From positions 1-64,000 of IMG/VR virus record IMGVR_UViG_3300015615_000629: DNA of 64,000 nt; one strand, 5' to 3'. Source of the stretch: a virus (taxonomy: Duplodnaviria; Heunggongvirae; Uroviricota; Caudoviricetes). Positions 1 through 64,000 of the stretch are shown here, piece by piece. Within the stretch, counting starts at the first letter, position 1. Every line of letters begins with the position of its first letter. A program made the position numbers and the translations under genes. The notes beneath the pieces are model-generated. The model made no database searches. It was not told the DNA's origin and saw only the letters and a program-made list of their open reading frames with translations.

Positions 1-97
1 GCCGGCCGGCCTCGTCTTGGAGAACTTGCCGGTCGTGCGGAATCATTACGACACGCCAACCGGGCAAATGTTTTGCAATTTCTTCGATTTTGCTCAT
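1..97 (-). CDS. hypothetical protein (5' part; runs off window)
   Basis: ATG at 97 is 9 nt after the motif at 107; frame open to the window edge (MSKIEEIAKHLPGW...). Confidence 0.6.
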   Translation of the reverse strand, partial: MSKIEEIAKHLPGWRVVMIPHDRQVLQDEAGR

Positions 98-114
98 GGC
101 GATTCAGGTACAGA

Positions 115-429
115 TTAGCAGGAGGGAGGATTTTGGTTATAGTCTTGTTCTTGCAACCAATTCATTAACGATAACGCATCGTCGATTGGTGCTCCAGTCT
201 CATTCAGAATCTCAGCCCCACAATCGGCACAACCGTAATAGTTTACGGTTGCCTCGTCATCCCCACCATCCTCGTAAGAAACTTCGTCCTGGTTGTAATC
301 GAGAAAACACTCATTCTCGACTATTTTAATTGCAGTGATTGGACTGGTTTTGGTAGTGGTACAAGTCAAAACCTCTTCCAATTTCGTGCCACCGCAATCG
401 GGACAAATAAATTTGAGTGAATCAGCCAT
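115..429 (-). CDS. Zn-ribbon hypothetical protein
   Basis: CPDC and CADC pairs; start moved to ATG 429, 9 nt after the motif at 439. Confidence 0.7.
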   Translation of the reverse strand: MADSLKFICPDCGGTKLEEVLTCTTTKTSPITAIKIVENECFLDYNQDEVSYEDGGDDEATVNYYGCADCGAEILNETGAPIDDALSLMNWLQEQDYNQNPPSC

Positions 430-446
430 GCCTACTCCGGTACAGG

Positions 447-524
447 TTAGAGACAGCAGACGCAAATGCAATAAAAATAAATCGCAAATAGCGTCAAGAA
501 AATGAAATGCCCCGCCGTTCTCAT
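447..524 (-). CDS. 25-aa hydrophobic microprotein
   Basis: ATGA overlap with upstream stop; TAA fused to motif. Confidence 0.35.
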   Translation of the reverse strand: MRTAGHFIFLTLFAIYFYCICVCCL

Positions 525-1078
525 GCTGCCTCCTCCATTGGTTCGGGTTGTTCGGCGTCGGACTTCTGATAGGGACGCACCGGAAGAAACGCACAAACAG
601 AATTGCAATGCTTTATCTCCGTTGTTTCCCAACAACAGCATTGCAAACAGTTTAGTTTGACCATTGCCGTAACGCTACCCGCTTCGGCACGGTCAACAAC
701 TGGCAGGAATCGTAGGGTTTTCTCATCGCTACGCAATTCCTTGCGAATTGCCTCGTAGTTCTGATGAATCCAAGGCTTTTTGGCAAACTTTTCCTTGCGG
801 GAACGCTTACCCTTGCCGCCGAATCCTTCCGGTACAGGTGCTCCCTTGACACGACCCCGCTTGCCCTTGGGGGTCTTTAGTTCGATGCTCCAGTCCTTTA
901 CCCGAAGATATACGACTGAAGCAGTGATTTCTTTCAACCCTGCATTCTTCTGAGCATTGTAGTGGTTTGCCACTTGCTCAAAAAGCCCGCTGCGGTTCGA
1001 GAAAGCCGTTTCGTTCTCCAAAGTTTGAATGATTTGGAGAAACAACGGCTTGTCAATGATAATTGTTTTCTTGGACAC
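521..1078 (-). CDS. putative DNA-binding protein, paralog of 14616..15350
   Basis: GGAG SD; shared ...LRVKDWSIELKTPKGKRG pattern; C-terminal Cys cluster. Confidence 0.7.
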   Translation of the reverse strand: MSKKTIIIDKPLFLQIIQTLENETAFSNRSGLFEQVANHYNAQKNAGLKEITASVVYLRVKDWSIELKTPKGKRGRVKGAPVPEGFGGKGKRSRKEKFAKKPWIHQNYEAIRKELRSDEKTLRFLPVVDRAEAGSVTAMVKLNCLQCCCWETTEIKHCNSVCAFLPVRPYQKSDAEQPEPMEEAA

Positions 1079-1121
1079 GTTTTATCTCCCGTTTGGTAGG
1101 GAATTAGGTACAGATTAAAAG

Positions 1122-1191
1122 GGGGCCGGAAAGGAATTTAACCCCTACTTCCCGCATATCCGCGAGCGTGCTAACATTACACCACCGGCCC
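1122..1191 (-). tRNA. degenerate tRNA-like RNA
   Basis: GGGCCGG/CCGGCCC acceptor stem, D arm, CTCGC/GCGGG stem with a 6-nt loop, T loop TTAAATT. Confidence 0.6.
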
Positions 1192-1198
1192 CAAAGAG

Positions 1199-1561
1199 TT
1201 ATGCCGCCCGCTGAACCTCGTAATCGACGGCATCTTGAATCAACTTGGCCGAATCCACGTTAAGCATTCGGTCAAGTTCCGCTTTCAACTGGCTCCGCGA
1301 TAGGCTTTTCTTATCGCGTCCATCGGTAAAGCAGGTCCGCCCCTTGCGTTGGCTGATGGTGAACACAACTTGCTCAGGCAAACGGTTTTCACGCTTGGCA
1401 ATCCAAGGCGTGGTATCTTCGGCTGGCTTCGGCGGTTCCGCCACAGGGCGAAGGGTGATATACCGCCAGCAGAGCATAATGCTCTTATCCTTCCCCTTTA
1501 CCTTTGTCTTGATAAATGCCCGCTTGCCCGAAATGTTGACGTAATACTTACCGATTTGCAT
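1199..1561 (-). CDS. hypothetical protein
   Basis: GGAG SD before ATG 1561 (MQIGKYY). Confidence 0.7.
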   Translation of the reverse strand: MQIGKYYVNISGKRAFIKTKVKGKDKSIMLCWRYITLRPVAEPPKPAEDTTPWIAKRENRLPEQVVFTISQRKGRTCFTDGRDKKSLSRSQLKAELDRMLNVDSAKLIQDAVDYEVQRAA

Positions 1562-1601
1562 GTTTTTTCTCCGGTTAGGTGACGCCAGATTAGGTACAGA
1601 T

Positions 1602-1997
1602 TTAGGCTGCGAACGCCACCTTGATTTGATTTGAAGTAAACTTAAATTCTTTGCCGTCATCCCGCTTGGCATTTATCGGCATCTTGTGTCGGCGAGGAAC
1701 GTAGCCTGTAACGGTGTAAAAGCGACCGTCAAGCCGAAATTGTTTTCCAAGCCATTCAGGCTTTAACCCCTCAAGGCTAGCATAGAGAAGATAATCCTGT
1801 CGCTCTTTGGAGTTTACTTCTCCGTTACTGTTTTTTGTTTGAATTTCAACTTTGAGGGTTGCGAAGTTGGAGGAAAAAGTGCCAGGCTTTATCGCAATTG
1901 ACAACCCATGTTGTTCGGCCACAACTTGAAGGGCCTTTGCAATCTCTTGGTCAAGCAGACGAAGCGAAGCACGGTCGAGTGTGGTGATTGTGTTCAT
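1602..1997 (-). CDS. hypothetical protein
   Basis: ORF; ATG 9 nt after the motif at 2007. Confidence 0.75.
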   Translation of the reverse strand: MNTITTLDRASLRLLDQEIAKALQVVAEQHGLSIAIKPGTFSSNFATLKVEIQTKNSNGEVNSKERQDYLLYASLEGLKPEWLGKQFRLDGRFYTVTGYVPRRHKMPINAKRDDGKEFKFTSNQIKVAFAA

Positions 1998-2032
1998 GGC
2001 AGTTATGGTACAGATAAAGGTTTCCTATAAAC

Positions 2033-2072
2033 AAAAAGAAACGGTTCCAAAGGCGTCCCCTTGGAACCGTTT
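2033..2072 (-). terminator. intrinsic terminator
   Basis: AAACGGTTCCAA/TTGGAACCGTTT stem plus U-tract on the minus strand. Confidence 0.75.
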
Positions 2073-2107
2073 CACTGCAATTTATTCAAGCGTAATTAAG
2101 CCCCTAC

Positions 2108-2278
2108 TTAACCGAATGGAGGGCTTAGTTCGTAATGCTTGTGCTTTCGTCGCGTGGTTAGTTGTGGCCGTACTTGTTCCCGGACGGCCGCACGGGTGAG
2201 TCTAAGTTTGTTGCTTAACTTAGCACGTATGCCAAGCAACCAACAAACCATAGTGTAAAATAAACAGAAGCCTTCCAT
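2108..2278 (-). CDS. 56-aa small protein (not in ORF track)
   Basis: AGGAGG SD, MEGFCLFYTMVCWLLG...; between motif 2312 and a terminator. Confidence 0.5.
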   Translation of the reverse strand: MEGFCLFYTMVCWLLGIRAKLSNKLRLTRAAVREQVRPQLTTRRKHKHYELSPPFG

Positions 2279-2340
2279 CCCACCCTCCTGAGTTAGCCTT
2301 GCCCGTTTTCAGGTACAGATAAAGGGTTCCGCCATTAAAT

Positions 2341-2375
2341 AAAAAAACCCCGTTATTCACGTTGAATAACGGGGT
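2341..2375 (-). terminator. intrinsic terminator
   Basis: ACCCCGTTATTCA/TGAATAACGGGGT stem plus U7. Confidence 0.8.
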
Positions 2376-2736
2376 CGGACATGCCTGCAACTGGTTGAGT
2401 GCTTCGATGGGCCGGCAAGTTCCCAGGGTTTACTTTTTAACCGAACAAACCCCAAACGAGCGTAGGTCAACCCGTATGCTGGGTTCCGAAGCACCGCAAT
2501 TTAACACTTAGGTTGGTTTTCTGCGGAGGATTATCCGTCCGGATAAGTTTAGGGTCTGTCCAAGACCCAGCTGAGTTTTAGGTCGTCCGAAGACCGGATT
2601 CTTTTTAGGTCATACCAGGACCGGATAACCTTATCGCGGCTCCACTTCGTCACTCATCGCAGGCTGCCGCCACACAACTCCAGAGTGCCTCCTCCTTCGT
2701 TGTACCGTCTGGGCATAGACGGACGACTATGATTGC
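2376..2736 (-). ncRNA. candidate structured ncRNA with repeated GGUC-stem hairpins
   Basis: No ORF of 60 aa or more; bracketed by motif 2746 and a terminator; several local and long-range stems. Confidence 0.5.
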
Positions 2737-3491
2737 TCTTGACTTGGTACAGGTTGATTACGGCCAGTCTTCAACTCTTGGGCGTAATTCCTGATTATTT
2801 CGATTGTTTGTTCTCGCCCTTCGACAACCCCCTCAACATAGGCTTTCATGCCGATAATTCGCAAAGCATCGACATTTTCTCTCGCCCGCACAGAAACCGT
2901 ATAACCGCTGCCAAGGCTACCGTTTGCAGCCCTATTGTTCTCAATCGTCAACTTAAAATGCCAACGATTTTCAAACTTTTGCTTAAACGCCTTGGTCTGA
3001 GCCAATTCGGCAGGAACGTTTTCGTGAAGGATTGTTTCCATGCCAATCTCGGTACAGGTTGGGCATAACCAACCATCGGGGTCGCCATAATTGGCATTAG
3101 GATTTTGCAAAAACCAACCATTGATTTCGGCAAGTATCTTGGCTTTCTTGAATGTTTCACCATAAAACACCCGTTCATCGCCGCACTTGCAGCATTCAAC
3201 ATCGCAGCAATCGGAACCGACCGATAACTCATCCCAGCCACACGTTGCACATATCCAAAAGGTGCCATCGGACTTTTCGACGATATCGTTGATGCTGGTC
3301 GAGCGTACTTTCAAGTCGCCAAAAACTTTCACCTTTTCGTTGTCACCCCAATAATGGTCAACATTATTGGTTAGCCAAAAGACCTCCTCAAGGTCGTCAG
3401 TGTCCACTTCGGCTACAAGTTCATAGCCTTCGGGGAATGGCGGTGCCTCAAGAAACCCGCTCCGGTCAACAAAATGATAAAGTTTGCTCAT
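2727..3491 (-). CDS. YodL-like N-terminal domain + Cys-rich segment; internal start at 3041
   Basis: DLEEVF..TN...RSTSINDIV...GW pattern; internal motif 3051 lies 9 nt before in-frame ATG 3041. Confidence 0.6.
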   Translation of the reverse strand: MSKLYHFVDRSGFLEAPPFPEGYELVAEVDTDDLEEVFWLTNNVDHYWGDNEKVKVFGDLKVRSTSINDIVEKSDGTFWICATCGWDELSVGSDCCDVECCKCGDERVFYGETFKKAKILAEINGWFLQNPNANYGDPDGWLCPTCTEIGMETILHENVPAELAQTKAFKQKFENRWHFKLTIENNRAANGSLGSGYTVSVRARENVDALRIIGMKAYVEGVVEGREQTIEIIRNYAQELKTGRNQPVPSQEQS

Positions 3492-3823
3492 GGTGAATTA
3501 GGTACAGGTTTTTTCCAGGCCAATGTTTCGTCCCGACGCTTCTGATGGCTCTTATACGAGGCTTTCTGAAGCACACGTAATTTATAGCCAATCCGTTCCA
3601 ATTCACGGTACAGGTCGGCGTACTCTTCCGGCTTCGCCCGTCTGGTTGTATAAACCAACCCGTAATAGTCAGCACCACTATGCTGACCAACGTGCATGTA
3701 ACTTTGGCAATAAATTCCGTCATTATCCGACGGAACTTCAGGGAATAGAGCGATAATCTGCCCGCTCTTATCCCTAAACTTGCGGAAAACTACAACGGTT
3801 TCTTCGGTGTCTTGCTCAATCAT
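3488..3823 (-). CDS. conserved phage hypothetical protein
   Basis: VVFRKF..IIALFP..SYMHVGQH; motif-led start. Confidence 0.75.
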   Translation of the reverse strand: MIEQDTEETVVVFRKFRDKSGQIIALFPEVPSDNDGIYCQSYMHVGQHSGADYYGLVYTTRRAKPEEYADLYRELERIGYKLRVLQKASYKSHQKRRDETLAWKKPVPNSP

Positions 3824-3852
3824 AACGAATTCGGTACAGGTTGTGAATTGAT

Positions 3853-3960
3853 TAAAAATGCCCCTGCCTTGAATTGTAGCTCGGAAGCCTCATGTTCAAG
3901 GCAGGGGTCTTTTCTAACCGGCGTCTAGGCCGGCAACTTGGCGGTCACTAACCGCCGTGA
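3853..3960 (-). ncRNA. candidate ~110-nt small RNA
   Basis: Starts about 10 nt after motif 3970; two GC hairpins and a 13-bp terminator-like stem with U-tract; no ORF. Confidence 0.45.
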
Positions 3961-3998
3961 GACTTTTACGGTACAGATAAAGGATGTTTTTTCAAAAT

Positions 3999-4036
3999 AA
4001 AAAAAGAGGGGAGAGGGCCGAAACCCTCTCCCCTCT
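3999..4036 (-). terminator. intrinsic terminator
   Basis: GAGGGGAGAGGG/CCCTCTCCCCTC stem plus U7. Confidence 0.85.
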
Positions 4037-4051
4037 CGACACCGGAGAAGT

Positions 4052-5215
4052 CTAGGCGGCAAGGTGCAACACGTTTGCCGCTGCCGTATCCAGGGCCAAC
4101 CGCTCATCGCCGTGAGCGTCAAGGGTCTGGCTGTATGCCGTAATCCCCTGAACCGCAGCCCAAGCACTTAGCGGGTTGTAATTCCACTTTTCAGCGTCCT
4201 CGACACCAAGGCCAATCGCAGCACGCAACACCTTCTGGCCAAGGGCTTGAATACGCTGCTTGTACAGCGTCTTGACGACATCCTCGACATCCTTGCCGAG
4301 CACCAAACCCTTTGCGGCCTGAATCTTGCGAACGTAAGGCGTCGAATCCGCCGACAACGCATCGGCCATCGCCGATTGAATCAACGCCGTGACCTTGACC
4401 ATGTCCAAGTCACCCTTATGAATCAATCGGGTGCGGTTAATCTTGCTGGCATCCCACACGATATGGTTGCTGCAAGTCCAACGGTAGAAGAAACTTGTGA
4501 CCGAAACGCTACCAGCACCGACCTCGCTGTTGCTGATAAACACACCTCGGCCCAAACCGCCATCGGTTCCGTCGTCAATCGGACGGTCATTGTTCACCAG
4601 ATAGGTGAACATATCGTGGTCCGAAAGATACAGGCCAGCGGGGGCAATCTTGTCGCCAACCTGAACAATCGTGCGACAACCCCGAACGTCATCCTCCGTA
4701 GCAAGGCGGCTGCCGGGTTGATTCGGCAAGGCGGGGCGGGCGGGAGGGTTCTTCCAACCCCAATTGTCCGCAAACCGATTCACCACGCGGAGGATATCGC
4801 TATTCCACACACGGGAATAGATTTGCGTCGTCGCGGCATGGAGCGAAGCCCCATCGCTGCCGGCTCGAAGCAAGCATTGGGCATTCCCTTCGCGGGCGGC
4901 GTCGTCAAAGCCGTAATTGATACAGGGGGCCGCCAAGTGAGCGGGAACCTTCCGCATCGATTCGGCGCTCATGCCCGCACGGGCACAGATTTGCGAAAAC
5001 GCATAATGCGTCGGCACTGCTTCGCCCTTGGACGAGCGAATAACGATATCGCCGGCATCGTTCGCAGCCGCACGGAATTCCGCCCAAGGCACCTCGGCCG
5101 TGCGGGAACTTCGCTTGTAAATTTCGGCTTGACGTTCCATTTCGGCCAACGTCCAAAAGCGTTCGTCGGCGGGACGTTCGGCCCATTGTCGGTGAGCCTT
5201 CATTAGTTCGGTCAT
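4052..5215 (-). CDS. DUF932/DUF945-family protein
   Basis: HYAFSQIC and ISNSEVGAGSV..FFYRWTCSN motifs; GGAG SD. Confidence 0.7.
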   Translation of the reverse strand: MTELMKAHRQWAERPADERFWTLAEMERQAEIYKRSSRTAEVPWAEFRAAANDAGDIVIRSSKGEAVPTHYAFSQICARAGMSAESMRKVPAHLAAPCINYGFDDAAREGNAQCLLRAGSDGASLHAATTQIYSRVWNSDILRVVNRFADNWGWKNPPARPALPNQPGSRLATEDDVRGCRTIVQVGDKIAPAGLYLSDHDMFTYLVNNDRPIDDGTDGGLGRGVFISNSEVGAGSVSVTSFFYRWTCSNHIVWDASKINRTRLIHKGDLDMVKVTALIQSAMADALSADSTPYVRKIQAAKGLVLGKDVEDVVKTLYKQRIQALGQKVLRAAIGLGVEDAEKWNYNPLSAWAAVQGITAYSQTLDAHGDERLALDTAAANVLHLAA

Positions 5216-5444
5216 GACTTTTCTCCAAGTGTCGTGTCAGAAACCACGCCGACTTCGGTACAGGTTAACCGTTTGCCGGCCTCTGTCAAGGTTCTGCAAG
5301 CACCGTGCTTGCCACGCCAACTTCAGGTACAGATAAATCTCAGATTTAAGCCTATAAGAGAGGATTTAATCCCTCTCTAAAGAAAAAAGGATTAAAAGCA
5401 TGATCCCATTAAAGAGATTCATACTTTTAATCCTATTAAAAGGC

Positions 5445-5602
5445 CGCCACAACTAGGACTCGAACCTAGAATTCTTCCCTTTGCTTGACTGGTCTGACCA
5501 AGCAAACACAAATCTTCAGGACTCTTATCCTTTAGCGCTACGGATAAGGACCAATCCCTAAATTTGCAAGAAAGCGTGTTGCCAAATTACTACTACTGTG
5601 GC
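5445..5602 (-). tRNA. tRNA-like RNA (possible Cys-GCA) with 84-nt insertion in the anticodon loop
   Basis: GCCACAG/TTGTGGC acceptor, CTTTC/GGAAG anticodon stem, CTAGG-TTCGAGT-CCTAG T arm. Confidence 0.7.
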
Positions 5603-5988
5603 ATTGGTTCAGGTACAGATAAACGTTCCAAAAGCATATCTGTATAGTAATCGGCAGTCTGGTAGATAAATCCCTCTCGTCTTGAATTCTGCATACTTAT
5701 CAACCATTGAACTGTGTTGTGAGCCACCACAACCATCACCTCAGTGACGATAAGTAATTTGTGCCGGTTCATCTCAAGATCATGATCATACTTTGCCCTA
5801 GTAAGATCAAGATGATCGTTTGTGTAAATCTTTACGCCATCAGTTCTTAGCGTAAGAGAAACAAGACTGCCGTCTTGACACAAAGCAAACTTCTCTTTTA
5901 ATTTACACAAACTTTCTTTAGTTATGTGTACCTCGGCACACAAGGCCATGTGTAGACCTTCATGTGTTGCATCACAGAGAAGTTTCAT
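5593..5988 (-). CDS. hypothetical protein
   Basis: ORF in an ATGA-coupled chain. Confidence 0.65.
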   Translation of the reverse strand: MKLLCDATHEGLHMALCAEVHITKESLCKLKEKFALCQDGSLVSLTLRTDGVKIYTNDHLDLTRAKYDHDLEMNRHKLLIVTEVMVVVAHNTVQWLISMQNSRREGFIYQTADYYTDMLLERLSVPEPMPQ

Positions 5989-6224
5989 TCCATGAGTTCC
6001 GCTTGTAGTTTACAGCATTCTAAAGCCGATAGTTCGGCTACCAATGAGCAAGCCTTTTCAGTCCATTCCTTAACTTTTGGTTTAAGAGAGATGGCCTGCT
6101 TAGACAGAGCGGCATCTTTAATGGCTAGAATGTAAAGCCTTGCCCGCTCAAACGTTGGCTCATTAACACTTGCTGCACGAGCCGCCAACGTAACCGCTGA
6201 ATCAGCATAGTTATCAATTATCAT
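5985..6224 (-). CDS. hypothetical protein
   Basis: ATGA-coupled ORF. Confidence 0.65.
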   Translation of the reverse strand: MIIDNYADSAVTLAARAASVNEPTFERARLYILAIKDAALSKQAISLKPKVKEWTEKACSLVAELSALECCKLQAELME

Positions 6225-6442
6225 CCTGCCATTAGCCCTTGAGGAAGAAATGGAGTTTGATTTTTAACTGCCAGCCTAGCATAAGCCTTAGAAAAACTTT
6301 TGCTTGGCCGAAGAGTACGCCACGCCTTACGTTCTGCACGTAAGTAATGTGCAGTTTGTAGACGTAACTCATGTCCTCGTGGGACATTAAGATGATTCGA
6401 CCAGTATCGAATAAACGATCTGGTTGTGAATTTTATATTCAT
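6221..6442 (-). CDS. hypothetical protein
   Basis: Start moved to ATG 6442 (9 nt after motif 6452; ATGA overlap). Confidence 0.6.
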   Translation of the reverse strand: MNIKFTTRSFIRYWSNHLNVPRGHELRLQTAHYLRAERKAWRTLRPSKSFSKAYARLAVKNQTPFLPQGLMAG

Positions 6443-6849
6443 GAGGGTTTTGGTACAGATTCTTCTTTTAGAAAATTCTTCTTCCAATTGTCATCGTGGA
6501 TGCTCACTTCACCCGCCGATTCCGTTGGATTCCCTCTGTTGCAACGCCAAATTTCAATTGTTCCGTTTGGCCGAATTGCATAGTAATAGGCAATGTCGCC
6601 GTGGAAATCCTTGCTAATTCCGATGTTGGTATAACCGTCCTTTAGCTTGGCACACAGCCATGCGGCGGCATATTCAGGGTCATCTAAACCTCTGTTTTTG
6701 TCAAAGTCTAGCAAATGGGGAATGATGGTCGCAAGTACCCCACTCGGCCCCTGCGGATAACCATCGCAATGCCGGTACAGCAAAGCCTCGAAATTGGACA
6801 ATCGAGACTTGTTTTCGTAGTAAAAACCAATTTGACAGCGAGTGCTCAC
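6439..6849 (-). CDS. conserved phage hypothetical protein
   Basis: MSTRCQIG...YRHCDGYP motif. Confidence 0.75.
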   Translation of the reverse strand: MSTRCQIGFYYENKSRLSNFEALLYRHCDGYPQGPSGVLATIIPHLLDFDKNRGLDDPEYAAAWLCAKLKDGYTNIGISKDFHGDIAYYYAIRPNGTIEIWRCNRGNPTESAGEVSIHDDNWKKNFLKEESVPKPS

Positions 6850-6888
6850 AGATTTAATTCCTGGGGTTTGTTTCGTTTGTGGTACAGA

Positions 6889-7059
6889 TTATTCAAAATG
6901 CAAGAACGGATGATCCTTGTCCAATACGTCATCCTCTGGACTGAATTCAAGAGTAGCCTTGAAAAACTCCTCCTCCGGAGTAAAAATTGTTACGTCCGAA
7001 TTCAACTGCGTATCAGACAGTTTCGTAAGTATCGTCAAAGCCAAGTCACGGTATGTCAT
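6889..7059 (-). CDS. 56-aa hypothetical protein (not in ORF track)
   Basis: GAGGA SD; MTYRDLAL...HPFLHFE; stop fused to motif 6881. Confidence 0.6.
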   Translation of the reverse strand: MTYRDLALTILTKLSDTQLNSDVTIFTPEEEFFKATLEFSPEDDVLDKDHPFLHFE

Positions 7060-7087
7060 TTATTTTATCCTCTTGCTTGTTCGTTAA

Positions 7088-7348
7088 TCACAGAATGGCT
7101 CCTGCCAGGGATTCCCGTAAGTGGAGGGCAATTCGTTCCAATGCTTTCTCCATGCCTGCCACATAAGCCATGATATAGGCTGTATAGAGCCTATCTGAGT
7201 TGGGAGAAATCAGCATGTCATCCCCAACCACATGCCAAACGCCCCCGCCAGATTCTAATTTCAAATCGCAGCCATAGGCCGTATTACACGCTTCGATTGC
7301 GTGGCGAGCCAACCGACGCTCTTCATCTTTGAAGGTGCAAAGAATCAT
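7088..7348 (-). CDS. hypothetical protein
   Basis: AAGGA SD. Confidence 0.65.
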   Translation of the reverse strand: MILCTFKDEERRLARHAIEACNTAYGCDLKLESGGGVWHVVGDDMLISPNSDRLYTAYIMAYVAGMEKALERIALHLRESLAGAIL

Positions 7349-7393
7349 ACTTTTAATTCCTTTGGAAGGAGTGTCTGGCCATTACGGTACAGA

Positions 7394-7639
7394 TTAAGAC
7401 AATGTTTTTGCCATTGCAATCAATTTGTTGCCGAATTCAATGGCTTTTTCAGGTGGAAGCCCAATCCATGTCGTAGGCATTCCAAAATCAATAATTACCT
7501 GCCTGCTCTGAGGGTCAACGCCCATTCGCACATTCAATTCGCCCTCGTCATCCGGAGATATCCTGCCATCTGGAAACTGTCCAGTTGGCCCCGGCTCAGA
7601 CTCGAAAAATTCTTTGAAACGCTCGCCTTCACCTGCCAT
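7394..7639 (-). CDS. conserved hypothetical protein
   Basis: GPTGQFPDG..DDEGEL..VIIDFG..WIGL pattern. Confidence 0.7.
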   Translation of the reverse strand: MAGEGERFKEFFESEPGPTGQFPDGRISPDDEGELNVRMGVDPQSRQVIIDFGMPTTWIGLPPEKAIEFGNKLIAMAKTLS

Positions 7640-7642
7640 GTA

Positions 7643-7846
7643 TCACCAATTAATGTATTCTCGCAACTGAGATTCGTCCACCCTTGCCCTCGTCACACCC
7701 TTAATGGTTTTAACTTTATCGTATTCCTTTTCTTGAATCTCCCTGAATTCGCCAAGAAAAGACCAACTGTAATACCCCTTGGGCTCCCGACCTAAAGCAC
7801 GCATGACTTTAGAACGGGCTCGGTGACTTTTAATGCGAATGAACAT
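7643..7846 (-). CDS. hypothetical protein
   Basis: Start moved to ATG 7846; the longer ORF runs through the tmRNA-like gene. Confidence 0.6.
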   Translation of the reverse strand: MFIRIKSHRARSKVMRALGREPKGYYSWSFLGEFREIQEKEYDKVKTIKGVTRARVDESQLREYINW

Positions 7847-7848
7847 AG

Positions 7849-7980
7849 TGGACACGCTGGGAATTGAACCCAGATCCGTCATAGTTGCAGATTTACCACA
7901 AAGTCTTTGTAAACGCATTTAACTTTGTTGGAATCCAATCCAGGCAATCTCTCGGCTATACGTCGATACCTTTCGTGCCC
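7849..7980 (-). ncRNA. ssrA: mini tmRNA-like RNA (132 nt)
   Basis: 5' GGGCACG-AAAGGTATCGAC, 3' CTGGGTTCAATTCCCAG-CGTGTCC-A; G3.U70 and A73 alanine identity; no D stem. Confidence 0.7.
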
Positions 7981-7999
7981 GTGTAAGTTATGGTACAGA

Positions 8000-8350
8000 T
8001 TACTCAGGGTCAGTATCGTAACCACCACAATTTTCAAGAAAATCTGCCAATGAACTTAGCCATTGCAGGAATTCTTTTGGCCCTTCTCCCCACCCGCCGT
8101 CTTCAATGACTTTAGTTAAAGTATCCGGAATATTGACAATAGCCGCACGAAGTTTCTGACTGCATTCTTTTGCAGCGTCAGAATCCATTACATAAGGAAT
8201 TCGTGGGTAATTGTAATCAAATTCCGCATGGCCCGTGTTTGAAAGCGGTAACTCAGCCTCACGAAAAACCAGCCCAAGAAGAATCCTGCCAGCAGAATTT
8301 ACGTCGAATTCTTCAATCTTTCTGTTGTTTGGGTAATAAGTTGTTCCCAT
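8000..8350 (-). CDS. hypothetical protein
   Basis: TGATG-coupled ORF. Confidence 0.7.
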   Translation of the reverse strand: MGTTYYPNNRKIEEFDVNSAGRILLGLVFREAELPLSNTGHAEFDYNYPRIPYVMDSDAAKECSQKLRAAIVNIPDTLTKVIEDGGWGEGPKEFLQWLSSLADFLENCGGYDTDPE

Positions 8351-8583
8351 CAGTCCACCCCAAACAATTCCCGAATCTTGGCCAACACCTTTTCCTTGTG
8401 TTCGGCCCGACTCAAGTTTTCGTCAATGTCCTGAATGTATTCGGCAAATTCCTTTTCATACCATTCGTAAAAGGTTTGCCGTTCAAGCACATCAAGAATC
8501 TTCTCAGCGTCCATTCGTGGCTTAGCCAAACGACGAGCCATCATTTCACACGCTTCTTGTTGTGTTAAAAGTGCGGTTTTCAT
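8350..8583 (-). CDS. hypothetical protein
   Basis: ATG 8583, 9 nt after motif 8593. Confidence 0.65.
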   Translation of the reverse strand: MKTALLTQQEACEMMARRLAKPRMDAEKILDVLERQTFYEWYEKEFAEYIQDIDENLSRAEHKEKVLAKIRELFGVD

Positions 8584-8900
8584 GCTTTCTCCGGTACAGA
8601 TAAAATTTCTTTCCAACCCTTATCCAAATCCTCAAACGTAACTAGCCAACGCTCTTTACGTTTGCCAGTTGAAAAGTCCGCTACGTCTTGTTGTGCTGTA
8701 AATCCATAAAGGTGAGCACAAGGCTTGCCAATATCAAGCCCTAATGCCGCTAACCCTTTACGAAATGTACCGAAGAGTTGACCCAACAAACAGTTACGCT
8801 CATCGTCCATGCGTAACTTATCTTTATTTATTTTGTCCCGCCAGCCAGGAACTTTATTATCTAAAAGTTCCCAGCCGGCAAGGATTCTTTGTTGAATCAT
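8580..8900 (-). CDS. conserved phage hypothetical protein
   Basis: LLD..PGWRDKIN...CLLGQLFG pattern. Confidence 0.7.
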   Translation of the reverse strand: MIQQRILAGWELLDNKVPGWRDKINKDKLRMDDERNCLLGQLFGTFRKGLAALGLDIGKPCAHLYGFTAQQDVADFSTGKRKERWLVTFEDLDKGWKEILSVPEKA

Positions 8901-8913
8901 ACTATTTTAAGGG

Positions 8914-9297
8914 ATGGAAACTTGCCCTATTTGTTTGAAGAAAACTAAAAATAGAACGCTGTGCCCATCCTGCCAAGTGAATTGCCGTCGCCGAGATATG
9001 AAAAAGAAACTTGTTGAATACAAGGGTGGAAAATGTGAGAAGTGCGGTTACGACAAATGTCTCGAAGCACTAACTTTTCACCATAGAAATCCTAAAGATA
9101 AGAGTTTCGTTATCTCTGGAAAACATTCCAAAAAACCTGCCATTCTATTTAATGAAGTGGACAAATGCGATTTACTTTGTCACAACTGCCACAACGAGGT
9201 TCACGCACAAGACCACGTGGAAAAATGGAAACGTTGGGATAATTATGTTGCCAATAAACCTCCTAAAATTAAAAAAGAGGTTATTGGAGCAAAGTAG
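8914..9297 (+). CDS. HNH endonuclease (free-standing homing type)
   Basis: GGKCEKCGY..LTFHH..P..K...KCDLLCHNCH motif. Confidence 0.85.
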   Translation: METCPICLKKTKNRTLCPSCQVNCRRRDMKKKLVEYKGGKCEKCGYDKCLEALTFHHRNPKDKSFVISGKHSKKPAILFNEVDKCDLLCHNCHNEVHAQDHVEKWKRWDNYVANKPPKIKKEVIGAK

Positions 9298-9368
9298 GAC
9301 ACCAGGGAATCGAACCCTATTCATCGCCCAGGATATAAGCCTAGCCACGATCCAACCGTCCGTGTCCC
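9295..9368 (-). tRNA. tRNA with UAU anticodon (Ile-AUA reader), atypical D arm
   Basis: GGGACAC/GTGTCCT acceptor, CTAGG-CTTATAT-CCTGG anticodon arm, TAGGG-TTCGATT-CCCTG T arm. Confidence 0.65.
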
Positions 9369-9374
9369 CTGGAA

Positions 9375-9686
9375 TCAAGCCGCCTCGGCTATTCTTTCTT
9401 CAAAGAATACCGGCCGCTCAACTGTTATGAGAGTTGTCGTCTTAAAAGAACAAGCACGACGCCCCACAAAAGTAATTACTACCGAATACGGACTGTATTG
9501 ATAGCATTCTCCCAACGCTTCCGCCATCAATCGGGCCGCCTTCAAAGCAGAAAACTTCTTCGGCCGACCACTCAAAATGCTCTTTGAACGATCTGCTACC
9601 GATTGATGAAACAAGGTGGTTCCCTTTACGAAACCATACCCCGGAACGTAATCGCCACTCTTCACTCGACAGGCTTCAACTTGCAT
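9375..9686 (-). CDS. hypothetical protein
   Basis: GGAG SD. Confidence 0.65.
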   Translation of the reverse strand: MQVEACRVKSGDYVPGYGFVKGTTLFHQSVADRSKSILSGRPKKFSALKAARLMAEALGECYQYSPYSVVITFVGRRACSFKTTTLITVERPVFFEERIAEAA

Positions 9687-9715
9687 GATGTTACTCCGAA
9701 GAATTCCGGTACAGG

Positions 9716-9892
9716 TTAGGTTTCACGGGCCTCAAGTGCTTCCGCAAATATCTCTTGTTCAAATGTCATCCCTGCAAGGAATGCCCGATACGCAATTTCT
9801 TCAACCTCATGCGGAATCACCTCACATCGGAATTCCTGCCGAAACCATTTCCTAAACCGTTCTTTATATTCCTCCGGCTTGGGTTGAGCCAT
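9716..9892 (-). CDS. 58-aa hypothetical protein (not in ORF track)
   Basis: MAQPKPEEYK...; stop fused to motif 9708. Confidence 0.55.
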   Translation of the reverse strand: MAQPKPEEYKERFRKWFRQEFRCEVIPHEVEEIAYRAFLAGMTFEQEIFAEALEARET

Positions 9893-9913
9893 TGTACCAC
9901 TTTCTGTGTTTTG

Positions 9914-10318
9914 TCAAGTCCCAACAGAACTATACATGCAAGCAGTCGCCAAAAGAATTATCGACTGAGGTAAATCAAATAATGTATTTACCTCTAGAAC
10001 CAGTTGCCCGTTTTCCCTCTTAACCCCTAATCTCTCAAGGAGTTGCGTATCAAACTGTGGATCGCCACCACCCGTCAAATTCCGCCGATATTCCCAAGTA
10101 TCAGCAAAATCTGACAGTATAAATCCTCCATCTTTCTTCACCAAAAACACATCGATGCTTTCACCATTGGGACGAATAAATGGTGTTACAAGTTGAATTC
10201 GTTCGTCATTAGCATCCACAACCTTCCCAACTTGGTAAGAAAGTAAACCCTTTATTTTGTCTCGCAAGGTTTCCACGTTAAAATCCAGTTCTTTGTGTGC
10301 GGTTTTGATGCCAGCCAA
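9914..10318 (-). CDS. DUF1828-like protein
   Basis: TPF..PNGE.I.VF....GFILSD motif. Confidence 0.65.
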   Translation of the reverse strand: MAGIKTAHKELDFNVETLRDKIKGLLSYQVGKVVDANDERIQLVTPFIRPNGESIDVFLVKKDGGFILSDFADTWEYRRNLTGGGDPQFDTQLLERLGVKRENGQLVLEVNTLFDLPQSIILLATACMYSSVGT

Positions 10319-10432
10319 TCGGCAAAATGTTCGTCAAACCCTGCCTCGCCCTCACAAATTAAAAAATTCGGTTTTTCAATTTTAGGATTAAAAAACCAGC
10401 CCGCCTTGTCATGCAAAACCTTTAACGACATT

Positions 10433-10744
10433 TTATTTGCTATCCGTCACTTCAACAGAATGAAGGGTGTTATCTGGCCAGAATGAATCCGAAGTCGTCG
10501 TGATAATCTGAAAAGGAACTTCTTCATCATCTTCATAAAGATGATCACCTACCGAAACAATGTAAGTTTGTTCACTAGGATCCTCCTCGATGTCCGCTTC
10601 GCAGTTTTTCTGCTTGCCTTTCACCCAGCGTTCCAGAACTCCATGAATATCATCTTTATCAGTGCGAACAATAACATGCCGCTTAATTCGCACAGGAATT
10701 AATTGGGTTATTTCAATCGTACAGTAAACCTTACGCTCGCTCAT
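10433..10744 (-). CDS. hypothetical protein
   Basis: GGAG before ATG 10744. Confidence 0.6.
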   Translation of the reverse strand: MSERKVYCTIEITQLIPVRIKRHVIVRTDKDDIHGVLERWVKGKQKNCEADIEEDPSEQTYIVSVGDHLYEDDEEVPFQIITTTSDSFWPDNTLHSVEVTDSK

Positions 10745-10896
10745 TGCTCCGCTCCCAGACATAAGACAGAAGTGTCCCAAACCCAAAAATGACAACAAAA
10801 CACTTGGCTAGGTTCGCGGCACACTCAAACAACGGATGCCCGCCAAAACCTAAAAAAGCGAAAATTACAGTTGTGAAAAAGAAAATCAGTGTCATG

Positions 10897-11136
10897 TTAA
10901 TCGTTAATGATTAAAAGTTTGCCGCCCTTGTCCCCAACAAACCACCAGCCAACATATTCGCCGTCCCTCACATCCCCACTTTCAAAAGTAAAGGTTTCTT
11001 GGTCTTCCGGAAAAGACACAGTTATTTCGTGAACGTTCGCTTTATATTCCGGAAGATGTTGCAACGTACTGATTTCGGCAGTTATTTGCCGTCTGCCTGC
11101 CTTTTCCGTTACTGAAAAATGTTTGGAGTCAATCAT
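10897..11136 (-). CDS. hypothetical protein
   Basis: ATG 9 nt after motif 11146. Confidence 0.7.
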   Translation of the reverse strand: MIDSKHFSVTEKAGRRQITAEISTLQHLPEYKANVHEITVSFPEDQETFTFESGDVRDGEYVGWWFVGDKGGKLLIIND

Positions 11137-11591
11137 GCCGTTTCCGGTACAGGTTCAGCACGTAAGTCCTGCCATGCCAAACCATTCAAATTACTCAACA
11201 GTCTGAACCCATTGAGCCAATCGTCAATTATACTAAACGTATTACGTTTCTCAATCCTAAATCTTTGCACCAATTTAAGATTAAGTGGCACACCATAGTA
11301 ACCCATTAAGCCAGTTGCTGTTACGTCAATTACCTGCTCGCCGTCCACACACCACCCATGTAGAATCGGTACACCTTCAACTTCGGCATATCCTTCTACA
11401 TAAGTCAACCCCTTTTTCTTCGCCAAATGAAAAGCATTATCAAAACAACGATGCGGCGTCATTATACGATAACCTTTTGGCAAAGTATTAGGAGAATATT
11501 CCCGCCCATGCTCAAGTACAAATTGAGCAAATGTAGGAATTGCATATTTTCCCTTGCCCATCTGATGAAGAATTTGTTCAAGATTGCTCAT
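11133..11591 (-). CDS. transglutaminase-like hypothetical protein
   Basis: CFDNA...YVEGYA...HGW...IDVT (Cys-His-Asp) pattern. Confidence 0.55.
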   Translation of the reverse strand: MSNLEQILHQMGKGKYAIPTFAQFVLEHGREYSPNTLPKGYRIMTPHRCFDNAFHLAKKKGLTYVEGYAEVEGVPILHGWCVDGEQVIDVTATGLMGYYGVPLNLKLVQRFRIEKRNTFSIIDDWLNGFRLLSNLNGLAWQDLRAEPVPETA

Positions 11592-12010
11592 TTCTTTTCC
11601 CCTGGATAATGAATCGTTTTCCAAGTATCTTGCAATTCAAGCCGAGCCCTACTTACGTCTTGAAGATGTTCTTGATATTCGGGATCGTCATCTACCACAA
11701 CCTGTTCAGCCGTGGTAACATACGTCCCACGAGCCATCGCTGCAATCACCTTCTTAACCAAATTCAAAGTGTCTTCCGTTACCTGCCCGACACAAACGCC
11801 AAGATCAAGACTCTGTTTGGGAACCCAAATCGCTTGCCCACAACGTAACCATAACGGACGCCCTGGTACAGGTACATCGGCTGGCCCATTCTGTGGATAA
11901 GAATCGCCAGGAACTACCAACATAATAGGTTCTTCATCAAGTTGACGAACCACAAGCCATTCAACGTCCAACTCAATTGCTGAATTAAATACAAATAAGT
12001 CACCAATCAC
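11588..12010 (-). CDS. hypothetical protein
   Basis: GTGA-coupled ORF. Confidence 0.6.
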   Translation of the reverse strand: MIGDLFVFNSAIELDVEWLVVRQLDEEPIMLVVPGDSYPQNGPADVPVPGRPLWLRCGQAIWVPKQSLDLGVCVGQVTEDTLNLVKKVIAAMARGTYVTTAEQVVVDDDPEYQEHLQDVSRARLELQDTWKTIHYPGEKK

Positions 12011-12300
12011 TTCGACACCTTTGTTACTTTGCCGTAAATGCTTGTGGTCCAACCGTTTACGCCACCACGATTGTTTCCTATTTGATATCGCTTGCCCTGG
12101 ATTGCCAATACTTTATGCACGTATTGACGACCAGAAACTTTACACAAAACCATATCCCCAACAGATAAAGAAGAAATATCAGGGGATACAGTAACCAGAT
12201 CGCCACTGTGAATCAATGGCACCATCGAATTGCCCCGAGGCCGGAAACTTACTTCCTTGCCAGCCTCTAAATCAGAAATGTAAGAAGTCGCCCATCCCAT
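12007..12300 (-). CDS. S24/S26-family peptidase-like protein
   Basis: GNSM.PLI.SGD.V and VHKV motifs. Confidence 0.75.
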   Translation of the reverse strand: MGWATSYISDLEAGKEVSFRPRGNSMVPLIHSGDLVTVSPDISSLSVGDMVLCKVSGRQYVHKVLAIQGKRYQIGNNRGGVNGWTTSIYGKVTKVSK

Positions 12301-12318
12301 GAGCAATTTAGGTACAGG

Positions 12319-12702
12319 TTAATGCCACCAAAGAACCACTGGCGTTTCAGGCGGCAACGCCCGTAGGAATCGAATTACTGCTAAATTCCATTTTCCTATG
12401 GTCTTATCTGTTTTAACTTTACGGAATTCCTTTGCACGTACAAATGTTAAAGGATCTCCATAAGGTGTAGTTGTACATACTTCAATCCCTTCATCCCCAT
12501 ACACTTCTACACGCTTGCCTTCCGGAACCGGACTATCTTCCATAACCGCAACTATGTCATTGCCAGCCTCATCCTCCACACCCGTTAGCCCCATTTGAGC
12601 AAACAATTCGTAATTGCGGTCGAAACTTATCCGCTCGTGAAGCAACCACCAATGCGTATTGTCCCACCGAACAGGACAAACTGTTAAATCAACCCCCATC
12701 AC
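12319..12702 (-). CDS. hypothetical protein
   Basis: ORF; stop fused to motif 12311. Confidence 0.7.
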   Translation of the reverse strand: MMGVDLTVCPVRWDNTHWWLLHERISFDRNYELFAQMGLTGVEDEAGNDIVAVMEDSPVPEGKRVEVYGDEGIEVCTTTPYGDPLTFVRAKEFRKVKTDKTIGKWNLAVIRFLRALPPETPVVLWWH

Positions 12703-13057
12703 CTAACTCCAAATTCCTTAACTTATCTTCAAGATTATTTATCGCAACTCGTTGCCGCCGAATATGTTCCACCACTTCTGATTGCTCTGTATCAGGAAAT
12801 ATCACAAACTTGTTTTCTTCTATGACTTCTGTTACCGCCCGTATAAACTCGCTCGAACGGTTATACAGACTCGCTATCTCACCTGCAAACTGTGTACATT
12901 CATCGTAACCCCAATCTGTATTAAACCAACAGACTGCGTCGGAAGCGTCATCCTCGTAAGGGCTTAGAAGAACCCAAGGAGGGCCATCAGGCATACCATC
13001 CGTAGTATCCTGGTCGAAATGAAGGTACAGTTTTTCTATTTGAGCAAGAGAATTCAT
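12689..13057 (-). CDS. hypothetical protein
   Basis: ORF directly after tRNA-Lys. Confidence 0.6.
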   Translation of the reverse strand: MNSLAQIEKLYLHFDQDTTDGMPDGPPWVLLSPYEDDASDAVCWFNTDWGYDECTQFAGEIASLYNRSSEFIRAVTEVIEENKFVIFPDTEQSEVVEHIRRQRVAINNLEDKLRNLELGDGG

Positions 13058-13063
13058 GGAAAG

Positions 13064-13135
13064 TAGGACCGTCGGGACTTGAACCCGCTTCTATAGGTTA
13101 AAAGCCTATTGCATCACCATAAATGCTTCGATCCC
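13064..13135 (-). tRNA. tRNA-Lys(UUU)
   Basis: Cloverleaf with ATAGG-CTTTTAA-CCTAT anticodon arm and TTCAAGT T loop. Confidence 0.85.
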
Positions 13136-13144
13136 AAAGAACCC

Positions 13145-13483
13145 TTAAGCCGCCTTCCACATCTGCTTGGATTCCATTTCGTAAAGAACCGCCTTCCCAC
13201 GCCCAGAAGCACGTAACTTCACAACCGTTGGTGTCTGAAACCAACCATGCTCCCGAATCGGACAATCCGTCTCCCTAATCCCAAAATATCGCATGATCAC
13301 CGCCAAATCACGCAAATCTAAATCCGTTGCGTGAATTCCAATATCCCCATCCAAATTGTGAATGTAATTGCCATTGTACCGAGGCAACCCATCCAACCCT
13401 AACGCTCGCCCACGCTCCTTAAAGATATACTCGTCTACCTCTTCCCATACCTTGTCGTCACGCTGCAAAAAGAATTGATTCAT
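13145..13483 (-). CDS. hypothetical protein
   Basis: ATGA-coupled ORF. Confidence 0.65.
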   Translation of the reverse strand: MNQFFLQRDDKVWEEVDEYIFKERGRALGLDGLPRYNGNYIHNLDGDIGIHATDLDLRDLAVIMRYFGIRETDCPIREHGWFQTPTVVKLRASGRGKAVLYEMESKQMWKAA

Positions 13484-13767
13484 TGAAGAATCTCCATGTC
13501 GTTTAATTCATGGTCGTCAGAAGTTGCAAACCGTACCGTTCGCACCATCGGTACAGGTTCAAACTTTGAACAACCGCATTTCCTGCAATAATTCATCCCG
13601 TTCTCTACAAGCAAACGAGTAGAATATTGCTTGCCACAAAACGTACAAGAACTATACGCTGACTTAGTTCCCTGAAAATATTCTTCCCCCTTCTCCCTAG
13701 CCATTTCCTCCGATTCTGCCTCAACCAATATCCACTTGGCTAAAGTGGCGACGTAATATTGATTCAC
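13480..13767 (-). CDS. Zn-ribbon hypothetical protein
   Basis: CTFC and CRKC pairs. Confidence 0.6.
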   Translation of the reverse strand: MNQYYVATLAKWILVEAESEEMAREKGEEYFQGTKSAYSSCTFCGKQYSTRLLVENGMNYCRKCGCSKFEPVPMVRTVRFATSDDHELNDMEILQ

Positions 13768-14099
13768 TTTTCTACCCTCTTAAATCCTGACTCAGTCCAA
13801 ACATATCGCCAATTATGCGGCTCAGTAATGTAAACAAAACGATCCGCTGGCAATGTCGTCAATTGCTCAAACAAATTCAATATCGCATCTTCAATCTTCT
13901 CCCCACGCCCCATTACACTATAAATGAAAAAGTTATCCCCTACACAGACCTTATCACTCCATACCCCATACTCCCCATTCTGACACCCTATCATCCAATT
14001 CGGCCACAACTCCTGCAAAAGATTAAACTTATTTTCTACAGATGCCTCCTCATTGGATACAATATACAACCCAGGATGCTCAGCATTCGCTACGTTCAT
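13764..14099 (-). CDS. hypothetical protein
   Basis: ATGA-coupled start at 14099. Confidence 0.6.
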   Translation of the reverse strand: MNVANAEHPGLYIVSNEEASVENKFNLLQELWPNWMIGCQNGEYGVWSDKVCVGDNFFIYSVMGRGEKIEDAILNLFEQLTTLPADRFVYITEPHNWRYVWTESGFKRVEK

Positions 14100-14359
14100 G
14101 CCATTACCTTTACTGATGCTAATGGATTGCATTCCACCACCTTGTTCAAATCTTCTGAATTGACATCCCTTACCCAAGCATCAACACTGCTCACGTAATG
14201 GCGTGCTAAAACCTTACTACCCAAAGGTTTACAGAAATTGTAAACCTCATGTCCAGATACAATATCAATTTTCTTGATTCGATACTTGCCAGGAGAAAGA
14301 CCTCCTAACATTACCCACCCATGAACCTCAACAATCGAGCCAACAGATAACTTAGACAT
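14096..14359 (-). CDS. hypothetical protein
   Basis: ORF; start MSKLSVG. Confidence 0.6.
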   Translation of the reverse strand: MSKLSVGSIVEVHGWVMLGGLSPGKYRIKKIDIVSGHEVYNFCKPLGSKVLARHYVSSVDAWVRDVNSEDLNKVVECNPLASVKVMA

Positions 14360-14579
14360 GATATCCAGCCTTTTTAAGTTCTTCCAAACTCTCAGCAGAA
14401 TTCTCATCCAACTGCATGAGTTTGTTCAATCGAGCCAAATCATGCCGAAAAGTAGTTCGCTCAAGATGCTGCCAAAGATTATAATCATTCTCTTCTGCAC
14501 TATCCCCACAGGACATAAGAACAAACAGGTCTTCAAAGACTCTGCTCTTGGCCCGTAGAATGGATTCTTGAATTGTCAT
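14352..14579 (-). CDS. hypothetical protein
   Basis: ATG 9 nt after motif 14589. Confidence 0.65.
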   Translation of the reverse strand: MTIQESILRAKSRVFEDLFVLMSCGDSAEENDYNLWQHLERTTFRHDLARLNKLMQLDENSAESLEELKKAGYHV

Positions 14580-14615
14580 GGCTATTCAGGTACAGATTAG
14601 AAAGGCAAATCTCCA

Positions 14616-15350
14616 TTACCCCATCTGTCCTGCCTTCTCCAATACGTAACCCCTTATACGCTCACGACATACAACATACTCCCCGCTCTGATATGGATGA
14701 AATTGACGAACAAAGTACGTCAAAGCAGGTACAGTATAAAGTTTACCCAAATTCAACCCATCCTCCACCACCAACTCCACCCACTCTTCCACATTCTCCC
14801 CCAACTTAACCGGACAACGACCAGCAGGGGCTACTATCAAATTTCTAGTATGCCCAAATGCCGTCGCACTTACTGCCACCCACTTGTCTATCTCGTCAGG
14901 TGCCAATACCGCCTTCGGCTTTTCAGGAACTGGCTCTTCCGAAACCCTTTCCTTCCTTGGACTTACGTATCCAAAACTCCATTCTTTAATTCTGGAAGCA
15001 ACAACAGAAGGGGAGATACCAACATATTCCTCAGCAATAACCTTACACAATTCTGTAAAGTTAAATTGCCCATTATGTTTGGTAAAGATTGTCGTCAACC
15101 GTTCCCTGTCTACCTCTACTGCCGCCTTTCCACGCTTCCCAACTACAGTCTTTACCTCCAATTCCCAATCCGAAATCCTTAATCCAACAATTGTTGGATT
15201 AATTGGATCGTAATCCTTGTTCTCAGAATTATATCGTTCCGATACCAAACGATATAATTCTGCTAATGTAGACAAAGGACCAGAAGATTCCACATCCTTG
15301 ATGATCTTCTCAAATGATTCCCTGTTTACTACTATCGGTGTTCTTGCCAT
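14616..15350 (-). CDS. tandem-domain putative DNA-binding protein, paralog of 521..1078
   Basis: Two copies of a ...I.P..V..RI..W unit. Confidence 0.7.
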   Translation of the reverse strand: MARTPIVVNRESFEKIIKDVESSGPLSTLAELYRLVSERYNSENKDYDPINPTIVGLRISDWELEVKTVVGKRGKAAVEVDRERLTTIFTKHNGQFNFTELCKVIAEEYVGISPSVVASRIKEWSFGYVSPRKERVSEEPVPEKPKAVLAPDEIDKWVAVSATAFGHTRNLIVAPAGRCPVKLGENVEEWVELVVEDGLNLGKLYTVPALTYFVRQFHPYQSGEYVVCRERIRGYVLEKAGQMG

Positions 15351-15817
15351 TATTGGTCCAATTCGTTCTTAACACATACACGACAACGACTTAGGTTCAC
15401 AAAGTCAATTACTTTTTCGATTTCAACCCGTTGTTCGGTACTCAGGTCATCAGGTTCTTGGTACAGGTCAAGTAAGTCAGGCACATTCAAATTACCCAAA
15501 ATACTATCGAAATGTTCGTTTGTAATTTCCCTAAGAGACTGATTGGCTGCCAGAATGAGTATGCTGCCATCGCTCGAATCTGGGAAATTTTTCTTCTGGT
15601 GCTGAAAATTGGTTTCAGTATAACTTTTGAAATCAGAATCCTCCATTGATTCTTTTATTTCTTCAGGACTGAGACTTTGGTTTTCTAGCCAATTCTCGTC
15701 GTAGAACTCAATGTCGCGATGACACCAACCATCTTCTGCCAATTCCTCACAAATTCTGTCAAGGAATTCGTTAATGGCTTGTTTGGCCAGAGCGTTACAC
15801 TTGTCTTGAATGTCCAT
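15350..15817 (-). CDS. acidic hypothetical protein
   Basis: TAATG-coupled ORF. Confidence 0.65.
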   Translation of the reverse strand: MDIQDKCNALAKQAINEFLDRICEELAEDGWCHRDIEFYDENWLENQSLSPEEIKESMEDSDFKSYTETNFQHQKKNFPDSSDGSILILAANQSLREITNEHFDSILGNLNVPDLLDLYQEPDDLSTEQRVEIEKVIDFVNLSRCRVCVKNELDQ

Positions 15818-15818
15818 T

Positions 15819-16112
15819 TTAACTCAGAATTCTGGGGAACGGTCTGAAAAAATACCCCGCTGCTGCGGCGTAATCTTCTCTTGTTCGTTTATACTTTCGG
15901 GGACGATAAAGAAAAATCACATCCCCAGAATAAAAAACCCTTGTTTTATTCTCTTTGTCCAATACCGTGAATCGGTCAAATATAGGTTTCTTCTTGTCAA
16001 GAATCTCAAACCGCTGTACTGCCACTACCTTAAACACCTGCCGCTTTGCACCCACAAGAAGTAACTTCTTATACTTCCGACTGTATGTTACCCTGTCTCC
16101 TGCTCTTATCAT
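15819..16112 (-). CDS. basic hypothetical protein
   Basis: ORF. Confidence 0.55.
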   Translation of the reverse strand: MIRAGDRVTYSRKYKKLLLVGAKRQVFKVVAVQRFEILDKKKPIFDRFTVLDKENKTRVFYSGDVIFLYRPRKYKRTREDYAAAAGYFFRPFPRILS

Positions 16113-16510
16113 GGCTCTACAATGCCCGTAAACGCACCAGAATCAAATATAATATTGATTCATGGTTTATTTGATACAAAGTACGTTTTGGTTTTCTCTT
16201 TTAATTAAAAAAGCCCCTAGCCGATTTAGAGCGACTTCACGTTCGGTACAGATTTGGCTGGTATCATCAAGATAGCGAGTATCTCTCCCCAACCTTATCG
16301 GTACAGATTAACTCTAAATCGTCTGGGGCTCTTGTCGCGTCCAATCAACCACAACCCGTACATCTAATTTAGAACCGTCTGGCCTGTGAATTCCCAGAAC
16401 AGACCGGCGTCCAAGATAAGACAAATTCCGGATTGGAACGGAATCCCACATCTCACGCAACTACATTAGTCGCCGACTCTTGGCGGTCGTGTTACCTCCA
16501 AAGCAAAAGC

Positions 16511-16539
16511 ATTCTAGCCTAAACTCTTGTCAATGTCAA
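16511..16539 (-). promoter_or_regulatory. host sigma-70 promoter
   Basis: TTGACA-17 nt-TAGAAT. Confidence 0.7.
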
Positions 16540-16545
16540 CTTGCG

Positions 16546-16558
16546 TAAGTTGTTGATT
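16546..16558 (-). promoter_or_regulatory. IHF-consensus site
   Basis: AATCAACAACTTA matches WATCAANNNNTTR. Confidence 0.45.
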
Positions 16559-17057
16559 TATAAGAGTTTAGTGGCTAAGACCATGATTTGGGAGATAGAG
16601 AAACCGAAAAGAGCCCATCCTATAGTTTGTTTCTTTTTGATAAGAAACAAACTGAGTAGAAAGAGCGGTACAGAAATAGCAAAAAGTATTTCGCTGCGAT
16701 TCACGGCTATTCCTTTTTATTTTGTTCTTTAAGTCCGATGATACCGATAACGGTACAGAGTAGGGCAGGCGGCACAAGGGCGAGTGCTTCTGGAAAGTTT
16801 AAGAAAGCGGCTGTAATACAAACCGCAATTAAAGCCAAACCTCCAAGAAAAGCAGTTAAATACATTTTATTTTAATTCCTTTTAAGTAAAAATGTTTGTT
16901 TTTACGGGGAAAATGAGTGAAAACGAGCACGGTCTAGGACTCAAAAACTCCAATTTTTCCTCCTATCCACCCCTCCCCTCCCCAACTTTTTCCCCTCTTT
17001 GTCACACGTTGCCGTGAGCTAAACTAGGAATTTACATGGAAAACGGTACAGGTTTGG

Positions 17058-17822
17058 TTAGCGGATTGGTTTGGAATGTTCGATTTCTTTCTTTGTGAAG
17101 GGGATATTGAGTAAATACCCTCTTACTTCGTTGAGTATGTCGGCTGGATTGGTATGTCGTGTATCGTTTCCATCCCGATTGGCGAGAATATCTTGCAATT
17201 GTTGAACGTGTTGCCAATTTTGAGCGGTTTCATTCTGTTCGGGGGTCATATCCGGCACAGATAGGTCAACCGCAGGCAGGGGTCGTGGGTCGAGTGAATC
17301 GGCACGAGTGGTTTTGTTTGCTAGTTGATATTCATAAATGTTTGTAGCATTAGGCTGAAATGGCTGTTGTTTCAGGATACAATCGGCGTGGTATCCGTTA
17401 TAGATAGAGCCATCTTGACGACGTTGGGGCAAGTCCCATTGTTTCCAGTTCCCTACCAGGGCGACGGGCATTAAGCGTTTGTCTGGCAGAACGTTACAGC
17501 GAACGTATTCATTAAATCCGTTATTATAATGAACAATATCGCCGGTATTGAGGGTATTGTAGAAGTTATCGCAATGGGTAGCGAGTTGTTCCCAGAGGTT
17601 TTCAAAGTTTTTGGAGCCGTTAATTTCTTTGGTGGAGAAGAGTTTAACGGTTCCGAAGAAGTCACAGGGGACGGTTTTGCCATCGATTTCGTAATATTCA
17701 TCGATAACGCATTGCCATGCTTGGGGGCCGGCTTTCTTAACAACCCGCCACAAAGGGTTTCCGTCGGCGTAGGTGGAGCGAAAGGTTTGTCCGACGAGGG
17801 ATTTCTGTAGTGTTTTTGCCAT
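17058..17822 (-). CDS. hypothetical protein
   Basis: 254-aa ORF downstream of motif 17865. Confidence 0.75.
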   Translation of the reverse strand: MAKTLQKSLVGQTFRSTYADGNPLWRVVKKAGPQAWQCVIDEYYEIDGKTVPCDFFGTVKLFSTKEINGSKNFENLWEQLATHCDNFYNTLNTGDIVHYNNGFNEYVRCNVLPDKRLMPVALVGNWKQWDLPQRRQDGSIYNGYHADCILKQQPFQPNATNIYEYQLANKTTRADSLDPRPLPAVDLSVPDMTPEQNETAQNWQHVQQLQDILANRDGNDTRHTNPADILNEVRGYLLNIPFTKKEIEHSKPIR

Positions 17823-17878
17823 GATTTATAATTCCCTTTGGTTTGGTGGTTTGGTAGAGATTTTGGTACAGGTTGGGT

Positions 17879-18172
17879 TTACGAGAGAAGTTGGTTATTA
17901 ATTGGTGGCCAAGTCCAATAGTCGGCGGCTTCTAGGTCGGAGAAGCGAAGAATAGTCCAATTGATAGGGCTATCACTGGGTAGATTCAGGACTTCGGTAT
18001 TTTGGAGGGCGATTTGTAAAGGGGTGGTGAACAGGTCATCGCCTATATGGTAGCAATAGGCGGCGTATCTGAGTTTGTTAAGTGTATCCTCAGACTTAGG
18101 TTGTGACGAGAACACACCTAAACTATAAAGTTCATCTGGTCTGTTGTTGCCTTTGCAATGAATAATAGTCAT
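17879..18172 (-). CDS. hypothetical protein
   Basis: ATG 9 nt after motif 18182. Confidence 0.6.
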   Translation of the reverse strand: MTIIHCKGNNRPDELYSLGVFSSQPKSEDTLNKLRYAAYCYHIGDDLFTTPLQIALQNTEVLNLPSDSPINWTILRFSDLEAADYWTWPPINNQLLS

Positions 18173-18250
18173 ATTGTTTTTGGTACAGATTGACGTAAAC
18201 CTAGTAATTATAAAGGTTTACAGTTTTTGAAAATGTGGTTTTTTAATTTT

Positions 18251-18739
18251 CTAGGTTTGTATTGGCGGGCCGGTGGTTGCTATTAATTGCCAACCGGGGC
18301 AGGTATATTTGAATTGAGCGGTTCCGTTAGCGTCGGTAATTTTGACGAGTTTTTCTGGGTGGGTGAGTTTTAGAAAGTAATCGTTAATAGCGGCTTCTGG
18401 GGTGGAGCCGAAACCGTACACAAAGGTTTCGTCATCGATTTCGGGATCGACGAGTGTGATATCAAGAGAGCGGATAGCCCAGCGTTCGTTAATTGTGCCT
18501 ACGTTGATTGGTAGGATATTAACATTTTGGGTGAGCAGTTGAATGGTGCTGAGTTTTTCTGCTGTTGATTGTGGAGTGTGGTCGATTTTGTTTAAGATAA
18601 TATCGAGGTCATCTTTGGTGAGTCCCTCGACAAGTTTGGTAAGGACAGCGGCCACAGAGGATTTTCTTGTCTCTGGGTCTGAGATGTTGGCGAGTTGGGC
18701 CGAGATACGTTCGAGGGTGGCAGATTGGCGGTGGTTCAT
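18251..18739 (-). CDS. hypothetical protein
   Basis: ATG 9 nt after motif 18749. Confidence 0.7.
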   Translation of the reverse strand: MNHRQSATLERISAQLANISDPETRKSSVAAVLTKLVEGLTKDDLDIILNKIDHTPQSTAEKLSTIQLLTQNVNILPINVGTINERWAIRSLDITLVDPEIDDETFVYGFGSTPEAAINDYFLKLTHPEKLVKITDANGTAQFKYTCPGWQLIATTGPPIQT

Positions 18740-18815
18740 GGCAGATTAGGTACAGGTTGTGATTCATTAGAAATGTTGCCAGACGTATAGCAGCACTATC
18801 TAAATTGAGACTTTT

Positions 18816-19064
18816 CTAAAGTGACCAGTAGCAGCGTTTCTTATTAAGCATACCGCCGCCGATAAGTTTTAGTTTTTTGAGTTCGGCGAGGGTATTGTAG
18901 AAAACCTTTTCGTTTATGAATTTGTAGCCAGCAAATTCTAGGCGGCGTCTTAGTTCGGTGCCTGATAAAGCGACGTTAGGTGTGGTGCCTTTCAGGGCGT
19001 AGAGGATAGCATCTTTATGAATCATACGGCGATTCTTTGGTTTGCGGGAGCGAGCCGTTGGCAC
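18816..19064 (-). CDS. small winged-HTH-like basic protein
   Basis: Helix pattern followed by a ...G.....YWSL wing. Confidence 0.5.
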   Translation of the reverse strand: MPTARSRKPKNRRMIHKDAILYALKGTTPNVALSGTELRRRLEFAGYKFINEKVFYNTLAELKKLKLIGGGMLNKKRCYWSL

Positions 19065-19771
19065 TGATTTTGGTCGATAGCGGGATTTAGGTTAATTTCG
19101 CGTCCATCTTGGATGCCTTTTTCATAGGCAGCATCGGAGCCTTGAAGTCTGGCTAGGGTGAGATTTTTGCGGGTAACGCCATTATTATCAATTTGGTCTT
19201 GAATGAATTTCTTTTGTGCTTCGATGAGTTGGGAGTTTACTACCATGAGGGCGTTTGGATTTTGGTTAATAACGGGTTTGCGTAATTCTTCCATTTTCAT
19301 GGAGAAACCGATTTGCAAACCGTGGTAATAGGTTTTGGCATCGGTACGTTTGAAACCATGTTCTCGTCTGGCTTGTTCCCACAGATTTCGGAAGGTACGG
19401 GAGAGGTAGACGTAGACATGGTTAGCTACATCAACATTTTCTTTTGTCCCGAAGATACGGAGGTGAAATTCGGAGACACGGCGGCCGTGGTTCCAGCCGG
19501 TTTGTTTGGTGAAGTAGGAAACGCGGACGAAAAAGAATTGATTTAGGATAGCGGCGACGGCATCGGTATCCCAGGAGCGTTTTGGGGATTTGTTAATAGT
19601 TTGGTCGGTGAATTGGGAAGGTTCTTGGAGGTCGATGCTTGCGATATTATGTTCGGCCATAAGTTTAGCGGCTTTGGCCATCGCGGCTTCTGCTTCGCCT
19701 TGGGAGGGGTTTCCATCGGCGAGTCGGAAGAGGGCTTGCACGTTTTCGATAATTTGTTCTTTGGTGAGCAT
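19022..19771 (-). CDS. DUF2786-domain protein
   Basis: L.RLA..NP...EA.AA..KA..LM..HNI N-terminus. Confidence 0.8.
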   Translation of the reverse strand: MLTKEQIIENVQALFRLADGNPSQGEAEAAMAKAAKLMAEHNIASIDLQEPSQFTDQTINKSPKRSWDTDAVAAILNQFFFVRVSYFTKQTGWNHGRRVSEFHLRIFGTKENVDVANHVYVYLSRTFRNLWEQARREHGFKRTDAKTYYHGLQIGFSMKMEELRKPVINQNPNALMVVNSQLIEAQKKFIQDQIDNNGVTRKNLTLARLQGSDAAYEKGIQDGREINLNPAIDQNQCQRLAPANQRIAV

Positions 19772-19817
19772 GGTTTATATTCCTTGGTGGTTTTGGGGAT
19801 ATGGAATTTGGTACAGG

Positions 19818-20171
19818 TTAAGTTTTCAGATTCTTTTCGATATCGCTTATTAGTTTATCGGCGGCTTGTTTGTCTGAATCGTCTTCTGAATCGAATTGGT
19901 TAAAGACGACAGCGAGTAATTTACGGATATCGTCAGGATTGGAGATTTTATCCGTAATGGCATCAATTCTTCTCTCGTATCTGTTCCAGAATTCGAGATT
20001 TGTTTGAATATCTTCGAGTCGGTTTTGCAGAAGTTTTACTTGTCCGACGGCGTATTGGACATTAGACAGGCAACGGTGCGGAGTATGATTATCATCACGC
20101 ACAAGGGCATCGGCGATAGTTTTCGCCATTGTGGACAGGTCTGAGAGTCTTTGGCGGGTTTCGGGGTTCAT
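19818..20171 (-). CDS. hypothetical protein
   Basis: ATG 9 nt after motif 20181. Confidence 0.7.
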   Translation of the reverse strand: MNPETRQRLSDLSTMAKTIADALVRDDNHTPHRCLSNVQYAVGQVKLLQNRLEDIQTNLEFWNRYERRIDAITDKISNPDDIRKLLAVVFNQFDSEDDSDKQAADKLISDIEKNLKT

Positions 20172-20395
20172 GGTGATTTTGGTACAGGTTTGGGGTGTTC
20201 GATATAATAAAGTTTTCTGATATCGCTGCTTAGTTGTTCGATATTGGTTTGGAGGGTTTTGACGGCGGCTTCGGCTTGTTGGATATTATCGAGGGCAGTG
20301 GTGATATTTTCAGACTTTGCTTGGAGCACAAGGTCAAGAAGTTTAATTGTTTCGATAGCGGTTTCGGTGAGTTTATGGCTTAGTTGTTCGTTCAT
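20168..20395 (-). CDS. coiled-coil hypothetical protein
   Basis: ATGA-coupled ORF. Confidence 0.65.
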   Translation of the reverse strand: MNEQLSHKLTETAIETIKLLDLVLQAKSENITTALDNIQQAEAAVKTLQTNIEQLSSDIRKLYYIEHPKPVPKSP

Positions 20396-20610
20396 GTTTT
20401 GTCCATATCCTTAAAGGATTGGATAAATTCTTTCGCATTTAGGAGAGAATTTTTGATAGCGGTGATAGTGTTTTCGATATCGCTGGTTAATACTGGGTCG
20501 GCATCATCCAGAGCGATAGTTAATGCGGTTATGGTGACAGCGACTTGAACTGGGGAGAGTGGGACACAGATTTTGCCGGCATCGGTGATAAGTGGGTCTC
20601 TTTGGCTCAT
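20392..20610 (-). CDS. hypothetical protein
   Basis: ATGA-coupled ORF. Confidence 0.6.
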   Translation of the reverse strand: MSQRDPLITDAGKICVPLSPVQVAVTITALTIALDDADPVLTSDIENTITAIKNSLLNAKEFIQSFKDMDKT

Positions 20611-21077
20611 GGTAGTTCGGTAATTTTGAATTGGTTAGTGCCTCTAATTTTTCTTTTCTTCAATTTATTTGAAGCGAAGACATTGTAGAGGCGTTGGGTT
20701 TCTTTTTGGGTAGCGTAATTGGTAGCGTTGGAGAAGGTTTTCCACAAAAAGTGGCAGGCATCCCAGCGTTGGTTTTCGTTTGGGTAGTTAGCGATATGAA
20801 TTAAGAGATTAGATTCATCTCTATAGTTCATATTTTTAGTGATAAGCCATCCTTCGCCAGAGCCATTCCACCATCTGAGGGCGACGTAACCGACTTTGGA
20901 GAAGATATCATATCGGTAGGAATCGCCGGTCCATTTAGAGTGTTGGCCGGCTTGTCTTGCTTGTCCGAATCTTGCGGAGGCGAGGTGGGTCCATTCATTG
21001 GTTTGAACGGAGTTGATAAGGGGCGAGTTTTGGTCTGGGTGGAGATATTGAGCGGGTTCGACAGGTTTGAGGTTCAT
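20607..21077 (-). CDS. hypothetical protein
   Basis: Start moved to ATG 21077 (9 nt after motif 21087). Confidence 0.65.
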   Translation of the reverse strand: MNLKPVEPAQYLHPDQNSPLINSVQTNEWTHLASARFGQARQAGQHSKWTGDSYRYDIFSKVGYVALRWWNGSGEGWLITKNMNYRDESNLLIHIANYPNENQRWDACHFLWKTFSNATNYATQKETQRLYNVFASNKLKKRKIRGTNQFKITELP

Positions 21078-21313
21078 GTTTGGTTTGGTACAGATTTGTT
21101 CTTTAAGGCGAAGAGGGTGAGTGCTTTCGCTGGATATCCGATAGGGTCGAAGAGTCTTACGTCTGGTAATTCGTAGGTTCCCTCGACGGTATGGGATTCG
21201 GGGGCGTTTGGTTGCCAATTGGTTCTATCGTTTTGAAAATAGCCTACACAGAGGTCGGAGATGGGGTCAAACCAGAGTTTGGTTATAATATGTTTGAAGG
21301 GGTCGAGTGTCAT
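21074..21313 (-). CDS. hypothetical protein
   Basis: ATG 9 nt after motif 21323. Confidence 0.65.
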   Translation of the reverse strand: MTLDPFKHIITKLWFDPISDLCVGYFQNDRTNWQPNAPESHTVEGTYELPDVRLFDPIGYPAKALTLFALKNKSVPNQT

Positions 21314-21330
21314 AATTATTTTGGTACAGG

Positions 21331-21783
21331 TTACTTAGGGGTCTTGGATTTCTTGGTGCGGGGCTTACGGTTGGGGTCTGGGTTATAGAACCGCTTTACG
21401 CGGTCGAGAAATTCGTGAGCAGCACGGGTTGCTACGCGAGGGAGTTGTTCTTTAACCTTGAAGGCGTCTTTGGCCTCGTCATTTGACATAAACTTGTGTG
21501 TGTTGTTTGCTTTGAGTTGATTTTCGAGGTGTTCTTGGGGGCGGGCACGATAGATGGCGGTTTCGATACCGCGATTACGTTTGAACACATCTGGGGAGTT
21601 GAGATTGGTTACAGAGTAACCGATTTGGATATCGTTATTTTCCTTGAAGGCGACGAGGACACCGAAGGGGACGTTATTAACGTCACGGAGATAGGCGATA
21701 ATACCTTTATGTTCATTGAGGAACATTTTGGGATTATCGAAGGTTCGGGGCTTGGCTTTGAGTTGGTTGAGGGTAGCGGGCAT
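21331..21783 (-). CDS. conserved phage hypothetical protein
   Basis: GVLVA...IGYS....D.F....GI..A..RA pattern. Confidence 0.7.
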   Translation of the reverse strand: MPATLNQLKAKPRTFDNPKMFLNEHKGIIAYLRDVNNVPFGVLVAFKENNDIQIGYSVTNLNSPDVFKRNRGIETAIYRARPQEHLENQLKANNTHKFMSNDEAKDAFKVKEQLPRVATRAAHEFLDRVKRFYNPDPNRKPRTKKSKTPK

Positions 21784-21799
21784 GGGGATTTACCTTTCT

Positions 21800-22114
21800 T
21801 TAGGAGTGTTTATTTTGGTAGAGGGTAGGATTTTTGATAAAGGCATCGAGCCAATGGTTCACAAACATGTAGAGGAATTCTCTGCCGGTAGATTTTAGGC
21901 AGGATTTCTTCCAATCACGATTATTTTGGTACAGGTTGACGGTTCTGGATTCTGTATGGTTAATAAACCATAGTTGTTGTTCTGTGGAGAGGTTATGGTT
22001 TCGTTGGTTGATACAAGTTTCGGCGACGACTTTTGGGAGCAGGGAGGTTTGGTCGGCGAAGTTATTAAGTGCTTGTTGGTTCATGGGATTATAATTTCGG
22101 GGTTTGCTAATCAT
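21800..22114 (-). CDS. hypothetical protein
   Basis: ORF. Confidence 0.6.
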   Translation of the reverse strand: MISKPRNYNPMNQQALNNFADQTSLLPKVVAETCINQRNHNLSTEQQLWFINHTESRTVNLYQNNRDWKKSCLKSTGREFLYMFVNHWLDAFIKNPTLYQNKHS

Positions 22115-22258
22115 CGGTCCATTCGAGGAACCAAGCGATTGCTTCGGAGCGTCTGATTATGTCCACAAAGAATTGAACATTTTTGGCATCGATGAATCCT
22201 GGTGTGTAGTCGCATACAAATTCGGATTCATCGGGCCATTTGGCGAAAAAGGTACATT

Positions 22259-22456
22259 TCATGTTATTTTGATCACGATTGCTTTGGTTTTAGTAATGTC
22301 ATGCTGATAAATGGTACAGAATTGTCCGATTGTCTCAAAAGCATGACACTGGATTCTGCCTTTGATTCTTGGCCAATAGGAGTTGATTGCGGCATCTCTG
22401 GCGTGGCTTTCCACCAGTTGACGATTGCCGTTTTCTGCTATGAAATATTTTGGCAT
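22259..22456 (-). CDS. hypothetical protein
   Basis: Start moved to ATG 22456 after motif 22469. Confidence 0.5.
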   Translation of the reverse strand: MPKYFIAENGNRQLVESHARDAAINSYWPRIKGRIQCHAFETIGQFCTIYQHDITKTKAIVIKIT

Positions 22457-22505
22457 GGTCAGTTTGTTGGTACAGATTCGATAAATGCTTGCCCGCCAGT
22501 TGAAT

Positions 22506-22781
22506 TTACTTGTTTGAAAAGGCGGCGGCGTCATCGTAGGTGAACAGTCTTGAGTCTGGAAACCAAAATTCGAGTGGCCAGACGCATTTAAGCCATAATC
22601 TGAATTGTTTTGGTTCTGCCGGTTCGACTTCATATCTTTCGCAAAGAAAGAAAACGTCGTGATTTTCGCTGACGGCACAGATTACTTCTGAATATGGCGA
22701 TTCTGGCAGATAGTTGACACGTGTATAGCGTGTTCCTGTCCAAATAAAATCTTCTCCGATTGGAACGTCTTTGGCTTTCAT
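22506..22781 (-). CDS. hypothetical protein
   Basis: ATGA-coupled ORF. Confidence 0.6.
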   Translation of the reverse strand: MKAKDVPIGEDFIWTGTRYTRVNYLPESPYSEVICAVSENHDVFFLCERYEVEPAEPKQFRLWLKCVWPLEFWFPDSRLFTYDDAAAFSNK

Positions 22782-23272
22782 AGGGGTTCGACTTGGGTAT
22801 CGGAGGGCAGGGCGATTACGGTATTTGAATCTTCGTTTAGTACGAAGATAAAATCATCTTCTGAGTATGGGTGAACGGCGGCATTGATTGAGCGGCCGAA
22901 TTGGATACGTCTATAGATTGAGTTATTAAAGGTACAGATTTTTCCGATTGGGAGTTGTCCCGCTTGGATTTTGGTTGGATTTTGGCGGGCGGTCTCGGCG
23001 ATACGTTGGACTGCATCCACAATTTCTTGTGGACTACCTTCTAGTTCAAGTTCGGCATTGGTTCCGTGGGAATAAAGGTACAGATTACCGTCGCGGAGGG
23101 ACGCTTCGACTTGTGGTGCTTTGGCTTTTCGGCTGATGATTTGTACTGTGGTGCGAAGCGGGAGAACAGGAGTTGGTTTGAGCAGCCCATCATCGAGCAA
23201 ATTTTTAACGGCTAATCGAGCCTCTTCGGGTGACTGTTTGCTTTCAAATTCTACAAGAATTTGGTGTTTCAT
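22778..23272 (-). CDS. hypothetical protein
   Basis: ATGA-coupled ORF. Confidence 0.65.
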   Translation of the reverse strand: MKHQILVEFESKQSPEEARLAVKNLLDDGLLKPTPVLPLRTTVQIISRKAKAPQVEASLRDGNLYLYSHGTNAELELEGSPQEIVDAVQRIAETARQNPTKIQAGQLPIGKICTFNNSIYRRIQFGRSINAAVHPYSEDDFIFVLNEDSNTVIALPSDTQVEPL

Positions 23273-23826
23273 TGTATTCTTTTAATGAGGGCCGCAATAG
23301 ATTCCATAGTGGCTCTGGAATCTTCGTCGGCTTGGTGTGGGTTGAATTGGATACCGAGAAAGGTACAGATTGACGTTAGAGAATCGTTTAGGTCTTTTGG
23401 AATAACATTTGATTCTTTAAGAAATTGGACAATAACGCTAAGGTCGAGAGCGTTATAAGCCACAAAGGTATCCCAGGAGCCTTTGCTGAGTAATTTATCT
23501 TGGATATGGCTTACATCGCCGTGGACATTTTTGCCGACTAATGTAAGTTTATTTGTTCCGTTGGTGGAAAGTTCTTTCAGGTAGTTATAGAGTTCGGTGC
23601 CTGCCTTACGGTAGGGAATTGCTTTTTTGGCTAATTCCACAAGGTTTATATTATTTACTTCGAGGGCGTTGGGGTCAACGTGGTAGATGCCATCATCGGG
23701 GATTAGGAATAATTCCTTATTGTTTATAAGGTTAAATTCCTGATTGAATGCTTGCAGGGAGAGGGTTAATAGGCTTTTATCTAAGCCTATTCCTCCGGTT
23801 TCGGCGTCAATGGAGAGGTAGGTCAT
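23269..23826 (-). CDS. DEDDh 3'-5' exonuclease
   Basis: IDAETGG (ExoI), GKNVHGD (ExoII), HQADED (ExoIII). Confidence 0.85.
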   Translation of the reverse strand: MTYLSIDAETGGIGLDKSLLTLSLQAFNQEFNLINNKELFLIPDDGIYHVDPNALEVNNINLVELAKKAIPYRKAGTELYNYLKELSTNGTNKLTLVGKNVHGDVSHIQDKLLSKGSWDTFVAYNALDLSVIVQFLKESNVIPKDLNDSLTSICTFLGIQFNPHQADEDSRATMESIAALIKRIQ

Positions 23827-24149
23827 TTATATTCTTTTATTTTGACGTAGCTGCTTACACGGTAGAACATTACGGCTTTTTGTTCGTAATGTTTAGCGGT
23901 TAAGTCGGCGATATGTTCCATTTGGGAGGCGGTACAGGCGATTCTAACGGGAATCATTCGTTCTGAGAAGAGGTTCCCTTCGGCGTCTACCCATTGGCCT
24001 TTTGCGGGGGTTAGGATTGTCAATCCGTTGGCGATTTCCCTGATTTTCTTATCCCAAACTCTGTGGAATCTGGTTTTGATAGGTCTGCCGTCGTTTCGGA
24101 TGGTGGGCACAAGAATTTCGTATAAATCAAGTTCGATAAAATCGTTCAT
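23823..24149 (-). CDS. conserved hypothetical protein
   Basis: GLTILTPAKGQW...YEQKAV pattern. Confidence 0.7.
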   Translation of the reverse strand: MNDFIELDLYEILVPTIRNDGRPIKTRFHRVWDKKIREIANGLTILTPAKGQWVDAEGNLFSERMIPVRIACTASQMEHIADLTAKHYEQKAVMFYRVSSYVKIKEYK

Positions 24150-24349
24150 ATCAAAGCCAATTCATCCGGATAGAAGAATCGTTCGCATTCATCGTCTATT
24201 TTGACTGTATACATGAGTCCATCGTGTCGGTCTTGAACAGAACCAGTAATGGTTCCTGTATAGCCTATAAGGAAGAGTAAAGGTTTGGCTTTGATTTTGA
24301 CAACTTTAACTTTATCGCCGGTTTTGAACATGTTGGTTAGTCGCAGCAA
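24146..24349 (-). CDS. small SH3-like hypothetical protein
   Basis: FKTGDKVKV..G.TGTI..Y.V...F...EL pattern. Confidence 0.55.
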   Translation of the reverse strand: MLRLTNMFKTGDKVKVVKIKAKPLLFLIGYTGTITGSVQDRHDGLMYTVKIDDECERFFYPDELALI

Positions 24350-24762
24350 CTACAGGCGATTGCGTGTTTAAGGACTGAGGAATTTTTATATCCTTTTAGT
24401 TTCAATCCGACGAGGGTATCGTTGACACAGCAGCAGCCATTGACGCCGCAAAGTTTGATTCTTTTGTTTTGTTGAATATTGGTGGACTTCAAGAAGTCTT
24501 GAATATGTCTTGAGCCATCGTCTTCGAGTTTACCGATATAGAAAACATTACCATATTTTTCGAGTAATTTGGTAATAGTTTTAACGGTATCGGTAGGTTT
24601 GATGGGGCCGACTCCCTCCTCCTTTCTGGCATATTCTAGGACAATAACCATTTCGTTATTGTCGATAGATTTTTGAATTTCTTTTTGCACAGCGGGCAGG
24701 GCGTCTTTATGGGCAGGAAATTCCCGCTGCATATCGACGACAACAAGAATACGAGAATTCAT
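24337..24762 (-). CDS. isochorismatase-like cysteine hydrolase
   Basis: LVVVDMQ and CGVNGCCCV..T motifs. Confidence 0.75.
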   Translation of the reverse strand: MNSRILVVVDMQREFPAHKDALPAVQKEIQKSIDNNEMVIVLEYARKEEGVGPIKPTDTVKTITKLLEKYGNVFYIGKLEDDGSRHIQDFLKSTNIQQNKRIKLCGVNGCCCVNDTLVGLKLKGYKNSSVLKHAIACSCCD

Positions 24763-24763
24763 G

Positions 24764-24982
24764 TTACCGACCCCACATCCAATCATCTTTAGGAAGTTCT
24801 AGGCCACCCCAAGAGCGGATTCGCCAGCCCTTACCGTCGTTGTAATCAGTAATATCAACGGTAAAGAGGGAGTGGCCGTGAACGGTATAGAATTGGAGTT
24901 TTGCGTAATAATCTCCCTCTTGTTCGAGGAAGTTACTTTTCAATCCCAATTCTTTTTCGAGTTTGGTTTTGAATTCCTTCAT
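24764..24982 (-). CDS. hypothetical protein
   Basis: ATG 9 nt after motif 24992. Confidence 0.6.
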   Translation of the reverse strand: MKEFKTKLEKELGLKSNFLEQEGDYYAKLQFYTVHGHSLFTVDITDYNDGKGWRIRSWGGLELPKDDWMWGR

Positions 24983-24999
24983 GGCGAATTAGGTACAGG

Positions 25000-25446
25000 T
25001 TACTCTTCGGAATCGGCGAAGGAGGGCCAAGTGATACAAATACATTTTCCACTTGGGGTTGTTTCATATCCCTCATCAAGGAGGGCATCTTTATCCTCTT
25101 GGGTATATTCATCCCAATTGGAGAGATTATCTTCACACTTTTGGAGAAAGTATGCGTTGGCTTGTTCTACGTCGTGGAAAAGCCGCATGGATTCTGGTAC
25201 ATTGCCGTTAATCACAGTCACGACAATAGTTACGTTTCGGAGGGCTTGTCGGGCAGCGACGGCACCGGAGAAGAATCCGGCCATTTCGTGGTGTTTATCA
25301 TGATGAATATTAAAATCGACCGAATACACAGTTTCGTCGTCTTCGACGGTAACTTTTGGCTTGAAGCAAGCGGCCATTTGCACGAGTGTATTAAACTGTT
25401 TGTTTTTGCCCAATTCAGCAGGAACAGTTACAAAGTTAAGTCTCAT
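25000..25446 (-). CDS. hypothetical protein
   Basis: ORF; stop fused to motif 24992. Confidence 0.7.
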   Translation of the reverse strand: MRLNFVTVPAELGKNKQFNTLVQMAACFKPKVTVEDDETVYSVDFNIHHDKHHEMAGFFSGAVAARQALRNVTIVVTVINGNVPESMRLFHDVEQANAYFLQKCEDNLSNWDEYTQEDKDALLDEGYETTPSGKCICITWPSFADSEE

Positions 25447-25530
25447 TGGTTTTGTCCTTTTGGATAAGGTTGAGAGCGGCCTTTAGGCAGTTTTCACAAA
25501 GGAAAACTTTCATAGCGGATACGGTACAGG

Positions 25531-25734
25531 TTAAACTTCTCGTATCTCCATCCAGCGGATAAACTTATCGGAAACGTATCCGCCATCTTCAATGGATTGG
25601 AGCATGATTTGCCCATCATCTTCAACGGCTTGCACTACCATGAATTTGATACCTTGTTCAAATTCAAGTAGGTAGTGAGCGTTTACCGTTGGGACTAGCG
25701 GCGGTGGATTTTGATAATCGGTGTTCCAATTCAT
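25531..25734 (-). CDS. hypothetical protein
   Basis: ORF; stop fused to motif 25523. Confidence 0.6.
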   Translation of the reverse strand: MNWNTDYQNPPPLVPTVNAHYLLEFEQGIKFMVVQAVEDDGQIMLQSIEDGGYVSDKFIRWMEIREV

Positions 25735-25752
25735 GGCAATTCCAACCAGCGT

Positions 25753-26058
25753 TTAGGGGCGGGTATGTTGTTCTAGGTACAGGTTAAAGGCATCCAAAGC
25801 GATACGGTTGATTAAGGCACTAATCCCCGCCGCTGGCTTGTCATTTAAGCGGTCTTTGCGGCGGATATAGGAGTTTTCAATTTGCCATTTGTTATTTGGT
25901 TGTGCCAATTCGACAAAGATTAGATTGATTCGGATATGATAAGGAATTTCACGAAAGATAAAATTCCCGTTATTTTCGGCGGTGACAATGGCATGACCGT
26001 CCTCCCAAGAATAGATATCAAGATTACCATATTCAGTAGCGACGGTGCCATTATTCAT
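25753..26058 (-). CDS. hypothetical protein
   Basis: ORF. Confidence 0.6.
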   Translation of the reverse strand: MNNGTVATEYGNLDIYSWEDGHAIVTAENNGNFIFREIPYHIRINLIFVELAQPNNKWQIENSYIRRKDRLNDKPAAGISALINRIALDAFNLYLEQHTRP

Positions 26059-26069
26059 TTGAATTAACC

Positions 26070-26117
26070 AAAAAAGAAAAACCCCGCACAGAGTATGGGT
26101 AACTCTGTGCGGGGTTT
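26070..26117 (-). terminator. intrinsic terminator
   Basis: 16-bp stem AAACCCCGCACAGAGT/ACTCTGTGCGGGGTTT plus U-rich tail. Confidence 0.85.
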
Positions 26118-26121
26118 GGAC

Positions 26122-26541
26122 TTACGCGGCGGCTTGGGCAACCGCTTCGGCTTCGCTCGCACTGACTTGGGCGGTCACTTCGGCAACCGTTTCGGTCGTG
26201 GGGGCGGGTTCGCTAACGACGCGGGCCTTACGGGCGGCTCGCTGGGCGGCACGTTCGGCCTTGGCGGCGATTTGCAACTTGCCGGTTCCCTTGGGGCGGC
26301 CGGCTTGCAGAGCGATACCGGCATCCTTGGCGAACTTGCAGAGGGTCACGAGGGTGACCTTCATGGCCTTGGGAATCAGGTCGGTGTTACGCTCGGCACG
26401 CAACGGGCTGCGGGGGCCAGCGGTCAGGCGATTGCGGGCACCGGTCAAACCGTGCTTGCGAATCAGGCTGAGCATGTGGGTCTTGGTCTTTCCGGTATAA
26501 ACCGGGGGACGGCCAGGGCCACGCTTGGTGTTCTGCGACAT
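26122..26541 (-). CDS. AT-hook-containing basic DNA-binding protein
   Basis: AAGGAG SD; KRGPGRPP and AGRPKG motifs. Confidence 0.65.
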   Translation of the reverse strand: MSQNTKRGPGRPPVYTGKTKTHMLSLIRKHGLTGARNRLTAGPRSPLRAERNTDLIPKAMKVTLVTLCKFAKDAGIALQAGRPKGTGKLQIAAKAERAAQRAARKARVVSEPAPTTETVAEVTAQVSASEAEAVAQAAA

Positions 26542-26714
26542 CTTGACATCTCCTTTAGGAAGATTTGGTTGTCGGGTATACACAACCCATTTATACAACC
26601 AGGGTTTCAATTCGCTGACTGAGAATAATCTTCTCGAATAAAGTTCAGCGACTTGTTTTGTTTGCCCCTTCGTATCAGTTACGGTACAGATTAAGTTTGT
26701 CCCGTAACTTTATC

Positions 26715-27032
26715 TTAATGGTCTGCCTGCCAGGGTCCAGGGGCGTCTAAATCCTCTTGGCTTGGCTCATCCTCGTCTATCTCTTCTACCTCTTCATCCT
26801 CTTCGATATTGTCTTTATATTCGCCTGTATACTCGAAAGTATCGTGGTATTCGCCAGCGATATTATCGAGCATGGAAGCAGCACACTCTTCATCGACCCA
26901 AGGATGGTCGATACAATGAAAGAGCAAAGAGCGAATAAAGGTTTTTTGTTCCTCTTTATCTTCGATTTCGAGGATTGTATCTGTAAGATTGTCAATGGTT
27001 TGAGTGATTTCGCGTTCGTCAAGAGTTTTCAT
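26715..27032 (-). CDS. highly acidic hypothetical protein
   Basis: AAGGA SD; D/E-rich. Confidence 0.65.
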   Translation of the reverse strand: MKTLDEREITQTIDNLTDTILEIEDKEEQKTFIRSLLFHCIDHPWVDEECAASMLDNIAGEYHDTFEYTGEYKDNIEEDEEVEEIDEDEPSQEDLDAPGPWQADH

Positions 27033-27072
27033 TGTTTTGTTTCCTTTTCTGTGGTTTACGGTACAGATTAAG

Positions 27073-27291
27073 TTACTTGATTTTTCCGCTCTTATAGATT
27101 TCACGTTGGGCTTTGCCGCCATGTTTCTTACGGTATTCCTTGAGCATATTCGCGGCTTGTGGCCTTGCGGCTCCCACAGCGGTAGTTCCGTGAAATTTAC
27201 TGTAACTTGGCACTTGTTTCGCCGTAGTGGGATAGGTTCGCATCGTCGCGGCGGCGTGCAACAATTTTCTTGTGGTTGATTTCAGGCTCAT
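27073..27291 (-). CDS. basic hypothetical protein
   Basis: ATG 9 nt after motif 27301. Confidence 0.6.
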   Translation of the reverse strand: MSLKSTTRKLLHAAATMRTYPTTAKQVPSYSKFHGTTAVGAARPQAANMLKEYRKKHGGKAQREIYKSGKIK

Positions 27292-27326
27292 GTCAGTTAT
27301 GGTACAGATTAAGTTTGTTGGATATC

Positions 27327-27668
27327 TTATCTTAAACTGAATCTGCCCTTATCGACTTGTTTTGTTAGCCGGAGAATACTAATAAGTTGCTTTGTTTCAA
27401 AACTTTTGAAGTCACGAGTGACACAACCGCCACCGAAAACATCTTCGATGATACCGTCCTGAACAAAGCCAAGAACGGTTAATTTTCCGTTGGTGACTTC
27501 TCGCAGAAAGACACAAAGTTGTAAAACTTCTGAATTTCCGATAGGACCGGTTGTGAAACCGCTGTCCCTTAACTTCGGTTTAATCCAAGCCTTTAATTTC
27601 TTAATGACTTGGCTCCGCAGTTTGCGGTCGAAATTAAGATAGAAATCAAGATATTGTTTGATCTTCAT
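27327..27668 (-). CDS. hypothetical protein
   Basis: ATG 10 nt after motif 27679. Confidence 0.65.
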   Translation of the reverse strand: MKIKQYLDFYLNFDRKLRSQVIKKLKAWIKPKLRDSGFTTGPIGNSEVLQLCVFLREVTNGKLTVLGFVQDGIIEDVFGGGCVTRDFKSFETKQLISILRLTKQVDKGRFSLR

Positions 27669-27686
27669 AGCGGAATTAGGTACAGA

Positions 27687-27950
27687 TTAAGTTTGTCTCG
27701 TGGTAATCCATTTGTTTTGTTCTTCGACCGTAACATTGCATTCGTGCATAAGGGCTTCAAATCCGTCACGAATTTGGTCGATAATTTTCAAGTAATTACT
27801 TGAAGGATCGACTGTAGGGTTTGGCGGGTCATTGTAATGGGCACATGGGCAAAGACTTTCATTCATTCTGTTGAGCAAGTCTAAGCCCATTAGAGCGAAT
27901 TGCCGGCAGACTTGCTTTTCTTTAACATTAAACATGGGGAAACCAGACAC
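27687..27950 (-). CDS. hypothetical protein
   Basis: ORF; stop fused to motif. Confidence 0.55.
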   Translation of the reverse strand: MSGFPMFNVKEKQVCRQFALMGLDLLNRMNESLCPCAHYNDPPNPTVDPSSNYLKIIDQIRDGFEALMHECNVTVEEQNKWITTRQT

Positions 27951-28494
27951 AAGGGTGAATCTTTTTGTTTATTTTCACGGCGTTAAAAAACCGATTCCAA
28001 CCATCTTCAAAGGTTTCATGGTGGAAGCCTGAAAGGATTGAAGGCCAATCGGTTAGATTGTGGGATGTATAAGAGTCAGGAAAATCTCCATAACATTCGT
28101 CAACATAATCTTGGTCGGTTTTGACGGATTCGACAAGTTGGTTTGTCGGCACTTCTACGTAGCCGAATTTTTCGTTGCCGTATTCGTCGATATAGAATTG
28201 GATGTTCTTTTCTAGAATATCCTTCGTTTTAGCACAACATTCATCGTAGTGCCGAGTATTTTGGTTATTGTGGGTTGCCCAAAAATCATCAAGAAAATCT
28301 TCGATGTTTGGTTCCAATTCCCAGGCTTCGCCGTCGATAGCCATGTATTGAACCAAGGCACACTGAGCGGGCTTCGGCAATTCCTTAAACTTTAGGACTT
28401 TGCCTTTATTGGCGTCGATGATTTTGGAATTACGAGGGTGCGGCGTATAACTGCCACAATCGTTGTCGAATTGGCCAGGGTAGGTGGTTTTCAT
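27928..28494 (-). CDS. hypothetical protein
   Basis: ATG 9 nt after motif 28504. Confidence 0.7.
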   Translation of the reverse strand: MKTTYPGQFDNDCGSYTPHPRNSKIIDANKGKVLKFKELPKPAQCALVQYMAIDGEAWELEPNIEDFLDDFWATHNNQNTRHYDECCAKTKDILEKNIQFYIDEYGNEKFGYVEVPTNQLVESVKTDQDYVDECYGDFPDSYTSHNLTDWPSILSGFHHETFEDGWNRFFNAVKINKKIHPCVWFPHV

Positions 28495-28511
28495 GGTGTT
28501 TTCGGTACAGG

Positions 28512-28835
28512 TTAATGGTTGTAGAAAATATCCGCCGTCGCCAATTCGCCTAAGATATATTTCACAGTCTCGGTATCGCCATCATGTAACAGGTGTAGGC
28601 AAGCGAACACAATTCTTTGAATTGCATATTGTGTTTCAAACATGCGGCCGACGTTCTCCATTGCCGCGAACAGGTGTTCCATTGAATGATTTGCCCATTT
28701 ATCTAATTCTGACAGATAAAAGGCATCAGGAGCGGGGTTTTCTAGCCTTTCGGGTTTCATATTGAGGCTAGACATGGCGTGCATAATTTCGGATTGCAAA
28801 CCATAATACGGATTTTTATGTTCCATTGGTTTCAT
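28512..28835 (-). CDS. hypothetical protein
   Basis: ORF; start moved to MKPMEH. Confidence 0.6.
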   Translation of the reverse strand: MKPMEHKNPYYGLQSEIMHAMSSLNMKPERLENPAPDAFYLSELDKWANHSMEHLFAAMENVGRMFETQYAIQRIVFACLHLLHDGDTETVKYILGELATADIFYNH

Positions 28836-29217
28836 TTTTGATTTGCTTTCGTCTGATAGGGATACTTTTAAGAATCCACCACCAATCTTTTTGCGGATTG
28901 CCGTGGTGATACCACACAATAAGTTTAGCTAAATCCTTTTTGAGAGCCATCAAATAAGATTGATTTGTTGGCTCGCAGTTGAAACGGATAGAACTTCCGC
29001 CAACTTCTATAGTTTCGCCGATTCTAAAGCCACGGCGGGGGCGAGATTGCCCGATTTGCCATGCTTGGGCCGGCTCGATTACGCCAGTGATTTGCACAAC
29101 ACCACGCCAAGGTCTGGATTTCTTTACTTCGATAAGTTTACCGAAGTAATTGCCGTTACATGCTGTCCATGCTCGGCATTCTTCCCCGACTCGATTTATA
29201 GCGTCTTTGTAAAGCAT
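28816..29217 (-). CDS. hypothetical protein
   Basis: ATG 9 nt after motif 29227. Confidence 0.7.
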   Translation of the reverse strand: MLYKDAINRVGEECRAWTACNGNYFGKLIEVKKSRPWRGVVQITGVIEPAQAWQIGQSRPRRGFRIGETIEVGGSSIRFNCEPTNQSYLMALKKDLAKLIVWYHHGNPQKDWWWILKSIPIRRKQIKNETNGT

Positions 29218-29234
29218 GGCGAATAAGGTACAGA

Positions 29235-29426
29235 TTAAACCTCTCTGCGATAACCTATGTTTATATTATTTGCTCCTTGTTCTACCACTTCTATAAACTT
29301 ACCTTTAAGACCTGAAAAGTGAAAATGAATATATTCTTCATTTGGAGCAAGACTAATCACAAGCCCTGTATCGAGCGTCACATCAACGCCGTGTTCAGTT
29401 GAAACAACTTTAACTATTTTGGGCAT
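29235..29426 (-). CDS. hypothetical protein
   Basis: ORF; stop fused to motif. Confidence 0.55.
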   Translation of the reverse strand: MPKIVKVVSTEHGVDVTLDTGLVISLAPNEEYIHFHFSGLKGKFIEVVEQGANNINIGYRREV

Positions 29427-29907
29427 CTGGATTGAATCCTGTAATCATCACAAAGCCTTGGCCTGCCATTTGGTCTGCCATAGGGCCTGTAATTCCCATT
29501 CGGGCTGGCGTAATAATGTCCCAAAAGCCTAAAACTTGGCCTACGGCAAAAAGTTTGAAAGCCATCCCTTGGTCGCCAACTTCGGCTCCGACCTCGATAT
29601 AAGAGGGTCCGCCTTTTAGGCGTTCTGGATTAGGATATTCATTTAGAATATCAATTAAATCTTGTCGTCTTTCATTTGCCTTATCTTTATCGACTCCCAC
29701 AACGATAAAATGGCAATCGACTTTAACAAGATTATCTGTTGCGTCGGTAACGGATGGCATCATGTAGAAACTCGCCACCCCGCCCGGCAATTCCCTGTCT
29801 CCGCGTTTGATTGCTTCCACAAGTTGGGGGTCGCCCTCAATCTCCGCTCCCTTGCGAAATTGAGCGGAGCATTCGTTAAGAATCGTGTAAAGACGTTCGA
29901 TTTGCAC
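29410..29907 (-). CDS. conserved hypothetical protein
   Basis: GPSYIEVGA..GDQG.A..LFA.G..LG.W pattern. Confidence 0.75.
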   Translation of the reverse strand: MQIERLYTILNECSAQFRKGAEIEGDPQLVEAIKRGDRELPGGVASFYMMPSVTDATDNLVKVDCHFIVVGVDKDKANERRQDLIDILNEYPNPERLKGGPSYIEVGAEVGDQGMAFKLFAVGQVLGFWDIITPARMGITGPMADQMAGQGFVMITGFNPDAQNS

Positions 29908-30070
29908 GGTTTATTCCTGTGCTATTCTGATGAAGAAAATTGTAAAAGCAACTGTCCCGACTGCAATCGGTATCATAGTTGGCCAAACTATATTGTAATT
30001 GAGAAATACGATGGCAGTGGCGAAACTGACACAGGACAAAAGGCTAATGGCTATAGTAATTTTTGACATG

Positions 30071-30298
30071 TTATGGCCTGTGCGGGCCTGAGATTACGCC
30101 GTTTTTGGGAATTCTTATCTTTCTGATTTCGACTTGGCCTATAGTTTCAAGATAACTATTACCAAAGTTTTCCAGTGCCGATTTTTTGGCTTTGTCGCGG
30201 CTGGTTGCCACAACGATATACATTGATTGAAAGTTTTTATCGCCGTAACCATCCGCTAAGAAATTGATGATTACTTTATAGATGTTATTGAGCGGCAT
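30071..30298 (-). CDS. hypothetical protein
   Basis: ORF. Confidence 0.55.
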   Translation of the reverse strand: MPLNNIYKVIINFLADGYGDKNFQSMYIVVATSRDKAKKSALENFGNSYLETIGQVEIRKIRIPKNGVISGPHRP

Positions 30299-30521
30299 GA
30301 TAGATTCTCTTTAGTTGAATCGTTCCGCCCGAACATCCTACAAATTCAACCCTATAAACAGAGCGGTAGGGGAATTGAATATAGGTTAGCGTACCGAAGA
30401 TTGGCGTTTTATGCACAACAATTTCCTTTGGTACTGTCGTGCATTCGATTTGAATGCGATTTGAGCGTGCCTTGGCTTGAATCGGCAATAACAGCAAAAT
30501 TAAGATAAAAATGGTTTTCAT
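30285..30521 (-). CDS. small secreted protein
   Basis: MKTIFILILLLLPIQAKA signal peptide. Confidence 0.6.
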   Translation of the reverse strand: MKTIFILILLLLPIQAKARSNRIQIECTTVPKEIVVHKTPIFGTLTYIQFPYRSVYRVEFVGCSGGTIQLKRIYHAAQ

Positions 30522-30739
30522 TGGGTTGTATCGAAAGTTTCTAGTTCGTCCTCTTGAAAGTCCATGTTTGCTTGTTGTACTTCGGCCTGTAATTCGGTAC
30601 AGATTACCTCACACTCTTCGGCAAGACGAGAAAACGCCTCTTTATCGCCTTTTTCCCAAGCGACATGGAGTTTAGCCGATATGCTCGTCACGGCGATTGC
30701 GGCGTCAAGCATCTTTTTGCAAATTGTCGGAGCAATCAT
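30518..30739 (-). CDS. hypothetical protein
   Basis: ATGA-coupled ORF. Confidence 0.6.
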   Translation of the reverse strand: MIAPTICKKMLDAAIAVTSISAKLHVAWEKGDKEAFSRLAEECEVICTELQAEVQQANMDFQEDELETFDTTQ

Positions 30740-30801
30740 CGAATGACCACTTTAGCACTATTTTTCTCTGCGTAACCTACATAATTAGCATGAAATTAAA
30801 C

Positions 30802-30894
30802 GGACCCCGACGGGACTCGAACCCGCATTACTTGTTTTTCACAAGCAACCCGAAGATTTAGAATCTTGGACCTTACCAATTAGGCTACGGGGTC
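30802..30894 (-). tRNA. amber suppressor tRNA (CUA) with long variable arm
   Basis: GACCCCG/CGGGGTC acceptor, D arm with GG, TT-CTA-AA loop, 9-bp variable stem, GCGGG-TTCGAGT-CCCGT T arm. Confidence 0.8.
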
Positions 30895-31271
30895 AAAGTT
30901 TTTTCCTTTTCTTCTCTCTTGATTTCTTCAATAATTTCTTTCACAATTTTATCTTTATCGTATTCAGTTTTTAATTTCTCCCTAACTGTCTCGTCTTTGA
31001 TTCGTTTAAGTGCTTCCCCCAAAGCAGTATCGGCAGCCTCGGCATCATCTAGAGTTACATATAAAATACTTAATTCGCTTATAAAATTCACCAAAGCGAA
31101 GTTGTATTTTCTAACGTCACAATAATGATTTCCGATAAGTTTTTCGAGAAAAGCCGCCTGTCGATAAAGATATTCTCCCTCACGCTTTCTGTCGTCTCTG
31201 TTATATCTCCAAATACTTGCTGTTTGTAGCAAATTATTCTTTAATTTGACAATTTCTTCAAGAGGAAGCAT
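30885..31271 (-). CDS. hypothetical protein
   Basis: Start moved to ATG 31271 (the longer start lies inside a terminator); its TAG stop lies inside the tRNA gene. Confidence 0.6.
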   Translation of the reverse strand: MLPLEEIVKLKNNLLQTASIWRYNRDDRKREGEYLYRQAAFLEKLIGNHYCDVRKYNFALVNFISELSILYVTLDDAEAADTALGEALKRIKDETVREKLKTEYDKDKIVKEIIEEIKREEKEKTLTP

Positions 31272-31283
31272 TGCGTTTATCCT

Positions 31284-31326
31284 AAAAAATATCCCTAGCC
31301 CCTTAGACAATCTAAGGGGCTAGGGA
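31284..31326 (-). terminator. intrinsic terminator
   Basis: TCCCTAGCCCCTTAGA/TCTAAGGGGCTAGGGA stem plus U-tract. Confidence 0.8.
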
Positions 31327-31332
31327 ATTTAA

Positions 31333-31968
31333 TTACGCTGCGTTGGACAACTCGATTTGCTCAAGTCCATCCCGCAGGATATCGACGAGAGCCATCATAG
31401 CCTCGTCTTTGCTATCCTTCAAGCGGCACGCAATCTCTTCGGCCAGATCGGTATCGAAGAAAAGGTGAATATTCCCGTTGAAGTGGGACACAACGGCGGA
31501 TTCGTGGTTGAGACCTTTGCCGTACTTCGCAGCCCGCAACATGCTACCGAGGGTAGGTGAAGCGGTCTTGATTTCAAGGCAAAACTTCTCCACGACTTCC
31601 GGCACCATTGGCACGGAAAAATCCTGAAACATTCGCGTAACGAAAAACTGCCAATGATCTTCGCAGATTTCGATACGGTGTGCAAGACTCCCGAGGCAGG
31701 TATCCTCGTTGCCGTAGGATTCCCAATCGCGGATTGTTGCGGCAAATTCATCGGCCAAAGCACGCTGCATAAACAGGTGAGAATGACCTTGAAAATGGCT
31801 CACAACGAAACCGTTGCGATAGGGCTTCTCGGAAGCCAGCAGGTCAATCGCTTCGGCCAAATCGCCGGCACAATTGAGCTGTTCGAGCTTCTCGACAACT
31901 TGGCGGCTCACAACAAGGGACAGGTCATCGCCTGGACGCATCGCGGCCAGATTAAAGATAGGGGGCAT
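31333..31968 (-). CDS. hypothetical protein with internal duplication
   Basis: GGAGG SD; VVSHFQGHSHLF and VVSHFNGNIHLF repeat units. Confidence 0.75.
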   Translation of the reverse strand: MPPIFNLAAMRPGDDLSLVVSRQVVEKLEQLNCAGDLAEAIDLLASEKPYRNGFVVSHFQGHSHLFMQRALADEFAATIRDWESYGNEDTCLGSLAHRIEICEDHWQFFVTRMFQDFSVPMVPEVVEKFCLEIKTASPTLGSMLRAAKYGKGLNHESAVVSHFNGNIHLFFDTDLAEEIACRLKDSKDEAMMALVDILRDGLEQIELSNAA

Positions 31969-32190
31969 TGTTCCTCCATTGAAACAAAAACAAGGACAGT
32001 GTATAGGTCATACAGGAGCCTATACGGGAATGCGAGTTACGGTACAGGTTTGGTTTGAAGCAGTTTTGTGGCCAACTTAGGCCCTATTTTGACAACTTTT
32101 GATTTAACTTTGGGTTTCTTTGCCCATTTGCCCGCTTTCATGGCTTTTACCATTTTCTCGACGCTCAGCATGTTAATTCTCTGGTACAGG

Positions 32191-32409
32191 TTAGAATTCT
32201 GCCTTGTCCCATTGGCTTAGGCCAATCGATCCAGGTAAAACACGAACCTCTGGCGGTGTGTGCGACATCTTTGTAAAGAGTTCATTTGAGTCTGGCTTAA
32301 TATTCAAACTCAAACCCATAGGTTGCACAACAATTGATGCCCTACTCACAGAGTTTGTTATAATTACTGAGCCATCGGGTAAAGATTTAATCTCAAGCAT
32401 TTTTGGCAT
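32191..32409 (-). CDS. hypothetical protein
   Basis: ORF; stop fused to motif 32183. Confidence 0.55.
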   Translation of the reverse strand: MPKMLEIKSLPDGSVIITNSVSRASIVVQPMGLSLNIKPDSNELFTKMSHTPPEVRVLPGSIGLSQWDKAEF

Positions 32410-32560
32410 CCAAATAATCAGAAAGTTCTTTACCTTCTAAAAGTGTCAGGGATGCTATTTTATCTCCAATCTCCCTGATATGGTCTGAAAAATCGCTAGA
32501 CGCTGCCGTTCCTTTTCCGTTATGCGGAGGTGGCGGGGCCATCACAACTTGAGTTTCCAC
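32393..32560 (-). CDS. ribosomal protein bL12 (L7/L12) N-terminal-domain-like small protein
   Basis: GTG 9 nt after motif 32570; 55 aa ending ...FSDHIREIGDKIASLTLLEGKKLSDYLDAKNA. Confidence 0.65.
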   Translation of the reverse strand: METQVVMAPPPPHNGKGTAASSDFSDHIREIGDKIASLTLLEGKELSDYLDAKNA

Positions 32561-32838
32561 TAGTTCTCCGGTACAGATTCGGCCTGTCGTATTTTCTTAT
32601 CCAGAATAATCATAGATTCGGTAGTTGCGTTGCCAAGTGTTTTGTAGTGCATTACACAATGGCAAATATCGGTAGAAAAAGTGGCTTCAAATTCAATCCA
32701 TAAATTTTGAGTATCTCCCCATGTTCCAATAACTTTAGCCCCTGGCGGTAGTTTATCTGCGAAATAACTTGGAGACAACTTATCGGCCGGAACAGCACAA
32801 CCCGCCAACAATACACAAAACAACAACAATTTACGCAT
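32560..32838 (-). CDS. lipoprotein
   Basis: LLAGC lipobox. Confidence 0.7.
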   Translation of the reverse strand: MRKLLLFCVLLAGCAVPADKLSPSYFADKLPPGAKVIGTWGDTQNLWIEFEATFSTDICHCVMHYKTLGNATTESMIILDKKIRQAESVPEN

Positions 32839-33460
32839 TGTTTAATCCAAGTTTCTTGATTTCACGAGAGTTAAGTTGACGTTTGCCCGACGCTACAACG
32901 CTTTTACCATAAGGGATTTGGTAAGTGTTATAGAAGTATTTCTTGAAAAATTCGTCAAATTGACCACGTTTGCTGGCCTTGAATTCCGTAAAGGTCAATT
33001 CGTACCAAACACCATCCATCTTCCAATAAGGCGTGAATTCAACCTTTTGGAATTTGTATTTCTTTTTGTCTTTGAGTTGGTGCAAAATTCCGTTAAGAAC
33101 GTAGAATTCGGGATAACACAGAGCACGGCCAGCGGGATCGACGATCCGTTTCCCTTCACGGCGGCAATCAAGGGTCACAAAATATTCAACGTGCAAACGA
33201 AGATGATAGCCCCTTAAAGTGTGGAGGCTATTGTTGGCACAGATTTCGGAGTAAACCTTATCCCAAGGACGACCAACATTTTTGCTCAGAGCCCGCCGAA
33301 GTGGAGCCAAACGGTCATCTTGCGATTTTCGTTCGGCATCGCCCTTTGGGCGAATGGATACCTTTGTGGGCGAATCTTCATCGAAGTGACGATTCTTGGG
33401 GAAAACGTCAGCCCCTTTGCGGGTCACATCAATGATGATATCTTTCATGTCGGAACGCAT
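32831..33460 (-). CDS. conserved hypothetical protein
   Basis: LAPLRRAL..NVGRPWDKVYSEI motif; GAAGGAG SD. Confidence 0.75.
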   Translation of the reverse strand: MRSDMKDIIIDVTRKGADVFPKNRHFDEDSPTKVSIRPKGDAERKSQDDRLAPLRRALSKNVGRPWDKVYSEICANNSLHTLRGYHLRLHVEYFVTLDCRREGKRIVDPAGRALCYPEFYVLNGILHQLKDKKKYKFQKVEFTPYWKMDGVWYELTFTEFKASKRGQFDEFFKKYFYNTYQIPYGKSVVASGKRQLNSREIKKLGLNNA

Positions 33461-33617
33461 ACTTTTTCTCCTTCTGCCGACTCACGGTACAGATAAAGCA
33501 GAGCGTTTCTGAGACGAAAAAAGTTAATTTTATTTAATATCAGCAATCTTAAAACAATATAAATTTACAGTCGTTCTTGTCCCAGGCTTGGTTTGTGCCT
33601 GCACAACTTAATTTTAT

Positions 33618-34034
33618 TTAAACTTTGGCTTGGGACTGTGGGACAAAAAAGTTGCTATCGTGAAAAATATCTGATTTATGCCTGCACAAAACCTCCCCTT
33701 TAAGAGCATGGTCTTTCCAAAGATTGTAATAAGTTGTAATAAAAGACCTACTAAATTTAGTTGTCCAGAACAAGTCGATAGATGCCAATAATGAATTTTC
33801 TTCATTCCAATGTGGATCAAGTTCTTTTCCTAAGCAAATGTCGCCATTTTCGGTAATATTTGGAAAAAGTATGTACTTTTCTTCTTCGCCAACCAACGCA
33901 AAAACTCTAACATTGAATATATTATCCCTATTCTTAAAACCATAGAATTTTAATGAGGGAAAATTAATTACAAAAATGTCGCCATAAACTGACACAATAG
34001 TTCTGGTTTGGGGTGGGAATTTTTTAGTAACCAT
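33618..34034 (-). CDS. prokaryotic E2-like (family D-like) protein, paralog 1
   Basis: PPQTRT...FPNITENGDICLG...FWTTKF. Confidence 0.6.
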   Translation of the reverse strand: MVTKKFPPQTRTIVSVYGDIFVINFPSLKFYGFKNRDNIFNVRVFALVGEEEKYILFPNITENGDICLGKELDPHWNEENSLLASIDLFWTTKFSRSFITTYYNLWKDHALKGEVLCRHKSDIFHDSNFFVPQSQAKV

Positions 34035-34715
34035 TTATGGTTCTACCGTAAAAGTTTGCAATTCACCCAAGCAAATAAAGCGGGTTTTGGGCTTGTCGTG
34101 ATAGCCCTCTTCTTTGCTATCTGGATTGTAAATCTCCCCAGGTGGCAAGACCAATTCACTTCGGTTCTTATGATGATGCCCGAAAATCCATAAATCGGGC
34201 TGATGATAATTGAAACATTCTTGTAACAATTGGCCGGTGGCCGTAACGGTATCCCTCTCGTGATCGAAAAATACGAGCGTATCAGTGCCGAACAACGTCC
34301 GCACAACTTCTAGCGGAGCATCGTGAGTAACCATAATTTTAGGTTTTGCGGCCCGATAGGCTTCAAGTGCCTCCTGTTGTTGAACATAATTAAGTTCCTC
34401 TTCGGGGAACCAATCAATTTTGAACCGTCGCCATTTACGGTCAATCGACCAAGCACCACGGATGAAAAAGAATTCAACGCCGTTGATGGTTTGGGTGCCA
34501 AAGTCCCCAAGATTGTTGGGGCATTCACCGATAATTTCGTAATTATCGTGGTTGCCACCAAAAAAGCGATGATTCAGACTGATGTCGTTAAAAACATCAT
34601 AGGCGAATGAGAAATCGCCAATCTGTACGGAGTAGTCGCATTGCTCGACGACGCTGCGATAACTCTTGTATCGCCCATGCACATCGCCAATGAAAGTGAG
34701 TTTAGAGGGAGTCAT
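34035..34715 (-). CDS. calcineurin-like metallophosphoesterase
   Basis: GDVHG, GD, GNHD, TH, GHHH motifs. Confidence 0.9.
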   Translation of the reverse strand: MTPSKLTFIGDVHGRYKSYRSVVEQCDYSVQIGDFSFAYDVFNDISLNHRFFGGNHDNYEIIGECPNNLGDFGTQTINGVEFFFIRGAWSIDRKWRRFKIDWFPEEELNYVQQQEALEAYRAAKPKIMVTHDAPLEVVRTLFGTDTLVFFDHERDTVTATGQLLQECFNYHQPDLWIFGHHHKNRSELVLPPGEIYNPDSKEEGYHDKPKTRFICLGELQTFTVEP

Positions 34716-34733
34716 AGGGCTTTCAGGTACAGG

Positions 34734-35132
34734 TTAAAAGGTTAGTTTACCTTGCGGAATTTCGCCAGCAAATATAGAGTTCCAAAACCTATCAATTGAT
34801 TCTAAGGCTATTGCTTGTGGGTCTTTTCCATAAAAGTAAACCGGCCCTAAACAAACAATTCCAGTAAATGCGTCCACATTAGGAAGAAAAGGTGCTCGCC
34901 AAAGAAAAAAGTATTTTCTAAAAAGGACACAAAAGCGTTCCATTTCATAATTATCTTTTATCTTCTTAAGATAAATATCAAATTTTATCGACGGAAACTG
35001 GACATATCTTGTTCTATTATCATATAAACTATCCAAATATAAAACCGTTCGCTTCTTAGGCGGACATATTACAGACAATACATATCTATTTTTGTAGGGC
35101 GGGGAGCACCTTTTTAATTTCTTAAACTTCAT
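34734..35132 (-). CDS. prokaryotic E2-like protein, paralog 2
   Basis: PPKKRT...LPNVDAFTGIVCLG...FWNSIF. Confidence 0.6.
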   Translation of the reverse strand: MKFKKLKRCSPPYKNRYVLSVICPPKKRTVLYLDSLYDNRTRYVQFPSIKFDIYLKKIKDNYEMERFCVLFRKYFFLWRAPFLPNVDAFTGIVCLGPVYFYGKDPQAIALESIDRFWNSIFAGEIPQGKLTF

Positions 35133-35254
35133 GGTATCCTGCCGGCCGTTAAATAACTTATAACATAATCCATATCATGCGAGCCAGCAAACTCAAATCT
35201 TGAAGTCCAAAAGTGCTCAATAACCAATTACTTCGATAAATGTAAGTCCCTTTC

Positions 35255-35929
35255 TCATTTAATTTTCCTCAGAAAATCCCGAACAAATTTTTCCGAACGG
35301 GTTAAAACTTGTTCAACAGCGGCGTCGTCAAACGATTCTCTAATAACTCTTTTAACCGTTCCCAAGGTTTTCTTTACAGAATCCTTGTTCAGGAAATCAT
35401 TTACAAAATCAGGAACCTCTTTGGGCTGGGGAGACAAATGCTCGATAGAAACACCCAAATCAAGTAAGGCATATCTCGCGGCGTCGTTCATGCTCTCTAC
35501 TATAATCACACGAGAATTAAGCATCCAATGCTTCCTAGTTTGGGCGTAACCATCTTGGCCTGCAATCTTGATATTGTTGGTTTGGAGAATCAGAAGAACT
35601 TGTTCGTAAACATCCGGCGAGGTTTGAATTTTATACTTTTCCGTAATAGTTGGTTCATCTACATTGAAAATGGAAACCATACCAGAGCGAGTTTCCACCA
35701 CAATACGATCCAAACTTTGGCGTGCTGCCAATTCGGCAACATCACGCTGATTGCCGCGAAGTGAAGCGATGATTTCTGCTTCGCTCATATCGTCGATAGA
35801 TTCAACAGTCCCGCCACCTTGAACCAATTCCCTCAACTTAATGGAGTATTGGTTGATTCGACGAGCAATAAGGATTTCTTTTGCCTCTTGAAGGGAAATA
35901 ACACCAACCTTAGAAGTTTTCATTTTCAC
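35255..35929 (-). CDS. hypothetical protein
   Basis: 224-aa ORF. Confidence 0.7.
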   Translation of the reverse strand: MKMKTSKVGVISLQEAKEILIARRINQYSIKLRELVQGGGTVESIDDMSEAEIIASLRGNQRDVAELAARQSLDRIVVETRSGMVSIFNVDEPTITEKYKIQTSPDVYEQVLLILQTNNIKIAGQDGYAQTRKHWMLNSRVIIVESMNDAARYALLDLGVSIEHLSPQPKEVPDFVNDFLNKDSVKKTLGTVKRVIRESFDDAAVEQVLTRSEKFVRDFLRKIK

Positions 35930-36725
35930 ATTCCTCTTTGAACCAGGATTCGTTTTGGATAGACGCTATTGCTTCAAAAGTTTTAACTTTTAGTTCTTGT
36001 GGTTTGATATGAGTCGGAAGGCTATCGCCAAAATGCCTGCCACAGGCCGAACAAAGGAAAACCGCAATTTCTCTTAAAGAATAGCCTTCTTCTCTTAAGA
36101 CACCTTCAATAAAACGGTCGTGAATATACATCCTATCGGAATTGCCAATATAACCGTGGCAACCACCAGAATTAATATAATTTTGCAGATATTTGTCAGC
36201 ATAAAGTTCATCAGACAGTCGGCCTTGATATTCGTTAAAATCTGCGTGCCAGTCGGGGATTACATAACCATCCAATTCCCTTAGTCTGTTTTCTAGTTTT
36301 TCTCTTTCTTCCCGCAATTCTTTGTCTAATCCGATTTCTTCCAAGTCGTCTCTATCTTGCCAGCCCATTTTGAGATAATTATCTACAAGAAGCACGTAAT
36401 CGGGGCGTCTTTCATTGCGAAGATTACCCCAATTTGGATTCGGTAGGGAATTCAAGTGCATTTTATAAAAAGTTTCGTCTGCTTCGAGATAAACAGTGCA
36501 TTTGTATTTGTTTTCAATAACTTCTGCGATTTTTTCTCCATTCAAGAATGGAAATTTCTCAGATTGAATAACATAACCTGGAAACACAGGAAAATCGGGC
36601 TCGCAATCGATACCGAGCATCGTATCTTCTGACGAGCAAGCCGCAAAACAACTATGAATTTGTTTGTTGATTCTCATTGTCGAATTTCGTAATGTCTTCG
36701 TAAATCTCGAAATGATTAGTGTCAC
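35910..36725 (-). CDS. hypothetical protein
   Basis: Long ORF; exact start uncertain. Confidence 0.65.
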   Translation of the reverse strand: MTLIISRFTKTLRNSTMRINKQIHSCFAACSSEDTMLGIDCEPDFPVFPGYVIQSEKFPFLNGEKIAEVIENKYKCTVYLEADETFYKMHLNSLPNPNWGNLRNERRPDYVLLVDNYLKMGWQDRDDLEEIGLDKELREEREKLENRLRELDGYVIPDWHADFNEYQGRLSDELYADKYLQNYINSGGCHGYIGNSDRMYIHDRFIEGVLREEGYSLREIAVFLCSACGRHFGDSLPTHIKPQELKVKTFEAIASIQNESWFKEECENENF

Positions 36726-37200
36726 GATTTAAGTTATACGGTCGGCCCTCCTCGCCCTCGACATAAATCAACCAATGATTATCAGACATACTATTTCCAT
36801 GAAAAGCAATTGCTTCGGCATCGCTTTTTTCAATATAATCAGCCCATGTTTTTAGGTGACAGGCATGGGCCGGTACTGGGAACCTTTCAGCAAATTCTCG
36901 TAAATGGCCAGCGAATTTGGAGAAGTTTTCTTGGCGAATCATAGCCGCATCCATAGTGGAAAAAAGCACAATTCGTTCAAAAAATGGCAAATCTTGACGT
37001 TTCCATAGTTGCCATAGCACACAGCCTTTTGGGTCTCTCATAACAGAGGTCATCCAAGAATCATATTCGATATCTGGATTCTTAAGATAAGTGTCGTAAA
37101 GAGCCGTCCAGATACGGGCGGCCCCAAACCAAGAATTGCGGAACGAAATGACGGAATCCGCTAAACCGTCTCGGAATTCAATGATGCTGCAAGTGCTCAT
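36652..37200 (-). CDS. hypothetical protein (leaderless, sigma-70 promoter)
   Basis: ATG 37200 lies 6 nt after TATAAT. Confidence 0.7.
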   Translation of the reverse strand: MSTCSIIEFRDGLADSVISFRNSWFGAARIWTALYDTYLKNPDIEYDSWMTSVMRDPKGCVLWQLWKRQDLPFFERIVLFSTMDAAMIRQENFSKFAGHLREFAERFPVPAHACHLKTWADYIEKSDAEAIAFHGNSMSDNHWLIYVEGEEGRPYNLNRDTNHFEIYEDITKFDNENQQTNS

Positions 37201-37206
37201 GCCTCG

Positions 37207-37234
37207 ATTATAGCACAATGGCTAGAATTGCCAA
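37207..37234 (-). promoter_or_regulatory. host sigma-70 promoter
   Basis: TTGGCA-16 nt-TATAAT with TG extension. Confidence 0.6.
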
Positions 37235-37771
37235 TTAGGCGTTTTGAGCGTGGAAAAGCGGCGAATCCGGAATGTTGGTTTCCAAATAAAACACTGTAAC
37301 ATCGATGCCCCGACGTAACCAACAATCTTCGATTAGAGTCTCAATGAAATTCCAATCGCCACCAGCTAAAGCACTTCCGAACATTGGGGCAATAATTTCA
37401 TATTCGGTTTCGACATCCAATTCATAAGCCACTTGGTCCATACAACTGGCAAGGTGATTATAATACAAAGGTCTTTTGCCACCAAGAGTTTGAGCAACCA
37501 TATTAGCAACAATTACATTATCAGATGCTTGAATAAACTGAGTTTCACCCAAGCCCGCACCTTCCCCTGGATGGAAATGGGCCGAGTTATGTTCTTCTAT
37601 CCACCTTTCATATTCCGGCCTAACATTCGGATATAAATTACAAAGGGGAATAACGAAGCCACTACCCATTCTGCCGTGACAGTTAGCCACGTGACAAATC
37701 ATAAATTTCTTATCTGGACTGTCGGCAATATGTTGAAACAAATCGCCTTTAATGTATGTCAATTTAGCCAC
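37235..37771 (-). CDS. macrodomain (ADP-ribose hydrolase) protein
   Basis: GDLF, HVANC.G.MG.G, P.FG..LAGGDW motifs. Confidence 0.85.
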   Translation of the reverse strand: MAKLTYIKGDLFQHIADSPDKKFMICHVANCHGRMGSGFVIPLCNLYPNVRPEYERWIEEHNSAHFHPGEGAGLGETQFIQASDNVIVANMVAQTLGGKRPLYYNHLASCMDQVAYELDVETEYEIIAPMFGSALAGGDWNFIETLIEDCWLRRGIDVTVFYLETNIPDSPLFHAQNA

Positions 37772-37952
37772 AATTTACTCCTAATCAGAATTCCGCATTT
37801 TAGTCACTTGGGCCTTAATTCCAGCCCGAATAGAAACTGGCGTTCGTCCCTCTTGCTTCTTTTGCTCAACGTATTTGTTGAGCAACTTGGTTGCAGCGGC
37901 CTTTTTGCCAGCAGTATTAGCCTGAAACAACGCTTTAGTAACTTCACAACTC

Positions 37953-38489
37953 TTAATCATTGGTTTTCTCCTTTAATTGTTTGACTACTTCTAAAATTAA
38001 TTCTAATTGCCATGCTTGCCTTTCGGTCATCTCAATATCTTTCAGGTCAGGAAGGTCTGGAACCTTATCTAAATCATGCAATGAGAAAAAATCTGAATAT
38101 TGGTCTGTAATGTGCTGGCTGACCTTGTCACATATTTTACCAATATCACGAGAATTTGAGATTGCAGTTTTCGGGCCGAATTTTCCAATTCTTACCCCTT
38201 CTTCAAAAAGTGCATTGATGGTTTCATAATTGACGGCAAACCCGAAATTAGCATCCACATATTCACTAACTTTGCTTTCAATTTGTTTTTCCTTGCAAGA
38301 CGCTAGTTCTTTCGCAACTTCTTTTTCTTTAAATTCACGGATAGATTCTAACTTCCGTATAGCATCCAGCAAATTTGCTGTAGGTGCCGTATCTACTAAA
38401 TCTTTGAAAAAATTCAATACGCCGAGAATTTCTTTAAGATTAGAATTGATTTCGTTTAGAACATCAGAATTCATTAGTATTTGCTCCAA
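37953..38489 (-). CDS. hypothetical protein
   Basis: ORF. Confidence 0.65.
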   Translation of the reverse strand: MEQILMNSDVLNEINSNLKEILGVLNFFKDLVDTAPTANLLDAIRKLESIREFKEKEVAKELASCKEKQIESKVSEYVDANFGFAVNYETINALFEEGVRIGKFGPKTAISNSRDIGKICDKVSQHITDQYSDFFSLHDLDKVPDLPDLKDIEMTERQAWQLELILEVVKQLKEKTND

Positions 38490-39700
38490 TCAATTTCAGA
38501 GGATTTTGATTTCTTTTTAGATTTGCTTGGCATTTTAATTGGTTTTTCTCCAATGTCCAATGCTAAAGCATTAACACGTTCTAATACCTCTTTATCCAGA
38601 ATATTCACCCTGTTATTTTCTATCTTTAGTATGTCTCTAATATGTTCGTATTCATTATACATATCGACACCTCGGGAAATGGCGTCTTCTATCGATTTTA
38701 CCGTGGCTCCGTATGAAGCCTTGCGATATCGAGTTCGATGCTTGAGGTCAATACAATCAATTTCGCAATCGGGCGTATCGTCCGGAGCACATCTGCGAGA
38801 ATCTAGATCATGATAACTAATTCCTAAATCCCCGACAAACCATGAAAAAGGCACGCCAAAAACAGACTGCCCGCCTTGATAACTTTGGCGATAAAATTGT
38901 GAAACATCTTTAAAATCAGTAGACATAATGGTACAAGGAACGATTAACTCACGGTGAATTGTATCATCGTAGATATCTGGGTATTTTTTGGCGATGTGAT
39001 AGCAATCATCAACATACCCGCCAGTGGGGCGATGTGTATATGTAGAAACAAGCGTTAAACAATCTTTTCTCAAAAGGTATTCATCTGGTTCGTGGCCGGA
39101 TTCTTTTCTTGGTCCAATGTCTCGTCTATAGCCCGTTTGAACAATAATGTCTTTTGGCGGCCTTATCACAAGACAACGCTCTGTATTTGTATTTCGTACC
39201 AATGATTTGGCTGTGTATTCTCGAATATAATATTCGTTGCTTTCAGTACGACAACGGTTTGAATTATATGGCAGTGGCTCAACATCGGTTGGCAATAATT
39301 TAACAAATTTTCGACCAATGTCGTCACCATAGAATTCAAAATGAGATTTAAAATAATATTCATACACAATTAACCATATTTTTAGAGCCTCGTTATCATT
39401 GTGAAAATGGTTTTTCAATTTCCAGTTGCCGGCATTTAATGGGCCAAACGGATACCATTGATAAAGGATGTCGTATTCTTCTTGTTGCTTCATACATTTG
39501 GCAATTAGATACTTGGTAATATCGATGAATTTTTCCAGCACAATATTAGAGAAATATTCTGGTCTTATTGTCTCTAGAAAGAAAAGATATAACCGCAATG
39601 CATCTTTTAGATTTTTTGGGGCACCAACGTTCCTGTACTTTTCAAGATATTTCTTGACTAGATATATTTTTCTATAGGAGTCTAAACGGCTATTGCTCAT
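38474..39700 (-). CDS. hypothetical protein
   Basis: 408-aa ORF coupled to the helicase gene. Confidence 0.75.
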   Translation of the reverse strand: MSNSRLDSYRKIYLVKKYLEKYRNVGAPKNLKDALRLYLFFLETIRPEYFSNIVLEKFIDITKYLIAKCMKQQEEYDILYQWYPFGPLNAGNWKLKNHFHNDNEALKIWLIVYEYYFKSHFEFYGDDIGRKFVKLLPTDVEPLPYNSNRCRTESNEYYIREYTAKSLVRNTNTERCLVIRPPKDIIVQTGYRRDIGPRKESGHEPDEYLLRKDCLTLVSTYTHRPTGGYVDDCYHIAKKYPDIYDDTIHRELIVPCTIMSTDFKDVSQFYRQSYQGGQSVFGVPFSWFVGDLGISYHDLDSRRCAPDDTPDCEIDCIDLKHRTRYRKASYGATVKSIEDAISRGVDMYNEYEHIRDILKIENNRVNILDKEVLERVNALALDIGEKPIKMPSKSKKKSKSSEIDWSKY

Positions 39701-41570
39701 GGTGCCACCTTAGAATAGACCTAACCGCACGCTCTGTATCGGGTGATACAGGTTTTTTTGGTACAGGTTTAACTAGGCGATCTGACAAAAGGTTCCTAAT
39801 CGCCAGCAACTTATCCGGCGTCATTTTGCCTTCAAAAAACAAAGAACGACCAACGGCTGACTTTTCCATAATGTGATCAACGCCATGTTCATCTAATAAA
39901 ATCTTAATATCCGTTACGGGTTTTCCATTTTGGTTATTGAATAATTTACAAAGTTTTTCTAGAAACCTAATTTCTATTTGGCCTATAAGTTCGGGATATA
40001 AAGAATATCGTTCCGCGAGATTGCGACACATTTCTAATACGTTGTCTCGCGTCTTGTTTTCTAAATTCTCATATTCAAATACTAAATTTTCCAAAGCCTC
40101 TTCTCGTGGAACATTTAGGGCGTCCCATAAATAATAACGTTGTCCACCCGCAACCCCAGACGAATTAGACCTATAGAGAATAACTGGATTGAATTCATCG
40201 TCTAGTTCCAAGCACGCCATAATCAAATTGAAGCAATGTGAAAACTGTTCTCTTGAGGTTGTTCCGTCTATCTCCGGAAGACGTTCTAAATAATTGATAA
40301 TACGAACTTCGCGTTTGCCGGGGAACCGTCGCATGGCTCGACCGATAGTCTGCATGTATTCGGTCATAGAGCCATTCGGATACTTGGCATAATGTATTCT
40401 AGCACAAGAAACCCAATCTGTCCCCTCTAGTGCCATTTTGCATGTAACGACATGGCGGATTTGAATCTTTTCTGGCGAGTTTTTGGGTTCGTGACGAAGT
40501 CTTTCCATGTTGCGGTTCTGTGTTTTCTGATTCATAAGATCGATAACTTCATTCCCCTTATATTCCGTTAGGCTGGAGATAAGATTGGTATGAGCATTCG
40601 GATGATTTTTGCGATATTTTCCACCCTTCGGAGGCAAACAATACAAATGACAAGCGTCCTGGTAAGGATCGTTCTTGACGTTTGCGATAATTCTGTCGTT
40701 AGGAGTACCGCCTGGAGCGAATTCTTCAAATTCAATAATAACATTTTCCAACCCCAAAGTTGGCAAGTGTTCGTGCCAATATCTTGTATAAATATCGAAT
40801 TTGTCAAGATCCACCACAACTGGATCTTGATCTCCCCTATAGAATGTGGCGGTTGCTAATCTGATCTTAGCACTTAAAGAGTTCAGTATGATAAAATTAA
40901 CAATACCAGATAAAATATTTTGATAATTTAGATCACACTCGTCCAAGGTAACATTATTGATGTGATGAGCCTCGTCTATAATTAATACTAAGTTTTGTGT
41001 TGCTGTTTTCCTTTCCTCCTCGGATAAACCGTTCCAAACTTGGCACAACAGAGCATGAGTTGCTATAGCATTAAGGCCACTGATAATGTTATCATTTAGA
41101 TTCTTGTGGTGTGTGGTTTTTAATTGTTCTGCTGGTGCAAGCAGCCATTCCTTTAGTCTGTTTTTAGATCGAACAAAATTGTGTTTTGGTAAAATTTTCC
41201 AATCATACTCTGTTCCGTCAACATTTAGCTTAATACATTCCAAATCGTTATGTCCAAATACAAAATTATCCGCTATGTTCCGTTGCGGTGTTACAATAAG
41301 AACCTTTTGGTTGAAATTTGATGAAACGATGTCATGTATACCAAGAGCCACCAAGAGAGTGGTTTTGCCGGCACCGCATGGGGCTCTAGTTATTGTAAAC
41401 TGATTGTTCTTTTGTTGGTTGTATGCTTGTTGTTGCCAGCCATCGCCATGCGAAAGGAATTTGCAAACATTTTCAGTTTCAGTGGTGTCAATTAAGTTGT
41501 GGGCCTCCGGTTCGTAGGATTGATAATTAAAATCCGGACGAATTGTAAAATTTTGATTGGCAGCTCTCAT
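39690..41570 (-). CDS. SF2 (DEAH) helicase
   Basis: APCGAGKT, IIDEAHH, TAT, QTIGRAMR motifs. Confidence 0.85.
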   Translation of the reverse strand: MRAANQNFTIRPDFNYQSYEPEAHNLIDTTETENVCKFLSHGDGWQQQAYNQQKNNQFTITRAPCGAGKTTLLVALGIHDIVSSNFNQKVLIVTPQRNIADNFVFGHNDLECIKLNVDGTEYDWKILPKHNFVRSKNRLKEWLLAPAEQLKTTHHKNLNDNIISGLNAIATHALLCQVWNGLSEEERKTATQNLVLIIDEAHHINNVTLDECDLNYQNILSGIVNFIILNSLSAKIRLATATFYRGDQDPVVVDLDKFDIYTRYWHEHLPTLGLENVIIEFEEFAPGGTPNDRIIANVKNDPYQDACHLYCLPPKGGKYRKNHPNAHTNLISSLTEYKGNEVIDLMNQKTQNRNMERLRHEPKNSPEKIQIRHVVTCKMALEGTDWVSCARIHYAKYPNGSMTEYMQTIGRAMRRFPGKREVRIINYLERLPEIDGTTSREQFSHCFNLIMACLELDDEFNPVILYRSNSSGVAGGQRYYLWDALNVPREEALENLVFEYENLENKTRDNVLEMCRNLAERYSLYPELIGQIEIRFLEKLCKLFNNQNGKPVTDIKILLDEHGVDHIMEKSAVGRSLFFEGKMTPDKLLAIRNLLSDRLVKPVPKKPVSPDTERAVRSILRWHHEQ

Positions 41571-41572
41571 TT

Positions 41573-42163
41573 TTACGCTCGGTAAAGCATGATAGTGATC
41601 AATTGTGATTTTTTAGAGGCACAATAACTAAATGGAAAATATTGATCAAATCTACGCCAAACTCTCGAAGGCAATTTGTTTCGGATACTTTGCAAAGCGA
41701 CCTGCTCTGAAAATCTTTTTCTACTTCTTGAATCATTCAATAATAAGTTAATCCCCATAACACAATCTTCCGGACATCGCATCATGGTTTCAGTAATTGT
41801 ATCTAATGCCTTTTTATTTTCAGCAAAATTTAATGAATCAAAGTACACCATTCCAGCAGAAGCGAATATCGGATTGTCAATTGCTGTATCCCATTCTTCG
41901 TGGAGCCATATAGATTTATTAAACTTCTCTTTATTTGCCAATATGTACTCCAACTCGCGATCCACGCCTACAAATTGAGACTCCCGTATAAATCCATCTG
42001 ACGAGAGGATATTAATCTCGGAATTAGGATAGGTTTGATCGTTGCATAACGTCCAATAAGTTTTATTTGTTGGTAAAGTTTGTCGATTGGTTATTCTCCG
42101 GTATGCATCGATTAGCATACGTCTGGCAGCCGACTTAATTGGATTATCGTATTTGAATTGCAT
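41573..42163 (-). CDS. hypothetical protein, possibly a degenerate Rossmann methyltransferase fold
   Basis: FVGVDRE and MVYFD segments. Confidence 0.5.
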   Translation of the reverse strand: MQFKYDNPIKSAARRMLIDAYRRITNRQTLPTNKTYWTLCNDQTYPNSEINILSSDGFIRESQFVGVDRELEYILANKEKFNKSIWLHEEWDTAIDNPIFASAGMVYFDSLNFAENKKALDTITETMMRCPEDCVMGINLLLNDSRSRKRFSEQVALQSIRNKLPSRVWRRFDQYFPFSYCASKKSQLITIMLYRA

Positions 42164-42168
42164 AATGC

Positions 42169-42642
42169 TTAAGCAGCGACTTTAGAGAAAAAGCAATCAA
42201 CTTCACTGCCTTTCCAATAATTAAGATGCGTTCCGGAAAGGAGTGAAAGTTTACGGAAAAGTTTTCTCCCTACGCCTTTGCGGCGAAATTGTGGCTTTGT
42301 ATAAAAGCCACAATCCAAGGGAGAATGAAAAATGTCATTTGGTAAATTTCTACCGAATGAATAATGTCCCTGTTCGGTTATAAGATGATACCTTTGATAC
42401 ATCTGAAAGTCTCTAAATGAGGTTGGCTCAAACTTCATGCCAAGCCCAATCCATTCATCCCCTTCGACCGCTGCTACGGCTATCTTTATATGTTCGGGAC
42501 GGTTAAACACGTGTCTAAACAGGCCATAATCCATATATAAATGATTCTGTTTTGCCTGTTCAACAAAGAATTTAATTCTTTTCTGATTTTGAGTAAATTT
42601 AAGATTCATTTCTTTTAACCGAGAGGGGCTTGATGGGGTCAA
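42169..42642 (-). CDS. GNAT acetyltransferase
   Basis: YTKPQFRRKGVGRKL motif A. Confidence 0.7.
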   Translation of the reverse strand: MTPSSPSRLKEMNLKFTQNQKRIKFFVEQAKQNHLYMDYGLFRHVFNRPEHIKIAVAAVEGDEWIGLGMKFEPTSFRDFQMYQRYHLITEQGHYSFGRNLPNDIFHSPLDCGFYTKPQFRRKGVGRKLFRKLSLLSGTHLNYWKGSEVDCFFSKVAA

Positions 42643-43183
42643 AGTAATGTTCTAAATATTCTTCTTTAGTTTGCTCTGGAATCTCGACGGTATACATGCC
42701 ATCCGCAGGGTCTCGAATCGCTACGATTCCAACAGGACGTTTGGGTATAACTTCCTGCAAATCCAATCTCATGCCAATATCATGTACCTTAAACCCAAAT
42801 GGCTCATAATAAGGCACAGTTTTTTCTAGGCAAGTAAGCATAATTTTATATGCTTCGTGGTCGATTGCTGTTTGAATAGCCTTTTGTACCAATAATTTGC
42901 CTATTCCGGAGCCACGTTCGGACTTATCGACAACAACATCTTCAAGATGGGCAGCAGTGCCACAGAGATAACTTAGTTTATGTTGAAAATGCATCATTGC
43001 CGTGCCAACGACAACGCCATCTCTATCGGCAACCCAAAGATAATAATCTGGATTGCGTTTAATGTGAGAGCGGAATTTCCCGATAGCATTGGTATAGTTG
43101 TGCTCAAAACCTGGGGAAAGTTGAGCAACAATGCGACAGATGTCGGGAATGTCTTTTTCTTCGGCTTCTCGAATGGTGAGCAT
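42599..43183 (-). CDS. GNAT acetyltransferase (GNA1-like)
   Basis: HLEDVVVD...RGSGIGK and YKIML.C....PYYE.FGF motifs. Confidence 0.85.
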   Translation of the reverse strand: MLTIREAEEKDIPDICRIVAQLSPGFEHNYTNAIGKFRSHIKRNPDYYLWVADRDGVVVGTAMMHFQHKLSYLCGTAAHLEDVVVDKSERGSGIGKLLVQKAIQTAIDHEAYKIMLTCLEKTVPYYEPFGFKVHDIGMRLDLQEVIPKRPVGIVAIRDPADGMYTVEIPEQTKEEYLEHYFDPIKPLSVKRNES

Positions 43184-43201
43184 GGCGAAATCAGGTACAG
43201 G

Positions 43202-43672
43202 TTAGAAAAGCCACACGAGCGGTCTTCGCTTGCCGCCTTTTAGTGATGAACAACGCTGATAAGTAATTCCCTGCCAAAAGAAATCAACGGCTTGCTTGGC
43301 TGCATCCTCCGCTGAAACATAATTATGTCTTGGGCAACTCCCCATACACACCTCATAATTAGAAGTTAAATTACGATCTTCTTTAATTAAAGACCAAGTA
43401 GAATTTAACTGATTGTTTCTCGTGCCCATTCTAAGATAATGAATATAATAAGAAACCACTCTCTCGGAGATAGGAATCTCTAATTTAGTCCAAACTGTTT
43501 TTGAAGAAATTCTTTCTTCTATTTTAGTCCAAATAACCGTCCAGGGTAATCGGCAAGTCCAAGGCTGATAACTTGTTAAAAATGTTCGTACTCTTGGCGG
43601 ATTTTGATAAACAAAGTAATGCTCAATGGTGTCTTGGCTAATTTGGTTCTCAAAATGATATGTTTTATACAA
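43202..43672 (-). CDS. prokaryotic E2-like protein, paralog 3
   Basis: PPRVRT...NLTSNYEVCMG...AVDFFW. Confidence 0.5.
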   Translation of the reverse strand: MYKTYHFENQISQDTIEHYFVYQNPPRVRTFLTSYQPWTCRLPWTVIWTKIEERISSKTVWTKLEIPISERVVSYYIHYLRMGTRNNQLNSTWSLIKEDRNLTSNYEVCMGSCPRHNYVSAEDAAKQAVDFFWQGITYQRCSSLKGGKRRPLVWLF

Positions 43673-43686
43673 AATTAAGTCCTCCT

Positions 43687-43722
43687 AAAAAAATATGCCC
43701 GTGTGAATCACACGGGCATATT
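43687..43722 (-). terminator. intrinsic terminator
   Basis: AATATGCCCGTGTGA/TCACACGGGCATATT stem plus U-tract. Confidence 0.8.
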
Positions 43723-43757
43723 GGGCGTAGCCTAACGGCTCACGGATCCACCAGCCT

Positions 43758-44246
43758 CTACGCAGCAGAAATCTTTTTGCGATTCCTGTTGCGTCTCTTC
43801 CGTTCTCTCATATAAGACATGGTTTCGGACATTACAGCCGCCCCAATAGCATGGGGTAATTTAATAGTAAGCCCTTTTTCAAGGTCGCCTACATTAATCT
43901 GCATTTCAAGCCCACACTTCTTCTGTGTAACAACAATCTTTCCGCTTTGGGCTTTTAGATTACTTTCAGGATCTTTGCACCAATTGGACGCCAACAGATC
44001 GCCATTAAAAGTAATCTGATTATCGGCAGAACGCATTCTAAGAATGCTTGTCAAAGGGACTTTCGATAATTTATCGCCTTTAGCAAACTGCCAAGCAGAT
44101 TCTAAAATACGGAATTCGGCGATGCCGTCTTGTTCGGTAATGGTTTCGACAGACAACACAGTACCTGTTACGGCTGTAATTTCGGTCTCGGTGCGACCGT
44201 GATGCAGCAAAACTACGCAATCTTCACAGAACTCGATCTTCTGCAT
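43758..44246 (-). CDS. hypothetical protein
   Basis: ORF. Confidence 0.7.
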   Translation of the reverse strand: MQKIEFCEDCVVLLHHGRTETEITAVTGTVLSVETITEQDGIAEFRILESAWQFAKGDKLSKVPLTSILRMRSADNQITFNGDLLASNWCKDPESNLKAQSGKIVVTQKKCGLEMQINVGDLEKGLTIKLPHAIGAAVMSETMSYMRERKRRNRNRKKISAA

Positions 44247-44473
44247 TCTTCTCTATCCTCCAGAAACCAGTTTCGATTTTTATACAATTTGTATAGCAAT
44301 CTCTGGATTTTTTGTTGCTTTTGACTAGAAACGCCACTTAATGCTAATTGTAGTTCAGCGGTCAATTCTGGCAAGTCCCCCTGGCCCAAATTGACGAGAT
44401 TTTTCAGGCAATCAACGGTTTGAGCAGACTCCCTGATGTTCTGCATCGTTTTCATAGAAATCGTTTTGTGCAT
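44213..44473 (-). CDS. hypothetical protein
   Basis: AGGAGG SD. Confidence 0.6.
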   Translation of the reverse strand: MHKTISMKTMQNIRESAQTVDCLKNLVNLGQGDLPELTAELQLALSGVSSQKQQKIQRLLYKLYKNRNWFLEDREECRRSSSVKIA

Positions 44474-44514
44474 TTACGCTTCCCTCCTTGAGGCTTTAAT
44501 CTACCTTACTTTCG

Positions 44515-45078
44515 TTAAATTGCAAGCTTTTGCTTGCGAGAATAGGTGTTCCAAATCAATAAATCGAATTCTGCCACACTCATGCCTGACTTATCTGCCA
44601 AATCTAGAAACAGATTTTCGATTTTTTCGTATTTCTTCTCCGACCCTGGCGTATTCCTTGGCACATCATGGCCCTTTTCAGACAAATAACGCAATACATG
44701 AACATCCAAGCCGGCCAAGCGGACGTTTTTCCTGCTATGTATAAGAAAACATCTGGCGGTTTTAGGGCCGATTCCACGAATCGACACTAAATCTTTAACT
44801 GAGCATTTTGCCAAATCTAGATTGGCATTTGCTAGTTCTTTTATCCAGATGGCTTTTTTCTTATAACAACCTAATCCAGCGGCTTTGAGGCGGGACTCCA
44901 ATTCTTTAATTGGAGTTTTTCTGATGAAGGCGAAAGGCGGGCGGTTTCGTAAAAACTTATCCAAACCCCTTGCAGTGGAATTTGCATTGTGTCCAGCGGC
45001 GAAGAGCCAGAATAAAAGCACCTCTTCCGATTCAACTTTATTCAAATTGTAATTTGTTATATTAGAAGGATCAATCAT
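44515..45078 (-). CDS. HhH-GPD DNA glycosylase (8-oxoG N-glycosylase/lyase-like)
   Basis: GIGPKTARCFL and LDVHVLR motifs. Confidence 0.85.
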   Translation of the reverse strand: MIDPSNITNYNLNKVESEEVLLFWLFAAGHNANSTARGLDKFLRNRPPFAFIRKTPIKELESRLKAAGLGCYKKKAIWIKELANANLDLAKCSVKDLVSIRGIGPKTARCFLIHSRKNVRLAGLDVHVLRYLSEKGHDVPRNTPGSEKKYEKIENLFLDLADKSGMSVAEFDLLIWNTYSRKQKLAI

Positions 45079-45079
45079 A

Positions 45080-45499
45080 TTAATTTAATCTATATCGTTG
45101 CATCCCATCCTTTACGGTATTGAGTTGTTGGTCGAAAATTTCGTTTGAATGCATCAACACAGGAAAAAACTTATTTTTATAGTCTTCGCTGTCTAGTTCC
45201 TTAATTTCGTTGGCGATCATCCAAATCTCAAGTGCTCCGAAACCAACAATTTCATCCTTGGGAGCGTCCAACATATCAGGAACTAAAAGAGAAAGAAAGC
45301 CGATTTCAATAAGTTTTTTGTAGAATTCGATAACTTCAGGAATCTCGTATAGTTCCCTTGGGTCATCGTCAAAACCAGCAGTCGTTAAAACAAATCCCTT
45401 TTTGGAAATTTGGACTTGCCGCCACAAGTCGGCGAACATGCCTTTGATTTCGTCGATTGGAGTATCAACACCCAGATTGATAACAAGTAAATCATTCAT
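45080..45499 (-). CDS. hypothetical protein
   Basis: GFDDDPRELYEIPEV motif. Confidence 0.65.
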   Translation of the reverse strand: MNDLLVINLGVDTPIDEIKGMFADLWRQVQISKKGFVLTTAGFDDDPRELYEIPEVIEFYKKLIEIGFLSLLVPDMLDAPKDEIVGFGALEIWMIANEIKELDSEDYKNKFFPVLMHSNEIFDQQLNTVKDGMQRYRLN

Positions 45500-46160
45500 A
45501 GTCTATTCTCTTGTTCTCAACATCAACAGTGAATGTTTCCAAGGAATCCCTTTTGTAAAAAGTAAATTTATTGCCGTTTACTTCTTGGAAAGGAGAATTT
45601 GAATGAGTTATTTTCAAATTACGCAGCAAACCCATAGCAGTTACTAAGTCATAAGCAGCGTATGTATTCGCCTTTTTCCAATATGAGAAAGTTTTCGCTT
45701 TTAGCTGTTGGATGCCCACAATAGAAGTATCACTGTTCCAAAAATAATTCATAATTTTTTCTAGATATTCGTCATCTGCGTAATCTACATAAGAAACATT
45801 TACATTTTCTTCGCCCATGCAAACTTGCATGTCTGAAACATAGTTGCCAAACCAACGGGCATTGAATATCAATGTCTTAGGCGTTAGAGGCATTTTCTTA
45901 AACTGGCCGAATCTCACCGACGGTTTGGTAGTATACGAATCTGAAAAATCCAATTTGATATCGAAGATTGAATAGTTTTTAATATTTACCCAACAAGGTA
46001 CATTGGAACACATGATTGTTCGTGAATGCGGTGGAAATACCAAAATATGATTTATAACATATCTTCGACTAGGCGTATCCAGAATTAGCCCTGTATTTGG
46101 GCCAATCTGTTCCCTATTTGGGATAATACGCTTATTTGTTTCTTTATAAATTGGCCTCAT
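45492..46160 (-). CDS. prokaryotic E2-like protein, paralog 4
   Basis: PPHSRT...GNYVSDMQVCMG...YFWNS. Confidence 0.55.
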   Translation of the reverse strand: MRPIYKETNKRIIPNREQIGPNTGLILDTPSRRYVINHILVFPPHSRTIMCSNVPCWVNIKNYSIFDIKLDFSDSYTTKPSVRFGQFKKMPLTPKTLIFNARWFGNYVSDMQVCMGEENVNVSYVDYADDEYLEKIMNYFWNSDTSIVGIQQLKAKTFSYWKKANTYAAYDLVTAMGLLRNLKITHSNSPFQEVNGNKFTFYKRDSLETFTVDVENKRIDYE

Positions 46161-46747
46161 TTGTTCCTCAAACTCGCCAAAGTTTCGGATGCGTCATAGG
46201 AAAATGGATTTGTAAACAAATTAATAAGTTGTTTGTCCGTGAAGTGCTTGTCGAAGCCTATTTCATTGCTTTCAATTGATATCTTAAGGCTAATCTCGGT
46301 TGCTTTGTTTTTCATTAATTCAATAGAAAGATCGGCCATACCATAACAAATCGAAGCCATTGGCTGTTCCAGGTCACAACCACTTGTCTTAAACAAGGTA
46401 TAATCATCCCGTGTCTTAATCCTTTCCATTCCTAATCTAACAATATCGCTTCGTTCTGGCTTCAATGTAGATTCACCAGGGATGGACTTTGGAATAAATC
46501 CGTTATCTAGCAAGGTTTTGAAGTTTACAACTTTGCTAAATGCAAGGTATTTGAAAGGGGTTTGGCCTTGCAAATTGAATTTAAAATATTGGGGTGGTGC
46601 GGGGATTCTACGAACAAGAATAGACCAGCAACCGCCGCCGACGAGCCATTCAAACCCAGATTGGAGAGCGAATCCGAGAAGAGTTAGGCTATCTTCGGGT
46701 TCGAGAGAGATGGAGACGGTTTCTTTGTCGAAAGTGGTTTGTAACAT
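46157..46747 (-). CDS. hypothetical protein
   Basis: ORF; start MLQTTF. Confidence 0.6.
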   Translation of the reverse strand: MLQTTFDKETVSISLEPEDSLTLLGFALQSGFEWLVGGGCWSILVRRIPAPPQYFKFNLQGQTPFKYLAFSKVVNFKTLLDNGFIPKSIPGESTLKPERSDIVRLGMERIKTRDDYTLFKTSGCDLEQPMASICYGMADLSIELMKNKATEISLKISIESNEIGFDKHFTDKQLINLFTNPFSYDASETLASLRNK

Positions 46748-47053
46748 TATCGGCGAGTAGTGATTTTGAGGAAGGTGTAAATCACACAGTAGACCACGCC
46801 ATAATAGAGCAAACCCGTACCAATGCAAAGGGCCAGCCAGAGCAAAAATGGGCTAAGCCACAATGCTAGGATTACACAGAGAACGATTCCAACAACTTGA
46901 TTGGTGCTCATTTTTCACTTTCAAATCGCCATTCGGCACTACTCTGAACAGGAAAGGGGTCGCCGGGCATTCCCCAATCCTTATGTACTCCAACTACAAA
47001 AACTACCTTACAACCAGCCAAAAACACCAGAAGTAAGATTAACAGCCACTTTT

Positions 47054-47764
47054 TCATGTTTCATCCTTGAAACCAAGTAAAAAATCAACGGTTTGGTCAA
47101 TTTTGCCACAGACAAACTTGAAAAACCGCTTTTCCTTAAGCCTTCTGGCCCACTCTTTTTGGTACAGGTTGTAAATCGCCATGTTGTTCGATTGTGGAAT
47201 TCCAATTTCGTCGCAAATCCGACAACCAACTATCTCCGCTATTAACTCCCTTGTAACTTCGTCAGTCTTATATTTTAATCTTATTTCAGCCCAATGGGAT
47301 AATTCATGAAAAAATGTTGCATAATATTCATTTAACGGCACAGACGACGGTACGGGCACTGTAATGGAGTCCCCGAAGGAATGATTTGGCCAAGTTCCAA
47401 AAGGTTGTGGATAAAAATACTTTCCATTGGCACCAAAATCAAAATTATAGTTGGCTTTAGTCTTTTCTACAAAATGAAGGGCTTTTTTATAATCGGGTTC
47501 TATTTCTTTATAGCGATAGTTTACTGCTAGGGGGATTTCATCGGCGTTGAATAGTCCACGATATCTAGGAGCGGGAAAGCCAAGCGAATTCCATTGAGAT
47601 GCTGTGCCCCACCAACGGGTCTTTGATTCAGCCGATAGGGCGATGCCTCCCCAACCTTTATAGATTTTCTTTGTAATTATGTTCCTTGCCAAACCGGCAT
47701 TTCTGGGGCGTTGCCAAGGAAAACGATTTGCTTCAACTTCTGACAGTAAAAACGCGGGAATCAA
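47054..47764 (-). CDS. ardC: ArdC-like antirestriction protein (ssDNA-binding + zincin domain)
   Basis: PW..P, YYATFFHELSHW and ELIAEI motifs. Confidence 0.75.
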   Translation of the reverse strand: MIPAFLLSEVEANRFPWQRPRNAGLARNIITKKIYKGWGGIALSAESKTRWWGTASQWNSLGFPAPRYRGLFNADEIPLAVNYRYKEIEPDYKKALHFVEKTKANYNFDFGANGKYFYPQPFGTWPNHSFGDSITVPVPSSVPLNEYYATFFHELSHWAEIRLKYKTDEVTRELIAEIVGCRICDEIGIPQSNNMAIYNLYQKEWARRLKEKRFFKFVCGKIDQTVDFLLGFKDET

Positions 47765-48305
47765 GGGAATCTTTCATTGGGGAAAATTCTGGTTCTATTA
47801 GAAAGTCGATAGATCGGTGCTGCAAAATACTATTTAAATAGTAGGCTTTTCGATCTTCTTTTTTTGGTAAGATACCTCTTTTTATCCATCTGGATAATTC
47901 GATGTAAAATTTATCACTATAAGGAGTTTCAAACTCAAACTCTGATTCCCAGAAATGGTTAATCATTTCTGACACATAGACGGGTTCGGCAAGTAGTTCT
48001 GTTGTACTTCTGAGATTCCGATGCGGCCCTGGCATACAAACAATTAACGATGTTCCAATATTAGGCAATGGCAATGGATATAATTTAATCATCCTCTCAG
48101 ATAATCTCTCATACATCCCAAATCGGTAGTCATAAGATAAGAATCTAATATTGTCGAAATTCTCTTGTTTAACCTTAATGATTAATGCGGTTTCTGGAAA
48201 CTTGAGAAAGTTAGGGTAATCCGAAAGGATAATGGTTCTGCCGTGTTCCAGAAACACCTTCACAAAAAGTAACTCTGTATTGAAGGAATTTGAATAGATT
48301 TCCAT
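47733..48305 (-). CDS. prokaryotic E2-like protein, paralog 5
   Basis: GRTII...LPNIGTSLIVCM...HFWESEF. Confidence 0.55.
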   Translation of the reverse strand: MEIYSNSFNTELLFVKVFLEHGRTIILSDYPNFLKFPETALIIKVKQENFDNIRFLSYDYRFGMYERLSERMIKLYPLPLPNIGTSLIVCMPGPHRNLRSTTELLAEPVYVSEMINHFWESEFEFETPYSDKFYIELSRWIKRGILPKKEDRKAYYLNSILQHRSIDFLIEPEFSPMKDSLDSRVFTVRS

Positions 48306-49420
48306 TAGTTTAAGTCCGCCGACCCTCTAAAGTTAATCTTGGGCTTAACGGAATCTGGCATTGCATAAATGCCAATATTCTTAATCTTTCGCTTGTTTAA
48401 CTCGTCCAAACCGGCTTGAGTGATACAAAACCCCTTGCCAGAAGCAACTGTAACCAAAGGGTCGCGGTCGGGAGTGCTGAGCAACAGCGGCGGCATGACG
48501 AATTTTTGCAATTCTTCTTCTTTTACACGAACAACTGCAGTCATTCGATTCATGGAGATTGGACCTTGCTGCCCTAGAGCAACAAGAATCGCCAACCGCT
48601 GCTTGGTCATCCCAAACTCATCAATTCCATGATCTTCGGCAATGATTTTGGCAATATTTTCCCAGCGGTCGGGCTGCATTAAGTATTGTTGTCGCATTTC
48701 ATCCGCAAATGCCAACGCTTCGCGTGGAATCGTTCCAGCATACTTAGCTACCAAACCACATTCTTTTATTGACCAATCTTTGTTCTTAGATTGAACAATT
48801 TGAGCCATTTCGTAGTTGGAGTATAGAGTTAGATTAAGATGCACGAATCGAGTGACAAAGGCATCGAAAAGCAGTCCGATATCGGTAGTGGCGACAATCC
48901 ACGCACACCGAGAAAAGTTAAATTCATATCCTTTTTTGCTTACGACACGAGCATCGTTACGTTCAGTGGCTTTAAGCAAGCCTTGAACGATAGTGCTTTT
49001 AAGCAAATGAATTTCGTCAATAAAGATAATGCACGGTGGAACCTGAAAAATCATATTATCAGGAATCAGCGGCAAACCCCATTCAGCAAGAACGGTGGAG
49101 ATTACCGCAAGAATATCCTCAACCGATTTAACGGATTGAGGATGAATCTCAATGAAAGGGATTTTGAGAATATCAGCAATACGCTTAGCTAGCGTAGTTT
49201 TTCCAACAGAAGCGGGGCCAAGAAGGGCGTAATTCTGTTGGAGCCGATGATTGGGGTCTAGAAACGCCTGAAATAGGCCACGATTAAGAATACGAAGCAC
49301 AGGCCGGTTTCCGATGAAGCCGGCCCATGCCCCATACTCGTTGTCTGGATCTAAATCCAGAGCAATCAATTCATTAGGAAGAGTGTTGAAAAACAACTGT
49401 TGCGGAGCATTGTGGTTCAT
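48305..49420 (-). CDS. ruvB: RuvB-like Holliday junction AAA+ ATPase
   Basis: GPASVGKTTLA, IFIDEIH, ATT..GLL...F..RF, GTIPR, GIDEFG; ATG 9 nt after motif 49430. Confidence 0.8.
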   Translation of the reverse strand: MNHNAPQQLFFNTLPNELIALDLDPDNEYGAWAGFIGNRPVLRILNRGLFQAFLDPNHRLQQNYALLGPASVGKTTLAKRIADILKIPFIEIHPQSVKSVEDILAVISTVLAEWGLPLIPDNMIFQVPPCIIFIDEIHLLKSTIVQGLLKATERNDARVVSKKGYEFNFSRCAWIVATTDIGLLFDAFVTRFVHLNLTLYSNYEMAQIVQSKNKDWSIKECGLVAKYAGTIPREALAFADEMRQQYLMQPDRWENIAKIIAEDHGIDEFGMTKQRLAILVALGQQGPISMNRMTAVVRVKEEELQKFVMPPLLLSTPDRDPLVTVASGKGFCITQAGLDELNKRKIKNIGIYAMPDSVKPKINFRGSADLN

Positions 49421-49437
49421 GCCACTCACGGTACAGG

Positions 49438-50385
49438 TTAGGTGCCTTGAGCGTCAAGAATCTTTTTCTTCAACCTCTCCAAGGCCACGTGGGGAGCCTC
49501 ACGGCTGTAACATTGTCCTGTGACAGGGTTTATGTTCGCCGCAGCAACCCGTGTAGCCCATCCTCTACCATCGAATAGAAAAGCATGCAAAACCTTTTCC
49601 TCCCAAGGAGTTAGGTTCGCACGGCTAATTGCATCGAGGTGTTCGGGGAACAATCCATTTTCCATAGAATCTGGATTATCCAAAAAGATTTCCTTTGGTT
49701 CTTCGTCATCATCGGCCAACGAAGAAGCATTTTTAATCTTATTGAGATTCATGGTAAGTCTGAGTCGTTGTTTTTCATTCAACTCAAGCCGATCACAAAT
49801 CTCTTCAAAGCTAAGATATGCTTCATCGGCGGCAATTCTCTGGTATTTGTATACCAATTTTGCCGCAGACGAACCAAGCGGAATCAATCTGGAACGCCAG
49901 ATATCACGGTTAATAGCGTGGTCAATGCAGTGCCAAGCGTAGGTAAGAAATTTAATTTTCTTACCTTTCTTGTTGACGCCTTTATAGCCATGCACGGCAT
50001 CCAAGAATCCAAGAACAGCCTCCTCGAAGAGGTCATTTTTGGAAATTGGAGTGTTATTCTTGTTAATGCGATACCAATGGTTGGAACGCTTGTGCAAGAG
50101 CCGTGCATAACCGGTCAAAAGTCGCCATTCAAGATTCTTGACCGCCATAAACTTCTCAACATCGGATTTTGGAATAAAATGTCCGAAGACGGTGATATCA
50201 CAAATCCGATCTTTGAGCAGTTTATATAGTTCGACACGGAATTTACGCCGACTGGGCTGCTTTTTGTTTCCCTTGATGATTTTGTGGTGTTGTTCGGCAA
50301 GGGTATTACCGACAATCAGCACTTGCATAATCTGCTTTTTGTCATCAGGGCTAATTTTTTCGTATGGTATCATTGGCTCATTCAT
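49438..50385 (-). CDS. sigma-70-family RNA polymerase sigma factor
   Basis: Region 2 DLFEEAVLGFLDAV..Y...KFLTYAWHCI..AI; AAGGA SD. Confidence 0.8.
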   Translation of the reverse strand: MNEPMIPYEKISPDDKKQIMQVLIVGNTLAEQHHKIIKGNKKQPSRRKFRVELYKLLKDRICDITVFGHFIPKSDVEKFMAVKNLEWRLLTGYARLLHKRSNHWYRINKNNTPISKNDLFEEAVLGFLDAVHGYKGVNKKGKKIKFLTYAWHCIDHAINRDIWRSRLIPLGSSAAKLVYKYQRIAADEAYLSFEEICDRLELNEKQRLRLTMNLNKIKNASSLADDDEEPKEIFLDNPDSMENGLFPEHLDAISRANLTPWEEKVLHAFLFDGRGWATRVAAANINPVTGQCYSREAPHVALERLKKKILDAQGT

Positions 50386-50406
50386 GGCGAGTCCTTTCGG
50401 TCGGCA

Positions 50407-50778
50407 CTAGTATCTTAGTAATCGTCGGCGAATTTTCTGGTACAGGTTGGACAACTCTACCACAAAAAGGTTCGCAGGGTGTTTATTGGCCATAGCCATT
50501 GCTTCGGCATGTCCAATTAAAGCCTCTTCTCTGGTTGCGTATCTTCTTTGAAATTGGTGTAGCTCATCTTGATTGTCACAAAATATCATTGTTTCATAAA
50601 GAATAGGCACATCCCCACGAAAGGAATGGTCAATTCCCAAGAATACAGTGCTTACAAGGCGGCCATTAACTCTATTACGGGCCACCTGTCTATCTTGGCG
50701 TTCAAACCACACCCCGAATTCTTCCGAGGTTGCAGGTACAGGTTTGCCGTCTTTTTCGATCCACAAGAGATTGTTCAT
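50407..50778 (-). CDS. conserved phage hypothetical protein
   Basis: VSTVFLGIDH...LYETMIF motif. Confidence 0.75.
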   Translation of the reverse strand: MNNLLWIEKDGKPVPATSEEFGVWFERQDRQVARNRVNGRLVSTVFLGIDHSFRGDVPILYETMIFCDNQDELHQFQRRYATREEALIGHAEAMAMANKHPANLFVVELSNLYQKIRRRLLRY

Positions 50779-50806
50779 TTTCGTGTCTTGCCCTGTAAAT
50801 AAGTTT

Positions 50807-51508
50807 ATGCACAATCCCTATTCGGCTCGTGTTGACGTACAATATGGTGGCTATCCGGCAATAATCATTGCCCCGCATGGGTTTGACGACCCCAATGTGG
50901 GTTTTATGGCACAAAAAATAGCCGACAGATTAGACTGTTTTTGTGTAATTAACAATGGTTGGCAATGTTCAGCGGAGTTCGATTATACCGCACAAAAAGC
51001 AGATTGCAACTCAATCAAACATTGTCAAGACGAAGTTCTAAATTTCGAATTTTTAAAACCAATCGAACAAATGGCAGAACAATGTAAAGCAAATTTTGGT
51101 TTTTTCTATTGTCTGATTTTGTGTGGGATTTCAGATAATATTAGGCGAATAATCGACAGAAACCTAGATTTGGTAATAGGTTGGGGAATGGGCTCGCCAC
51201 CTAGTTTAAGTTGCATGAGGATCACAAAAGATTCATTTATTAGCCATTTGGAAGATTTTAAACTCACAACTTATGAGGCAGGCTCTGGAAGTCGTTATTC
51301 GGGCAGAAAATACAATTCTTTAAATCAATATGTGTCTACACAAAAAGGTATTACACAAAGCATGCAGGTGGGAATTGTGCGGCATTTAAGGAGAAATAAG
51401 GATATAGCAGAGATAACTGCCTACAAAATAGCAGAATCTTTAAAGGAAACAGTCCGAATTGGGGACAATTATTATGGTCAGGTTAATACAAGAATATGCA
51501 CCTACTGA
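50807..51508 (+). CDS. Zn-amidohydrolase-like (N-formylglutamate amidohydrolase fold) protein
   Basis: IIIAPHG..D motif; TAAATA 5 nt before ATG. Confidence 0.5.
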   Translation: MHNPYSARVDVQYGGYPAIIIAPHGFDDPNVGFMAQKIADRLDCFCVINNGWQCSAEFDYTAQKADCNSIKHCQDEVLNFEFLKPIEQMAEQCKANFGFFYCLILCGISDNIRRIIDRNLDLVIGWGMGSPPSLSCMRITKDSFISHLEDFKLTTYEAGSGSRYSGRKYNSLNQYVSTQKGITQSMQVGIVRHLRRNKDIAEITAYKIAESLKETVRIGDNYYGQVNTRICTY

Positions 51509-51522
51509 GGATAGATATTATT

Positions 51523-51999
51523 ATGGACGACTTCTTAGCACAAATCGAGCAACAAATCCGCGATGTTCGTACAGGACACAATATCCAGCCTGTTCCTTGT
51601 CACAAAAAACACAAAGAAAATAATCTACTTTTCATTGTGGCAATCGGCCTTATGGTGGCTATTGCCATTTTTATGTATAAACACAAAAAGGATGATATTC
51701 GTAATTGGGCAGGGCAATTATTAGTTCAGAAAACAGAAGAAGTTGTCGGTAAAGATGTTACCTCTGTATTAAACGAGATTTTAGCCACTCAAGAGAAGCA
51801 CAAGAATCTACTTCAAATGGTTGGCGACAGATTAGCAGTAATGGGAGCGGTTTTGAATAACAATACTGCTGTTTCGCAGAACAAATATCCTGTTGAAGAT
51901 TACGTTTACATAAGCCGTGATTGGAAGATCAATCAAGTTCCCAAGCACTTAAATGCGGCTCCAAGAGAGCGTGGCATTATCGAACAACATTCTAAGTAA
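51523..51999 (+). CDS. single-pass membrane protein
   Basis: LLFIVAIGLMVAIAIFMY transmembrane segment. Confidence 0.65.
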   Translation: MDDFLAQIEQQIRDVRTGHNIQPVPCHKKHKENNLLFIVAIGLMVAIAIFMYKHKKDDIRNWAGQLLVQKTEEVVGKDVTSVLNEILATQEKHKNLLQMVGDRLAVMGAVLNNNTAVSQNKYPVEDYVYISRDWKINQVPKHLNAAPRERGIIEQHSK

Positions 52000-52411
52000 A
52001 CTGACATGCTTCGACAAAGCTAGCCAGAGATGGCCATTCTTTAATAGAAACTTCTTTTATACCTTTTGTTTTCATTTTGCGTGGCGAGTTTTCCTTGCAG
52101 AAAGCTTGGGCTATATCCTTATCAAAAAACAAACCTAAAAGTTTATTTTCTTTGAAAACTCCAAATAGCGGTATGTTTTTCTTATCGTTCGCATGGCATT
52201 TTTCAAGCAAGTCTTTAATTTGCTTGAATTGCACCCGATAGCGATGAACAAGACAGTCTCGGTCGTGTCCGAGATAACCTTTACCTTTTCCTGGTGCGAG
52301 TCTCGCACCACAGGTACAAACATACTGGGTCGCCAGTCCAAGTATGTTGAACATGGAAACTCGTTCGGATATTGGAATCACCGCATTAGGTGTTTTCTTC
52401 GTCTTTGACAC
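51992..52411 (-). CDS. hypothetical protein
   Basis: ORF with CTCG...H..C. Confidence 0.6.
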   Translation of the reverse strand: MSKTKKTPNAVIPISERVSMFNILGLATQYVCTCGARLAPGKGKGYLGHDRDCLVHRYRVQFKQIKDLLEKCHANDKKNIPLFGVFKENKLLGLFFDKDIAQAFCKENSPRKMKTKGIKEVSIKEWPSLASFVEACQFT

Positions 52412-52616
52412 CGTATTTTGCCTTTAGTTCATTTAGAAACGCTTCGGTTTCTTTAAGGGGCAAAGGGGCGACACGGTTTACATAGGCACGGCAGCGTCTT
52501 TGCAAATCTGCTAGTTCTGCTGTCTCTTCTGCCGTAAGAGAAGCATAGATTTCTTTATGAATTAATTCACCGCGTCGATGATTTAATTCATCGCTCCAAT
52601 CTTTGTCTTTAATCAT
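52386..52616 (-). CDS. hypothetical protein
   Basis: ATGA-coupled ORF. Confidence 0.65.
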   Translation of the reverse strand: MIKDKDWSDELNHRRGELIHKEIYASLTAEETAELADLQRRCRAYVNRVAPLPLKETEAFLNELKAKYGVKDEENT

Positions 52617-53374
52617 TCCACGCTATCCCAGATTTTGTCAGAAACCTTCTGGAAGAAGTTGGAAACCAGATTGTAAAGAGCGTTCCAAAGGTTGCGGAGG
52701 AAATCTTCACACACCCAGAAGAAGAAGTCAATCGGCCAGAATTCAACCCAATTGAAGAATTGATATTTGTAGTCAGTCCATTGGGGCCGGTAATTTACTT
52801 CGCCATAGCTATACCGGGCGCAGCGATAGCGATTTTCGGGATTCTGAAAATGCTCTATGAATTCTTCTTTGGTTCGAGTAGGGTTGGCTTTAAGCCAATT
52901 CTTTCTAAGGGCGACAAACTTGTTGGTTTGTTCCTTGTTGTAAAGCACCCAGCGGAAAAACGCCCAACACAGACCTATCAAGAGCCAGCCAGCAATAATA
53001 GAAGGAATATAGATTATGTTATCTTTAATGAACGTATACAAATCGAGGTTGCCGAAGACATACATCAAGACAAAAAAGCCTAGAAATGTAAATATTGCAG
53101 AAACAGAGCGTTCATTTAGATAAAGGCCAATTAGAATAACAAACCACACGACAGCCAAAACATAGAAAGCAAAACCGCCAACGATGAATAGTGGAAACAA
53201 TGGCAATAATGTGAATTGATGTATGATTTGAGGTTTTTGCTCTTGTTCAGCCTCAACAATCGCGGCAGTTTGAACAACTACAGCGGGTTTGTTTCGCTCG
53301 TAGATACTAATCCCAGCAGCGGCCACGACGACCAACAAAACAAAGAAAAAGCAACCAATTTTTTCATCAAACAT
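52613..53374 (-). CDS. multi-pass membrane protein
   Basis: Several hydrophobic segments. Confidence 0.75.
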   Translation of the reverse strand: MFDEKIGCFFFVLLVVVAAAGISIYERNKPAVVVQTAAIVEAEQEQKPQIIHQFTLLPLFPLFIVGGFAFYVLAVVWFVILIGLYLNERSVSAIFTFLGFFVLMYVFGNLDLYTFIKDNIIYIPSIIAGWLLIGLCWAFFRWVLYNKEQTNKFVALRKNWLKANPTRTKEEFIEHFQNPENRYRCARYSYGEVNYRPQWTDYKYQFFNWVEFWPIDFFFWVCEDFLRNLWNALYNLVSNFFQKVSDKIWDSVE

Positions 53375-53392
53375 TGTTTTTTCCTAAAAGGA

Positions 53393-53431
53393 AATCCCCG
53401 CTCGATTGGGACAACCAATCGAGCGGGGATT
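53393..53431. terminator. intrinsic terminator hairpin
   Basis: 17-bp stem AATCCCCGCTCGATTGG/CCAATCGAGCGGGGATT. Confidence 0.8.
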
Positions 53432-53445
53432 GTTTTCCTAATTTT

Positions 53446-54948
53446 TTACTCGTCGTCGGCAGCCTGATTGTCGGTCGTAATTCCGAGGCTGTCTTCAACA
53501 CGCTCGAACCGCTTGCCAAGTTGCTCAAAGCAAGTCAAAGGCTTGTCGGTTTCACGATTGAGCAACGCCAAATGTTGCTCCATGCCAGCCGAGGCAATTC
53601 CCAAGTCTTCGACTCGGATTTTGACATCATCGACGGTTGAATTTTCATCCAGCCGGCCGATTGCTGCCAACTTGGCACGTTCCACGACTTCCCGCACGAC
53701 AGCGGCATTTTGACCACGAATGGCCTTGGTAGCGAGGACAACATCCTTGTCTTCGCATTCAACCCATTGGCTGCCGTAACGACGCACCAAGGCGACGGTA
53801 GCCTTGTCATCGGGCGGGTCGAGGTGAACAACGGCGTCGATACGGCCAGGGCGGACAAAGGCCGGGTGGATTCTATCAACATTGTTCGTGGTTAGAACAA
53901 CAATGATTTCATCCTTTTTGCCATTGCAACCGTCCAAGGTGTTAAGAATAGAATTCATTTCTGAATTCCGTTCATCCTTAACAGCCTCATCGACGTCTTC
54001 GGCAAAAATTACAGCCGGCGAGTAAAGCCGAGCCAAATTAATTGCCAATTCCAAATCGCGGCAATCTTCGAGGTAAAGGAAAGTCCAACCGTTGTCGTAA
54101 CAAATACGACTCAACATGGTTGCGGTAAGGGTCTTTCCAGTACCGTAATTACCTTCAAGCAAAACGCCACGCTTGAGGGGAATGTTCAATTGACGGCAAA
54201 GTTCGCTTTTACGCACAGGCGTAAAGAGTGAAACTTCAACCAATTGGCCAGTCTTTTCAGGCAAAACCAACTGATCGAGGTCAATCTTTGAAACGTCAAT
54301 GAATCGCGGAGCGAAGTCTGGCGAAAACTTTTGCATCCGTTGGCCATTCTTGCGGAAATTAATCCGGCAAGCCTTGCCACGGTAGATTGAATCCGTTTTG
54401 CAAAAGCTACGGACTTCGTCGGCCACTTCATGGACAAGTTTTTCGTATTTTCGCTTGATGTTGCCGCGAATTACGAAAACGGGCATGCCATTGTGCATGG
54501 CAAAACCACTTTCAAGCCGGCCATCTTCAATGCCAGGAATCTTGAAACTTCCCCATGCAACCTGCGTGGTTTTGCCGGCATCAACCTCGACGCCGACCAT
54601 CGCTGGCGGCTCAGGCCCCCAGAAACCAGGGGTTGGGACAAGATTTGTCCAACCAAATCGCCGTTCCAAAACCTTCATCAAACCAACAGCACCATCGAGT
54701 GGAAACGTTTCAATGGTTTCCGCAATGGCAATCTTGGTTTCCTCTTCCTCTCGCTTGCGTTCAAGCCAATGGATGGCTTCATCGAGGCTCATCGTATCGG
54801 GGATAACGATACGCTTGAGTTTGGCGTCTTTTACGACTTCAGCGTTCTTTTCTTGAACGTTCGCCGCACGGGAAACGCTAGTGAGAATCGCTGCAAGAGC
54901 GGTTTCCACTTCTGAAGTGACGTTGTTGGAATCCTTAACGCGAGCCAT
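53446..54948 (-). CDS. AAA+ ATPase
   Basis: GNYGTGKT Walker A, IFAEDVD Walker B, TTN...RPGRID second region of homology. Confidence 0.9.
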   Translation of the reverse strand: MARVKDSNNVTSEVETALAAILTSVSRAANVQEKNAEVVKDAKLKRIVIPDTMSLDEAIHWLERKREEEETKIAIAETIETFPLDGAVGLMKVLERRFGWTNLVPTPGFWGPEPPAMVGVEVDAGKTTQVAWGSFKIPGIEDGRLESGFAMHNGMPVFVIRGNIKRKYEKLVHEVADEVRSFCKTDSIYRGKACRINFRKNGQRMQKFSPDFAPRFIDVSKIDLDQLVLPEKTGQLVEVSLFTPVRKSELCRQLNIPLKRGVLLEGNYGTGKTLTATMLSRICYDNGWTFLYLEDCRDLELAINLARLYSPAVIFAEDVDEAVKDERNSEMNSILNTLDGCNGKKDEIIVVLTTNNVDRIHPAFVRPGRIDAVVHLDPPDDKATVALVRRYGSQWVECEDKDVVLATKAIRGQNAAVVREVVERAKLAAIGRLDENSTVDDVKIRVEDLGIASAGMEQHLALLNRETDKPLTCFEQLGKRFERVEDSLGITTDNQAADDE

Positions 54949-55037
54949 TTAAACCTCAAATTGGGGAAACGGGTTCTTTTCACAACAGGCACATACTAGC
55001 GTGGAAAATCCGCTCTTCAAGCGACTTTCCCAAGTTT

Positions 55038-55238
55038 TTAGTTGAGCGAGGGATAAGGGACTTCCCACTTTTGATTTGGATTGTCCAATGACTCGACATA
55101 AAGAACGTTTTCTATACGATTTACCTTAAATTTCTCACCGGTAGACATTTGAACGAATCCCCTTGTGGGGTGATCGTTTATCTCGATAAGGCCATTCACA
55201 AGACGCTTTAAATGGTCTGGCATAGCAACTAGTTCCAT
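55038..55238 (-). CDS. hypothetical protein
   Basis: ORF. Confidence 0.5.
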   Translation of the reverse strand: MELVAMPDHLKRLVNGLIEINDHPTRGFVQMSTGEKFKVNRIENVLYVESLDNPNQKWEVPYPSLN

Positions 55239-55630
55239 TTGCCATCCTTGTAAAAAAGAGGGCCGATAATAGGCTTACGTAAAATATGAATTAGAGGCAT
55301 CAATGCCAAAGCTTTCCAATAGGTTAATTCGTGACAATCAATAGTAGGAACAACAGCAAAATTCCACAACAATACCACAGGAACGGCTAAAACAAAATAA
55401 CTCATGAGTAAACAAAATGAGCGTCCAAGTAAAAAGACAGCAGCAGTTGCCTTATTATTTATAATTTCATCCTCATCTCTTTCACTCAAGGAGGGCTTCA
55501 ATGTAATTTTGGTTACAAAAAGCCCCTGTCCCCTAAGCATGGCTTGAGCGTCCTCTTCATTCAAGGCTTGGAGTTCGTTCTTAATCTCCTTGCCCGTGGC
55601 GTCCATTGCTTCAAACTTGTAAATTCGCAT
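55229..55630 (-). CDS. PilC/GspF N-terminal-domain-like membrane protein
   Basis: YKFEAMDATGKE....A..E..A...LR..GLFVTKI followed by hydrophobic segments. Confidence 0.65.
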   Translation of the reverse strand: MRIYKFEAMDATGKEIKNELQALNEEDAQAMLRGQGLFVTKITLKPSLSERDEDEIINNKATAAVFLLGRSFCLLMSYFVLAVPVVLLWNFAVVPTIDCHELTYWKALALMPLIHILRKPIIGPLFYKDGKWN

Positions 55631-55678
55631 TCTGTCCAGCCTTCGCAAGTGAGATTGAAAAACGCCTTACGCAGAATA

Positions 55679-56545
55679 CTAGCACAACAAAGCGGGAATT
55701 TCAACCTTCTGTTCGTTAAAGTTTAGATACTTAACTCCTTCTGTGTCTTCGACTTGCAAGATTGTCCACTTTTTAATGCTGGCGAGATGCTGCATTTTCT
55801 CAGAAACCATAAAAAAGGAAACCGCAGATAAGGTATTGTCGATTTCTACGATAGCAATATCACACTTGGCAATGTATTTGCCGTTAATAACTATTTTTGA
55901 AAAAAGTGGTTTTTCAAGTTCTTTTCTCTTTTTTTCTAATTCTGTTCCCAATTTCTTTTTAGTTAATATTTTACAATTTTCGTTATAAAAATCTCTTAAA
56001 GCCTTAACAGATTCTAAATCTAAGTAACAACTACCTTTTAAGTTGTTACAGATAGAGCACATTACTTGGTAATTGCTTAAACGGTTTTCTCCACCATGAG
56101 CCTTGGCAAGTATATGATCTTTAGTCATTAAGATTAATTTTCCATTTTCAACAGCGTATAGGTTAAAATGGGCAGTTTTATCTAAAGGATGCTTTTCCAG
56201 CATCATTTTCGTGCCTTCTACGCCACAGGCGGCACATTTTCTACTGGAATTAAAGATAAAATATCTTTGAGAATTCATCTTAACGAAATAAGAATTTCCA
56301 TTTGCTTTGAATTCTTTCTTTTCATCAGAATTCGAGATATAAGGCAGGACTTCATCCGGAAGGAATTCTCCAATAACTTTTAAACCGGTTTGACTGATTG
56401 GTTTTTCGATTTTAAGAGAAAATTTTACATTTGGATTGTCTTTAAGTAATTGTTTTAAAAAATTGGTTGCGGTTATTAAACAATCCATAGATGAGTCGCC
56501 AGTAACGTCCCACTTTAGAACCGCAGATGCTTTCAGATCCATCAT
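55679..56545 (-). CDS. HNH endonuclease-domain protein
   Basis: CAACG...TKDHI....GG.N..SNYQ.MC..CN..KG motif. Confidence 0.8.
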   Translation of the reverse strand: MMDLKASAVLKWDVTGDSSMDCLITATNFLKQLLKDNPNVKFSLKIEKPISQTGLKVIGEFLPDEVLPYISNSDEKKEFKANGNSYFVKMNSQRYFIFNSSRKCAACGVEGTKMMLEKHPLDKTAHFNLYAVENGKLILMTKDHILAKAHGGENRLSNYQVMCSICNNLKGSCYLDLESVKALRDFYNENCKILTKKKLGTELEKKRKELEKPLFSKIVINGKYIAKCDIAIVEIDNTLSAVSFFMVSEKMQHLASIKKWTILQVEDTEGVKYLNFNEQKVEIPALLC

Positions 56546-56566
56546 TTACGTTTATATATACAGCAA

Positions 56567-58024
56567 ATGCCCTATACTGAATTCTTTTGTGATGCTACGA
56601 ATGGAAGTAATTTATACGGCGGCAGAATTAATACTGACGCCGAACCAAATACTACACCGATATTTTCGGATGTAACCGGTACAGCTACTTGGAGCACAGG
56701 CAGCAACCAAATTCAAAATTTAACGAGCGTAGCAGGTGTATCGGCTGGGGATTGGGTAGGAATTGCTCCAACGGGCACAGCAGAAAGCGGCGTTACAACT
56801 TCTGTAGGATATTGGGCACAAGTTACCGGAACAACCTCCACAACAATTACCGTTTCGGCAACAATTAAATTTGGCACTGCTCCATCGAATGGAGCTTCTA
56901 TTGATATAAACGTGGGCGGACGTTGGAAAGGGCCTAATAGTGCTGTCATATTCCCATTTGGATATATTACAGCTTCCGCCCAAGCCGCCACAAATAGAGT
57001 TGGCAGAGTTAACTTTAAGAATAATGCTTCTTACGTATGCAACAATGCCACCACATTAACACATAACATTGCAGGCCCTATCGTATTCCAAGGTTATGCA
57101 ACATCTGCTGGAGATTTAGGCAGAGCTACAATCAATGGTTCAACTGGATCGGCGTATAACCTTATTCAATTACAAGGTGGAAATATGTTATTTGCCGATT
57201 TTATTGTAGGAAATACTGGAAATTCAGGTGGCAATGCCTCAACTGGAATCGCAATAACGACGGGCACAGCCGGTGGCACAGGAGCCGCCGTCTTGTTAAG
57301 AGTTTCTGTTACTTCTGCCAGAAGTAGCGGATATAGCTTAGGTGCCTATGGTGGACTTGCAATTGAATGCGAGGCCACTGGTTGTAATGCATCTACTGGG
57401 GTTGGCCTTGGTGGGTTTATATTAGGTGCGTTTGGAGTTATGTGCCTTAGATGCGTTAGTCATAACAATTCAGCGGCAAATACGGCTGGTTTCGTCTTTA
57501 ATACCGGTGCTCCATGTTCTTTTATTGAATGTGTTTCATACAATAACACCTATGGATTCTTACAAAATGCTGGTGGTTTGGCTTATGCTATGCATTCAAT
57601 AATTGACTGTACAACAAATGCGAATAGTAGTCACGCTATATATTCAACACCTGCCGCCGCAACTTCGTTACTTGTTGAAAACTGCTTAATTGGCGGAAAT
57701 GGCAGCACTGGCACTGCTCATGGAATTACAATAACAAATCCAATATTGTTGATTGCTAGAAACAATCAATATTTTAACATATCTGGTAGTAACGTTGCCA
57801 ATAGTTTTCCTAGTAATTATGGAAGTTTCTTAGAAGGCGTAACGACGATTTCTACTTCTAGTTTTATGCGGGATGCAAGTAATGGCGACTATCGACCAGA
57901 AATAACAACAAGACCAGATGGTTGGCAAATATTTCAAGAAAATGGCGTTTCTGTTCCGACAAAGACTTATAAATGTTGCGGAGCCGTTCAGCCAAACAAG
58001 CCAATATTTAATCCAATGCAGTAA
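56567..58024 (+). CDS. beta-helix virion/receptor-binding-type protein
   Basis: G/N/S/T-rich with repeated Cys-containing beta-solenoid rungs. Confidence 0.6.
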   Translation: MPYTEFFCDATNGSNLYGGRINTDAEPNTTPIFSDVTGTATWSTGSNQIQNLTSVAGVSAGDWVGIAPTGTAESGVTTSVGYWAQVTGTTSTTITVSATIKFGTAPSNGASIDINVGGRWKGPNSAVIFPFGYITASAQAATNRVGRVNFKNNASYVCNNATTLTHNIAGPIVFQGYATSAGDLGRATINGSTGSAYNLIQLQGGNMLFADFIVGNTGNSGGNASTGIAITTGTAGGTGAAVLLRVSVTSARSSGYSLGAYGGLAIECEATGCNASTGVGLGGFILGAFGVMCLRCVSHNNSAANTAGFVFNTGAPCSFIECVSYNNTYGFLQNAGGLAYAMHSIIDCTTNANSSHAIYSTPAAATSLLVENCLIGGNGSTGTAHGITITNPILLIARNNQYFNISGSNVANSFPSNYGSFLEGVTTISTSSFMRDASNGDYRPEITTRPDGWQIFQENGVSVPTKTYKCCGAVQPNKPIFNPMQ

Positions 58025-58036
58025 CTAAATAAGTAT

Positions 58037-59629
58037 ATGAAGTTACAAATCGAACGTGGCTCAACTGCCGTTATTTTACATTGTTTTATCCAAGATGCTA
58101 CATCGTCGCTCGGTGCGGGCCTCACCGCCGCCGTCTATAATAGTTCAGGTATTGCTGGAAGGTGGATTAGAACAGGCAGTACAAACACAGCCTTAAGTTT
58201 CGCCGATATAAGTGCATTGGCAACATGGGCCGATCCTGGTTCTAATACCATTGGTTTTAAAGAAATAAGTGCTGCCAATATGCCTGGTTGGTATGAAATT
58301 CATTTACCGGATGCTTTTGTGGCATCAGCGGCTAGCGCGGCAGGCTATTCTTGTAGAAGCGTTGGCATCCAAGTTCGCGGCATTGCCAATATGATGCCAC
58401 TCAATATCGAAATCGAACTTAAGAACAACTTAAGCAACAGTGGTGTGGCCGCCGCAGCCGCAGCCGGAAGTTTGACTTTAGCATCATCAGCCGTGGCCAC
58501 AGACAGTTATTATGTTGGTCAAACAGTTAGAATTATTGGCGGAACGGGTGTTGGACAATCTAGAGTTATTACAGCATATGTTGGATCAACCAGAGTGGCA
58601 ACCGTAGGAACAAACTGGGCTACAACTCCAGATACAACTTCTGTTTATGAAGTCCTTAATATAAGAAATCCTTCGGTAGATTCTAGCGGTGCAGTGCTCG
58701 TTTCTAGCGGAACAGGTTCCAATCAAATAAGTTTAAGTTCTGGTGCAGTTATCGTCCAGAGCGGAACGGGAACCGGACAAGTTGACCTAAGCAGCGGACA
58801 AGTTAAAGTTCAAAATGGTACAAGTTCGGGACAAATTAAAGCCACTAGCGGTTATGTTGGTGTAAACTGGGGCGATGTTGCAAACCCAACAACTTCACTT
58901 GCTTTGACGGGAACAACTATAAGCACAAGCCAAGTAGCCGCGTCAGTAACAGGAAACGTTGGTGGAAATGTAACTGGAACCGTTGCATCTGTCGTCGGAG
59001 CGGTAGGATCGGTTACTGGAAATGTCGGAGGAAACGTCACTGGTTCTGTTGGTTCTGTTGTCGGAGCAGTCGGCTCTGTAACCGGTAACGTTGGCGGAAA
59101 CGTCACTGGTTCTGTTGGTTCTGTTGTTGGTGCCGTAGGATCGGTTACTGGAAATGTCGGCGGTAATGTAACCGGCTCAGTGGGTTCTGTTGCATCGGGC
59201 GGTATTGCAGCGGCTTCTATAGCGAGTTCTGCATTTACAGCAGCCAAATTTGCCGCAGATGCGATTGACTCTAATGCCGTTGCAAATAGTGCTGGAGATA
59301 AGATTGTTGGCAGAATTGCTAATATTTATTTTGCAGATATTGTCTTTACGAAATCAACAGACGATGAATACACAGTAACTTGGTTTAAAGATGGAAATAG
59401 AATTACTTCGGGCATTACTTCTCCAACAATAAATGTTGTAAAAAGATCAGATGGAAGCGATTTAGTTGCTTCTACCGCCATGACTCAAATTGGCAGTACC
59501 GCCAGTTACAAATACGACGAATCCAGCGACAAAACTTCTGCCGGTGAAGCATATTTGGTGATTGTTGGTGCAACTATTGATGCGGGCTCTAGGAGTTTCG
59601 CTAGATTGATTAGCCGCGACAGCAGCTAA
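58037..59629 (+). CDS. virion fibre-like protein with tandem repeats
   Basis: S/T/G/V/A-rich with GTG.GQ repeats; TAAATA upstream. Confidence 0.6.
   Translation: MKLQIERGSTAVILHCFIQDATSSLGAGLTAAVYNSSGIAGRWIRTGSTNTALSFADISALATWADPGSNTIGFKEISAANMPGWYEIHLPDAFVASAASAAGYSCRSVGIQVRGIANMMPLNIEIELKNNLSNSGVAAAAAAGSLTLASSAVATDSYYVGQTVRIIGGTGVGQSRVITAYVGSTRVATVGTNWATTPDTTSVYEVLNIRNPSVDSSGAVLVSSGTGSNQISLSSGAVIVQSGTGTGQVDLSSGQVKVQNGTSSGQIKATSGYVGVNWGDVANPTTSLALTGTTISTSQVAASVTGNVGGNVTGTVASVVGAVGSVTGNVGGNVTGSVGSVVGAVGSVTGNVGGNVTGSVGSVVGAVGSVTGNVGGNVTGSVGSVASGGIAAASIASSAFTAAKFAADAIDSNAVANSAGDKIVGRIANIYFADIVFTKSTDDEYTVTWFKDGNRITSGITSPTINVVKRSDGSDLVASTAMTQIGSTASYKYDESSDKTSAGEAYLVIVGATIDAGSRSFARLISRDSS
58943..59191 (+). 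repeat. 66-bp coding tandem repeat (SVTGNVGGNVTGSVGSVVGAVG) x ~3.8
   Basis: Near-identical protein units with synonymous DNA divergence. Confidence 0.85.
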
Positions 59630-60206
59630 AATATCTAAGAATTTGTTTTCCTCTCCGATCAATTTGCTTAAACTTAGTTTTAAAACTAATGGAAGAGATA
59701 CCTCCAAAAAGCCTTGCGTTACTATGAATTTCAGATAAAGACGCTAAAACTAACGTATAGGCGTCTTGTTTCGTCCAAACCTTACACATCGCATCAATTT
59801 CGGCCGACGAACATGTATGTAAACACATGTCCCAGCCGATTAAATCAGAAACAGTTTTGTCTCCTGTAATTTGAAAGTAAAGTTCTTTCGATGCTTCGGC
59901 ATGACCAGGAAAATGGACTTTGCCAAACTCATCTACCGTTTTTACTTTAGGTTTTCCACAGTCGTGGAATCGCAAGTAAGTGGAAATTGTTTCTAAAGAA
60001 TGTAAATTAGAAAGAATTTCCTGCTTATTTGAATTTAACCAATCGGGTAGTTTCCATTCCTTTTTCAACTCGCAATCATCTTTGAGATGGTAATACAAAT
60101 CGAAAAAGTATTCTTCAACGGAAACTCCGTGCTCGTAAACGGATTGTCCTTTAGTTTGTTCGCACATTAACATGTCACGAACGGTTTGGTCAAGCAGCTA
60201 TGTCAT
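59610..60206 (-). CDS. HD-domain protein with in-frame TAG at codon 3
   Basis: EHG..V, FHDCGK, HFPGHA; AAGGA-7nt-ATG ACA TAG in frame with the ORF-track start at 60173. Confidence 0.7.
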
Positions 60207-60552
60207 TTTTAATTCCTTTGTGTTTAAGAAGTTGAAACTTTTTGAAAAATTTACGACGCTCGCCATAAATGGCTTCGGTCGCAATTGCTGTAATTTTATG
60301 TCCGATGTCAGGCTCGAAAAAGCATTTATGCCTGATATCGGACTCAGCCAAATACTGAGAAACTTTATGTAATTTGGCTTCGTCTGTAACTGAGAGGATT
60401 ATTACAGACGGATGATCCCCATGATTGGGAATTAAAGAATGCCTGCCCGCTTCAATGGCAGCATGACAAGACTGAACAGAGATTTGTTCGGGAGATAAAT
60501 CTTTCCGAACAAAAATATAAATGTATCCGTGATCTACCTACGTGTGTTCCAC
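60190..60552 (-). CDS. peptidyl-tRNA hydrolase Pth2-like protein with in-frame TAG at 60538-60540
   Basis: YIFVRKDLSPEQISVQSCHAAIE...SVIILSV..E..L...EPDIG..ITAIA; no ATG or GTG after the TAG. Confidence 0.75.
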
Positions 60553-60762
60553 GTCTTCTGTTCCTTTTTGTAAGTCTTCGTTTGTTAACTGATCTAGCCA
60601 GCGGTCGTTTTCTGTTAAATGAATCAAGTTTTCTGTGTAAACTACAACCCAACCTGTAGAACATCCGGCAACCGAGTCTATGTGTATTGCCGGATGTTCT
60701 TTAATCCATTCGTCCAAACAAGAGAAACTTTTCCCTTTTATAAATTCTACTTTTTGAGCCAT
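60538..60762 (-). CDS. hypothetical protein (in frame with Pth2 across TAG)
   Basis: ORF track; ends ACG TAG. Confidence 0.5.
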   Translation of the reverse strand: MAQKVEFIKGKSFSCLDEWIKEHPAIHIDSVAGCSTGWVVVYTENLIHLTENDRWLDQLTNEDLQKGTEDVEHT

Positions 60763-60768
60763 ATTTAT

Positions 60769-61344
60769 TTAATTTCCGGCGACCTGCGTTTCAACAGATT
60801 CACCATATTGGGCGTATCCAACTTTTTGGATTCTATCTTTAGTTGCAGCGGTTAAAGCACTGCCACGAGAATAGTCCAAAGAACCGTCAGCCTTCAAAAC
60901 TGGCACGATTCCATTTAAAACCGGTACAGATTTGAATTGGCCTTTGCTGGTGCGAATCTTAATCGTTTCGACAGTAGCAACCGGCTCATTGTAGATTACT
61001 TTGTAACTTACGTCAAGTGCCGATGGGGCATCTGGCGTAGGAACAATTTTCGGCGAGCGGGGAACGCTCGGAACCCTTTGTGGTTGTTGGGGTTGCGTTC
61101 TAGGAGCAGCATAATAATACGGGGCTTGAATTCCATAACCTGGGCTGCAACTTCCCCCATTACAGGAACCGCCACCACATGAACCGCTTCCACAACCACC
61201 AGACCACCCGCCACCACAGCTACCGCTGAAACTTCCGCCACTTCCACAACCTCGGCCACAACCGCGACCGCCATGCCCACAGGCATTTGCGAAAGAAACG
61301 AAAATAGTCAAACAAGACAAAACAACAAGTGCTTTCTTAAACAT
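60769..61344 (-). CDS. secreted Cys/Gly-rich protein
   Basis: GGAGG SD; signal peptide; CGGG repeats. Confidence 0.7.
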   Translation of the reverse strand: MFKKALVVLSCLTIFVSFANACGHGGRGCGRGCGSGGSFSGSCGGGWSGGCGSGSCGGGSCNGGSCSPGYGIQAPYYYAAPRTQPQQPQRVPSVPRSPKIVPTPDAPSALDVSYKVIYNEPVATVETIKIRTSKGQFKSVPVLNGIVPVLKADGSLDYSRGSALTAATKDRIQKVGYAQYGESVETQVAGN

Positions 61345-61391
61345 AAGAACCTCCATCGCTATCTATGGAGGCTAATAACATTTTTCCCAAT

Positions 61392-61425
61392 AAAAAAAGG
61401 CAGGTCATTTAAGACCTGCCTTTTT
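61392..61425. terminator. bidirectional intrinsic terminator
   Basis: AAAAAGGCAGGTC/GACCTGCCTTTTT. Confidence 0.8.
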
Positions 61426-61440
61426 AATGGTTTTGATTGT

Positions 61441-61758
61441 CTAACGGCCGAACTGTTGCAAATACAACTTGCGGGCTTCTGGAATACCGCAGTTGTTGTT
61501 GCGGGCCAAACGGCGAACCCGCTTCCAGTAAAGCACCGAAGCACGACCAACGGCTCTTTTGGCAGCAGGAGTCATTCGACGACGGCCGTCGTCGGTTTCG
61601 GTCGCTTGACCGTTGCTCGGTTCGCTTCCATTTTCGGAGAAAGTAACATCGAGATTCTTCATGCCGAGGCTATCGGCAATCGACCTCAACTCCGAAAAAC
61701 AGTTAAGCAACTTTCCGAGAGTGGCCGCTTCGCTCTTTGCTTTGGTCTTCATTTTCAC
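61441..61758 (-). CDS. basic hypothetical protein
   Basis: GAGG SD; RRMTPAAKRA...W motif. Confidence 0.65.
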   Translation of the reverse strand: MKMKTKAKSEAATLGKLLNCFSELRSIADSLGMKNLDVTFSENGSEPSNGQATETDDGRRRMTPAAKRAVGRASVLYWKRVRRLARNNNCGIPEARKLYLQQFGR

Positions 61759-61767
61759 CTCAAATCT

Positions 61768-62655
61768 TTAAGTAGACGATTCTTCGCCGAGGACTTTCTC
61801 GGCAACCTCAAGCAAAACACGTTGTTTGCCCGGCAAATCTTCGGTTGCCGCAAACAATTTCGACGTTAGAGCCTGTTCGGGCTCAATTACGCTCAAAATG
61901 GCTGCCAGTTGTTCAACCGAATGGGCGTAACTCTTGGCACGATCCAAAAATCCTTTTTGGACTTTGGTTTGTACCGAAGAAACCAAGCAAACCGCTTGCT
62001 CTTCCGGAGTCAGATTGTTAATCACAAACTCCATGATTTTCGTAGAAACCGCTTTTTCCTCTTCCGTGGAAGGGGTGAAAGTGTTTCCACGCCAAGAACC
62101 AACAGCCAATTCTGAGAAAGAACGAAGGCCGGAATTCGGCGTAAAATCAACTTCTTTCTCAACCAGACGCACGGCATCCGGCTTCTCAACACCAAGGTCA
62201 ACCAGAAGGTCAACCAAAGCATCGGCTGGCTCTTGGTCTTCGCCAACTTCGGGCATCTTTACCTTATACTTTTCCTTAACCGCGTAAATTGCCGAATTGT
62301 AAGGCTTGCCGCCAACTTCGGTCTTTACCGTTGGGTTTTCAAGAACACCAAACTGCCACAGCAATTCAGCGTAAAGAGCAAACAAAATGTCCTTAACAAG
62401 GGCATTGTCAGTCTCTTCTTTATCTTTGAAGAGCTTAAGCAATTCCTTTGCGGCTCGCCACTCATTAAAGACAGACGATTGCTCTTCGTCCAACTCCAAT
62501 TCTGGACGTTCTTTTTCCTTCTTTTTGGCTGGCTTTGTCGCAGCCTTACTCACCATCTTGAGGGCATCAAGAGGATTCTTGGGCTTAACGACAGCGATTG
62601 CTGGCTTTTCGGTTTCAGGGGCAGCAACAGGATTTCGAGTGGTGGCCTTAGCCAT
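61768..62655 (-). CDS. hypothetical protein
   Basis: AAGGA SD; 295-aa ORF downstream of motif 62701. Confidence 0.75.
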   Translation of the reverse strand: MAKATTRNPVAAPETEKPAIAVVKPKNPLDALKMVSKAATKPAKKKEKERPELELDEEQSSVFNEWRAAKELLKLFKDKEETDNALVKDILFALYAELLWQFGVLENPTVKTEVGGKPYNSAIYAVKEKYKVKMPEVGEDQEPADALVDLLVDLGVEKPDAVRLVEKEVDFTPNSGLRSFSELAVGSWRGNTFTPSTEEEKAVSTKIMEFVINNLTPEEQAVCLVSSVQTKVQKGFLDRAKSYAHSVEQLAAILSVIEPEQALTSKLFAATEDLPGKQRVLLEVAEKVLGEESST

Positions 62656-62720
62656 GATTTCAATTCCTTGACTTGGGTTGGGTTCCGTAACGCAGTTTAC
62701 GGTACAGGTTGGGCTCCCGT

Positions 62721-62750
62721 AATCCTAGCACAAGAATAATCGATTGCCAA
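62721..62750 (-). promoter_or_regulatory. host sigma-70 promoter
   Basis: TTGGCA-17 nt-TAGGAT with TG extension, just upstream of motif 62701. Confidence 0.5.
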
Positions 62751-62755
62751 GTAGC

Positions 62756-63712
62756 CTATTCGACTTCCAAATAATCTGCCAAACGGTTTGCCGTATCTCG
62801 AATCAAATCAACTTGGTCTAGTCCGGACACTAGACCATCTGGAAATATCTTAGTGCCGTTAAGAGCACCCAACATTGACCCAACTATGGAACCATTAGTA
62901 TCGGTATCGCCGCCAGCACTAATTACATCGTAGAGAGATTCGATTGAATGGGGATTGTTCAAAAAGAAATGGTAGGAAAAGGGTAGGCTATCATATACAT
63001 AACAACCCCCAGCCCCACATTTTTCAATTATTTCATTTGTTGTGAAGGGGCCTTTATCAAAATCAATTCTATCCATAATGTCATCGGTACTTTTATCTCC
63101 AAATAACTTTCCAGTTTCGATCCCAACCCTGACGAAGGCACAAAAAATAGGTTTATTTATCTTCTCAGAAATTAAGCAATAAACCAAGCCATTAGTGTGG
63201 GCAAGGGTGGCGGCGGTACAAACAGATGGCCGGTGCGTCATTAAAGATAAATTAGTGGTAAATTCAAGAAGTTCCACAATTTTTTTTGACTCATCATTCA
63301 CGGCAGCACAATAAACGGCAGCCGGCAAAATTTTCATTACCGTCCCGTTGCCGGCCTTTGTCGAGCCTTTACTTGATTCTTGATAAGAAACGCCATTAAT
63401 TAAATTTCTAATAGCGTTTTTAGTGCCGCTGCCCCAACCATCCGTGGTTTGTTGATAAGCGGCAACATGAGATTTAATTTGAGATTCAATATCTAACCCG
63501 CCAGACAAAATCCCTTCTGCTACGGCGAGCATTAATTGTGTGTCGTCTGTCCAACTACCTAGTTTTCTGTGTTTAAGTTTTTCACGTGTTGGAACAGTAT
63601 AATTAGTTACACGTTCATTAATTTCTTCCTTTTTAAGACCTTCATATGGCATGCCCAAGGCATCGCCAATTGCCAAGCCAAGAAAGGAACCAACTATTTT
63701 GTCACGTAGCAT
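62756..63712 (-). CDS. ADP-ribosylglycohydrolase (DraG/ARH family)
   Basis: GLAIGDALG, WTDDTQ, GNG..M, GGDTDT motifs. Confidence 0.9.
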   Translation of the reverse strand: MLRDKIVGSFLGLAIGDALGMPYEGLKKEEINERVTNYTVPTREKLKHRKLGSWTDDTQLMLAVAEGILSGGLDIESQIKSHVAAYQQTTDGWGSGTKNAIRNLINGVSYQESSKGSTKAGNGTVMKILPAAVYCAAVNDESKKIVELLEFTTNLSLMTHRPSVCTAATLAHTNGLVYCLISEKINKPIFCAFVRVGIETGKLFGDKSTDDIMDRIDFDKGPFTTNEIIEKCGAGGCYVYDSLPFSYHFFLNNPHSIESLYDVISAGGDTDTNGSIVGSMLGALNGTKIFPDGLVSGLDQVDLIRDTANRLADYLEVE

Positions 63713-63911
63713 TTTGAATTTCTGTAATTAGGGAATTAGTCCCAAAATATACAGTTGTTTGATCGTTTGTTACTGAGACAATCGAACCGAGACCATCTAG
63801 GTCTATTTGACTAAGAATGGCTAGAGCGGCCGATTTGTGTCCGTCGCTTTTAATGGATTTTGAATAAGATCCAGACTGAACCAAGTAACTATTTTTTCGC
63901 CATAAGTGCAT
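63702..63911 (-). CDS. hypothetical protein
   Basis: GGAG SD. Confidence 0.55.
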   Translation of the reverse strand: MHLWRKNSYLVQSGSYSKSIKSDGHKSAALAILSQIDLDGLGSIVSVTNDQTTVYFGTNSLITEIQNAT

Positions 63912-64000
63912 AAACTTCTCCAGGTTAGGGAGAAGTTTATCACAATATTAGGATTGTTACAAGACGAAAAACCTGCGGGGGTTGTGAGTTTCCCCACAAC

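What the first reader, a model, noticed from the sequence alone, without database searches (positions are those of the whole stretch)
59610..60762. Two adjacent amber-gated genes: Pth2 and an HD protein each have TAG just after an SD-led start
Seen: Pth2 reads AAGGA..GTG GAA CAC ACG TAG GTA GAT CAC GGA TAC ATT TAT ATT TTT GTT CGG AAA GAT... (TAG 60538-60540, then 115 open codons with intact Pth2 motifs and no ATG/GTG). The next gene reads AAGGA-7nt-ATG ACA TAG CTG CTT GAC... (60206; TAG 60198-60200) in frame with the HD domain. Both TAGs follow a Thr codon. Two early ambers in neighbouring intact genes are unlikely to be decay. With the tRNA(CUA) at 30802, inference: a read-through switch in which a peptidyl-tRNA recycling enzyme and its partner are made only when the suppressor is active or RF1 is limiting, i.e. 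a sensor of termination status.
Basis: partly seen in the sequence, partly recalled or inferred. Interest (0 to 1): 0.88.

Follow-up and report, generated by a model that had tools for sequence, protein, structure and literature searches.

The report
Suppressor-tRNA-gated phage tRNA-end enzyme pair
A 572-kb phage keeps a UAG stop codon a few codons into two adjacent genes for enzymes that probably work on tRNA 3' ends, and carries its own UAG-reading tRNA; dozens of other phages, several lab-grown, share this layout, so the enzymes are probably made only when that tRNA overrides the stop.

Summary
On the minus strand the Pth2-like gene reads AAGGA-9nt-GTG GAA CAC ACG TAG (60538-60540), followed by 115 open codons. 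The overlapping HD gene reads AAGGA-7nt-ATG ACA TAG (60198-60200), followed by 195 codons.

The ambers are not decay or sequencing error. An early in-frame stop opens the homologous gene, or HD-Pth2 fusion, in 13 named or uncultured GenBank phages. It also opens 34 of 45 distinct IMG/VR loci; two more gate the upstream HD gene instead.

A tRNA(CUA) lies on the same strand within 10 kb in 26 of the 32 TAG-gated loci. Both loci that use TGA as the gate carry tRNA(UCA) instead. Six loci have a second TAG at about codon 44, and three cultured phages have TAG at HD codon 47, so re-initiation cannot explain the pattern.

The window's genome still ends 16% of its long ORFs in TAG, so this is gene-specific gating, not recoding.

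Folds: Pth2 (pLDDT 92) and an HD domain closest to a deposited 'tRNA processing enzyme' (pLDDT 97).

What the switch senses, suppressor supply or release-factor activity, remains inference.

This scan has reported the same Pth2/tRNA pairing on other DNA. I found no published description. New here are the gated HD partner, the stop/anticodon covariation, and a candidate target for the 'orphan' suppressor tRNAs of XacN1.

The parts
60190..60552 (-). Pth2-like gene. GTG start at 60550-60552, in-frame TAG at codon 5 (60538-60540), 115-codon Pth2-fold domain (60193-60537), TGA stop at 60190-60192.
   Evidence: Pfam PTH2 E=2e-4, below the family cut-off. A family profile hits solved Pth2 structures at E=1.5e-7. 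AlphaFold pLDDT 92, and the top 15 PDB fold matches are all Pth2.
60562..60566 (-). Shine-Dalgarno AAGGA, 9 nt upstream of the GTG start of the Pth2-like gene.
   Evidence: Relatives have an SD 6-8 nt before an ATG that lies 1-4 codons ahead of the TAG.
60538..60540 (-). Gating amber codon of the Pth2-like gene. It is also the stop of the upstream 74-codon ORF.
   Evidence: The same alignment position is TAG in the Yersinia, Pectobacterium and Cronobacter phages and in LR756511. An early TAG or TGA opens the Pth2-like gene, or the HD-Pth2 fusion, in 34 of 45 IMG/VR loci.
59610..60206 (-). HD-domain gene. ATG at 60204-60206, TAG at codon 3 (60198-60200), 195 further codons, TAA stop at 59610-59612.
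   Evidence: phrog_14850 E=7e-50. pLDDT 97 with residues 2-14 modelled as helix 1. The best fold matches are 3WFO-3WFS 'tRNA processing enzyme', TM 0.57-0.61.
60198..60200 (-). Gating amber codon of the HD gene.
   Evidence: An early TAG also opens the HD gene or fusion in LR745206, XacN1, Xoo-sp13, RAS14, RsoM2USA, L082, L098, L105, L107, L132, L171 and L172. L131 has TGA there.
60214..60218 (-). Shine-Dalgarno AAGGA, 7 nt upstream of the HD gene's ATG.
30802..30894 (-). tRNA with anticodon CUA, 93 nt, with a 22-nt insertion in the variable region that ARAGORN draws as a long stem-loop, and C at the discriminator position. It is the only CUA tRNA in the 572-kb genome and the presumed reader of the two ambers.
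   Evidence: ARAGORN. Rfam RF00005 49.7 bits.
60541..60762 (-). 74-codon ORF in the same frame, ending at the gating TAG. Read-through from it would give a 190-aa fusion. It is probably an unrelated upstream gene.
   Evidence: tBLASTn found no homologue in any related locus.

Best explanation
The two genes form a small operon. It encodes a Pth2-fold hydrolase, which presumably cleaves the ester that links a peptide or blocked amino acid to a tRNA 3' end. It also encodes an HD phosphohydrolase whose closest solved structures are deposited as a 'tRNA processing enzyme'.

Each mRNA starts normally at an SD-led start codon but meets UAG after 2-4 sense codons. If RF1 acts there, only a di- to tetrapeptide is released. 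If the phage's own tRNA(CUA) (30802-30894) decodes the UAG, the full enzyme is made. Output is then set by competition between the charged suppressor tRNA and RF1.

The stop sits in the poorly conserved N-terminal stretch ahead of the conserved domain. The identity of the inserted amino acid therefore probably matters little (inference), which suggests the stop acts as a gate, not as a coding position.

Shown here: the conserved stop, the linked tRNA, the stop/anticodon covariation, internal TAGs in relatives, and the two folds.

Inferred: that the tRNA is expressed and charged, the enzymes' substrates, and what the gate is for. Two readings seem most plausible. One couples tRNA-end clean-up or rescue activity to the level of stop-codon read-through or to release-factor shortage. 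The other is a prfB-like feedback in which the enzyme's activity on acylated tRNA limits its own synthesis.
For: 1. Conservation in GenBank phages. An early TAG opens the Pth2-like gene in Yersinia fHe-Yen9-04, Pectobacterium CBB, Cronobacter GAP32, Acinetobacter ME3, Salmonella Arash, LR756511 and LR745206. It opens the fused gene in XacN1, Xoo-sp13, RAS14 and Tenacibaculum pT24. It opens the HD gene in RsoM2USA and LR745206.

2. Conservation in IMG/VR. Of 45 distinct loci, 34 are gated at the Pth2-like gene or fusion, and 2 more are gated at the upstream HD gene.

3. Linked suppressor tRNA. A tRNA(CUA) lies on the same strand within 10 kb in 26 of 32 TAG-gated loci. In 13 of 14 loci that hold a single tRNA, that tRNA is the suppressor.

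4. tRNA(CUA) in named phages. ARAGORN finds it in Yen9-04, CBB, GAP32, LR756511, ME3 and Arash. Papers report it for XacN1 and RsoM2USA. It is also present in the window's closest relative, G001.

5. Negative case. RaK2 has neither the TAG nor a tRNA(CUA).

6. Covariation. The two TGA-gated loci (L104, L131) carry tRNA(UCA), not CUA. In L131 the Pth2-like gene and the HD gene are both TGA-gated.

7. Internal stops. Six loci have a second in-frame TAG at codon 43-45, after residues that are invariant or nearly so. Yen9-04 has TAG at HD codon 47. In CBB and GAP32 the HD match spans two or more annotated CDSs at the same place; their stop codon was not read.

8. Sequence context. The base after the gating stop is a purine in 33 of 34 loci. 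From memory of classical E. coli work (Bossi 1983; Miller and Albertini 1983), this is the context that favours suppression.

9. No alternative start. In the window there is no ATG/GTG/TTG for 62 codons after the Pth2 TAG. The HD segment between the TAG and the internal Met is homologous to the N-termini of ungated homologues and is modelled as helix 1.

10. No general recoding. TAG ends 91 of 566 ORFs of at least 150 codons in this genome.
Against: Nothing here is experimental. Whether the tRNA is expressed, whether it is charged, and with which amino acid are all unknown.

The window's tRNA(CUA) is atypical: 93 nt, a 22-nt insertion in the variable region, C at the discriminator position, and no encoded CCA. 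It lies 30 kb from the genes and is unlike the suppressors of relatives.

Sixteen percent of this phage's long ORFs end in TAG. An efficient suppressor should therefore be costly, so suppression must be weak, timed or dependent on context.

The HD TAG is followed by C, which I recall as the unfavourable context, and an in-frame ATG lies 8 codons downstream (60173-60175).

Six TAG-gated IMG/VR loci showed no suppressor within 10 kb. One of them, G001, has it 158 kb away. Four loci with a plain ATG start still have an adjacent tRNA(CUA). The tRNA-gene association is therefore wider than the gating.
Confidence: 0.78

Rival explanations
1. Mini-ORF with re-initiation or an independent downstream start. 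The SD-led ATG/GTG-(1-3 codons)-TAG would be a translated minigene, like lambda bar. The enzymes would be started separately at a non-canonical codon just after the TAG (ATT or GTA for Pth2) or at ATG 60173 for HD, with no need for suppression. The minigene would act only as a regulatory upstream ORF.
For: The HD gene has an in-frame ATG 8 codons after its TAG, and gene callers use it. Some relatives have ATT, GTT or GTA directly after the TAG. From memory of the literature, two- to four-codon minigenes cause peptidyl-tRNA drop-off that Pth must clear, which would give a thematic link to a Pth-like product.
Against: The codon after the TAG is not a conserved near-cognate start: AAT in CBB and GAP32, ACC in XacN1 and RAS14, AAC in Arash. 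Second TAGs at codon 43-45 in six loci, and TAG at HD codon 47 in Yen9-04, lie after essential residues and cannot be bypassed by re-initiation. The rival does not explain why the gating stop switches to TGA exactly where the neighbouring tRNA is UCA, nor the near-universal adjacent suppressor tRNA. Starting HD at Met12 would remove most of a confidently modelled, conserved helix.
Confidence: 0.1
2. Partial genetic-code change. TAG would be a sense codon (for example Gln, code 15) in a block of this phage's genes, as in Lak and crAss-like phages, and these two genes would merely be examples.
For: The phage carries a tRNA(CUA), as recoded phages do. One relative (L079) has Gln at the column where others have the second TAG. 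In Yersinia phage Yen9-04 TAG is almost unused as a terminator, 3 of 284 long ORFs.
Against: In this genome TAG terminates 16% of ORFs of at least 150 codons. Reading TAG as sense does not raise coding coverage more than reading TGA or TAA as sense. TAG is not enriched among in-frame ORF junctions. The early-stop pattern is limited to these two genes. In relatives the in-frame TAGs sit at the same N-terminal place, not scattered through the genes.
Confidence: 0.05
3. Decay or error. The two genes would be pseudogenes inactivated by nonsense mutations, or the TAGs would be assembly errors.
For: Annotators of cultured phages left these genes uncalled, truncated or split.
Against: The same stop recurs at the same place in over 40 independent assemblies, including finished genomes of cultured phages. 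The downstream domains stay intact, with invariant residues and high-confidence folds. The raw reads of this genome could not be consulted.
Confidence: 0.02

Closest known systems
Stop-codon recoding in phages with phage-encoded suppressor tRNAs (TAG to Gln 'code 15', TGA to Trp; Lak, crAss-like and other gut phages; Borges et al., bioRxiv 10.1101/2021.08.26.457843)
   Same: A phage-encoded tRNA(CUA) or tRNA(UCA) decodes in-frame stops in phage genes while the host uses the standard code. Suppression is proposed there as a way to control expression.
   Different: In recoded phages 26-71% of genes carry in-frame stops scattered through them, and the recoded stop is largely abandoned as a terminator. 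Here only a two-gene module is affected. The stop sits at codon 3-5, and TAG still ends 16% of this genome's long ORFs. That preprint does not mention a hydrolase.
prfB (RF2) autoregulation through an early in-frame UGA
   Same: An early in-frame stop codon in a translation-factor gene makes synthesis depend on competition at that stop. This gives a read-out of termination activity. (From established knowledge, not tested here.)
   Different: prfB escapes by +1 frameshifting and senses its own product directly. Here the frame continues unchanged, and escape needs a dedicated suppressor tRNA. Feedback by the product is only a hypothesis.
Peptidyl-tRNA hydrolase 2 (Pth2; PF01981; PDB 2zv3, 3erj, 1wn2, 1xty, human Bit1 1q7s), noted in jumbo phages by Iyer et al. 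2021 (PMC7824862)
   Same: Same fold (TM 0.6-0.72, top 15 PDB matches). The family profile matches at E=1.5e-7.
   Different: The single sequence falls below Pfam's cut-off (22 bits against 23). In the profile alignments two Gln residues of the phage family stand where the matched Pth2 chains have KK or GK. From memory that Lys is catalytic, so the substrate may differ. The paper does not mention the amber or the tRNA.
The 'tRNA processing enzyme' structures 3WFO-3WFS, whose chains are named 'Poly A polymerase'. From memory this is the class II tRNA nucleotidyltransferase family, in which the E. coli CCA-adding enzyme's HD domain heals 2',3'-cyclic phosphate ends.
   Same: These are the best structural matches (probability 1.00, TM 0.57-0.61 over about 205 columns). 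The phage protein has an H-D-C-G-K-P motif. The profile also hits them weakly (E=0.011).
   Different: The phage protein is a stand-alone 198-aa protein without the nucleotidyltransferase head. Foldseek E-values are only 4.5e-3 and the Pfam HD match is E=0.14. Activity is untested.
Lambda bar minigenes and Pth
   Same: A very short ORF (start, 1-3 codons, stop) linked by theme to peptidyl-tRNA hydrolase. (From memory of the literature.)
   Different: bar minigenes are stand-alone toxic ORFs in pth-defective hosts. Here the stop is in frame with, and directly continuous with, the hydrolase domain, and it is matched to a suppressor tRNA.

Membership tests
Pth2 (peptidyl-tRNA hydrolase 2, PF01981) | Sequence match above the family's curated cut-off | tested here: inconclusive
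   The single protein scores 22.0 bits against a cut-off of 23 (E=2e-4). A 36-sequence family profile hits solved Pth2 chains at E=1.5e-7 and 1.6e-6.
Pth2 (peptidyl-tRNA hydrolase 2, PF01981) | Pth2 alpha/beta fold | tested here: met
   Model pLDDT 92.1. The top 15 Foldseek PDB matches are all Pth2 structures, TM 0.52-0.72.
Pth2 (peptidyl-tRNA hydrolase 2, PF01981) | Catalytic residues of characterised Pth2 (the Lys of the G-K motif and a downstream Asp, as recalled from the Sulfolobus enzyme) | tested here: inconclusive
   In the profile alignments the phage family has Q-Q where canonical Pth2 has K-K or G-K. E75 and D77 fall near the canonical D-A-G. The family's own conserved set is V21, Q22, H25, A26 and E75 (invariant) with R11, D13, I28, E29, L56, F73 and T83 nearly so. 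Residue roles are recalled from memory, not tested.
Pth2 (peptidyl-tRNA hydrolase 2, PF01981) | Hydrolysis of peptidyl-tRNA | not testable with these tools
   Needs an enzyme assay.
HD-domain phosphohydrolase (PF01966), of the kind found in the 3WFO-3WFS 'tRNA processing enzyme' | H...HD metal-binding motif and all-helical HD fold | tested here: met
   H26, H81 and D82 are invariant and H102, H130 and H161 nearly so in 32 homologues. The model is all-helical, pLDDT 97. HD-fold proteins (PgpH, PhnZ, YfbR, exopolyphosphatase C-terminal domain) follow 3WFO-3WFS in the fold search. The Pfam HD match is only E=0.14.
HD-domain phosphohydrolase (PF01966), of the kind found in the 3WFO-3WFS 'tRNA processing enzyme' | Phosphoesterase activity on tRNA 3' ends | not testable with these tools
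   Inferred only from the structural neighbours and from fusion to the Pth2-like domain in XacN1, Xoo-sp13, RAS14, pT24, L082 and L098.
Suppressor-tRNA-dependent programmed read-through | In-frame stop conserved at a homologous position across diverged genes | tested here: met
Suppressor-tRNA-dependent programmed read-through | A cognate suppressor tRNA encoded in the same genome, with the stop codon and the anticodon changing together | tested here: met
   TAG occurs with CUA in 26 of 32 loci within 10 kb and in every whole genome checked that has the gate. TGA occurs with UCA in 2 of 2 loci. RaK2 has neither.
Suppressor-tRNA-dependent programmed read-through | Full-length protein made with an amino acid inserted at the stop | not testable with these tools
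   No proteomic or expression data.
Whole-genome or block stop-codon reassignment (code 15) | The reassigned stop is largely abandoned as a terminator and occurs in frame in many genes | tested here: not met
   TAG ends 91 of 566 long ORFs. There is no excess of in-frame TAG junctions.

The most novel reading that the evidence does not exclude
The suppressor tRNA and the stop-gated genes would form a self-contained ratiometric sensor of translation termination or tRNA acylation. Read-through at the early stop would report the balance between charged suppressor tRNA and release factor. A small rescue regulon would then be made in proportion to termination failure: the Pth2-like hydrolase, the HD enzyme that probably acts on tRNA 3' ends, and in this genome possibly also a domain-1-less RF-like gene behind an early TGA that a tRNA(UCA) could read. 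Alternatively, the regulon would be throttled by the hydrolase's own action on the acylated suppressor, a tRNA-based analogue of prfB autoregulation. This would give the many 'orphan' suppressor tRNAs of standard-code jumbo phages a dedicated regulatory job.
Probability: 0.25. Interest if true: 0.9.

Novelty: new variant of a known kind. Interest (0 to 1): 0.78.

Why it matters
Suppressor tRNAs are annotated in many standard-code jumbo phages. Published genome papers either could not find their targets (XacN1, PMC5852040) or assumed that they act on ordinary gene ends (RsoM2USA, PMC8504454).

This analysis names a specific, conserved target: a Pth2-like/HD module opened by a stop codon that matches the tRNA's anticodon. 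That makes the tRNA's function directly testable in cultured phage-host pairs, including Cronobacter GAP32, Pectobacterium CBB, Acinetobacter ME3, Salmonella Arash and Xanthomonas XacN1.

It also matters for three other reasons:
- It shows a natural, minimal orthogonal-translation switch: one tRNA controlling one or two genes.
- It may represent an early or alternative state on the road to stop-codon reassignment.
- It corrects systematic mis-annotation, since these genes are uncalled, truncated or split in GenBank records.

Tried and rejected
- General TAG recoding was tested by ORF coverage under alternative codes, by in-frame junction counts with a codon-usage score and by stop usage. It was rejected for this genome.
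- A genome-wide habit of early stops was tested with TAA and TGA controls. It was not found.
- A read-through fusion with the upstream 74-codon ORF has no support, because that ORF has no homologue in any related locus.
- I looked for the window's odd 93-nt tRNA(CUA) in relatives by DNA search and by pattern. Only T-arm fragments matched. The tRNA(CUA) of G001 does not align with it. The suppressor tRNAs are therefore not all orthologous, and the inserted amino acid remains unknown.
A2 worked.
- A census of gated genes in Yersinia phage Yen9-04 by codon-usage score was too noisy at 32% G+C to use.
- Other gated genes near the suppressor tRNAs of loci whose Pth2-like gene is ungated: none was convincing.
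- Literature searches on jumbo phages, suppressor tRNAs, Pth2 and in-frame stops found no description of this gating.
Full report
**What is in the window**

On the minus strand two overlapping genes each meet an amber codon just after an SD-led start.

The first gene reads AAGGA (60562-60566), 9 nt, GTG (60550-60552), GAA, CAC, ACG, TAG (60538-60540). It then has 115 sense codons and ends at TGA 60190-60192. The next ATG/GTG/TTG in that frame is TTG at 60351, 62 codons after the amber.

The second gene reads AAGGA (60214-60218), 7 nt, ATG (60204-60206), ACA, TAG (60198-60200). It then has 195 sense codons and ends at TAA 59610-59612.

A 74-codon ORF (from ATG 60760-60762) runs in frame into the first TAG. 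It has no homologue in any related locus, so I treat the shared frame as coincidence.

The window is the first 64 kb of a 572,167-bp virus record with direct terminal repeats. The genome carries 40 tRNA genes. One has anticodon CUA (30802-30894, minus strand) and one has UCA (286239-286310). The CUA tRNA scores 49.7 bits against Rfam tRNA (cut-off 29). It has a 22-nt insertion in the variable region and C at the discriminator position.

**What the proteins are**

The first protein matches Pfam PTH2 just below the cut-off (22 bits against 23). A profile of 36 family members hits solved Pth2 structures at E=1.5e-7. Its model has pLDDT 92, and its 15 best PDB matches are all Pth2. In the profile alignments the family has two Gln residues where the matched Pth2 chains have KK or GK; from memory that Lys is catalytic. 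The family keeps its own conserved set instead: V21, Q22, H25, A26 and E75 are invariant, and R11, D13, E29 and T83 nearly so. I therefore call it Pth2-like and leave the substrate open.

The second protein belongs to phrog_14850 (E=7e-50). It has an invariant H...HD(C)GK(P) signature. Its model has pLDDT 97, and residues 2-14 form helix 1. Its 17 best structural matches are all chains of entries 3WFO-3WFS, titled 'tRNA processing enzyme' (TM 0.57-0.61; chains named 'Poly A polymerase'), ahead of generic HD hydrolases.

The two domains are fused in one polypeptide in several phages. The order is HD-Pth2 in Xanthomonas XacN1 and Xoo-sp13, Stenotrophomonas RAS14, L082 and L098. The order is Pth2-HD in Tenacibaculum pT24 and in two database proteins. 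The fusion suggests that they act on one substrate. I infer that this substrate is the tRNA 3' end.

**The ambers are conserved**

The Pth2-like gene opens as follows in other phages:
- Yersinia phage fHe-Yen9-04: ATG TCT CAC TAG.
- Pectobacterium CBB and Cronobacter GAP32: ATG GCA CAA TAG.
- LR756511: ATG ACT CAC TAG.
- LR745206: ATG AAC AAT TAG.
- Acinetobacter ME3: ATG ACT TAG.
- Salmonella Arash: ATG CTG TAG.

In the window, Yen9-04, CBB and LR756511 the TAG lies exactly 10 codons before the conserved V-R-x-D motif.

Genes that begin with the HD domain open the same way:
- XacN1: ATG AAG TAG.
- Xoo-sp13: ATG AAG AAG TAG.
- RAS14: ATG AAG TAG.
- RsoM2USA: ATG AAA TCG TAG.
- LR745206: ATG AAT ACT TAG.

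GenBank annotators left these genes uncalled, truncated or split.

A profile search of IMG/VR returned 54 loci, 45 of them distinct. In 34 an early in-frame stop opens the Pth2-like gene or the fusion: 32 use TAG and 2 use TGA. In 29 of the 34 the gate is clear-cut; the other five have a possible alternative start, or no ATG ahead of the stop. In two more loci the upstream HD gene is gated instead. The commonest form is ATG-N-TAG, seen 23 times.

Two database HD proteins that start at the internal Met proved to be truncated calls of amber-gated genes, L171 and L172. L171 is the closest relative that has both genes. It repeats the window's layout, with ATG ACT TAG GTA for the Pth2-like gene.

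**The stops are read by a tRNA**

A tRNA(CUA) lies on the same strand within 10 kb in 26 of the 32 TAG-gated IMG/VR loci, often within a few hundred bases. In 13 of the 14 loci that hold a single tRNA, that tRNA is the suppressor.

ARAGORN finds a tRNA(CUA) in Yen9-04, CBB, GAP32, LR756511, ME3 and Arash. In the Arash record it is annotated as tRNA-Phe. Papers report one for XacN1 and RsoM2USA. G001, a TAG-gated relative with none nearby, has one 158 kb away. Klebsiella phage RaK2 has a plain ATG start and no tRNA(CUA) among its eight tRNAs.

The strongest evidence is covariation. The only two loci whose gate is TGA (L104 and L131) have tRNA(UCA) next door instead of CUA. In L131 both the Pth2-like gene and the HD gene are gated by TGA.

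Re-initiation after a mini-ORF cannot explain the data. Six loci carry a second TAG at codon 43-45, after residues that are invariant or nearly so. Yen9-04 has a TAG at HD codon 47, and the HD match in CBB and GAP32 spans two or more annotated CDSs at the same place. The base after the gating stop is a purine in 33 of 34 loci. From memory of classical E. coli work, that context favours suppression.

**This is not a code change**

TAG terminates 91 of 566 ORFs of at least 150 codons in this genome. Reading TAG as sense gains no more coverage than reading TGA or TAA as sense. In-frame TAG junctions are not enriched. The pattern SD-start-few codons-stop-long ORF is not a genome-wide habit: TAG 4, TGA 9, TAA 7, and only the two genes under study lack a nearby alternative ATG.

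Yersinia phage Yen9-04 differs. TAG ends only 3 of its 284 long ORFs. Suppression may therefore be stronger in that lineage.

**How it most likely works**

Ribosomes start at the SD-led codon and reach UAG after 2-4 codons. RF1 then releases a tiny peptide, or the phage's charged tRNA(CUA) inserts a residue and the enzyme is completed.

The stop lies in the poorly conserved N-terminal stretch. The inserted amino acid therefore probably matters little, and a failed attempt costs almost nothing. Both features fit a gate better than a coding position.

The purpose of the gate is inference. I see three possibilities:
- It couples clean-up of tRNA ends and peptidyl-tRNA to the degree of read-through or to a shortage of release factor.
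- It is a prfB-like feedback in which the hydrolase acts on the acylated suppressor and so limits its own synthesis.
- It simply restricts expression to cells and times in which the phage tRNA is present.

**Weak points for this window**

- The tRNA is atypical and lies 30 kb away.
- The HD amber is followed by C, and an ATG lies 8 codons downstream.
- Sixteen percent of long ORFs end in TAG, so strong suppression would be costly.
- No expression data could be obtained.

**Novelty**

In the library I could search, I found no paper that describes this gating:
- The XacN1 paper reports two tRNA(CUA) genes and states that no target genes could be identified.
- The RsoM2USA paper assumes that there are many targets.
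- Iyer et al. 2021 note PTH2 in jumbo phages but not the amber.
- The Borges et al. preprint on phage recoding does not mention a hydrolase.

Earlier agents of this scan have reported the Pth2/tRNA(CUA) pairing on other DNA. What this window adds:
- a second gated gene (HD) and the fusions;
- the TGA/UCA covariation;
- the internal TAGs;
- a case in which the tRNA lies far from the genes, in a genome that uses TAG freely as a stop.

Noticed in passing
Same genome, outside the window: G000 88251-88970 (-), locus L133: An RF-1-domain gene that seems to lack the N-terminal domain 1 of release factors (229-aa open frame; PF00472, 79.6 bits). It reads AAGGAG-6nt-GTG, 9 codons, TGA (88938-88940), then LTDLILEIKFGEGG... 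Its 55%-identical homologue in LR756511 has GTG, 13 codons, TAG, and then the same domain with no start codon in between. LR756501 has a plain ATG. The genome also has a tRNA(UCA). This may be a third stop-gated translation gene.
   Followed up: partly
window 60540-60554: A 5-bp palindrome (ACGTG-GAACA-CACGT on the coding strand) covers the GTG start of the Pth2-like gene and abuts its TAG. It could form a weak hairpin around the start and gate, or it could be chance.
   Followed up: no
window 30802-30894: The tRNA(CUA) has a 22-nt insertion in the variable region, which ARAGORN draws as a long stem-loop. It also has C at the discriminator position and no encoded CCA. It is unlike the 73-76-nt suppressors of the enterobacterial jumbo phages (54-58% identity), so the suppressors of this module are not all orthologous.
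   Followed up: partly
G001 (IMG/VR 527-kb relative) 167265-167425, locus L168: ARAGORN calls a tRNA(CUA) directly beside a tRNA(UUA). The pair would be an amber and an ochre suppressor in a phage whose Pth2-like gene is TAG-gated.
   Followed up: no
L078 1852-1926 (Salmonella phage Arash, OQ632216): The record annotates this tRNA as tRNA-Phe. ARAGORN reads its anticodon as CTA. It lies about 460 nt downstream of the amber-gated Pth2-like/HD pair.
   Followed up: partly
Yersinia phage fHe-Yen9-04 (LT960551), whole genome: TAG terminates only 3 of 284 ORFs of at least 150 codons, and none of the 125 ORFs of at least 250 codons, although the TAG trinucleotide is not rare. This fits selection against amber terminators in a phage with an active suppressor.
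   Followed up: partly
window 58037-59629 (+): A 530-aa ORF with long Gly/Ser/Val-rich tandem repeats (GNVGGNVTGSVGSVVGAVGSVT...), like a tail fibre. It converges on the HD gene and overlaps its 3' end by 20 nt.
   Followed up: no
G000 230872-230874 (+), outside the window: An in-frame TAG lies between two copies of a repeated peptide (KSHIATELNV...) in a repeat protein. It is a possible further read-through site.
   Followed up: no
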